A stretch of DNA of 63,972 nucleotides, counting the filler, from Octopus bimaculoides (lineage: Eukaryota), in assembly GCF_001194135.2 (NCBI RefSeq). It is 3 parts of 3 records of this genome, joined end to end, with 100 filler letters (N's around TTAATTAATTAA, not from the genome) between each part and the next. Parts side by side here need not be neighbours in the genome. Positions count along the whole stretch, not along the records: positions 38,118 to 63,972 come from NC_068996.1; 2 more parts are not named here. One strand, 5' to 3'. The notes under the pieces were generated by a model. It did no database searches, was not told the DNA's origin, and saw nothing but the letters and a program-made list of their open reading frames with translations. Below are positions 1-63,972 of this stretch, in pieces. Made by a program: the position numbers and the translations under genes. Position 1 is the stretch's first letter. The number at the start of each line of letters is the position of its first letter.

Positions 1-13809: not shown

Positions 13810-14570
13810 GAGAAAGAGAATTAGAGGGTGAAAAAAAGAAAGAAAAAGAAGAGAGAAATAGTGGGAAGGATTGAAATCTCTGGAGAATTTATCTGTAGAA
13901 TTCGAATCATATTGAATGCTTTGGTAATTAGTCTGTGTTTCACTTATATTTCGTTAGGCTTGTTTTGTTGTTATTGATGTTGTTGTTTCGGGTTGGGAAG
14001 GGAGGAGTGGGGTGTTAGTACTCTTGTTTATTTTTGTTTATTCATATGTTTTGTTTTTGTGTTTTTCAAGAACATTGAAGAAAGTGCTATCGTTTTCACC
14101 GATATTGTTGTCGGTTTTATGGCTGGTGTTAGTGTTGTTTTTATTGTTGTTCTTGCTGTTGTGGTGGTTACTGCTGTTTAGACACATCAAGTGGACGGAT
14201 CCGTGTAGAAAAATGCTCCTTCCGTGACCATCCCTCCTTTTTATAGCTAAAGTTACATTTACCAGAATGCCGTTTCACTGAGCGGTGTGTGTACGTGTTT
14301 GTACGCGAGCACGCGCGTGTATGTGTTCGTGTGAGTGATGCGAGAGGAATTTGGCTGCCATTTTTTGAAAGCTCCTTCGTTGGACTGCGTAGCTGGTACT
14401 GTCGTAGCGTAGCTCCGTCCCAGCCCGAGTCGTGGTCTTCGTATTGGTGTCAGTGTTGTTGACGGCGCTGTTGATAGTGGTATCGACGTTGTTAGTGGTG
14501 ATGGCCGTGGTGATTATGACAGCGGTATTGGTAGTAACGTTAATAATGGTAGTGGTGCTGGAGGTGGCGT

Positions 14571-14963
14571 GGAGGCCCAATGCCCCAGTGGTTAGGGCAG
14601 CAGACTCGCGGTCATAGGATCGAGGTTTCGATTCCCAGACCGGGCGTTGTAAGTGTTTGTTTATTGAGCGAAAACACCTAAAAGCTCTACGAGGCTCCGG
14701 CAGGGGATTGTGGTGAACCCTGCTGTACTCTTTCACCACAATTTTCTCTCACTCTTACTTCCTGTTTCTGTTGTGCTTTGTAATTCAAAGGGTCAGCCTT
14801 GTCACACTGTCTCACGCTGAATATCCCCGAGAACTACGTTAAGGGTACATGTGTCTGTGGAGTGTTCAGCCACTTGCACGTTAATTTCACGAGCAGGTTT
14901 TTCCGTTGAACGGATCAACTGGAAGCCTCGACGTCGTAAGCGACGGAGTGCCAACAACAACAA
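14571..14963 (+). mobile_element. Full-length tRNA-derived SINE, family D, with 14-bp TSD
   Basis: Head ccagtggttagggcagcagactcgcggtcataggatcgaggtttcgattccc has A- and B-box-like motifs; (CAA)n tail. TSD gctggaggtggcgt at 14557-14570 and 14964-14977. Second copy at 55039-55398 (-). Confidence 0.9.
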
Positions 14964-15015
14964 GCTGGAGGTGGCGTAGATGTTTGTGGCAGTGAATTGA
15001 TATTGATATTAGTCC

Positions 15016-15076
<61 letters not shown>

Positions 15077-15166
15077 TATCGTGGTGGTGGTGGTGGTGGT
15101 AGCGTCGGTGATCGTAGATATAAAAGCATTGACATTGATGTTAATATTGTCTTCAAGTTTTGGCTC

Positions 15167-15558
15167 AGGGCCAGCGATTTCGGGAGAGTGGATATGTCTA
15201 TTACATCGACCCCAGTGCTCTACTGGTACTTATCTTATCGTCCTCGAAAGGACGAAAAGTAAAGTCTACCTGGGCGGAACTCAGAACTTAAAGAAGGATG
15301 AAATACATCTAAGCATTTTCCCCGACGCGGTAAAGATCCTGCCAGCCCGCCGCCTTTCTGTATAGTTATGTTGTTTTGGAGAGGGGATAAGTCGATGACA
15401 TCGACCCCAGCGCTCAACTGGTATTTATTTTATCAACCACCGAAAGGATGAAAAGCAAAGTCAACCTCGACGGAATTTGAACTCAGAGCGTTAAGACGGA
15501 TGAAATGCCACTAAGCATTTTACCAGTCATGAAAACGATTGCCACAGCCCGCTGCCTT
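15167..15558 (-). mobile_element. Two tandem decayed SINE family A copies (about 15167-15356 and 15375-15558)
   Basis: Both contain catcgaccccag...ctggta...aaaggaygaaa...aagtc...ctaagcatttt...gcctt. Confidence 0.8.
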
Positions 15559-16541
15559 GCATATTGCTGTTGACATTGATATACGATGTGGATGTCGTTA
15601 CCGTTTAGACCTAGATCATAACTGTGTAGAATTGTTATCAAAGGCATTTCAACAGTGAGCAGATTTTCCTTTTAAAGATACGTCTAAAACTACAAAAAAA
15701 TTCAGATGTATCGTTACCGCATGGATGGATTCCCAGGAGACTGAGATCGATTTGCTCTCAAAAATCAGTCGCAGGAAGAACCAAGTAATGACACAAGGTA
15801 TTCTACCATATTCTTACATTAATATTTCAAAGACAATCTTACTCAAGAGATAGAACTCAAGAAGCACAACGGCAAAACAACTTCTACTCTCTTAAGACTT
15901 ACTAGCAATATATGAGCGAACAAATGGTTCGGAATATCTTTCTATATCGATGTATAAACGTTTCCATTTCGTAGCCCAATTCTGCATGGAAGCGAGTTGT
16001 GGACAACGTAATTTGTACAAGGAAAGCAAACTTCATGAGTTTCATACTATGTCTGCACAGACTCCTTGTACTCAATTGGAGGGCAAAATTTTCACTGTCA
16101 TATTCCCTTTCTTTAGCCAACGACAGACAGACAGACTGACAAACAGACAGGTAAGTAAATAGGAAAATAGAAAGAAATTTTTTTAATGTAAACAATAAAT
16201 GAAAATATTGTAAAATCATATAGCGAGAAAAATGAAGAGATTGTGGAGATCAAAAAATAAAGCGTGAATTATAATGCGAGCAAGAACAGAGGAATTATAT
16301 GGAATGAAGATTAAGTTAGTGAGGCAAACAGAGAAAGGAAAGAAATGAAAACAAAACGGCATCAAGGGGCGATGCATATCCTGCGTGCACACAAGGATAA
16401 AATAAAATCTAATTTAATAAATATATTCTCAGAAGAATTCATATCTCAACAAAATGACAAGACAGTTCTATATTTAAGAGATGAGAAATTATGTACGTTA
16501 TTTACATTTGACGGATATTTGTCCTCATCTTGTTTGTTGTT

Positions 16542-16587
16542 AACACAACGTTTCGGCTGATATAACCTCCAGCCTTCATCAGGTGTC
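16542..16587 (-). ncRNA. Minimal type I hammerhead ribozyme in the Penelope 3' pseudo-LTR
   Basis: GACAC-CUGAUGA-A-GGCUG(GAGGUUAUAU)CAGCC-GAAA-CG-UU^-GUGUU. Stem I GACAC/GUGUU, stem II 5 bp, palindromic AACGUU helix III. PLE-associated minimal hammerheads are established. Confidence 0.8.
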
Positions 16588-16634
16588 ATGAGGAAATTTC
16601 GAACCTGGGTTCTCATTCCTAAGGTATTTTTCGA

Positions 16635-16667
<33 letters not shown>

Positions 16668-16669
<2 letters not shown>

Positions 16670-16740
16670 TCACTGCCTGGAATCAATCTTGGATTCTTGG
16701 GGTTAGTAACTCGCGCTCTTAACCACTACACCATATGCCC
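16668..16740 (-). ncRNA. tRNA-like (Pol III promoter-type) segment inside the PLE 3' region; not a functional tRNA gene
   Basis: GGGCATATGGTGTAGTGGTTAAGAGCGCGAGTTACTAACCCCAAGAATCCAAGATTGATTCCAGGCAGTGACC, 73 nt. A box TGGTGTAGTGG at 16723-16733, decayed B box GATTGATTCC, 5 of 7 acceptor-stem pairs. Confidence 0.7.
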
Positions 16741-18880
16741 GTGGGAAATTACGGAGTGAATTTTAGGGCTTATAAATCTAATATATTCCTATCCTTCTTT
16801 GATACCGCTTCCCATATGCTATTCATATCTGCACTCGGTCTACTTAGGAGGTTGTTGTGTCCTAGTATATGTGCTGCTTCTTTTAGTTTTCGTATTTTCC
16901 AGTGGTGCTCTTTGTCTATTATTTTAACTTCATCCCACAGGGGGAGGTGGTCTCCATTTTTCCATATATGATCAACTATACCCGATTTATCAATATCTCC
17001 TCGTGTCGCAGTTTTGCGATGTTGCTCTACCCTTATTTTGAGGGGCGGCATGTTTCGCCTTCGTATAACCTACCACAGCTGCATGGGATGAAGTACACGC
17101 AGTTTTTGGTCATATTCTCTTTTAGTGATGATTTTACGCGAAGGAGATATTTGCGAAGTGTTGTATTACTCTTGAATACTGTCCTGATGTCATATGGGCC
17201 GCATATCTTTTGTATCTTTCCGGAGAGGCCTTTCACATAGGGTAGACAGACTGTGGACAGTTAATTGGTTTCATTCTTTCTTTTCTTCATAATTGGAGTG
17301 GGTAGTATGTTTTTGGGGTAGTTGTTGCTTAATAGATTGTTACTGATCTTCATCATTCCTTCGCGATGGGTATCACGATCGCTACTTATATTATTTGCTC
17401 GATGTTTTAGGCACTGAGCAATCCCTCTCTTTACACTGTATGGGTGGTGGAGATTAAAGTTGAGGTATCGTCCAGTGAAGGTCGGCTTGCGGTATACGGA
17501 TGTCCTCAATCCATACTTGGTACGTCCAGGAATGCTAGATGGTTGTCTTTTTCCTTTTCCGTTGGGAACTGTTTGGATGGCTTTATTGAGTTCACATGGT
17601 CTAACAGCATGGTGGAGCCAGAGTATAAAGGTGTCATCAACATATCGCAGCCATAGGGTTGGTTTTAGTGGTGTTGATCCTAAAGCCAAATTCTCAACGT
17701 ATTCCATGTATATATTGGCTATTATCGGTGATAATGACGAACCCATAGCTAAACCCGCCCCTGTCGATATATATCAGTGTCCATACTGAAATAGGTAGTT
17801 TCTACACAGAAGGTCAACATTTCTATCAAGTTTCTTATTGGTATACTAGTGCGTTCTTTTTAGATGGGTGTCTGTCACTAGTTTTTCTTGAATCATCGAC
17901 AGTGCTTCACCAATTGGCACTTTGGTGAACAGACTTATAACATCTATACTCAGCATCTGGTTGGATTCAATGGGGGAATCATTGATCAACTCTGTTAAGT
18001 GGGTGGAATTGACTTTCCTGCTAATGGACTGATTATATCCACAAGGAAGCGACTCAGTGGATGACATGCTGAACCTCTACAGCTCACTATATGTCTTAAT
18101 GGAATACAATCCTTGTGAATCTTAGGAAGACTGTACATTTGTGGTAGTTTATTGTAGTGTTGAGTCAGTTGTCTGTACTTCGTCGGTATAAAGTGATCCT
18201 TGTTCTTAATCAAGATCTGTGACAACTTCCTCTCTGTTTTCAGAGTTGGGTCTTTCTTTACTTTGCTGTAGCTACCATCACTTATAAGACTTGCCAATTT
18301 TTCAGAGTAGTCAGACTTGTTCATCACCACTGTAACATTTCCCTTGTCCGCTGGAAGTATTATGATGGAATTGTCAGTCTGTAGTCTTTTGATAGCGAAC
18401 TTTTCTTCCTTAGTGATGTTTGGTTTGGGAAGTTTCGGTTTTTCTAGTACCTGTCTCACGTTCCACCTTAGTTCATCTCCCTGAGCTTTAGGTATCTTTA
18501 TGGCTATCTCTTCAATAGGGGCTATTATGTCCAAGTATGGAATGCGCTTGCTGGTTGTCGCAATGTTGAGACCTTTGTTTAGTACTCCTTGTTCAGAGCT
18601 TTCTAGCTGTCGGCTACTTACATTAATTACTGCTTTCACTGGTGAGTGACGGACTTCAGTCTTCATTCGCTGACCTTTGAGTTTCATAAACTTCTTAATC
18701 TGGCGTGTCTTCACCATTTCAGATTCTTTCATGTACGACTTTTCTGTATCTTGCTGGATTCTCTTTCTGTCATCATCTCTGGTTATTTTCCTAAGTAATG
18801 AATATAATCTCTCTTTGATTTCGTTATTTAGTTGATGTTTTTTCCAACGGTTGTAATGGATCCTCTCACGGAAATAATGT

Positions 18881-19133
18881 AAAATAACAAGAGTTATTTC
18901 TCCTGGTTATCGTTTATGCATATGTAACAAAGGAAAGAAAAAACATTTTGATTCACCCGTCCCCCAGTTTTAAAGATAGTCAAACCAAAATTTAATGAGT
19001 TCGAACCACTCAACCAATAGGTATTTCTCCCAAATTCCGTGAAAATCTGTTTAGCCGTTTTCCAGTAATTTTGCAAACACACTGACAAATAGACCAAGAT
19101 GAGCGACTACAATACCCTGCTTTCGCTTGCGTA
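18881..19133 (-). mobile_element. Helentron-type non-autonomous element (HINE/DINE-like) interrupting the PLE 5' region
   Basis: Starts gcaagcgaaagcagggtattgt and ends ctcttgttatt, as in the 62021-62395 element. Contains cggctaaacagattttcacggaatttgg, typical of this class. Confidence 0.55.
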
Positions 19134-19260
19134 AAGAGTTTATTGGTAGAGTTGTTGTAAAGAGTTTATTGGTAGAGTTGTTGTAAAGAGTTTATTGGTA
19201 GAGTTGTTGTAAAGAGTTTATTGGTAGAGTTGTTGTAAAGAGTTTATTGGTAGAGTTTGT
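19131..19260. repeat. 26-bp minisatellite (gtaaagagtttattggtagagttgtt) x5
   Basis: Units start at 19131, 19157, 19183, 19209 and 19235. Confidence 0.95.
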
Positions 19261-20268
19261 TAGAAGAGTTTTGATGGTAGAAATATGTTAGAAAGGATTT
19301 AGAGATAGAATCACACAGGACACCAAAAGCCATGGTAATAACAGAGAAATAGAAGCAGAAGGAACTAAAGTTATGAATATCGAAAAGAGAGTTTATTAAT
19401 AACGAGTCAGCAGTAAGAGTAAAGACTTAAATATATGAGGAACAAAGACGGAACTTCCTAAGAGAAACCGGACAGTAAGTTACATCTCATTAAACCCCTA
19501 TTTATGGTAAAACAGAGGCAACTTGGTTGTTATAAAGAGATGGGAGAAGTTGATTGTGAGAAACTAGTAATAACTAGTTATAGAATTGATAAAGTAAGAC
19601 ATACAGAGATGTGTAGAGAGATTATAAGAATAGAGAACGAGAGATAGCTAAAATGTATGAAGCAGGTTGGTTTAATTATTAAACAGTCCAGAAGAGAAAG
19701 ATGGTCTAACAATATAACAGAGAGAGAGAGAGGGGGAGAGAGAAGTAGAGAGACAAATAGACAGACAGACAGAGTGGAACTTGGTTATGCGTGTGAGGAA
19801 ATTGATAAAAGAGATAGTGTGAGAGAATGAAAAAGTGAGACAGACAGACATACATACAGATGGTAACGAACAGAGAGAGAAAAAGGGAGATTGGAAGAAA
19901 GAAAAGAGTTTGATAGTATACATGACATTGATTGATAGAATGTGGGAGATAAACTGATAGGTTAGACGTAGGGAGTAAGAGACAGAGCGAGAGGAAAAGA
20001 CAGAGAGATAGAGAGAGAGAGGGAGGGAGGGAAAAGGGGATAATTGACAGGGAGAGAAAGATTGAAACTTGGAGGTTGAGGAAAACAGCAGCGAAAGAGA
20101 GTGAGGGAGGATGAGCATTCGACAAGAAGGGAAACGGTGGAACATAAAGACCTCAGTCTTTATGAGAAATAGACAGAGATCAAGAAAGGTAGGCAGAGAG
20201 ACAGAGACAGAGATAGAGAGATATAGATAGGAGTGACAGAACGTGGGAGAGATATAGACGGAGAAAAA

Positions 20269-20306
<38 letters not shown>

Positions 20307-20918
20307 NNNNNNNNNNNNNNNNNNNNNNNNNNNNNNNNNNNNNNNNNNNNNNNNNNNNNNNNNNNNNNNNNNNNNNNNNNNNNNNNNNNNNNNNNNNNNN
20401 NNNNNNNNNNNNNNNNNNNNNNNNNNNNNNNNNNNNNNNNNNNNNNNNNNNNNNNNNNNNNNNNNNNNNNNNNNNNNNNNNNNNNNNNNNNNNNNNNNNN
20501 NNNNNNNNNNNNNNNNNNNNNNNNNNNNNNNNNNNNNNNNNNNNNNNNNNNNNNNNNNNNNNNNNNNNNNNNNNNNNNNNNNNNNNNNNNNNNNNNNNNN
20601 NNNNNNNNNNNNNNNNNNNNNNNNNNNNNNNNNNNNNNNNNNNNNNNNNNNNNNNNNNNNNNNNNNNNNNGGATACCTCGACATAAAAGATGTGTTTTAA
20701 ACATTCCATTTCATTCGGCTGTTCCTTATTCATATTGTTGCTGTAATTAATGTAGTTGGCTGTTGTTGCGTTGTTGTTGTTGTTGTTAATGATAGTATTG
20801 GTGGTGGTAGTTGTGGTAGAGATGTAGATTTTGTTACTGTTATTGCTGTGGGTACGGACAGTACTACTACAATGGTGGTGGTGGTGGTGGTGGTGGCGGC
20901 GACAGCAGCAGTAGTAAC

Positions 20919-20968
<50 letters not shown>

Positions 20969-21363
20969 ATGTTGTTGTTGTTGTTGTGATAAATGCGTTG
21001 ATGTTATTGTTGTTGCTATTTCTATTGGTGATCTATTAATTACTAATATTTCCATTCTGGCGAGTATAAGAGAAACGAGAAATTATAGGAACAGAGTCGT
21101 CACCCTGTTATATTACTGGTTCATAAAACCAACACCAGTAAACTAATAGGGTTCATCCATCTCACCTATTTTATTAACTCCAATCTTATTCCGATGTGAG
21201 AAATCAATATTTCAATAGATTGACTTACAGCAAGACTCCTCAACTGAGAAAGCCATCGTGTTTTAGATCCTCATTTCAATAACCTTTGTTATTTTGTTTA
21301 AACTCCTCGTTCATTTAGCTGCCATCTTGCTTTTAAGTCCCTCATTTCACCTATGCCACCATA

Positions 21364-21778
21364 TGGCGTGGCTGCGTGGTAACAAGCTTGCTTCCCAACC
21401 ACATGGTTCTGGGCTCAGTTCTTCTGCATGGCACCTTGAGCAAGTGTCTTCTACTATAATCTCGGGCCGACCAAAGCTTTGTGAATAGATTTGGTAGACG
21501 GAAACTGAAAGAAGCACGTCGTATATAAATATGTGTGTGTGCATATGTGTGCGTTATTGTGTCTGTGTTTGTCCCCTATCCCTTCACCACTTGAGAACCG
21601 GTGTTGGTGTGTTTATTTCTCCATTACTTAGTGGTTGGGCAAAAAGAACCGATAGAATAAATACTCGGCTTTAAACAACCGTAATTCCTGGAGTTGATTT
21701 GTTCGACTAAAAACCCTTCAAAGTGGTGCCCCGGCATGGCCGAAGTCAGATTACTGAATCAAGTAACAGAATAAAAGC
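21364..21778 (+). mobile_element. tRNA-derived SINE, family B, full length with internal (TA/TG)n
   Basis: tggcgtggctgcgtggtaacaagcttgcttcccaaccacatggttctgggctcag...gcaccttgagcaagtgtcttctactat...gatttggtagacggaaactgaaagaagc...tail gtggtgccccggcatggcc...gaataaaag. Confidence 0.9.
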
Positions 21779-21904
21779 ATATGCTTTAGGATCCACATCT
21801 TCCTAACACCGCTTCCTTTTTTAAATTCTACACTTTACTTACGCCGCTGGGGGTCATTTACACCTTCCTGAGATGCAGAGCTTTATTCCTTATATAAGGT
21901 AAGT

Positions 21905-22360
21905 ACTGTCTCGAGTCCCAGAACTCATCGGGCCGGTTGCACGGTTTCCGAATCGTATAACTGACCGAGATCGCAACATCACCTCGGAACGGAACGTCAG
22001 TCCGTCGCAGCTGAGTGAACTGGAGAAACGTCAAATGTACATATACGACGGGCTTCTTCCAGTTTCCGTCTACCAAATCCACTCACAAGGCTTTGGTCGG
22101 CCCGAGGCTATAGTAGAAGACACTTGCCCAAGATGTCACGCAGTGGGACTGAACCCGAGACCATGTGGTTGGTAAGCAAGCTACTTACTATACAGCCACT
22201 CCTGCGCCTATAATTGCGTCAGTCCGTCGCAGATGAGTGAACTGGAGAAATGTCAAATGAAGTGTTTTGCACATGAACACAAACCACTACCTGGTTCAAA
22301 AATCGAAACTACCGTCTTGCAATCGTGAGCGCAACACCCTAACTACTAGGCAACGCGCAT
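21905..22360 (-). mobile_element. SINE family C interrupted by a family B head (22038-22216, minus)
   Basis: Family C motifs on both sides; insert flanked by a 43-bp direct duplication (21995-22037 and 22217-22259). Confidence 0.8.
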
Positions 22361-22856
22361 TCACATTTCTTGTATAAAAACAGCAAAGTTTTATATTCTT
22401 TTATTGACACAAAACATCGATTCCATCTGCTTAGGTTTAAAGTCTGTACCGGAAAAGCAGGAACTGATTATTCACCCAGCTACGTAATTCACTTCTTAGC
22501 GTATCAGTGACATATTGTTGTCATTGAAAAGTGGCAGGCGTCATTGACTGCAATATGGTAGTAACTCTGTATGATTCTATCCTGAAGTTTTGAAGATTAC
22601 ACTTATATTACACTTACACTGCATTGATATCTTTCACTCTTTTACTTGTTTCAGTCATTTGACTGCGGCTATGCTGGAGCACCGCCTTTCTAGTTAAAGA
22701 TTTTTAAGAATTTGAAGAATACGATCAAAACAGTTTTTATTGCTGAATGACAATAATTAACGAAACTATCTTTCTGTTTGTCAAATATAGAGATACATAA
22801 AATTGTATTTCCAAACATAGTTTCTAACCCTTAAACTTATAGACGTTAGATGTTTT

Positions 22857-23091
22857 CTTCTTGAGCTATGCCAGGCTCATGAGAGCCGGTTTCCCGGTTT
22901 CAATGGCGTATAAATTCCCCACCTGGACACAGGACGCCGGTCCGTCGCAGGATTACTCATTTTTGCCAGCTGAATGAACTGGAGCAACATGAAATGAAGT
23001 GTTTTGCTCAAGAACACAACCTGTCGCTCGGTCCATGAATCGAAATTACAATCTTACGATCATGGGTCCAACACCCTAATCACTAAGCCAC
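22857..23091 (-). mobile_element. SINE family C
   Basis: gtggcttagtgattagggtgttgg...gttgtgttcttgagcaaaacacttcatttc...ctgcgacggaccggcgtcc...gaaaccgggaaaccggctctcatgagcctggc. The same tail occurs alone at about 44165-44235 (+). Confidence 0.8.
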
Positions 23092-23317
23092 TAAAATAAC
23101 AGAAATGTTCTTAATAACAAGAATGTGCCATATGTACTCCAAGAATTCTTTCTCATTCAGATATAAGAATTCTTCTCATATTTCGATAACTTCCAAAACA
23201 AAATCATAATCATTCTTCGTGAATATAAACTAGTCCCAGTGTAATATTTTTCTTTTTTTACATAGCTACGCCTCAAACATATCATAAAATCAAAATTAAT
23301 TAATTATTTTAAATAAT

Positions 23318-23417
23318 NNNNNNNNNNNNNNNNNNNNNNNNNNNNNNNNNNNNNNNNNNNNTTAATTAATTAANNNNNNNNNNNNNNNNNNNNNNNNNNN
23401 NNNNNNNNNNNNNNNNN
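23318..23417. other. Artificial 100-bp scaffolding spacer (44 N + TTAATTAATTAA + 44 N)
   Basis: Identical construct at 38018-38117; TTAATTAATTAA has stop codons in all six frames. Confidence 0.9.
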
Positions 23418-24189
23418 GGAAAGCGGACGTTAAACGATGATGATGATGATGATGATGTATATATACACATACGCACACACAAACACACACACACACACAT
23501 ATATATAGATAGGTATGTTGATAGATAGATAGATAGATAGATATCATTAGAAGAATCAATTTATTAGACGCAGTCCAATAAATGTCATCAAATGAATGGA
23601 ACAAGACTTGATGGTAATATACATTATGTATTTAATTTAACCAGACTGCTGTTTCTGTCGCAAAAGACCATATTTCAGTTATACAATTGAAGAATATGTA
23701 CGTCAACAAAAGTAATACACATCATTCTATTAAATCATTTGAACTCATCAGTGGATAGTAATTAAATATTTCAATATTCAAAGTTAGTACATTTAGATTT
23801 ATTCTTTGTGAACATCATATTAATTTCGTTTTCCAACTAATTTATTTCTTTCACTCACCAAATCAAATTCTCAACCGAAGTTTACAAGCGTAACTTCATT
23901 AGTATTTATTTCCTTTCATTCGTATTATTATCTAGTCATTACTCCCTCCCTATATATCTAATGGCAAATATATGAGATTTGGATTCTCTGTTTCCCAAAC
24001 CTATTTAGTATAATATCTTCGATAAATAATAGAAAACATGATAAATTCTACGAAAATATAAAGAATGAAATGCACAGAAAAACTTATAACAAAAAAGTAG
24101 AAGAAAATACGAAGGAAAATATGGATAATTTAAAAACGCCTACACAGACAAAAAGAAATATGAATCTACAACTGATAATAACATTAGAA

Positions 24190-24480
24190 ATCCCAAGCAA
24201 AAGTAAACTGTAAATGTAAAAACCCTGAAAGATGTATGTTAGACATGGATTGCAGCAGAAAAAGCGACAATAACTACACAGGATAGGTGCAATTTTTTTC
24301 TATTTCGGATCAATGGAGAACTGGGTTAAATTTAGAACAGCGACTCATGAATTGACATTTAGGGACCAAAATAAAATCAATAGTGCAGGATTATCAAGAA
24401 AAATATGGCAATTGGAAAGAAATAAAGTTAACTACACGATTAAATGGAAGATGTTGGCACACGCACCAAGTAGAATCCTT
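24190..24480 (+). mobile_element. GIY-YIG endonuclease relic of a second Penelope-like clade (Naiad/Neptune-type)
   Basis: KVNCKCKNPERCMLDMDC...ATITT...YFGSMENWVKFRTATHELTFRDQNKINSAGLSRKIWQLERNKVNYTIKWKMLAHA fits the CNC..CPL..C / YIG..E..FK.R...H..SF / LSK.IW.LK / Y.IKW.IL pattern. Confidence 0.7.
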
Positions 24481-26048
24481 CTAACTTTTGAACATCACTC
24501 TCTCTTGAAAGAATACTTCTGTATTTGGTTCTTTCTCTTCTTATTTTAGAACGGCTATTACATGATCATAATCCTCTTTTGGTACTATGTTTAAATTTGT
24601 GAGAAGGGCAGAAACAACAGCTGCATCAGATCGGTCTGACAGACCCTATCTATCACATTCTTGTGCAACTGTTGGTAAATTAATTCTCATTTGTCTATTT
24701 ACTTTTCTTTAATTTCTTTCTTTACAGTAGACATGCATTTTCGATGAACATTCCCCCTTTCCTCGCCCAGAACTATGCATTTTTTCTAATCCTTTTTCCT
24801 ACACAATACTTGTTTGCGTTGCACACCAGTCTACTCCACCAGGAAAGATATTCCACTGAGTCCTTTGATCAACTAAAAATTGTCTTTCTTCTACAGGCAC
24901 CTTCTTATCTCTGATACAAACACACTCACTAAACACTTCACATTTGCAGCAGGCTCTATCCAGTATGTTTACTCAAAGTAGTCTAAATTCGGAAATTCTT
25001 TTATCGTAACAATCACTGCCAATTCGAACAAGATTTTTCCTTAGATTGCAACATTTCTCATACCATGATTTAATTATTTATTTTATATGTTGAAAAGAGT
25101 AATGGATGCTCTATTCCATATCTCAATAAGAGAGGTTGCTAGTCTTGATGATATCATATCAACCTCACCTCGATTTGGAAGTTTTCTATAAGACTTTATG
25201 TACATGAATTTATAAAACATCGCTCACTGTTTGAAGAACGTTATCTTGGAAAAAAAACCTGATGGTCCCAAAAATAGGACATTCGTAAGAAGATCTTGTT
25301 GTCATGTTAGTAACAATTACACGTAATTATATAACAAGTTAACGCAAGAAACGTTTCCAGGAACACGATAACAGTTTTCCGTATAACTAAGAATAGGAAA
25401 CTGATTGAGCAGTGACAAAATGTTATGAAACGAAGCGAGTGGCAACACGTTTCAGTAAGAAGTCATACCTCCCATGATTTAAAAGCTTGAGAGGCGTTCA
25501 ACTAAAACAAATTGAAACTTGTTTATGCAAGCGAGTCTCAATATTTTCCAGGTTCATCCACACAGTCCTGCATATGTTTTAAAGCACTAATGCGTTTAGA
25601 AGGGGTCTGTATTTTGTGCAGTTTCTGTATTCATCACAAAATACAGACCCCTTCTGAACGCATCTACAACAAATGACATATCCACCACGACCATAGAATA
25701 ACACACACATAAATATTAAAAATGATAGACTCCAAATAGATACTCAAGGAATTATCAAAAAAAAATATGATCATATAAAAAAACAACCCGAATCACTACT
25801 CACTCGACTAGTTACTATCACACTATCCTGCATTCTATTATTACTATTTCTCTTCTCCCCATCCCTCCCCTTCTCCGCCAACTTCTTCCTTTCCACCACC
25901 TCCTCCCTTTCTTTATTACTATTACTACTACTGCTGTTTAGAATAACAGCTACGCAAACATTATAAACAATACAGATCACTACGACCGTCAACAGGTCAA
26001 TGTCAGGACACCCAACCAATTAACACTCTGTACTTTCATAGCACCCCC

Positions 26049-26079
<31 letters not shown>

Positions 26080-26093
26080 CTTCTTCTTCTTCT

Positions 26094-26126
<33 letters not shown>

Positions 26127-29100
26127 CCTTCTTAGCCAAGAATTCACAAGGAGCTCCAGCCCACAAGAGTTAACAAGTGAAACAGACAGACAGAAACAAG
26201 AAAAAATGTCCCTGGTATTTGAATACAATAANNNNNNNNNNNNNNNNNNNNNNNNNNNNNNNNNNNNNNNNNNNNNNNNNNNNNNNNNNNNNNNNNNNNN
26301 NNNNNNNNNNNNNNNNNNNNNNNNNNNNNNNNNNNNNNNNNNNNNNNNNNNNNNNNNNNNNNNNNNNNNNNNNNNNNNNNNNNNNNNNNNNNNNNNNNNN
26401 NNNNNNNNNNNNNNNNNNNNNNNNNNNNNNNNNNNNNNNNNNNNNNNNNNNNNNNNNNNNNNNNNNNNNNNNNNNNNNNNNNNNNNNNNNNNNNNNNNNN
26501 NNNNNNNNNNNNNNNNNNNNNNNNNNNNNNNNNNNNNNNNNNNNNNNNNNNNNNNNNNNNNNNNNNNNNNNNNNNNNNNNNNNGGGAGAGAGAGAGAGAG
26601 GGGGAGAGAGAGAGACCTGTATGCAGGAAATATGTTTATATATAAAATCTGCCTGATGTCAATTTCTACTTAAGTGATATTTAAGGGAAGTAGTGAATTA
26701 GAAAACAGTTTACCATTAAAGAAATAGTGGCGAAAAGATCTTAAATGTTCTGCTTGTCAAAAAAACCTATCGAGTGCTGGAAGCATTTTCTGCCATTTTC
26801 GGTTAAAACCCAAATGAAGAAGAGTCTTTTCTCTCATCGGCGAGAGGTTAAGAAAGTCTCGTTGCAAACATGAAATATGTTCATTATGCTAGTAAGTTAG
26901 TGAGGGCTAGTGCCATGTGAGGGAATTTCATATAGGCAAATGTGTTTATTCTCGCCTTATATATATGCGTATAATATTTCCATTTTCCAGACATTAAAAC
27001 CCATAGAAAGTTAAATAAAATAAAACAGTAAAGACTTTTTAAGCAGTTCTGTTTAGGCAAGCATAATAATTAGAATATAATTAGATTAACATTCACGTTA
27101 ATAATTGTTACAGTATTACATATTAATATAAGAATTCCTTGCATATCTCATTTTAACTATATATCAACGCCATCTATTAATTGTTACTTTTGCTATGTAA
27201 TTATGCACGAAGATATAGTTTCTGTTGTCATAGTAACATTTTCGTAAATATGTACTTGCCATTCTCGCACATAGTTACAACATGTGCACAAACAAAAGAC
27301 AGAAATAGTTGAACATATATGCATCCACGTGCATTCCCAGTTACGTGCATGATGTGAATTGATGTAACACATGCACACTTACATATATAGTGTATTTAAA
27401 AACGCCATTAACGAACACTCATATAACATGTAAACATTGTAGCCATTCATATCTTTCCAATAAAGCCACTTAAATACACACGCGCGCGCACAAGCACATA
27501 CATGCATACGTACATAGCGAGCTGAAGAAACCTTTCGCTTTTACACGTTTATTCTTGCAAAAGCAGCAAATGCAAGCAAACTTCAAAAACAACTGCATAT
27601 ACCCTCTCAAAATGTGTACCAGAACACACCAGTTATAATTAAGCAAAATATCTCACTGGCATTTACTCATACCACGCAGAGCTACATGCAACAGCGCAAC
27701 ACGCAATGACATACACAACACGCAATGAACACAGCACACGGATATTTCACCACACATCCAGCTCTATTACAAACAAGCTATCCTATAATCTGAACCTCAC
27801 GGCAAATCACGCAACTACTATACATCCCTGCATCGCTGCAAGTACACATACAAACCAAATATTTTTTGTACACGCATACACATAACTCCCGACCATACGT
27901 CCTTTGTTAGAAAGCATCTAGAGGGTTACATGTACGACATTTATCATTAGTTATCTATCTATATCTGTAACTATCTCTCTCTGTATCTATCTATCTGTCT
28001 ATCTTTCTATCTGTCTCTCTCTCTCTGTCTCTCTCTCTCTGTCTGTCTGTCTCTCTCTGTCTGTATCTCTCTCTCTCTCTTTATATACATATATATATAT
28101 ATATATATANNNNNNNNNNNNNNNNNNNNNNNNNNNNNNNNNNNNNNNNNNNNNNNNNNNNNNNNNNNNNNNNNNNNNNNNNNNNNNNNNNNNNNNNNNN
28201 NNNNNNNNNNNNNNNNNNNNNNNNNNNNNNNNNNNNNNNNNNNNNNNNNNNNNNNNNNNNNNNNNNNNNNNNNNNNNNNNNNNNNNNNNNNNNNNNNNNN
28301 NNNNNNNNNNNNNNNNNNNNNNNNNNNNNNNNNNNNNNNNNNNNNNNNNNNNNNNNNNNNNNNNNNNNNNNNNNNNNNNNNNNNNNNNNNNNNNNNNNNN
28401 NNNNNNNNNNNNNNNNNNNNNNNNNNNNNNNNNNNNNNNNNNNNNNNNNNNNNNNNNNNNNNNNNNNNNNNNNNNNNNNNNNNNNNNNNNNNNNNNNNNN
28501 NNNNNNNNNNNNNNNNNNNNNNNNNNNNNNNNNNNNNNNNNNNNNNNNNNNNNNNNNNNNNNNNNNNNNNNNNNNNNNNNNNNNNNNNNNNNNNNNNNNN
28601 NNNNNNNNNNNNNNNNNNNNNNNNNNNNNNNNNNNNNNNNNNNNNNNNNNNNNNNNNNNNNNNNNNNNNNNNNNNNNNNNNNNNNNNNNNNNNNNNNNNN
28701 NNNNNNNNNNNNNNNNNNNNNNNNNNNNNNNNNNNNNNNNNNNNNNNNNNNNNNNNNNNNNNNNNNNNNNNNNNNNNNNNNNNNNNNNNNNNNNNNNNNN
28801 NNNNNNNNNNNNNNNNNNNNNNNNNNNNNNNNNNNNNNNNTATATATATATATATATATATCAATACACACGCAAGCAAACAAATACATAAACACACTCG
28901 AGCGTGCACGCACACTGACGGGAAAATACACGCGCACATACACTCCTATACATAAGGTACAACATTTCCGCAACAAACGTGATCCAGGCCTGCAAAAAAA
29001 ACTCATGTCACAACACAACACACTTTTTTCCAGCTTCCTAGGTTTTGCTTATGCCCTTTTTGTTAGATACACATATTTAGTTGGTGAGTTCTATTAAGTA

Positions 29101-29167
29101 GTTAGACATAGGTACATACAAACATACATTCATGCATCCATACATACTTAATACTTAATTCATACAT

Positions 29168-29198
<31 letters not shown>

Positions 29199-29749
29199 TT
29201 GCAATTTCCTAAACACCTGTATTGTGATGGATAAACGTGCAGTACAAATAGCTCAACTAACTGTTCTCTAGCTAAACCTAAAATTACAAGGCATACACAT
29301 TTGAAATGTAAAGAAGAAAATGCAGTGCCCATTACACGGGTAGATTGTCACTCTCGGAGTATGAATACAAAACACACACACATGCACAAATACACGTATG
29401 TTGCAATGTGTAACATCAAGCTTGATTTTGTAAAATTGTTCACTGTTACTCAGAGTTTTATTGTTTTCAAAAATAGTCTTAGATTTTGCCTACCGTCGAT
29501 ATTTTAAGAGATAAGCATGTCTTTTTATCGGAAGAAAGATATGCGTTGTTGCGGTAGATTTTTATTAAATCTATTTACATTGTGCGACAATATCAGTCAT
29601 GCAGCATTTTTGTAATCAATTTGTGTATCTCACTTTAAGCTAAACAACAAATGTAAGTAGGCATATGATGGGATAACTCTAGAAATGCATATTGAAGAGT
29701 GTGTCTTATTACTGTGAGCTCTTTTGTCTTTACGTGCATGTAACTATAC

Positions 29750-30790
29750 ATAATCTACCGTCATAGCAGTGTCCCATTTTTCCTTGATATCATTGCTCAA
29801 CTGCAGCAATGTCCTTATGGAATCCTTCACCAGGCTCCTCACTTACCTGACCTACGTTTCAGGAAAGAAGTCTAAATTTGAATACAAAATGTGCTCCTTC
29901 AAGGGCATTCAATAGTTCTTTAGCTGCTTGTAGTTGGGATCTTTGTTGTTACCTTGGAAACCATGAACTATACTATCATATGCGCACCATATTTTTTCGA
30001 CATCACACATTGCTTTTCAAGTTTCTCTGACCTCAATATTTTCCATTTTTCGGTCAGTAAAGACATCGCCCTTAACCTGTGCCTCAGATAGATTCCGAAA
30101 GAGTAGACGAATTTCATGAATGGCTGTTCCACCATGATCTAAGGTCTTCACAAACCGTTTGTCCAAATCCAGTTTTATGTGACGTAGACGTAACAAAACC
30201 TTGAAAAACTCTACAACAGTTTGCATGTCATTTCGTAGGGGTGGGGTGAGGATACTGAACCCTCCATTAATATTCATGAGAAGCTCTGCTGTCCTATACG
30301 AAGCAAAAGCACGAATAGTTTGTGTATCCACCCTACAAGGCAAGCAAGAAGACGAGCATCTTAAAATCACCATAAAAATTCAACTCAAAGTCTGTAAAGT
30401 GTACTTTCTGAAGAATCCTTTTGATATTTCCATATTGTTCTTTCATCCGTAAATAACATGGGATAGGCAAGTGAATACAGATTTCTATTGTACAGTAAAA
30501 CTGCTTTGAGATTTCTTGATGAGTTTTCTGTGAAAATTCGCAATGCTTTTGGGTCATGATCAATTGCAATAGCTATAATCAAGTCATTTATTTCAGTGCA
30601 GAAGTGCAGATCTTTATAAATATCACAGTATACTCCGAATTCCTCATCTCCTTTCCTGTACATTGTTGATTAGCACTGCTCCCTTACCAAATTCCATTTG
30701 TTCAGCCTGGATGCTAAATGTTCAGCTATTGACTTGGTGAAATTAAAGTCCCTGATTAGATCAACCAGTCTTATCAGAGAGAAATGAATC
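29750..30790 (-). mobile_element. DDE transposase relic, Chapaev-like (CMC superfamily)
   Basis: LRIFTENSSRNLKAVLLYNRN; VLLRLRHIKLDLDKRFVKTLD...LSEAQVKGDVF; SNLDFFPET.GQVSEEPGEGFHKDIAAVEQ*YQGKW. Matches the WRLFIDSS..SLKAVLLHNGN / LHIKLGLMK.FVKA / HLDFFP.NLG.VSDE.GERFHQDI...E.RYQG.W family. The Chapaev label is from memory. Confidence 0.7.
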
Positions 30791-31341
30791 TAGCATACCT
30801 GTTGATTATCATGAAAAGTGGTGTAGCTTATTACTGGTCATGCATTAGAGGCTTACATTAAACCAAAATCATGATTTTCCCTAGCCAGCCCAAATTTTGT
30901 GTGCATATGATACGATGGGGAATTTTTCCCCCTTAAACATTACATTTGTTAGTAATTAGAGCAATTTGAAATATCTTAACAATGGATGATGGCAGCGGAC
31001 AAGTAAAATCCTTATCGGAATCGGCGCCAGAAAATTAAGTTTGGAAACGTGTACCGGTACAATGGTGAATGTCAGTAGCCAATTAAATGTTCTTCTGAAA
31101 AATATCGTTTGTTGAGTTTAATACTTAAATGTCTTTCAGAATCTAACTCTTACTTTATAGAAATTTGGTACATTTATGTTTGTAAAAGTACGTTTTCTAT
31201 TGTGTGTGCTAGACACTTTATCTTCCTCCTCCCCCTCATCATCATCGTTTAACGACCGCCCGCAATGCTAGAGGATATCGGTAATTATGTATGTGTACTC
31301 ACCCTCCCTACATTGTCTCCCCCCTCTCTCTCTCTACTCTC

Positions 31342-31382
<41 letters not shown>

Positions 31383-32962
31383 TTATGTATTCATACATAT
31401 ATATTTGTATAAGTGTGTATGTGTTTGTGTGTGGACGCGCGTGCGTATTCATATTCTCTTCTATCTCTCCCTTGCTACCTTTTATTCTGTTTATAAATTG
31501 ACACAAATGAAACTAACAACAATGGCAAAACTAAAAACAAAAAATTCATGACTACAGTAATAATGATGATGATGATCATGATGATTAAATCGCCTCAATT
31601 TAAATACAAGTAATATTTAACACAGAGTGTCGGGTGAAATAAAAATTCAAAAGGAGATTATTAAGAAATTTAAAGATTAGAAAGGAATTTTTCTCTCTCC
31701 AATTCTTTCATTTAACTACGATAAATATTCAAGATGGCAAATATTGCTTTGCAATTCTATTACTTAATTCTGCTAAAATCCTCACCTTATCCAAAAGCAA
31801 ACATAGAGCCAGACATAGCGAAATTAAAAGAAATTATAAACAAACATGAAAATAATCAGATATATTGATTCGTAAATAAGTTATGAAATAATAGTCTTTT
31901 TTAATGTAAAATATTGGGTTTTTTAATGAATGACCACGCACTATCATGACATGAACATTTTTAACAAGTCGCTTGAATGTAATTGTTTAAGGAAGATAAT
32001 ATTTTTATCAACACTAATGCAAAATAAATAAATAATAGATTTGCCTATGTTTGATTTATATACACAATGGGTAAATATTTCAATCATAATGGAGGTTGTT
32101 CTGCGCTGCATACACTCTAGAAACGCTTGCCAGACCAGACCGGACTAATGTTCAAATATTTGATATGTTTGAGCTTGAACTAGAAAAATGAATGTTCTAT
32201 TATTATAAATGTTTTCAGGGTAAAATGTAGGGAATCATAAACATAGGATTGACAGGTTTTTCTCGCACATCCAGTGAATGGATTTTATGCTTTTATGTAA
32301 ACAAGTTTTTTTAAGGATTATTAGCGAGGTTTAATGTTATTAATAAAACAACAAATTCTACAGTCACATTATGTCGTTTTGAATCATTGTGTTATGTGTT
32401 GAATATACTGAAACAATTTAGCATACAATAAACCTGTATTTAACTAAAAAAAAAAAGAAAGAGAAATCGTTCTAATAACTTATAATACAGGGGAATTAGT
32501 TCATTGCATTACTTTTGTAAATACCATCGTCATCATTATTTATATTAGCGAAGATATATTCACATAGCAAGTGTTTTGATCTGAGATCGTACGCTGTATA
32601 TAGAGCGATTGCAATGCAGGATATATAAGTTAGACATTCAGAAACACACAAAATGTTTAACTTCACTGAAACATTTCGAAGATGGTGTCAAAATGTTCGT
32701 GTTTCGTATCAGCGACCTGTTGAGTTATGAAATTGTTTGTCACATCTGAGTGTTTTTAAAAATACTGCGATAATTATCGTTTGTGACGTTTTTGATCTTA
32801 TTTTCGATGTGATGGATTATGTCACGCGTTCTGTTTGGGGATAGGGCCTATAGCCTATTTTTACTATGAGATTTCAGCATTCGCACTAATTGTACCTTTG
32901 GCATTGAATTGTTCATTTTGTTGCATAGATAGTGTCCAACATAGCAAATTCAGTAAATATCA

Positions 32963-33011
<49 letters not shown>

Positions 33012-33699
33012 ATATGAGAGACATGAATGTATTGTCTGAAGATAGAGAAATATAATGATAAGTGAATTAGGAATGATCAAAATGAATGCAGAGAAACACA
33101 TAGCAATTGATCAACACTTAAACATCTATACAGATTCCTGAAAAAATAGCACAACTGGTATCTCACTTGGGAGAGAAAATAAGGTAAATAGCAACGCTTC
33201 AACACATGAGCAATAATACTCCATGAATCCGAAGAAGTGAATATTCGCAGACATAGCAAAATATAAATGTCTAGCGAAATTGTGCAGCCTCTAGACATAT
33301 TCACAATCTGACAATAAAGAAAATATATTATATTTTCGAAGTCAATATAAGTAAGCATTTTTATTGCTAATATACTTTATTATTTACTTACGTTATGCAA
33401 AAAAAAAAAGTAGTAACTTTTCTGTATAACTTAAGAACCTGATTTGTTAGAGATGAACAAAGAACACCATGAATCACTATTTGCCGTACATATCTTTGAA
33501 AAGATACCGTACAGTAAAAAAAAAAAATCTTGCAGGACAGTATTATCTTTGTTAGTGAGGTTGTATATACAACCTAATGACCAATGTATCTAGTGAACTA
33601 CCCTCTCATTAAAAGAAAATGTAAAAATAAAAAAATAGAAAAGGAGACAATTAAAATAAAGGGGAAAAGGAAAGAAAATTTACAGCGACAATGCTCTTG

Positions 33700-34245
33700 T
33701 CAATACGTGTAACGTACCTGTTGAGACAATCTTTGGCACTTCCTGCATGGATGCTATGTCATGGATCATTCTTAAGTAGTTTTCAGTTCCTTTTCTTGAT
33801 CGTTCTAAGTGCTCCTAGAATCAGTGTTATTGAAACAGTCTTAAGATGCCACATTTTCCGATTTCGATTAGCTGAACTTTATATATTTTCACAGCGTATC
33901 AAATTCTTTTGCCGAGATGTTATGGTCGTAGGATATGCACATGTCAATCAATAAAGGGACTTTATGGCTTTGTCTTTCACAACAATATTTGGTACATTTG
34001 CCTTGATGATCCGATCTGTACATACTGGGATACAGCATCAGGGTGCTGCTTGTACCATTTGGTAGCAGTTTTGATTTTATAATGCCCACACATTATCCAA
34101 TGTGCTAAAACATTATATCCAGAGATTAGCTGGTCGACTGCCTCTAACCCATCGTTGCAGTATCGGCACTTTGGGTCTACACCATTTATCATAACATTGG
34201 CTTGGGAAGCCAAGATAAAGCCTTCACTTTCAACATTTATTATTC
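33700..34245 (-). mobile_element. C-terminal CCHC + REL-endonuclease relic of an R4/Dong-like non-LTR retrotransposon
   Basis: DPKCRYCNDGLEAVDQLISG...HWIMCGHYKIKTATKWYKQHP; PNIVVKDK...LID; MWHLKTVSITLILGAL. Confidence 0.7.
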
Positions 34246-34830
34246 AAAATGACAATTAGACTGAAATACGATCGATGTTTTCTAGCTTCTTTACTTTTAA
34301 CAATGAAGAAGAGGGAAAGACATTTGGTAGCGAATAGGTGGAAAGTATTTAGGGTATTTACGTTTTCATTCTGGGAGTTCTAGAACGATCGAGGTTTAGT
34401 TTTCTCTTCTTTCTCCCACTCCCGGTACTTATTTCACTTCTGAAAAGACAATATTTTCTTTTCAGGCGCTTTTAAAGTTTTCTCTACAAACTTAAAAGAA
34501 GCTCTCCGCCGCTGCCTTCTTCCAGTAAAGGGTGGTGCTCCACTATGGCCACAGTGAAATGATTGACACAAGTAAAAGAATAGAAGAATACCAGAAGAAC
34601 TTTCCGTAGAAGGTTCTTTGAACGTGTACGATGTATTTTAAGCTAAATTGTAATTCTATTTACATTTGCGTAAACGAGATATTTTAGTTCGATTTTATAG
34701 TTATTTGTTTTACACTTCTTTCTATATTCTGTAAGTGTCACAATATAGAAGCATTTCTCATAGCACCAGAACACAATTTACAGATGCTTACACTTTTTTA
34801 TCTTTCGTGAGATATTAACGGGTCCAGCTA

Positions 34831-34901
<71 letters not shown>

Positions 34902-35108
34902 ATTCACCTAGAACAGCTACATTTATATTTATGTGTCTTAGGATTTATTAGCACTTATTTTATTTGTGATTGCTGTTATATTTTCATTGCCAACCGTAAT
35001 ATATACGTAATCATAGAGGACTATTTCTGCACTGTGTCTCAATACATATGTATGTCTTTACATAAGTATATATATCTTTTCATAATCATTCATATTATAA
35101 GTATTAAT

Positions 35109-35252
35109 AAGGTGGTGAGCTAGCAGAATCGTTACTGTTTCGGACAAAATGCTTAAAGGTATTTCTTCCGTCTTTACTTTCTGAGTTTATATTCTATCGA
35201 GGTCGACTTTGCTTTTCATCCGCTCAAAATCGATGAGATCATTACCAGCTGA
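35109..35252 (+). mobile_element. SINE family A, decayed
   Basis: ggtggtgagctagcagaatcgttac...gaggtcgactttgcttttcatcc. Confidence 0.75.
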
Positions 35253-36288
35253 CGGCCGGCCTCAATATAATCTGCTAGTACACTTTCCCCAAAAGTTTAG
35301 TCTTTGTCTCAATATAAGAAAGGAATATATATATTAATATGCCGGATGTTTCTGGTGGACGTACGCACGATTTGTTTAACAGTATTGCCAACTGTTTATA
35401 ATTGAAAAATGTGCTGCTACACTTTGGAGAAAAATCGTAAATTTAAAATTGATATTTCAATTATACAGTTTTTCTTTTATAGTTCTTGACAGTATTTTGT
35501 CGATTAGACGTGATCACCCGCTGGCGCACAACTTCGTGAGGAATTTATATATTCCTTGATGATCGGGCTACTTTTTTCCATTTTCTGAAGCGTTTCCCGT
35601 GAATATTTATGCTCTGAATTTGTATTAGCATCGCATATCATCTTTATTCTAGATGTTTTAGCAAAGTTTGCTTTTACGAGTAATGGTAGAATCCCATTGT
35701 AAAGAGGATGCCTCTAAAGAAAGTAAAAATATCTTGAAATTTTGTCAGAATATTTAAAGTTAGTAATTATTTGAAATATTCCAATAAAAATAAAATTATA
35801 CACTTAAAAAATAAAACGCAGCTATAGCCTAAATCTGTTAACCAGAAGAACATTAAGAAATTTTGGCAGAAAGATGGAAACTTGCCAATTCTAGCTGTCA
35901 GTGGTAACGTTGATTTTAAAAGCAGTGAAGGCAAAATATATGGACTCTTGAAAATCTGAAATAAATATTAAATGAAGACTATAAAATTATATGTGGAATA
36001 AAAATCTACTATATCGTGATTTTCTGTTGAAATTTGAAATCTGGCAAAACGAAAGATACACTCCAAGTTAGTCCTACAAAAAAAAATTAATAAACATTTC
36101 GGATTTCTGAAAAGATTGGAGGTATAACTATGCACGCGTGTGCGCAAAACGCGCGCACGTATACATACACATACATATATGCACACAAAACATACACACA
36201 TACGCACATAAACGAACACACACACCGGCACACACATACATACTTACACAATATGTATGTATGTATATGGATATATGTGTTTGTATTA

Positions 36289-36341
<53 letters not shown>

Positions 36342-36724
36342 NNNNNNNNNNNNNNNNNNNNNNNNNNNNNNNNNNNNNNNNNNNNNNNNNNNNNNNNNNN
36401 NNNNNNNNNNNNNNNNNNNNNNNNNNNNNNNNNNNNNNNNNNNNNNNNNNNNNNNNNNNNNNNNNNNNNNNNNNNNNNNNNNNNNNNNNNNNNNNNNNNN
36501 NNNNNNNNNNNNNNNNNNNNNNNNNNNNNNNNNNNNNNNNNNNNNNNNNNNNNNNNNNNNNNNNNNNNNNNNNNNNNNNNNNNNNNNNNNNNNNNNNNNN
36601 NNNNNNNNNNNNNNNNNNNNNNNNNNNNNNNNNNNNNNNNNNNNNNNNNNNNNNNNNNNNNNNNNNNNNNNNNNNNNNNNNNNNNNNNNNNNNNNNNNNN
36701 NNNNNNNNNNNNNNNNNNNNNNNN

Positions 36725-36768
<44 letters not shown>

Positions 36769-38017
36769 CTAGGTGACGTATCCGGTAATTCCCGAAAGAG
36801 CAGGACTTATCTCTTAGTTCCGTTTTCATAATTGTTTCGCTAATCCAATTACAGCAATACAAAGTATGTAGCCCTTAACACTGTTTTTATGCATTTACAG
36901 AGATTACCGAACAGTCATAGACATGATCCTGTTTTAGGAAATCCCAATAAGTTATGAATACCTAAATTGTGAAGTCAGTTACGTATTAACATGAAATTGG
37001 TAACCCGATGGTAAGAATTCAAATAAAGTTGCCCCGAAAATGACTTTAATGCGTTCTCCCAGAATGTATACAACTTTGGAAGACAGAGCAAAAATGTATG
37101 TATACCGAAATCGTGAAGCCTGTAACCTAATAACAGGCTAATCAGATATGACATAACATTGCAAAATTAAAAATTCTGAAAAGGCTTTTGTGCCTTCCCA
37201 GACAATATTCCCTCATTAGGGCTAGTGTTGAAGTAGATGTGCAATGAATGCAGAAGCAGAATGACATTCATTTTTGCAGAAGACATACAAATGAATTTGC
37301 ATATAGATTTTAAAATAAAATAACATGTAGATTATTAATGCATTCACAACAATTAAGAAAACATCAGCACAGCTATTAATATGGATTCAGAAAATGCTGC
37401 TACATCTACACAGCGTGTGAATTGTATGAAGGCAGTGCAGATTGCAATGTTATTGATAGATAAATGCCGATTTCTGTCTGCGTGCGTGGTTGGTTGTTAC
37501 ATAGAGTGAATCGTTAGAAAACATTAACACATCTATCAATACAAATTAAGGTGTTCCTACATGCAAACAGGGTGTGACATTTGTGATGGCAATACACTTG
37601 TCTAAAAGCAGAGCAGTTCTTACTGCAGCTCCTGTCAATTGGCTTAAGTGACATGAAATATACCATTCATGGTATATTCGTGAATAAGTCAGAAACGGAA
37701 ATATTGTTGAATGGTTTTGCCGCAGTTGTCGGGCGCACACCGCACGGGAACTCGAATTAGATCTTTTTTAAGAAAGCGTTCCAGCATGTAAACAGCATGT
37801 GTCCTTTATGACAGTGCATATGACCAGCGGGCGGAAATCATGAATAAGGGATTTATTCCCCTTCCTATTAATAGTTATTATTAATGATTTTTCTTTAATA
37901 ATTCTTTGCATTTTATATTAATTACTCTTTGAGTAATATATACGTATACGTACACACAAACACATACGTACACATTCATATATATGTATAAGTATATATA
38001 TATATATATATATATAT

Positions 38018-38117
38018 NNNNNNNNNNNNNNNNNNNNNNNNNNNNNNNNNNNNNNNNNNNNTTAATTAATTAANNNNNNNNNNNNNNNNNNNNNNNNNNN
38101 NNNNNNNNNNNNNNNNN
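38018..38117. other. Artificial 100-bp scaffolding spacer
   Basis: 44 N + TTAATTAATTAA + 44 N. Confidence 0.9.
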
Positions 38118-38324
38118 TATATATATATATATATATATATATATCAGCAGAATTTACAGAGTAGCTCACGGACTAAGAGTTTCGTTCGTTGGCACTCATC
38201 AAATTTTTGATAAATGCAAACACACGAACGAACATCATGTTGTCTCTTATTTTCCCTTTGATATATATATGGCTTTCTATCACCAAAGCTATGGTTGTGT
38301 GTTTTTGTGCATGTGTGTGTGTGC

Positions 38325-38356
<32 letters not shown>

Positions 38357-38483
38357 GTTTGCGTGTGTGCGTCTGTGTGTGTGTGTGATATATATGTATA
38401 TGTGTGTCTATATTGTCTCTATTTTTACCTACCTCCCTCCCCATCTATCTGTCTGTCTATCTATCTGTCTGTTTGTCTTTCTT

Positions 38484-38525
<42 letters not shown>

Positions 38526-39053
38526 CATCTTTCTGTCTGTCTGTCCACCTGTCTGTTTGTCTTTTTGCCTTTCTGTCTGTCTGTCTAACTCCACCTTTTC
38601 TGCCTTTGTGTTTCTGTCAGTGAGCTTATGCCTTAGCTCACCTACTTAAAGGTTTGTTGCGCCTGAATTATGATCATCAAAGTTTAGCAGATATCTTCCT
38701 CACACACACACACACACACACATTTACAAATGAAAACCTATAATAGAGAGAAAAGAAAATCAATTCAAGAAAATAAAAATATAAAGAAGACAGAGAAATC
38801 ATCCATACTTTCCATCCACTGGGAAAAGACCTTTACCATCTATGTTGCTGATTTAAGTAAGATTTATGACCGATGATGTGCCAAAGCGGAGCGAAAGTTG
38901 TTTCTATATGATTGAGGCAAAGATATACATTTACTCCAAGGAAAACTATATCAAAAGATTTGGAGTTCTCAACTGCTTATTCTATGTTATTTTTGTTACT
39001 ATTTGTGTGCACATGCGTGCGTGTATGTGTGTATATGATAGGAGAAAAACACC

Positions 39054-39096
<43 letters not shown>

Positions 39097-39097
39097 G

Positions 39098-39136
<39 letters not shown>

Positions 39137-39335
39137 NNNNNNNNNNNNNNNNNNNNNNNNNNNNNNNNNNNNNNNNNNNNNNNNNNNNNNNNNNNNNNNN
39201 NNNNNNNNNNNNNNNNNNNNNNNNNNNNNNNNNNNNNNNNNNNNNNNNNNNNNNNNNNNNNNNNNNNNNNNNNNNNNNNNNNNNNNNNNNNNNNNNNNNN
39301 NNNNNNNNNNNNNNNNNNNNNNNNNNNNNNNNNNN

Positions 39336-39394
<59 letters not shown>

Positions 39395-40403
39395 ATAGAT
39401 GAAACATATAATGTTATCTCTAGTGATAGTTGTATGATTGCAGATTATACCTTTCCCTTTTCTGTGTTTTTTTCTTTCTGTTATTTTTCTTTTTTCTTTT
39501 CTGTAGAATGAGGGCGGTACTGTCATGAGTATTTTCTTTCATTATCTCTCTATTTTCTTCCTGTATCTTCTAAATTTCAGCGGCTGGAAACATGGATATT
39601 GAACACAAACAAACAAAGAAACAGACAAACCAGCCAAACAACAAACAAACAAACATGAAATTTCCAGGAATATAAAAAGCAAGACAAAAAAAAAGTAAAA
39701 ACTGAGAAATAATCACTATATCAAAATAGAAGAAATCAATAAGAAGATACATAATAAAAAAATTAAAAAAAACCTGGATGACAGCTACCATCATTCCAAA
39801 GATTATGTATTACTTCAATCAAGAGTGAAGACGGCGAAGATGTCTGCCAATGGTTAGACGTGCTATAAATCCACTCTGACTTCATCTAGTGTGAGTTGAT
39901 ATCAATTTAAGATTTCTTTCTATTCGTTTGAGATGCCAACTCGGACAACTCGTTGTTTGCAATAACTTTCTGGGGTCCAGTAGCAATCTTCTTTGGCATA
40001 ATAAAAGAATTATTCCTAATTGAAGAACCGGACTTCGCGGAGTATACAGAGCACATAAAGCTTTCTTTCTTCTTCCTTCTCTCTTTCGCACGCATACACA
40101 TATATAAGTAAGTATATAAGAATGTACACACACACACACACAAATAGTGTCGCATCAGGCTGGGCGATATTTTTTGTGTATCTATCTCTCCATCTATCTA
40201 TCTATCAATCTATATATACTTACTTATTTATATGTGTGTATGTATATGTACGTATATCTATCTATCTATCTATATATCTATCTATCTATCTATCGGATTA
40301 TGTATATTTATATATATGTATATATGTATATATATATATAATGTATGTATACATGTATGTATGTATATATGTGTGTATGTATGTATGTATGTATGTATGT
40401 ATG

Positions 40404-40437
<34 letters not shown>

Positions 40438-41008
40438 TGTATGAATGTATGTATGTATGTATGCTAAAAAAGAAGCATTGGCTTCGTGTTCAGTTACATG
40501 GAATGACGATGAACGCTACTACAATTGCATGTAACTATTTACAATAACCTCTAGAGGACAAATAACTTGAGTGCTGATGCTGCAAGACGGAAACTGTACA
40601 GAATACCATTATGAAGTTTTTGTATTATTTTTCGCTGCACTATATATTATGACATTGTACTGTGTTGTCTGAGCTTCGGTAGATTTCATGTATTCCTTTC
40701 CAATGTTTATTTGTACATATAACATACAGACTATGTTGCAGATGCGTAAGGTAGTAATATATACTAGTTACCAATTCGTTATTTGCATCTTTCAATAATT
40801 AAACAGTTGTCATACTGGAGCACTGTCTTTTAGCAAGCCGCTCTGGTATTTATTTAAAGTTTCGCACGTAGTTTGTCAATCCGTTTCACTGAGTTGCTTA
40901 TGTCACGGAGACCTAAAAGTGAATACCGGTAGTCAGGTAGTGGAGAGGCAAATAGAGACACAAAGAGACACACATACATACCCATCTACATATATATACA
41001 TATATACA

Positions 41009-41043
<35 letters not shown>

Positions 41044-41579
41044 GCATAAATATATAGGTACATATACATACATATATATTTGCATNNNNNNNNNNNNNNN
41101 NNNNNNNNNNNNNNNNNNNNNNNNNNNNNNNNNNNNNNNNNNNNNNNNNNNNNNNNNNNNNNNNNNNNNNNNNNNNNNNNNNNNNNNNNNNNNNNNNNNN
41201 NNNNNNNNNNNNNNNNNNNNNNNNNNNNNNNNNNNNNNNNNNNNNNNNNNNNNNNNNNNNNNNNNNNNNNNNNNNNNNNNNNNNNNNNNNNNNNNNNNNN
41301 NNNNNNNNNNNNNNNNNNNNNNNNNNNNNNNNNNNNNNNNNNNNNNNNNNNNNNNNNNNNNNNNNNNNNNNNNNNNNNNNNNNNNNNNNNNNNNNNNNNN
41401 NNNNNNNNNNNNNNNNNNNNNNNNNNNNNNNNNNNNNNNNNNNNNNNNNNNNNNNNNNNNNNNNNNNNNNNNNNNNNNNNNNNNNNNNNNNNNNNNNNNN
41501 NNNNNNNNNNNNNNNNNNNNNNNNNNNNNNNNNNNNNNNNNNATATATATGCATGATGCACGTATAAAACGTTGACTCA

Positions 41580-42290
41580 TTGGGTATAAAAGCATCCAAA
41601 TTTATCAGCTTGTCACTCGTTTCCCGAACGCGGTAAGGATGCCAAGACTGACACGAAATCAGTGGGAGCAAGCCATCGGACGTCTCCATGCTGGTCAACG
41701 TCCATTGATCATTGCCAATGACTTGAACTGCAGTATTCGGACAACTGAGCGCCTGAGGGAACAATAAAGTGCCACAAACTGTACAGTTGATCGCCCACAC
41801 AGTGGGTGTCCGAGGTCTACGTCAAGATCACCACCTGCACCGACAGCACGTGCAGAACCGATTCCGGAGGACAACGGAATCAGCTAGGCAGACCAGAGGG
41901 ACCCACCACAGAGACATTTGTGCAGAGACAGTACGACGCCGGCTTAAATCTTTCTATATGTCTTGTCGATGTCCGGCTAGTGGCTCCATCGTCACAGATC
42001 GTCATCGACGGGCACTTCTGCAGTGGAATCAAATACGTCAGAACTGGCAATAGTGGAGGACTGTAGACTTCTCTGAACTAAAGTGTACATTGGATTGCTG
42101 TGGCAGATGGCAGAGTTAGCATTTGGAAAATGGGTGAAGGTCATGCCGATGGCTGCGTGGTGGAGAGAGACTCGTGGAGAGGATTAGAGCATCATCGTAT
42201 GGGGCGGGATTTCACTCAACGAGAAACTTGAACCGGTGGTCTTCCAAAATATCAGACAAGTTGGGGGCAATGAAGTAACCACTGCCTGAG
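41580..42290 (+). mobile_element. Tc1/mariner transposase pseudogene, 5' half
   Basis: TATAAAAG at 41585, ATG at 41639. MPRLTRNQWEQAIGRLHAGQRPLIIANDLNCSIRTTERLREQ*...DRPHSGCPR...ETVRRRLK...HRRALLQW...W*WRTVDFSE...DGRVSIW...ERDSW...SIIVWGGIS. Truncated before the second catalytic D. Confidence 0.88.
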
Positions 42291-42419
42291 ACCCCAACGT
42301 GTGCGACGTTTCTTTTGTGGTTCAGTCTCTTTTCTATAAGTATTTTCATGGATATTGTTCAGTGAAGCTCTCTCTTCCAGTATTCTAAGGACCTTGTAAC
42401 AAGCGAATGCTTTAGAAAA

Positions 42420-42441
42420 TATATATGTATGTGTGCGTGTT

Positions 42442-42536
<95 letters not shown>

Positions 42537-42652
42537 GCATATATATATATATATACACACACATACATATATGTATATACATATACTTATATATATGTAT
42601 ATATATATAAATATATATAAATATATGCATATATATATAGACATATAAATAT

Positions 42653-42727
<75 letters not shown>

Positions 42728-42905
42728 CATACAAATATATATACATACATATATATATGAATATACATATACATAAATATATATATATATACACATGCTG
42801 ATATATATAGAGGCATACAAATATATACATATGCATACATATATATACATACATATATATACATATGCATGCATATATATTCATATACATACATATATGT
42901 ATGCA
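42420..42905. repeat. Long (TA)n/(CA)n/(TACA)n compound microsatellite
   Basis: Direct reading of the sequence. Confidence 0.95.
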
Positions 42906-43136
42906 ACTACATGAGGATCGTTGGCAAATTTTTTCCTCCGTCTTCTCTTTGACATTCATCTGTCTCTTGTTTCTGAACAAGGGCTTTGCACGAAACGTAA
43001 AACTATCGTTCTTTCTTCCCTGAGCCTCTGTTCATACTTTGCATGTACCACGACCTTGCGTTGTTGTTTATTTCTAGTATTTTTTCTTCGTTCTTTTCTT
43101 GGGGGGGGGGTTTAACACACACACCCGCGCACGCAC

Positions 43137-43179
<43 letters not shown>

Positions 43180-44460
43180 AGGATGTGTTATAATACTATT
43201 CCACAGCCATATTAACAATCCAATAATACTATTCCACATATACAAAAACAACCATACCAACTATCCAACATACTCCATCGTCAGCTGCCCCACGGATATC
43301 ATTATGGTTTCGATAACTGTGCAGTACAATTCAATCCGGTGGTATCAAAAACACTAAAATAAGTGTTGCTTTGGAACAAACAAACCAAAAAAAAAAAAAC
43401 ACAACTTTCAAACGCATTTACCTTATATACAACCGTATCGATAAATAAATTCAATAAGTAAATTCTAAATACGTAACTAAAATACGTAACTAAACACTCC
43501 TAAATACGTAACAAAACAACGACAACTTTATTGTCATACAAAAAATATAACCCCTACTGTCTTCCGTAGTATAATATAAAAGTAAAAGCTTAATAACCAC
43601 GTCATTTCAATCAATTAATATATTAATCACTAACTTTAATGAAACTACAACAAAGAGACATATAAATCAATGTACATTGTATGGGCGTTAATAGTAAACT
43701 GCAATAACTGAATTATATGCTAAATTGCTAACAATCTTTAAGTCCATATACATAATAATCCCACCGGTCTTCCATAGATACTACTAAAATGAAAGTTAAA
43801 ACCTTATAAAAATCTCTCTAAAACAAAACACGATTGAAATTAATTTAACTAATATTTTTATGAGTGAAATACATTATTTCCTCATTCAAAAGTTCATAAT
43901 AAAACACTACATACTCATTAATATGTCACCACTACAACCTATATCAAATTACCAGTAACTAATATGAACATTAAATTTCATTAAATAGAGACTAATAAAA
44001 GTACTTGTAATTAACTGTCATTAAAAAACTTGCTGTGCTTAAATCTAATTAAAGTGTTTAAAAGATAATAAAACTACAAGTGTTAACACTGACATGCTTA
44101 ATCAGACACGCGGTTCCCTCACTAAGAATTTAAAGGGCCAACTAAATATTGATGACGTACACCATACACCATAGAAACCGGGAAACCGGGCCCATGAGCC
44201 TGGCTAAGCTTTAAAAAGGGTGCATAATAATAATAAATAGTCTGTAATTACTACTTCATCAATTGTCTCAATATTGGTGACGTAGAAAGCAAATAATCTT
44301 CAAATCCTTACAAGTATTTGCTAAGCTGAAGACAAGATATTACCTCATATTTATTTAAAATTTCAAGTTTCCCACCTAAACAGCGATTAAAAGTTTTAAC
44401 CAATTTACCATATTTATACCCTTGTTTTACTAAATGTCTTAACAGTTATATATCTATCTA

Positions 44461-44502
<42 letters not shown>

Positions 44503-44569
44503 CACGGCCCGTATGTCCCTAACCCAATTGAGGATCACAAAACAAAATTTCTGTTGATATTATTTTTAC

Positions 44570-45316
44570 GCTGTACGCCCGTGGGCGATTATAGAGTGAA
44601 TTTTAGGGCTTATAAACCTACTATTTTATCTTTTCTTAACACTGGTTCCCATATTACATTCATATCTGCACTAGGTCTGCCTAAGAGGTTATTGTGTCCT
44701 AGCATATGTGCAGCCTCTTTTAATTTTCGTATTTCCAGTGGTGTACTCTGTCGATTATTTTAACTTACTCCCACAGCGGGAGGTGGTCTCCGTTTTTCCA
44801 TACATGATCAGCTATACCCGAGTTTTAAGCATCTCTTCGTGTCACAGATTTACTATGTTCCTTTACTCTTAATTTAATGGGCAGCATGTTTCGCCTTTGT
44901 AAACCTACCACAACTGCATGGGATAGAGCTAACACAGATTTTAGTCATATTCTCTTCTATGGATGGTTTTACTCAGAGAAGATATTTGCGAAGTGTTGTA
45001 ATTCATCTGAATACTGTCAGCTAACATTCACTGGACAATACCTCAACTTCAATTCTCACCATCCATACAGTATAAAGAGAAAGACTGTTCAGTTCCTAAA
45101 ACATCGAGCAAAGACAATAAGTAACGATCTTGATATACACCAGGAAGAAATGATCAGGCTAAGAAACAATGTTCTATGCAACAACTACCCAAAGAACATA
45201 TTATCTACTCCAATGAGGGAGAGGAGATAGTATGAAACACATAAACTGGGCACAGTCTGTCTACCCTATGTCAAAAGCTTCTCTTAATAGAGACAAAAGA
45301 TATGCCGTCTATATGG
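44570..45316 (-). mobile_element. Short Penelope-like copy with a 5' inversion (44570-45018 minus; 45024-45316 plus)
   Basis: Same family as 16770-17470. Plus segment FTGQYLNFNSHHPYSIKR...KLGTVCLPYVK...; minus segment TVF..TTLRKYL through GIY-YIG to the stop. Confidence 0.88.
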
Positions 45317-45720
45317 GCTTAAGACTCCAACCTCCATCGTTTCTGCTCTGGTGTCTCGTGTTTCCTGAAGCGGGCTTGTCTATCGGCTTGAGACTCCAAC
45401 ACGCCATGGTTTATGCTCTGGTGCCTCGCGTTTCCTCAACAAGGTTTGTTTATCAGATTGAGGCTCCAGCCTCCGTCATTTCTGCTCTGATGTCACGTGT
45501 TTTCTCAAGCGGGCTTGTCTATCGGCTTGAGACCCCAGTCTCCGTCTTTTCCGCTCTGGTGACTTTTGTTCCCTCAAGCAGGCTTGTCTGATTGTTTCAA
45601 ACTGAAGTTTTACTTCTCGTTGCTCTCGTGTTTCCATGGCATTTCGTTGTCCCATAAATTGGGGCTTGCATTGCCTTTCTTTTTATGTTTCCTGTTTCCC
45701 TAGCTCTTTGACTTCGGGAA
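45317..45720 (-). pseudogene. Decayed 69-bp (23-codon) tandem repeat encoding STPR-like E[T/S]PEQ+..RL helices; possibly a Helitron RepHel N-terminus
   Basis: Units start at 45323, 45392, 45462 and 45531. Minus translation METREQREVKLQFETIRQACLREQ-KSPERKRRRLGSQADRQARLRKH-VTSEQK*RRLEPQSDKQTLLRKR-EAPEHKPW/fs/-...RFRKH-ETPEQKRWRLES. Confidence 0.6.
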
Positions 45721-46055
45721 CGTCTGGCTTCAGATGATTAAAAACTATTATGTTGTATTCTACGCATCATAATGAATCTTCTAAAGTAAAATGTCTAAAA
45801 AAATCAAAAATAAATTCCGCAAGATCCAATTCATTTTTGTTGTTTCTTAATCCAATCATGTGGCTTTATTTCATTCATCTACCGATTTTCATAAAATTCG
45901 GACTAGTAAAGCAATTACACCTTTTATAAATATCAACAAACTTCACTTCACAAAGCGAAAATGCGATTGTATCTAATCAAGCAAATATAACACAAGGATT
46001 GTTCAAATTACGATGTAGTAGAAGACTCTCTCTTTCTCTTCTTCTCTCTCATATA

Positions 46056-46178
<123 letters not shown>

Positions 46179-46388
46179 CAATGATATGAGAGGTATTAGT
46201 ATCCAGAAGACCCAAGATGGTAGGTAAGGCTATCTAAGTGCTGCGGAAAGACCGCAGTTAGACTCTCGGTTGGAATAGTAATACGATGGAAGAGATTAAT
46301 GCGGGCGTTGTGTGAGCATATATATGTTAAATAAAATGAGACAACAAGGCTGTGTGGAATTTATAGAACATTTATAAAGAGAAAGGTA

Positions 46389-46436
46389 GTCTTACAGCTG
46401 TTTCTGGGATATTAGAGATATCCCTTCATCAGAGAC
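46389..46436 (-). ncRNA. Minimal type I hammerhead ribozyme motif (left arm)
   Basis: GUCU-CUGAUGA-A-GGGAUAU(CUCUA)AUAUCCC-A-GAAA-CAGCUG-UA^-AGAC. Confidence 0.7.
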
Positions 46437-46741
46437 AATATGAGAGAGTTAACTAGAGGGAAATAGTAGAGTTCAATATAAGGAGTTATTTTGGGAAAGG
46501 ATGGATAGAGAAAGTATAAAGAGAAATAAGAGAATAAAAGTAAAATTATATGTAGATGTTACAGTTGCAGTTCCATTATCAATTATCTTTGGATAATGTA
46601 ACTTCAACTGTAACATCTACATATATTTTTACTTTTATTTTCATTCTCTTATTTCTCTTTATACTTCCTCTATCCGACCTTTTCCAAACTAACTCCTTAT
46701 ACTGAACTCTACTGTTTCCCTCTATTTAACTCTCTCATATC

Positions 46742-46789
46742 GTCTCTGATGAAGGGATATCCTTAATATCCCAGAAACAGCTGTAAGAC
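46742..46789 (+). ncRNA. Minimal type I hammerhead ribozyme motif (right arm)
   Basis: GUCU-CUGAUGA-A-GGGAUAU(CCUUA)AUAUCCC-A-GAAA-CAGCUG-UA^-AGAC; predicted cut after 46785. Confidence 0.7.
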
Positions 46790-47088
46790 TACCTTTCTCT
46801 TTATAAATGTCCTATAAATTCCACAGAGCCTTGGCTTTGTTGTCTCATTTTATTTAACACACACGTACACACACACACACACACACACGNNNNNNNNNNN
46901 NNNNNNNNNNNNNNNNNNNNNNNNNNNNNNNNNNNNNNNNNNNNNNNNNNNNNNNNNNNNNNNNNNNNNNNNNNNNNNNNNNNNNNNNNNNNNNNNNNNN
47001 NNNNNNNNNNNNNNNNNNNNNNNNNNNNNNNNNNNNNNNNNNNNNNNNNNNNNNNNNNNNNNNNNNNNNNNNNNNNNNNNNNNNNNNN

Positions 47089-47124
<36 letters not shown>

Positions 47125-47125
<1 letters not shown>

Positions 47126-47455
47126 CGTGGGTGTGGCTAAAAGCTTGCTTCCTAAAGTTCCAGGTTCAGTCCCACTGCATGGAAACTTGGGTAAGTGTCT
47201 ACTATAACCACGAGCCGACGAAAAACGGGAAGAAGCCCGTCGTATTTGTATATGCATATATGTATGTGGGTGTGTCTTTGTGTCTATTTGTACTCCATAA
47301 CTGTTTGTCCCCCACTCACGTGTTGGAATGTTTACGTACCCATAACTTAGCGCTTCAGCAAAAATGACCGATGGAGCAAGTACCGGGGTCGATTTATTTG
47401 ACAAAAAAATTCTTCAAGGTGGTGCCCCAGTATGGCCGCAGTTAAATGACTGAGC
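47125..47455 (+). mobile_element. SINE family B
   Basis: ggcgtgggtgtggctaaaagcttgcttcc...gaagaagcccgtcgtat...ggtggtgccccagtatggccgcagttaaatgactg. Confidence 0.8.
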
Positions 47456-47569
47456 AATATAAAGGATTATATATATACACATACACACACGTGTGTGTGT
47501 GTGTGTGTGTGTGGGCGCATGTGCGCGTGCACGTACCCTCATTCGATCCTTCCACTGTATTTTCTCTTT

Positions 47570-48003
47570 TCTTACTGACATGATTTGTTTTTTTTACAGT
47601 TGGGATAATAGATAATGCGTATTTGGTACCTTCTCGACTCCATAATTTCTTGTAATCCAGCTTCAATCTCTGCAAGTAGAGCAGTATCACCTGCATACCT
47701 TAGATAAGATATTTTTTGATGCCATGTATTGCCTCCTTCATTATCTACTCAGTAGTGCTGCGAACAAATAATTAGAGTATCACAGAAAAGAATGGTGAGA
47801 CGGATTCTTCAAGCCAAGCCAATTGGCTGGAGACCTACTAGTAGACTCAGAATGATATAGTTGAATAATACCCGTAATCTCAGTTGGTCACGCTTGTAAA
47901 TCCAACCGGAAAGATCTAGTGATATTTGCTTCTGAAAGGATCCTATGAAGGAGGTGCTTCAGTACTGTACTCTCACGATCATCCCTGAAAATAAATGGAT
48001 GGA
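47570..48003. mobile_element. RTE-like LINE relic: inverted RT piece (47570-47750, minus) abutting a sense 3' end (about 47760-48003, plus)
   Basis: Minus: KISYLRYAGDTALLAEIEAGLQEIME...KKTNH. Plus: RMVRRILQAKPIGWRPTSRLR...LSWSRL, ending in (TGGA)n. Confidence 0.65.
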
Positions 48004-48541
48004 TTGTTTTTCATTGATCTCTATATCCTTCTCAGCATCTACCCATTTAATCCACCGTGTCTCTTCTTGTCTGTGTATGCACCAGTTCAAATGATCTTCG
48101 TCATGCTAACTTTAATCAAACAATATTTCCTTCCTTTTCACTCCCTCACCTCTTTCAGTTTTTTTTTTATTTATTTTCGCTTATAATTCTGCTGCCAAAG
48201 TGATAAGAAAATGCTTTCTGCCAACACATTACACCGCCACGTTTTTTTTTTTTTTCAGTCTCCTGTTCTGCAGTTTAGTGTAGATATTCTGACTATCAAT
48301 GCTACTGACACATTTGGCTTCTAAAGTATAAGGTATAAAACATTGCCTTTATTCATAATAAACTGAAAGAGACCACCAAATACGTGTGAAGGCAACTGTA
48401 CTGAAAGTAATCATGAAGGGTTAATGTTGGGCGTTAAACAAATAGAAACATCTTTGTTGTTTGTCTTTCTCTGCTACCTTTGGTTAAAGGCCCAAGTGTG
48501 TGTGTGTGTGTGTGTGCGTGCACACNNNNNNNNNNNNNNNN

Positions 48542-48584
<43 letters not shown>

Positions 48585-48784
48585 CATTATTGTTTATTTC
48601 AGGATTTCTTACCAATAGAGAAAGAACCGGTTTCTAACATAGATCCAAGGCTTCTTCACTGGAATTTCAACACCAACAACAGGGTGCTTTTTTTTATTTG
48701 TATATATGTTTACGTATATACATACGTGCGTATGTGCAGATATGTATGTTTTATGTATGTATTCTCATGCACATAGTTGCAGAT

Positions 48785-49080
48785 CTAGACATGACCATAT
48801 ATATTTAAATGATGAATTTTGGGAAAGTTTTAGAGATTTTTACAGTTCCAATGATGGATTGAATCTGTAGTCTTCGAATTAGCTTTCTCCTTTCTGGTTT
48901 TGAGAAGCCTAATTTCTCAAGATTGTTATTTAGGCAGTATTACCTATCTTAGGGCCCCAATAATTACAGGCATAAACCTAAACTTGTAATCTGGATAGAG
49001 TAACTGTAGATATCTTAATAGTTCAGCATAGTTGCTCTCTTTGAGAGTGTGAGCATATGTAATTATCATGGAAAATCAAC
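48785..49080 (-). mobile_element. 3' end of a second REL-type non-LTR retrotransposon
   Basis: ENYAELLRYLQLLYPDYKFRFMPVIIGAL, typical of the REL C-terminus (Y..L...L....P.IIGALG). Confidence 0.6.
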
Positions 49081-49559
49081 TAAGTCATATCTTCTTACCA
49101 TCCGACTGCCCAACCAGTCGTTAATTTTGATCCATTGAACTACTATAGCAACAAGTACTTCTATAGTTTCTTTTTATTATTATTTGATGAACTATGTCTC
49201 AGGAAAACTCTAGTGTGACAAACCGAATTAAATTACTACGCTATTACGGCATTTAGTACTTATCTTCTGTTCATTAAAAACCAACGGACAGGTGACTCTG
49301 TGTGTGCGCGAGCGCATGCTTGTACGTATGCGTGTGTGTGTGTGTGTGTGTGTGTATGTGAATAGAAAATTAATCTGGCTGACCTATAATTGATGAGGTA
49401 TTTGCCGTTTGTAATGGTCATGCTGTTGCTATTGCCTGCGTACAGCAACTGTCGATGCTAATAGTTAACCACAGGTTACTCTCCATGTAGTAGACTTACC
49501 ACTGAAGACGTTGCTAATATTCGTTTGAAATTTTGATACAAGGCTAGCAATTTTTGGGT

Positions 49560-49975
49560 GAGGGTTATGTCAATTACATTGACCCCCACCCCCGTGCTCA
49601 ACATGTACATATTTTATCGCCCCCGCCCCAAAGGATTAAATGGATAGTAAACTTCGACCGAACTTGAACTCAGAACATATGGACGGACGAAATGTTACTA
49701 TGCACGTTGCCTGCCGAGTTAACGATTTTACCAGCATGCCACCATAAAGTTGTTGCTAATATCAACGTCTAGTGATGCGGTGAGCTGGCAGAATCGTAAG
49801 CTCGCCGGGCGAAATGCTTAGCGATATTTTGTCTTCATGTTCTGAGTTGAAATTCTATCGAGGTCGAAATTGCCTTTTCATATATCAGGGCCGAAAAAAA
49901 TAAGTACAAGTTGAGCACTGAAGTCGACGTAAACGACTTACTCTGCCCCCGAAATTGCTGACCTTGCGCCAAAAT
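49560..49975. mobile_element. Head-to-head pair of decayed SINE family A copies (49560-49743 minus; 49775-49975 plus)
   Basis: Family A motifs in opposite orientations, about 30 bp apart. Confidence 0.75.
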
Positions 49976-50490
49976 TTGAAATCAATTCTAACACCCAGTC
50001 TTATGTTTAAACTTAGGGGTTATGTATACGGCTGCACTACTCAATGAGTTCTTTATCTAACTGTCAAGCGCGGGTATGATTTTAACTCAGGTTTGGATTC
50101 CTTCTCTATTAGACCAAGCGACCAAATATGGAATCCTAGGTCATGTCGTTGTTGACATGGGTTCTGCTTCTATTTTAGACATGTTCTATTGTTGTTGTTG
50201 TTATTGCTGCTGTTGTTGCTGTCGTTGGTGATGTTACTTAAACCCTGATCAACTTTTATGAAGCACAAACAGGAAATCAGTGAGCATCCAAACTTTTATT
50301 CAGATCATATAACATGGATTACATTAAACGAAAGCAATTTGTTCCTTTCTAAGAAGGTAGCTTATAAAATAAGGAACATGTATTTCATAGCTATTTTAGC
50401 AAATCGTCCGACTTATTTCGTGCAGTCAGGTTATATTTGTTATTGTATATACTCAATAGAGCTCTGAAAAAGCAGAACTAAATTCCGTTT

Positions 50491-50725
50491 TTAAGGCAGC
50501 GAGCTGGCAGAATCGTTAGCACGCCGGGCGAAATGCTTAGCGGTATTTTGTCTGCCGTTACGTTCTGAGTTCAAATTCCGCCGAGGTCGACTTTGACTTT
50601 CATCCTTTCGGGGTCGATAAATTAAGTACCAGTTACGCACTGGGGTCGATGTAATCGACTTAATCCATTCGTCTGTCCATGTTTGTTCCCTCTATGCTTA
50701 GCCCCTTGTGGGCAATAAAGAAATA
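50491..50725 (+). mobile_element. Young full-length SINE family A with 17-bp TSD
   Basis: TSD agaactaaattccgttt at 50474-50490 and 50726-50742; B-box-like gagttcaaattcc. Confidence 0.92.
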
Positions 50726-51708
50726 AGAACTAAATTCCGTTTCTTTTTTCTTTTTCAAACAGGGAGTATGTATGATTAAATTCTCCAGTGAGACCCTTGT
50801 ATTTTTATAAGGACTGATTATTTGTTGACTACAGAGTGGCTACTGCCAAACACTTCACTCGCGGTGTTTTGTAACATTTAACATCATGACACTAAATTCT
50901 ATGCTGGCCTAACTACTGAAAACAAAATTTTCAAATCTTACCTTAAATATCTTATTTCATGTTATGACTGCTCATAACAATGACTCCAAAGGAACCCAAA
51001 CGTTCTTATGAAACCTTGTACGCACTGCTTAAGTGCATCTCAGGTGACATATTTAAAAACCATTTCCGGAGAAAATTGACATGGGACTATTTGCAACCCC
51101 TATTAATCTATTTGGTTTGTGCGAGAGCTTGCAATATTTCTTTGTTATTACTATATTAAATTCTCAGCGACAAGACTGTCCAACATATCTACTTTTTTTC
51201 TTTGTTACCTCTACCTAGTTAAACAACTGTAGCGATGTAGTCAATTTAAAAGGTTTCGATTTCGATTCATACTCAGTTTTTCGCTATTATCAGCAATACA
51301 TACATCTCAATGGCACTTACTGAAATTTCTTAAAATACTTGTGCATAAACTGACCTTAAAAGAAGCCTGTCTTTTCATATGAGCAGCTTCATGGGGGCTC
51401 TTCAAAATGTGGAAACTCCGATGATCATTTTATCATAGAACCAACATTGTTATTGAGCAAAAATGTTTTGCTGTAAATTTTCGTTAATTAAAATAGACAC
51501 AGATTTTCTTTGGCAGTTAGTTTGTAAGGCAGAATACTGCATGCAGATACCTTGATACAATAGATGGGTAGTGTCGGGTACATCCGCTGTTACACATACA
51601 TAATGTTATGATGAAATAAAAACTTACATTCACGATATTTCTTTTTCCGCCGTGAGAAATAAATGATCAACAAATGAGGTTTCATAAAAAGCTGTCATTA
51701 GCTGATCC

Positions 51709-51714
51709 TTTATT
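51709..51714 (-). promoter_or_regulatory. Candidate polyadenylation signal AATAAA, 10 nt after the EB1-like stop
   Basis: Plus-strand tttatt at 51709-51714. Confidence 0.4.
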
Positions 51715-51723
51715 AATTACGTT

Positions 51724-52623
51724 TTAAAATTTTTCATTAGTGTCTTTTAAAATCTCTACAATTTCCTCGTAAAATACTTTCAAAGTTTGAATTAATTTCG
51801 GTGTCAAATAATCAGTTGTATCCAAAACATTAGCCACAGGGAAACAGGCGCTTTCTATTTTTTTCATTGCTTCTGACAACAAAATGTTTCTTTTCGTAAC
51901 AGTTTCCAAAGAATACTTCAGTTGCATGTTATCATGTTCTAAACTTATGTTGTTCTGCTCCAGTGCCGTTGTAATTGACTTGAAGTAGTTATTGTCATTA
52001 GCAGTCATAGCGCTCGAGATTTCGTCGGAATCTACTGGCATTTTTGGTGCATCTTTCTTATCTGTTTTGATTTCCGTATTTGTGGTATGGTTTTTACATT
52101 TCATATCCTGTTCCATATTCATTAATTGTGCTTCGATTATTGCTTCGGGTTCGGGTGAATCCTTATCGACTTCAGGAGTAGGTGTTCCCGACTTCGAGGT
52201 ATCACCGATATTCTTAATTAACGTTTTTTTCTTGCAATATTGAGCGCGCAGCTGGAGTATATCATAGGGCTGCGAGTTGTAATTCGCATCAAAGAATGCT
52301 TTAAACCACAATCCAAAGAAAAAGTTGTGCTTAAATGTTCCCTTTATCAGGTCATCAATAGGAATGTCCTTCTTCAAATTAATCGAATTCAGTGCAGTTC
52401 TAAATTGCTTGAAATTCATGCGTCTGAAATACTCACAAGCATCGACAAATTTTACTTTTCTGATATCTATGCTACCTGGAAATAATATTTCCATGCCGAG
52501 GCAAAAATCTGCTCCTGTTGCAAGTTCTTCAATATTCTGAATGTCAGGTGAAAGGTATTTTCGAAACCAATTGAGCAATTCATTTTTACTGATATCTTTT
52601 ACATGAAAATGAGTGACTGCCAT
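51724..52623 (-). CDS. MAPRE: Intronless, divergent EB1/RP-EB family microtubule end-binding protein (299 aa)
   Basis: Open frame from aattATGG. CH-domain motifs MAV..., S+.ELL.W, IEEL.TGA.FC..MEILFPGSID.RKVKF, NFK, IPIDDLIKG.F..NF.F..WFK.FFDANY. EBH-like LKYSLETVTK...KKIESAC and IVEILKDTNEKF. Symbol is family-level, not an orthology call. Confidence 0.88.
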   Translation of the reverse strand: MAVTHFHVKDISKNELLNWFRKYLSPDIQNIEELATGADFCLGMEILFPGSIDIRKVKFVDACEYFRRMNFKQFRTALNSINLKKDIPIDDLIKGTFKHNFFFGLWFKAFFDANYNSQPYDILQLRAQYCKKKTLIKNIGDTSKSGTPTPEVDKDSPEPEAIIEAQLMNMEQDMKCKNHTTNTEIKTDKKDAPKMPVDSDEISSAMTANDNNYFKSITTALEQNNISLEHDNMQLKYSLETVTKRNILLSEAMKKIESACFPVANVLDTTDYLTPKLIQTLKVFYEEIVEILKDTNEKF

Positions 52624-52854
52624 AATTGAAATATGATAAACGAAGAAATGAGAGAGCGACAAGTCAACAGAATAAAGAAAATTACGGATTCCACAGATAT
52701 TATTAACGTTAAAGAATTTAAACGTTAACTATTGTATGATAGCGTCTGTTACTTTTAGATTCCTTTGATTTTGCAGTTTTTTATGTTTTTGCTTTTTTTC
52801 GAGAATAGACAATTTTTTTTCTGTTTGAAGAAAAACTAATTAATAAAACGTGAT

Positions 52855-52873
52855 TTGCTAATGACGTAGCAAC
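52855..52873. promoter_or_regulatory. Palindromic element TTGCTA-ATGACG-TAGCAA (CRE-like core with RFX-half-site-like arms), about 230 bp upstream of the EB1-like ATG
   Basis: Motif seen directly; function inferred. Confidence 0.35.
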
Positions 52874-53734
52874 GCTAAGACTTCGTTTTTATTTTCTGCA
52901 TTACACTTTCCTGAAATAACGACATTATATTAAACATGCAATGATCATTCTCCACAGACACGTGTATGTGCGCGTGTTTAAGTTTGAGAGAAAGAGTGAG
53001 TGCGTATGTGTGTGTGTGTGCTACAAGGCAAAGAATTGGCAGAATCATTTAGAGAATTGCGCAAAATGCTTTGCAACATTTGTTCTGGCTTTTTCAAATA
53101 CTATTTTAACTGAACTAGACAGATGAGTTCTGAGGAGTCAACAGTTCAACTATCAAGATCGGTTAATTTAAGTAGACAATAATGTGTCTTAGTACAACAT
53201 CTCCGCAAGGTTGTAATTGAAAGCAAACTGAATATGTTGTATAGATACGATAATCTTTATCTAATTTATCTTTACTACACTGTGGAGCTTAACGTTGACT
53301 TAAATGGTTTCGTCTTCAAAACAGCAAAAAAGAAACAAAGCAAGAAAAACAGAAGAAAAAAAACAAATTCTGTTTCGTTGTATAGTCAAGTTTCATCACA
53401 ATCGATAAAACACTGTAGGATGAGTTAGCTAACAATTCCACAAGCACACTTACAGACAGAATTTCCTACATATGTAGTAGACATACAGGGAAAGAGAGGA
53501 AAAACAGTCAAACATGTCGACATGTACGCAGACTGAAGAGTTTTCACACCTTAGATCTGAGAATGCCATTGCTCTTCTGGACTTACAAAATTCTGAGAAA
53601 CTCTGTGTAAAGTGGTGCAGAGTCAATCTGTTATTACATATTTACAGTTCTAACTGTATAAAATTTGTATAAAATCATATTACCACATTCTGACCACAAG
53701 ATAATTTGAAACCGCATCGATTTTTATAATAACA

Positions 53735-53859
53735 GTGGGTGTGTTGTAACAAGTTTGCTTCGGAGCCACACGATCTTGGGTTCAATCGCACTGCGTGGCA
53801 CTTTTGGCAAGTGTCTTCTACAAGAGCCTCAAACCGACCAAAGTCTTGTGAGTCGTACA

Positions 53860-53892
<33 letters not shown>

Positions 53893-54780
53893 NNNNNNNN
53901 NNNNNNNNNNNNNNNNNNNNNNNNNNNNNNNNNNNNNNNNNNNNNNNNNNNNNNNNNNNNNNNNNNNNNNNNNNNNNNNNNNNNNNNNNNNNNNNNNNNN
54001 NNNNNNNNNNNNNNNNNNNNNNNNNNNNNNNNNNNNNNNNNNNNNNNNNNNNNNNNNNNNNNNNNNNNNNNNNNNNNNNNNNNNNNNNNNNNNNNNNNNN
54101 NNNNNNNNNNNNNNNNNNNNNNNNNNNNNNNNNNNNNNNNNNNNNNNNNNNNNNNNNNNNNNNNNNNNNNNNNNNNNNNNNNNNNNNNNNNNNNNNNNNN
54201 NNNNNNNNNNNNNNNNNNNNNNNNNNNNNNNNNNNNNNNNNNNNNNNNNNNNNNNNNNNNNNNNNNNNNNNNNNNNNNNNNNNNNNNNNNNNNNNNNNNN
54301 NNNNNNNNNNNNNNNNNNNNNNNNNNNNNNNNNNNNNNNNNNNNNNNNNNNNNNNNNNNNNNNNNNNNNNNNNNNNNNNNNNNNNNNNNNNNNNNNNNNN
54401 NNNNNNNNNNNNNNNNNNNNNNNNNNNNNNNNNNNNNNNNNNNNNNNNNNNNNNNNNNNNNNNNNNNNNNNNNNNNNNNNNNNNNNNNNNNNNNNNNNNN
54501 NNNNNNNCCTTGTGAGTGGATTTGGTAGACGGAAACTGAAAGAAGCCCGTCGTATATATGTATATATATATAAGTATGTTTGTGTGTCTGTGTTTGTTCC
54601 CCCAACATCACTTGACAACCGATACTGGTGTGTTTACGTCCCCGTAACTTAGCGGTTCGGTAAAAGAGACCGATAGAATAAGTACTAGGCTTACAAAGAA
54701 TAAGTCCTGGGGTCGATTTGCTCGACTAAAAGGCGGTGCTCCAGCATGGCCGCAGTCAAATGACTGAAACAAGTAAAAAG
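53735..54780 (+). mobile_element. SINE family B pieces either side of a gap (53735-53845 head; 54509-54780 body and tail)
   Basis: Family B motifs; the 54509-54780 part is close to the other young copies. Confidence 0.8.
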
Positions 54781-55038
54781 CTACCTTTGTTTCGAGAATA
54801 AATTAGGGAAGAAAGATCTTGAGAAGTGCAAGAGTCTAATAGATATTCTATATATGGCCAGCTACGATATATTAAACTTTGGTGGATGTGGTCCTGTTTC
54901 TGAGGTAGAAAATGAAAGGTAAGTTATCTAAAAGCGTATATTACACGATGTTGCCTTCACCGTACAAGACTGCTTTTGACGTTAGACACTACTACATAGA
55001 CCTGAGGTTTAAAAAACGGTTTAGTAACATCATTGAAG

Positions 55039-55398
55039 TGTTGGCACACCGTCGCTTACGACGTCGAGGGTTCCAGTTGATCCAATCAACGGAACAGCCT
55101 GCTCGTGAAATTAACGTGCAAGTGGCTGAGCACTCCACAGACACGTGTACCCTTAACGTAGTTCTCGGGGATATTCAGCGTGACACAGTGTGACAAGGCT
55201 GGCCCTTTGAATTACAAGCACAACAGAAACAGGAAGTAAGAGTGAGAGAAAGTTGTGGTGGAAGAGTACAGCAGGGTTCGCCACCATCCCCTGTCAAAGC
55301 CTCGTGGAGCTTTAGGTGTTTTCGCTCAATAAACACTCACAACGCCCGTCTGGGAATCGAAACAGCGATCCTATGACCGGGAGTCCGCTGCCCTAACC
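55039..55398 (-). mobile_element. SINE family D, running into a gap
   Basis: Reverse complement of the 14571-14963 element. Confidence 0.9.
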
Positions 55399-56291
55399 NN
55401 NNNNNNNNNNNNNNNNNNNNNNNNNNNNNNNNNNNNNNNNNNNNNNNNNNNNNNNNNNNNNNNNNNNNNNNNNNNNNNNNNNNNNNNNNNNNNNNNNNNN
55501 NNNNNNNNNNNNNNNNNNNNNNNNNNNNNNNNNNNNNNNNNNNNNNNNNNNNNNNNNNNNNNNNNNNNNNNNNNNNNNNNNNNNNNNNNNNNNNNNNNNN
55601 NNNNNNNNNNNNNNNNNNNNNNNNNNNNNNNNNNNNNNNNNNNNNNNNNNNNNNNNNNNNNNNNNNNNNNNNNNNNNNNNNNNNNNNNNNNNNNNNNNNN
55701 NNNNNNNNNNNNNNNNNNNNNNNNNNNNNNNNNNNNNNNNNNNNNNNNNNNNNNNNNNNNNNNNNNNNNNNNNNNNNNNNNNNNNNNNNNNNNNNNNNNN
55801 NNNNNNNNNNNNNNNNNNNNNNNNNNNNNNNNNNNNNNNNNNNNNNNNNNNNNNNNNNNNNNNNNNNNNNNNNNNNNNNNNNNNNNNNNNNNNNNNNNNN
55901 NNNNNNNNNNNNNNNNNNNNNNNNNNNNNNNNNNNNNNNNNNNNNNNNNNNNNNNNNNNNNNNNNNNNNNNNNNNNNNNNNNNNNNNNNNNNNNNNNNNN
56001 NNNNNNNNNNNNNNNNNNNNNNNNNNNNNNNNNNNNNNNNNNNNNNNNNNNNNNNNNNNNNNNNNNNNNNNNNNNNNNNNNNNNNNNNNNNNNNNNNNNN
56101 NNNNNNNNNNNNNNNNNNNNNNNNNNNNNNNNNNNNNNNNNNNNNNNNNNNNNNNNNNNNNNNNNNNNNNNNNNNNNNNNNNNNNNNNNNNNNNNNNNNN
56201 NNNNNNNNNNNNNNNNNNNNNNNNNNNNNNNNNNNNNNNNNNNNNNNNNNNNNNNNNNNNNNNNCTCAAAGAGTGTATATATATGATTTAT

Positions 56292-56505
56292 AAGGCGGCG
56301 AGCTGGCAGAATCGTTGGCACGCCGGGCAAAATGCTTAGCGGTATTTCGTCTGTCTTTACGTCCTCAGTTCAAATTCCGCCGAGGTCGACTTTGCCTTTC
56401 ATCCTTTCGGGTCGATAAATTAAGTACCAGTTGCGTACTACGTTCGATCTAATCGACTGGGCCCCTCCCCACAAAAATTTGGAGCCTTGTACCTAGAATA
56501 GAAAT
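56292..56505 (+). mobile_element. SINE family A with an alternative 3' tail
   Basis: Family A head and body, then cccctccccacaaaaatttggagccttgtacctagaatagaaa; flanked by an approximate tgtatatatgat duplication. Confidence 0.88.
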
Positions 56506-58295
56506 GTATATATGATATATGTATATTTGAAGGAAGATTTTCTTAAATTAAAAGTTGTGAACAAACAGCAACGGGACTCGAGCCCCCAACTGTCAGATAC
56601 AGACTGATTCTTAACAGTTTACCTTAAAGAAATTAATTAAATAAATGGAGATAAATTAATTATCTTGTAGTAGAATTAGTGGTTGCCATCGCGTTAATAT
56701 ACACGAGGATGCTTGCAAAAACAGTTTCAGTAAGACTTTTGTGCAAAGAGATAGTTGACAGTCTGAGCGCCATTGAGCTGGTAGTGCTAGAGTTAGAACA
56801 AGCGCAATAATAAATTCATCATTACTGTTTGTAGATCTCCGCTTGCAGATCCATAATCTCAGGAGACGTAACTTGGAAGCTTCCGAATAAAAAAAAAGAA
56901 ATGATTAAGACAGAATCCTAAAATATCTCGAATATATATATATATANNNNNNNNNNNNNNNNNNNNNNNNNNNNNNNNNNNNNNNNNNNNNNNNNNNNNN
57001 NNNNNNNNNNNNNNNNNNNNNNNNNNNNNNNNNNNNNNNNNNNNNNNNNNNNNNNNNNNNNNNNNNNNNNNNNNNNNNNNNNNNNNNNNNNNNNNNNNNN
57101 NNNNNNNNNNNNNNNNNNNNNNNNNNNNNNNNNNNNNNNNNNNNNNNNNNNNNNNNNNNNNNNNNNNNNNNNNNNNNNNNNNNNNNNNNNNNNNNNNNNN
57201 NNNNNNNNNNNNNNNNNNNNNNNNNNNNNNNNNNNNNNNNNNNNNNNNNNNNNNNNNNNNNNNNNNNNNNNNNNNNNNNNNNNNNNNNNNNNNNNNNNNN
57301 NNNNNNNNNNNNNNNNTATATATATATATATATCATGGAAAAAGAAAAAAACTCACTCCAAGCCCCATATCTCGTAAAAACAAAAGATGCGACTAATGAT
57401 AGGATAGGATATGATAATTACCAAGATATTGTACTGATATGTAGCAAATAGATAAATAAACAAATAAACTAACCCGCAAATAAATAAACAAACAAATAAA
57501 TAAATAAATAAATAAATAGATAAATGCGAAGTAAAATGGAAATAAGGAGCGAAAGAGAGGGTGCGGAAAACACGTGTGGCGATACGCTTAAGGCGTAATA
57601 AATGATCCAGATGTAGTTGAGTATTTTACTGATGGTAATCTTTTATTTCACGTGGACTTGAGGAGTTTAAAATATAAAAATTAAATAAATTGTTCTGTAA
57701 TTTTTTTTTAATTGAATAATGATTTTAGTCTGTTAATTATATAGTAAACGAACGAAATTTTCATCAAATATAATTGTATTTAGATAAAATTAAAAAAAAA
57801 ACAAAACAAAACAAACAAACACATGAAGTTATTTTACCAAGATTTGGCCCCTACGATAAATATATGTCTATGTGAATGTGTGTGTGTGTGTGTGTGCGTG
57901 TGCGCGCGTGTGTGTGGTATAAATGAGTGTTAGTGCGTGAGTGTATATATGTACGTGTATATGTGTATTTTTATATGTTTGTGTAGATGTTTGTATAAAT
58001 GCATGTATATAAATTATATGTGAGTGTATATATATATATATGTATGTATACCTAACTATCTATATATGTATTTATACACACACACACACAGATATGTGCA
58101 TGTGTATGTGTGTGTATGTTTGAATGCGTGCGAGTATACATATATACATTATATACATATATACATTATATATATATATACATTATATATATATATACAC
58201 TAACGCATACAAGGAATCAAGGAATAGTCATAAAAATATAAAACATATATACAATCACATGAGGACAGCACAGATATTTATGAACAAATGTGTGT

Positions 58296-58338
<43 letters not shown>

Positions 58339-58686
58339 ATCACATACCCGTGTATACGTATTGAAAACATTTGTGTTCGAGTTTAATTACTTTTATTACT
58401 CGTTTTCTACATTTCGCCATTATTCCTACTTTGTTTATTTTACAATAAATGCCGTTCCCAAGTCCAGTCACATTCGGGAAAGTTGCATGATCTTATCTAC
58501 AAAATACAATAACGATAGTGATAAATTGCCGCTGCATCTTGTTGTTGGCAGAGAGGAAGAGGAAGGGAGACAGAGAAGAAAGAAAGAAAGAAAGAAAGAA
58601 AAAAAGAAATAAAGAAATAAAGAAAAGAGAGTGTGGGGGACAGATCGTTGGAATGGTGTTGTGTTAAAATCGTCATCACTAAATTT

Positions 58687-58726
<40 letters not shown>

Positions 58727-58728
58727 TC

Positions 58729-58768
<40 letters not shown>

Positions 58769-58845
58769 NNNNNNNNNNCTATCTATCTATCTATCTATCT
58801 ATCTCTCTATGTATATATATATACATACATACATGCATACATACA

Positions 58846-58877
<32 letters not shown>

Positions 58878-58878
<1 letters not shown>

Positions 58879-59115
58879 CGGGTTCAGTCCCACTGCGTGA
58901 CACCTTGGGCAAGTTTCTTCTACTATAGTCCCAAGTTAACCAAAGCCTCGTGAGTGGATTTGGTTGACGGAAACTGAAAGAAGCCCGTCGTATATATATC
59001 TCCGTGCAGGGGTCTGAGTTTGTCCCACCGCCGCCACCTCTACCACCGCTTGACAACCGGTGCTGGTGTGTTTACGTCCCTGTAACATAGCGGTTCGGCA
59101 AAAGAGACCGATAAG
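58878..59115 (+). mobile_element. SINE family B, partial
   Basis: gggttcagtcccactgcgtgacaccttgggcaag...gcggttcggcaaaagagaccgata. Confidence 0.85.
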
Positions 59116-59189
59116 ATACCGTCCTTTTTAGGAAAGTGTCCCTCTGGAAATAAGCAACAATTACTTAGAATAATTCTGGAGGAGTACGG

Positions 59190-62013
59190 GTAGATAATTT
59201 GTAGTGCACGGTTCCAAGCAAATTTGTACGGCCTTTCAGCAGCATTTTACTCAACTCTTCAGAGAAAGCGATAGACCACAGAAAAGTATGGGCTTAATAC
59301 CTAGCTCGACGGCCTGCAGCAACACTCGGAAGAAGTTAGGCTCTATAAAAGGACAAATAAGGGCATCCGAGATACAAGAAGTATTAAGTGGCAAAGGACT
59401 CTCAATTCATCTGAATTGTCTTCCCTTTGTATTTTGTTGTTACATGCCAGAGCTATTTGGTGACCTCTTGGCAAACGTCTAACACAACTGGCAGCAAAAC
59501 TGGCGAATTGCTAATTCTGTGAGCCGAGATATAGTAACTTTGCTGAAAATTAATACGGCCGGGTTCGCACCCGGGCAGTAGCAACAGAGTTTACCCACTA
59601 CACTTCTCGGTCCACCATAATTGCCTCTAAGTCCTGGATATATTCCAGGCCAGTGACTGCAAACAAGTGTCAATGTAAGTGTAATGACGTTTTCCTCTTC
59701 CTGCATCATCGTGAAGTGGGTTCCACAAGACTAATATGGATGCTTCCAGTCCAGGGTGGCGCACACAGTGACCAGATAGTCACAGCCGTCTTTGCATGAT
59801 CTTCTCGATAACTTCCGGCAGGTCCCCATAAAGGCACCCATTTGTCATATGTTGCTGCCATTTCATATTGAGGCCCATTCTTAGTATCCTTGTGTAACAT
59901 CCATTTAACCTGTTTGATAATTTATATGTCAGTGTGCAATATGGGGGATATTATAGACAATTTCCTTCCCCATAGCCCTGGAAAATGCAGAGTTTAAAAT
60001 GCTGGCTAAAGTGTTGCCAAAGAAGTTGGCGCTTGTCGCGGACGGTTTGGTTGTAGAAGCTCAAACGTGTGCAATTCCCAAAAGAACCATCCACGATGAC
60101 CTCCACTTCATGTGTTACATTATGGTGTTAATGAATAGGAAGCCTAGTTTCGGCGGGGATCTGAGCAATTTGGATTAGTCCAAAGCCTTCGATAGGGTCG
60201 ATTGTTGCTACTTGGCAGTAGTCCCAAAAGCAGAGGGTTTTCAGTGGCTGGATCGAAGCAATGCACGCTGGTGCTTGTTCGGTCGTAAAAATAAACGGCC
60301 ACCTCTCAGAACCGTTGCATATCTCGCGCTTGATCCATCAGGAATGTCCTCAAACTGCGGCACTCGAGCCTTTGCTGCGGAAGCTAGAACTCTTTTGAAG
60401 CATCCCCGCTTCGAATTGAGATGCAGAAGAGCTGTGTCGGCATATGCGAATAATATCACACTCATGGTGCCAGATACCATGGGAGTTCAGTTAGTCAATT
60501 CCATTTTAAAGGAATACAAAGCTCTGGCAGGAGCTAAGATAAATCGCAACAAGCCGACTGGATAGATAAAACTAAGACAGCGAACAGTATGAGAAGTCGA
60601 TGGACAGACGGGCCAGTGAAATTGCTCGGTGTCTGGTTTGGTCCAGACCTCCAGGGTTGAGGTTTGAAACAGAGTGGCCAGTCTCACTCAGAAATGGGCG
60701 ATGGGAAATTATATCTGACCGGTCGTGTAGAGGTGGCGGAATACATACATAAACTCTTTAATAACTTATCACGTGACTGTTGTACCTCGCCCCAGCTCAC
60801 GTCTAGTCGAACTGGAGCGTTTACATTTCCGCTTCCTGTGAAAAGGATGTGTTCCCCTGGCCAGGCGCCTTTTGGATGATGGGCTTGGCATGTCACGACT
60901 ATTAACGCGCAAACACGCTGCAGAAACGTCACTTCCAGAGTTACCTTGGCGGTGAGCTGATGTGGTCTCCGTTTGTAAGACACATTTTCCATAGTTTATT
61001 TCTTTGATGGAACTGTAATCTCAGGTCAAGAAAAGACCAAGATTAGGTGCTTAACATCTGGAATATCATTAGACGCTCACTCCCCTCCACTAGTTGGCCA
61101 ATTGCGGTAGCTGGAACTTCTACGGTAGCAATATATGGAATCTCGCGAAAACGTTCTCGGCTAAACTCTAGGCGTCGACGAAGATGAACTAGCTGGTTTT
61201 TTTCAGAGGGCTTTCGGGTCTGGTACTATCAAGGATAACTTCCAGAAATTCCTAACCCGGCAGTGCTACCGACGATAAACTCTACAAGCACAGAAAAGCT
61301 GTCTAGCGAGACTGTCCGAGATGCGCTTTCGATGATGAAACCTTTCTGCATGCACTCGCGTAGAGTCTCAGTATTGTTGACTTGTGGAGCTATGTCGCGC
61401 AGCTGTTATCACGAGTCGGACGAATCTGACTATCAACCGAATCCATCGTGGGGATTGCCTTACCACCCACTTTTATCAAGGCAAGGCAGGCGGTATTCCT
61501 CTGTCTAGCGGCTATGGTGAAAGAGATTGTATGGTGGTCGAGGCTGCAAAGATTGAGTAAGGAGTCTCTCCGCTTCGGTCAAATACTCATCGTCTGTATA
61601 AAGTTCCACCTGAGAGTGAAAGTGAAGGTGGGAAGGGAAGTGTGTCCTCCTATTGAATTTGTGAAAAAGTGGTTAAACGTGTCGAAAATGGTTAGAGTGA
61701 ATATTCTCACTCTAAGTATGCGTCTGTAGATTGGAAAGCATGTGAGAGGACTCGCACCTTTGTCGGTCAGGGTAATCCTGGATCTGGTGGAGTTCTTGAT
61801 TGGTCCTGTTTGAAGCATCTCCTGTACCAAGAGGATTGAATCATTCATATTATCACACACACTTTGTATTCTGTGTATACTTTTATTGCATTTCACTGAT
61901 CTTTTCCGTTTATTTCTCCCCATCCTTTATGTAAATCCCTACACAAATTGTTTGTCATCTTTGTGATGCTCCCCCCCCCGCCACTCATGTCTGCTATTGA
62001 GGTTAATAAAAGA
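59190..62013 (+). mobile_element. Decayed L1/Tx1-like LINE (RT, C-terminal Cys region, 3' UTR with AATAAA at 62005), with an insertion at about 59553-59937
   Basis: SRDIVTLLK, GDIIDNFLP.IALENAEFKMLAKVL, QTCAIPKRTIHDDLH, LD*SKAFDRVD, VSAYANNITLM, EYKALAGAKIN, RVASLTQKW...LSLTGRVEVA, CRSCYHESDES. Confidence 0.85.
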
Positions 62014-62020
62014 AATTAAC

Positions 62021-62395
62021 ATTATTACCTCTGCCTTAGCGAAAGCGTAGGTATTGTTTTCAGTCGTGTTTGTTTGTTTGTTTGTCCGTGAACAAGATAT
62101 CTCAAGAACCGCTGGATGGATACGGATGAAACTTTCAGAGATTTTTGGCCTCGTCACTGGCACGAACTGATTAGATTTTGGAATCGATCCGGTAACGGAC
62201 AAGAATTCTGGATTATTTTCCTGTTTTTTAACTTAATTTTTAGAATAGTCGGATTCATTTTTACTATTCTTGTTTGTGAGAGCAGTGGAGTTTGTTTCAG
62301 ACATTCTCATTTCAAAAACCATCTCCGATTAATCGTTGAGAGGGTGTTGGTGTTGCCTTGGCGGAGGTTTACGTTCACTGAATGTTCTTGTTTAT
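62021..62395 (+). mobile_element. Helentron-type non-autonomous element (HINE/DINE-1-like)
   Basis: Subterminal inverted repeat acctctgcc (62027-62035) / ggcggaggt (62360-62368), adjacent short hairpin around gcgaaagc, (GTTT)n microsatellite, T-rich ends. Confidence 0.75.
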
Positions 62396-63144
62396 TATTA
62401 TTATTATTATTATTGTTGTTGTTGTTGTTAATATCATCATCATCATCATCATCATCAATTTCATCATCAACAATAATGTCATCATTAACCTTATTGTCAT
62501 AATGATCATCAACGTCGTCAAAAATGCACGTTTATAGTGCATTCTGTTAATTTTTTTTTTTTTTTTGTCTGCTGTTTCCCGTCCTATTCGTTAATTACCA
62601 TTTAACATCAGAAACATCATCTTTAACTGTGGTTCTCTTTGAGGATCGATTCGAAAATAAGCACCTTGACAACAGTCGAACCACAAACTGTAACTCACTA
62701 GGTGGGCTTCACATTTTAATTTCATGTTTCTCGTGTTTATCTCCTCCGCCTTAATAGCTTAATCTTTTAATTGTGTTGTATGTCGAGGCTAAATAATTTT
62801 ATATTTTTGAGTTCTTTTTCTTCAGCAAGTATATAATTAAAATATTCAACTAATTATACCAAAAAAGGAACCAACTCGAACAAATTTCTTTATTCTGTAG
62901 TTAAACTTGNNNNNNNNNNNNNNNNNNNNNNNNNNNNNNNNNNNNNNNNNNNNNNNNNNNNNNNNNNNNNNNNNNNNNNNNNNNNNNNNNNNNNNNNNNN
63001 NNNNNNNNNNNNNNNNNNNNNNNNNNNNNNNNNNNNNNNNNNNNNNNNNNNNNNNNNNNNNNNNNNNNNNNNNNNNNNNNNNNNNNNNNNNNNNNNNNNN
63101 NNNNNNNNNNNNNNNNNNNNNNNNNNNNNNNNNNNNNNNNNNNC

Positions 63145-63446
63145 CTAGTACTTATTCTATCGGTCTATATTGCCGAACCGTTACGTGACGGGGACGTAAA
63201 CACACCAGCATCGGTTGTCAAGCGATGGTGGGGGACAAACACGGACACACAAACACACATACATATATATATACATATATACGACAGGCTTCTTTCAGTT
63301 TGCGTCTACCAAATCCACTCACAAGGCTTTGGTCGGTCCGAGGCTATAGTAGAAGACACTTGCCCAAGGTGCCACGCAGTGGGACTGAACCCAGAACCAT
63401 GTGGTTGGTAAGCAAGCTACTTACCACACAGCCACTCCTGCGCCTA
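63145..63446 (-). mobile_element. SINE family B
   Basis: Reverse complement of family B from head (aggcgcaggagtggctgtgtggtaag) to gaataagtactag, next to a gap. Confidence 0.9.

Positions 63447-63972: not shown

What the first reader, a model, noticed from the sequence alone, without database searches (positions are those of the whole stretch)
51724..52623. Intact intronless EB1 paralog that appears to have lost both +TIP cargo-binding sites
It is the only long open frame in a window where every transposon ORF is broken, which argues for selection or recent origin. Against human EB1 (recalled, not computed), the CH core and basic residues equivalent to K60/K76/K89 are kept, but K100>T, Q102>K and E106>F alter the lattice-sensing helix. 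In the EBH domain ERDFYFGKLR becomes RNILLSEAMK and ILYAT becomes ILKDT, removing Y217/F218/Y247/A248 of the SxIP pocket. The protein stops at the DEGF-equivalent (NEKF), with no acidic EEY/F tail for CAP-Gly partners. Prediction: a retrogene-derived EB that binds microtubules and dimerises but recruits no canonical cargo, i.e. a decoy, a heterodimer modulator or a sperm-specific lattice protein.
Basis: partly seen in the sequence, partly recalled or inferred. Interest (0 to 1): 0.72.

Follow-up and report, generated by a model that had tools for sequence, protein, structure and literature searches.

The report
Octopus EB-like gene lacking cargo sites
This is a real, selectively maintained, single-exon octopus gene for a microtubule-binding EB-family protein that has lost the family's two usual partner-docking sites; it belongs to an old cephalopod-wide group of such genes and resembles the testis-specific EB relatives already known in fruit flies.

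Summary
A 299-codon ORF lies on the minus strand (ATG 52623, TAA 51726-51724) of Octopus bimaculoides chromosome CM046616.1. Its N-terminus is an EB-type CH domain (41% identical to human EB1, no gaps).

It is not a pseudogene. Intact single-exon orthologues exist in O. vulgaris (syntenic) and in a third octopus. dN/dS is 0.24-0.50 overall, 0.11-0.31 in the CH domain, 0.16-0.31 in the C-terminal domain and about 1 or more in the linker.

It is not a lone, recent EB1 retrocopy. Its CH domain falls in a clade of 27 divergent EB-like CH domains from Octopus, Argonauta and cuttlefish. Every member whose genomic locus I could read is single-exon.

The C-terminus is a predicted helix-loop-helix whose heptad register matches EB1. 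EBH homology is only marginal (Pfam gives no hit; profile-profile P is about 1e-4). Only 2 of 10 SxIP-pocket residues are kept, and the protein ends at the residue equivalent to EB1 F253.

The C-terminal domain is the most constrained part of the protein. This argues for a new partner-binding role rather than an inert decoy. The closest precedent is Drosophila Mst27D. Expression and biochemistry remain untested.

The parts
51724..52623 (-). Complete single-exon CDS, 299 codons plus TAA, of an EB-like protein (Octopus bimaculoides, chromosome CM046616.1)
   Evidence: Orthologues of 301 aa (O. vulgaris) and 299 aa (third octopus) are intact.
52246..52599 (-). EB-type calponin-homology (CH) domain, aa 9-126
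   Evidence: PDB phmmer hits EB1/EB3 at 1e-26 to 1e-24. Pfam CH scores 25.7 bits against a cut-off of 26. AF2 pLDDT is above 90 here, and Foldseek matches EB1/EB3/Bim1/Mal3 CH domains with TM 0.86-0.94 and rmsd 1.0-1.8 A. omega is 0.11-0.31.
52279..52344 (-). aa 94-115, KGTFKHNFFFGLWFKAFFDANY. This helix carries the derived residues T96 (EB1 K100), K98 (Q102) and F102 (E106).
   Evidence: Alignment. There is no amino-acid change here in any of the three octopus pairs. The same derived states occur in the paralogues.
52009..52245 (-). Linker, aa 127-205. A short basic stretch (aa 127-146, net +4) is followed by an acidic, S/T/P-rich, predicted disordered region (net -7).
   Evidence: Charges. 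AF2 pLDDT is below 50. omega is 1.0-3.0.
51823..52008 (-). Long predicted helix, aa about 206-267, with seven heptads. 'd' positions are F214, L221, L228, L235, V242, L249, I256. 'a' positions are T218, N225, N232, L239, N246, M253, C260. It is the likely coiled-coil dimerisation helix and aligns in register with EB1 196-228.
   Evidence: AF2 helix 205-267 with pLDDT about 90. Heptad layout. Alignment register.
51727..51822 (-). Loop (aa 268-274) and terminal helix (aa 275-299, ...FYEEIVEILKDTNEKF). This is the positional equivalent of the second EBH helix, with Y247>K293 and A248>D294. The protein ends at the residue equivalent to EB1 F253.
   Evidence: There are only four amino-acid changes in aa 209-299 between O. 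bimaculoides and the third octopus.
51709..51714 (-). AATAAA polyadenylation-type hexamer ten nucleotides after the stop codon, conserved in all three octopuses
   Evidence: Read directly from the sequence; function is inferred.
52624..52905 (-). Conserved 5' proximal block, a putative promoter and 5'UTR. It includes a TTTAAAT-like element at 52716-52722 and TGACGTAG at 52862-52869.
   Evidence: Three-species alignment. Identity is 87-93%. Function is inferred, not tested.

Best explanation
This is a functional protein-coding gene. It is one subfamily of an old, cephalopod-wide group of single-exon EB-like genes.

Shown here. The reading frame is intact and under purifying selection. The CH domain is of the EB type. 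The canonical SxIP-pocket residues and the EEY/F tail are absent.

Inferred mechanism. The CH domain still binds microtubules. Three of the four residues known to tune where EB proteins sit on the growing tip are changed non-conservatively (I90>D, K100>T, E106>F). In addition, Q102 is now Lys, a change resembling the yeast Mal3 Q89R mutant that over-binds microtubules. The acidic auto-inhibitory tail is also gone. I therefore expect binding along the lattice, or to a different tubulin state, rather than comet-like tip tracking.

The seven-heptad helix probably makes a parallel homodimer. The very strongly conserved helix-loop-helix at the C-terminus no longer docks SxIP or CAP-Gly partners. 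It most likely docks a different, lineage-specific partner, so the protein would act as a microtubule-to-something linker or bundler, as Drosophila Mst27D does in spermatids.
For: Gene status. Intact single-exon orthologues exist in O. vulgaris (syntenic, 91% identical across the gene and its flanks) and in a third octopus. dN/dS by four methods is 0.24-0.50 overall, 0.11-0.31 in CH and 0.16-0.31 in the C-terminal domain, with Fisher p from 1e-3 to 2e-12. C-terminal CDS identity is 94% against 81-88% in the flanks.

CH domain. It matches EB CH domains at E 1e-26 and TM about 0.9. Its net charge is +2, the same as human EB1. Roth et al. 2018 (PMC6398475) show that even conservative changes at I90, K100, F105 and E106 shift EB2 about 280 nm back from the tip. 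Mal3 Q89R and Q89A bind microtubules excessively (PMC6459531). EB1 K100E/Q102E impairs binding (PMC5042579). The EB1 tail is auto-inhibitory (PMC6023887 abstract).

C-terminus. The heptad register is preserved in the orthologues and in the sister subfamily P0011, including Asn at two 'a' positions. AF2 predicts helix 205-267, a loop, and helix 275-298 with pLDDT 76-92. Only 2 of 10 pocket residues are identical (L246, E225), judged against the list in PMC5686072.

Precedent. Mst27D has a CH domain and a coiled coil but no EBH or EEY. It binds the lattice, forms homodimers, does not pair with Eb1, and its C-terminal region binds Nup358. It arose by retroposition in a testis-specific EB1 family (PMC10359004).
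Against: There are no expression data and no biochemistry. Microtubule binding, dimerisation and partner binding are all inferred from sequence. K100 and Q102 are contact residues, and loss of K100 together with the acidic linker (net -7 against +6 in EB1) could weaken microtubule binding rather than redirect it. The AF2 model is a monomer built with an alignment that contains canonical EBs, so its C-terminal hairpin may be biased towards EBH. Foldseek found no match to EB1 C-terminal structures. The equivalence of Mal3 Q89 and EB1 Q102 is recalled from the literature, not computed here.
Confidence: 0.6

Rival explanations
1. Decoy or poison subunit. The protein has no partner of its own. It acts by occupying EB sites on microtubules, or by forming heterodimers with canonical EB1, so that fewer +TIPs are recruited.
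For: The SxIP pocket and the EEY/F tail are lost. The EB-type CH domain and the heptad register are retained.
Against: The C-terminal helix-loop-helix, including the loop that varies in canonical EBs, is the most constrained part of the protein. A decoy would only need a coiled coil. Three Asn at 'a' positions face Ala, Val and Arg in EB1, which disfavours heterodimers; this is inference. Drosophila Mst27D did not co-precipitate with Eb1. The tip-specificity residues are changed, so competition for the same sites is doubtful.
Confidence: 0.12
2. The C-terminal domain is not a degenerate EBH. It is an unrelated coiled-coil sequence that replaced the EBH, so 'lost pocket residues' is a mis-description.
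For: Pfam EB1 (PF03271) gives no hit even at E 10. hhalign against canonical EBH gives probability 0.8-8.7%. Foldseek and a PDB profile search find no EB1 C-terminal match. Other clade members carry quite different C-termini, such as long coiled coils or a second CH domain.
Against: hhalign, iterated HMMER and MAFFT all choose the same register. In that register the a/d heptad positions, I224/E225/C228, L246 and the terminal F253 all line up. With cephalopod intermediates added, the profile reaches E 0.02-0.04 among 165 sequences, and hhalign gives 60.6% probability with P 8e-5. Paralogues show a graded series from a near-canonical EBH (P0019 EKRYFYEKLREIEKLC..VLYH) to this state.
Confidence: 0.2
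3. The protein is still a canonical +TIP hub. SxIP or CAP-Gly binding survives through a remodelled pocket, or an unrecognised downstream exon supplies an EEY/F tail.
For: L246, E225, I224 and C228 are kept, and L221>M and R222>K are conservative.
Against: Y217, F218 and Y247 are replaced by L, S and K. A248 becomes D. The residues after F253 that fold over the peptide are absent. The stop codon is at the same place in three species and is followed by a conserved AATAAA. The sister subfamily P0011 also ends without a tail.
Confidence: 0.05
4. It is a processed pseudogene drifting neutrally, and its frame is open only because it is young.
For: The CDS is intronless and lies in a repeat-rich, gene-poor region.
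Against: The frame is open in three species, with dS up to 0.3-0.4 between them. omega is well below 1 in both domains. The locus is syntenic between species. A sister subfamily shares the C-terminal domain at much greater divergence. The chance of such an ORF is about 2e-4.
Confidence: 0.02

Closest known systems
Canonical EB/MAPRE proteins (human EB1/EB3, yeast Mal3/Bim1)
   Same: The N-terminal EB-type CH domain is shared (41% identity to EB1, no gaps, predicted TM about 0.9), with the same net charge. The domain order is the same: CH, linker, coiled coil, short second helix. The heptad register and I224, E225, C228 and L246 are kept.
   Different: The Pfam EBH domain is not detected. F216, Y217, F218, K220, Y247 and A248 of the SxIP pocket are replaced. 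There is no tail after F253 and no EEY/F. I90, K100, Q102 and E106 on the tubulin-facing surface are changed. The linker is acidic rather than basic. The gene has a single exon.
Drosophila Mst27D and its testis-specific EB1-family relatives CG15306, CG2955 and CG32371 (PMC10359004)
   Same: These are also lineage-specific extra EB paralogues. Similarity to EB1 is confined to the CH domain. A coiled coil follows, with no EBH or EEY. Mst27D arose by retroposition. Mst27D binds along the lattice, homodimerises, and uses its C-terminal region for a new partner (Nup358).
   Different: The octopus gene has an independent origin in a different phylum. Sequence relationship of the C-terminal regions was not tested here. 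The expression site, the partner and the lattice binding of the octopus protein are all unknown.
Other members of the cephalopod EB-like clade (P0004/P0009 with two CH domains; P0012/P0014/P0168 with a CH domain plus a long coiled coil; P0019/P0046/P0082 with a near-canonical EBH but no tail; P0011 sister group)
   Same: They form one clade in the CH-domain tree and share derived residues at positions 100, 102 and 106. The three distinct genes whose genomic loci I could read (this gene with its O. vulgaris orthologue, P0004, P0168) all have single-exon CDSs. No member shown has an EEY tail.
   Different: This subfamily, together with P0011, has its own C-terminal domain. In this domain the aromatic FYF and Y247 positions are fully replaced.

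Membership tests
EB / MAPRE (RP/EB) family | N-terminal CH domain of the EB subtype | tested here: met
   phmmer against PDB hits EB1/EB3 at 1e-26 to 1e-24, Bim1 at 1e-11 and Mal3 at 6e-5. Foldseek TM to the target is 0.86-0.94, while other CH types have E above 0.1. The generic Pfam CH model scores 25.7 bits, just under its cut-off of 26.
EB / MAPRE (RP/EB) family | EB-homology (EBH) domain, Pfam PF03271 | tested here: not met
   No PF03271 hit at E up to 10 for the whole protein or the C-terminal 101 aa. The control protein P0005 scores 63 bits.
EB / MAPRE (RP/EB) family | Remote homology of the C-terminal domain to EBH | tested here: inconclusive
   The iterated profile gives E 0.02-0.04 among 165 sequences over aa 228-299. 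hhalign probability is 60.6% (P 8e-5) against the iterated profile but 0.8-8.7% against canonical EBH. The register is the same in every method. There is no structural hit.
EB / MAPRE (RP/EB) family | SxIP-binding pocket residues (F216, Y217, F218, K220, L221, R222, E225, L246, Y247, A248; PMC5686072) | tested here: not met
   In the common register these read L, L, S, A, M, K, E, L, K, D. Two are identical and three conservative; all three key aromatics are lost.
EB / MAPRE (RP/EB) family | Acidic C-terminal tail ending in EEY/F (CAP-Gly docking) | tested here: not met
   The protein ends ...DTNEKF at the residue equivalent to EB1 F253. The stop codon and AATAAA are conserved in three species.
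EB / MAPRE (RP/EB) family | Coiled-coil dimerisation | tested here: inconclusive
   There are seven heptads with hydrophobic 'd' positions, and AF2 predicts helix 205-267 at pLDDT about 90. No dimer model or experiment was available.
EB / MAPRE (RP/EB) family | Autonomous tracking of growing microtubule plus ends | not testable with these tools
   This needs live imaging or TIRF reconstitution. The changes at I90, K100, Q102 and E106 suggest altered specificity.
Processed retrogene | Intronless CDS while canonical family genes are multi-exon | tested here: met
   The CDS is a single exon here and in P0002, P0004 and P0168. Canonical lophotrochozoan EB genes are split: Helobdella 286 aa over 2286 nt, Lamellibrachia 320 aa over 11.5 kb with at least five exon blocks. 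The canonical EB1 gene of the octopus itself was not retrieved.
Processed retrogene | Poly(A) tract and flanking target-site duplication | tested here: not met
   There is no A-tract within 170 nt after the stop. No direct repeat pair brackets the CDS. This is expected for an old insertion, or for a DNA-level duplicate of an older retrogene.
Mst27D-type testis EB paralogues (functional class) | EB-type CH plus coiled coil, without EBH or EEY | tested here: met
   See the rows above. Mst27D is described in PMC10359004.
Mst27D-type testis EB paralogues (functional class) | Testis or spermatid-specific expression, lattice binding, and a new partner bound by the C-terminal region | not testable with these tools
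   No expression or interaction data were accessible, and no paper was found on these cephalopod genes.

The most novel reading that the evidence does not exclude
Coleoid cephalopods carry an old and apparently undescribed radiation of single-exon EB-like genes. It has at least six subfamilies, including proteins with two CH domains and proteins with a CH domain plus a 600-aa coiled coil. The radiation parallels, by convergence, the testis-specific EB1 paralogues of Drosophila. In this subfamily the EBH hairpin would have been rebuilt into a docking module for a new, cephalopod-specific partner, tying stable microtubule arrays (for example in elongating spermatids or in neurons) to another structure.
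Probability: 0.35. Interest if true: 0.6.

Novelty: new variant of a known kind. Interest (0 to 1): 0.45.

Why it matters
EB proteins are the hub of the microtubule plus-end network. Natural variants that keep the CH domain but drop both docking sites show which parts of the hub can be separated and reused.

This octopus gene offers a naturally occurring combination of changes at residues already shown to tune tip versus lattice preference (I90, K100, Q102, E106). It also has a strongly constrained C-terminal hairpin with no known ligand.

The wider result may matter more. Octopods and cuttlefish share a clade of such genes, with a graded loss of the EBH domain. That gives a second, independent case beside Drosophila for asking why EB duplicates are repeatedly recruited and stripped of +TIP binding.

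Tried and rejected
- **Canonical octopus EB1 not found.** The third and last homologue search, with a profile of canonical EBs, returned 3339 hits. The 120 listed contained no cephalopod. The octopus parent gene and its intron positions are therefore unknown, and annelid EB genes were used as comparators instead.
- **First structure prediction too weak.** AF2 with only the three orthologues gave pLDDT 43. It was superseded by a run with a 50-sequence alignment.
- **No structural or sequence match for the C-terminus.** Foldseek on the whole model found only CH-domain matches and no EB1 C-terminal structure. A PDB profile search with the C-terminal alignment gave only chance-level hits. Pfam on the C-terminal 101 aa found nothing.
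- **Logan contigs are not expression evidence.** L002 and L005-L007 have no poly(A) and are colinear with the genome, so RNA and DNA origin cannot be told apart.
- **CRE-like motif.** A search for TGACGTMA found no full match. Only a TGACGTAG half-site is conserved.
- **Retrogene scars.** No target-site duplication or poly(A) tract was found.
- **Other features in the piece.** Rfam and tRNA scans found nothing. Of ten other ORFs tested against Pfam, only one gave a hit, a Tc1/mariner HTH remnant.
- **Literature.** Searches found no paper on cephalopod EB-like genes.
Full report
**What is there.**
The finding's coordinates bracket a real ORF on the minus strand. The ATG is at 52623, the TAA at 51726-51724, and the product is 299 aa. 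The 312-aa version listed by the ORF tool starts at a TTG and reflects that tool's bacterial start-codon rule. The ATG and the MAV... N-terminus are conserved in three octopuses, whereas the sequence just upstream carries frame-breaking indels.

The open frame is far beyond chance. The stop-free run is 334 codons, against a mean of 123 and a maximum of 207 in 200 shuffles. About 2e-4 runs of 312 sense codons or more are expected in the piece. Every other long ORF in 38118-63972 is a microsatellite translation or crosses an N gap. The only transposon domain I could name is a Tc1/mariner HTH remnant at 41769-42053.

An exact protein look-up places the window on Octopus bimaculoides chromosome CM046616.1, assembly GCA_001194135.2.

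**Is it a gene or a relic?**
An orthologue of 301 aa (89% identical) is annotated in O. vulgaris as 'RP/EB family member 1-like'. It is a single uninterrupted ORF in a colinear region that is 91% identical across the gene and its flanks. A third octopus, known only from a Logan contig of run SRR11869390 with species unknown, has an intact 299-aa copy (84% identical) in colinear DNA.

Pairwise dN/dS by NG86, LWL85, YN00 and ML:

| Region | dN/dS |
|---|---|
| Whole gene | 0.24-0.50 |
| CH domain | 0.11-0.31 |
| C-terminal domain (aa 206-299) | 0.16-0.31 |
| Linker (aa 127-205) | 1.0-3.0 |

Synonymous changes exceed non-synonymous ones with Fisher p from 1e-3 to 2e-12. The conclusion does not depend on the dS estimate. 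Against the third octopus, the C-terminal CDS is 94% identical at the nucleotide level while the flanks are 81-88%.

Residues 94-115 show no amino-acid change in any pair, and residues 209-299 show only four between O. bimaculoides and the third octopus. A neutrally drifting processed pseudogene is therefore excluded.

**The CH domain.**
Residues 9-126 match the EB1 and EB3 CH domains at E 1e-26 to 1e-24. The match to human EB1 is 41% identical with no gaps, so EB1 numbering equals query numbering plus 4. Its CH part is identical to the PDB chains printed. Its C-terminal numbering agrees with the residues named in PMC5686072.

With a 50-sequence alignment AF2 gives pLDDT above 90 for this domain. 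Foldseek then returns EB1, EB3, Bim1 and Mal3 CH domains (TM 0.86-0.94, rmsd 1.0-1.8 A), far ahead of other CH types.

K60, K76 and K89 are kept. K100>T96, Q102>K98 and E106>F102 are changed. I add I90>D86.

These positions matter:
- Roth et al. 2018 showed that I90, K100, F105 and E106 face the neighbouring protofilament. Even the conservative EB2 versions of these residues move the protein about 280 nm back from the tip, and reverting them restores EB3-like tracking (PMC6398475).
- EB1 K100E/Q102E impairs microtubule binding (PMC5042579).
- Mal3 Q89R and Q89A bind microtubules excessively (PMC6459531). That Mal3 Q89 corresponds to EB1 Q102 is my recollection of Maurer et al. 2012, not a computation made here.

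The net charge of the CH domain is unchanged at +2. The linker, however, is basic only in its first 20 residues and acidic after that (net -7, against +6 in EB1).

**The C-terminal domain.**
Pfam's EB1 model (PF03271) does not hit the protein or its last 101 residues even at E 10, while it scores 63 bits on a control EB. hhalign of the three octopus C-termini against four canonical EBH sequences gives 0.8% probability (alignment aside, this is).

Two things raise the signal. First, the exhaustive representative search uncovered cephalopod paralogues with intermediate C-termini (next section). An EBH profile iterated through them aligns aa 228-299 end to end at E 0.02-0.04 among 165 sequences. 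Second, a query profile that adds the sister subfamily P0011 reaches 60.6% probability (P 8e-5) against the iterated profile and 8.7% against the canonical one. P0011's C-terminus matches ours at E about 1.5e-5 to 5e-5.

In that register:

| EB1 residue | Octopus residue | EB1 residue | Octopus residue |
|---|---|---|---|
| F216 | L248 | I224 | I256 |
| Y217 | L249 | E225 | E257 |
| F218 | S250 | C228 | C260 |
| K220 | A252 | L246 | L292 |
| L221 | M253 | Y247 | K293 |
| R222 | K254 | A248 | D294 |
| | | F253 | F299 (last residue) |

Measured against the SxIP-pocket list in PMC5686072, two of ten residues are identical and all three key aromatics are gone. The tail that folds over the peptide and ends in EEY is absent.

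The heptad positions line up as well. The 'd' positions are F214, L221, L228, L235, V242, L249 and I256. The 'a' positions are T218, N225, N232, L239, N246, M253 and C260. In EB1 the corresponding 'd' residues are L196, L203, L210, Y217 and I224, and the 'a' residues are V200, V207, R214, L221 and C228. The pattern is kept in P0011, including two of the Asn.

AF2 predicts helix 205-267 (pLDDT about 90), a loop, and helix 275-298 (pLDDT 76-89). That alignment contained canonical EBs and the model is a monomer, so the prediction may be biased. Foldseek found no EB1 C-terminal match.

My reading is that the domain is most likely a strongly diverged EBH hairpin. This is an inference; by the family's own model it is not an EBH domain.

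**Origin and relatives.**
The exhaustive search found 1492 relatives. The top ones, scoring well above canonical EBs, are a set of divergent proteins. In a neighbour-joining tree of 163 CH domains they form one clade of 27, and P0001-3 are sister to the P0011 group. NJ on long branches is a rough guide only.

Named members come from O. bimaculoides, O. vulgaris, O. sinensis, Argonauta hians and the cuttlefish Acanthosepion pharaonis. The clade therefore predates the split between octopods and decapodiforms.

The architectures vary:
- two tandem CH domains (P0004, P0009);
- a CH domain plus a coiled coil of several hundred residues (about 600 in P0168; also P0012, P0014);
- a CH domain plus a near-canonical EBH without a tail (P0019 'EKRYFYEKLREIEKLC...VLYH'; P0046 and P0082 '...ILYEEGLPM');
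- the present type.

The states K/R100>T/S/N, Q102>K/R in most members, and E106>F/Y/A are shared across the clade. They are therefore old, not specific to this gene.

All four members whose genomic loci I could read have single-exon CDSs: this gene, its O. vulgaris orthologue, P0004 and P0168. Canonical annelid EB genes are split by introns. This fits one ancient retroposition followed by duplications. No poly(A) tract or target-site duplication remains here, and I could not retrieve the octopus canonical EB gene.

**How it most likely works.**
Shown: the gene is a constrained protein-coding gene with an EB-type CH domain, a conserved heptad helix, and none of the canonical cargo-site residues.

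Inferred:
- The CH domain binds microtubules with altered preference for tubulin state, probably the lattice rather than the tip.
- There is no auto-inhibition by an acidic tail (the EB1 tail is auto-inhibitory; PMC6023887 abstract).
- The helix forms a parallel homodimer. Asn at 'a' positions opposite Ala, Val and Arg of EB1 disfavour heterodimers.
- The C-terminal hairpin and its loop are the most constrained part of the protein, so they probably bind a new partner.

That makes a linker or bundler more likely than an inert decoy.

**Comparison with what is known.**
The closest functional precedent is Drosophila Mst27D. It is spermatid-specific, and its similarity to EB1 is limited to the CH domain. 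It has a coiled coil, decorates the lattice and bundles microtubules. It homodimerises and does not co-precipitate with Eb1. Its C-terminal region binds Nup358. It arose by retroposition from CG15306, within a set of testis-specific EB1-family genes (PMC10359004).

The octopus gene belongs to the EB family by its CH domain. It fails the EBH, SxIP-pocket and EEY tests. It works, I infer, like the Mst27D class, but it is an independent cephalopod lineage with its own C-terminal domain.

I found no paper on these cephalopod genes. The O. vulgaris orthologue carries only an automatic name.

**Verdict.**
This is a new variant of a known kind. It is of moderate interest on its own, and of somewhat more interest as the entry point to a coleoid-wide EB-like radiation. 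Expression, microtubule binding, dimerisation and the partner all remain to be tested.

Noticed in passing
L001 6023-6480 and 7583-7814 (O. vulgaris, upstream of the orthologue at 10001-10906): Two broken partial copies of this same gene, covering roughly aa 85-203/259 and aa 86-163 (39-43% identity by tblastn), lie 2-4 kb upstream in O. vulgaris. None was found in the O. bimaculoides piece, but the corresponding stretch there contains N gaps (about 53.9-54.5 kb and 55.4-56.3 kb).
   Followed up: partly
L003 10001-11326 (O. bimaculoides chromosome CM046603.1; protein P0004) and Argonauta P0009: This paralogue has two tandem EB-type CH domains in one single-exon ORF. Its second CH domain shares T100, K102 and F106 with this gene. 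Its C-terminus retains an EBH-like remnant, 'EKLQRIETIC'.
   Followed up: partly
L008 3001-5286 (O. sinensis, P0168, named 'interaptin-like'): A single-exon 761-aa protein made of an EB-type CH domain followed by about 600 residues of coiled coil. Argonauta P0012 and the unnamed P0014 have the same design.
   Followed up: no
window 52246-52623 compared with 51727-52245: Synonymous divergence from the third octopus is about three times higher in the CH-coding part (27 of 73.8 sites) than in the rest of the CDS (15.5 of 103.6; Fisher p 0.0014). It is also higher than in the non-coding flanks (12-19%). The effect is not seen against O. vulgaris and is unexplained.
   Followed up: partly
window 52009-52245 (linker, aa 127-205): The linker evolves at omega 1.0-3.0 while both flanking domains are constrained. 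It is acidic overall, unlike the basic linker of EB1. There are too few sites to separate relaxed from positive selection.
   Followed up: partly
window 52862-52869 (+ strand), 52716-52722 and 51709-51714 (gene strand): Non-coding elements conserved in three octopuses: a TGACGTAG (CRE-like half-site) about 240 nt upstream of the ATG, a TTTAAAT-like element about 95 nt upstream, and AATAAA ten nt after the stop. TGACGT motifs also precede the ORF of the sister gene (L005 70-100).
   Followed up: no
window 41769-42053 (+): A short ORF with a weak match to the Tc1/mariner transposase HTH (PF01498, E 3.5e-4, below the cut-off). It is a decayed transposon remnant. Nine other ORFs tested gave no domain.
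   Followed up: yes
window 38118-63972 in general; for example 52985-53020: The piece is 37% G+C, contains 2966 N in several assembly gaps, and is full of (TG)n, (TA)n and (TATG)n-type microsatellites, which produce most of the 'long ORFs'. A (TG)n run about 370 nt upstream of the gene is also present in O. vulgaris. There are no Rfam or tRNA hits.
   Followed up: yes
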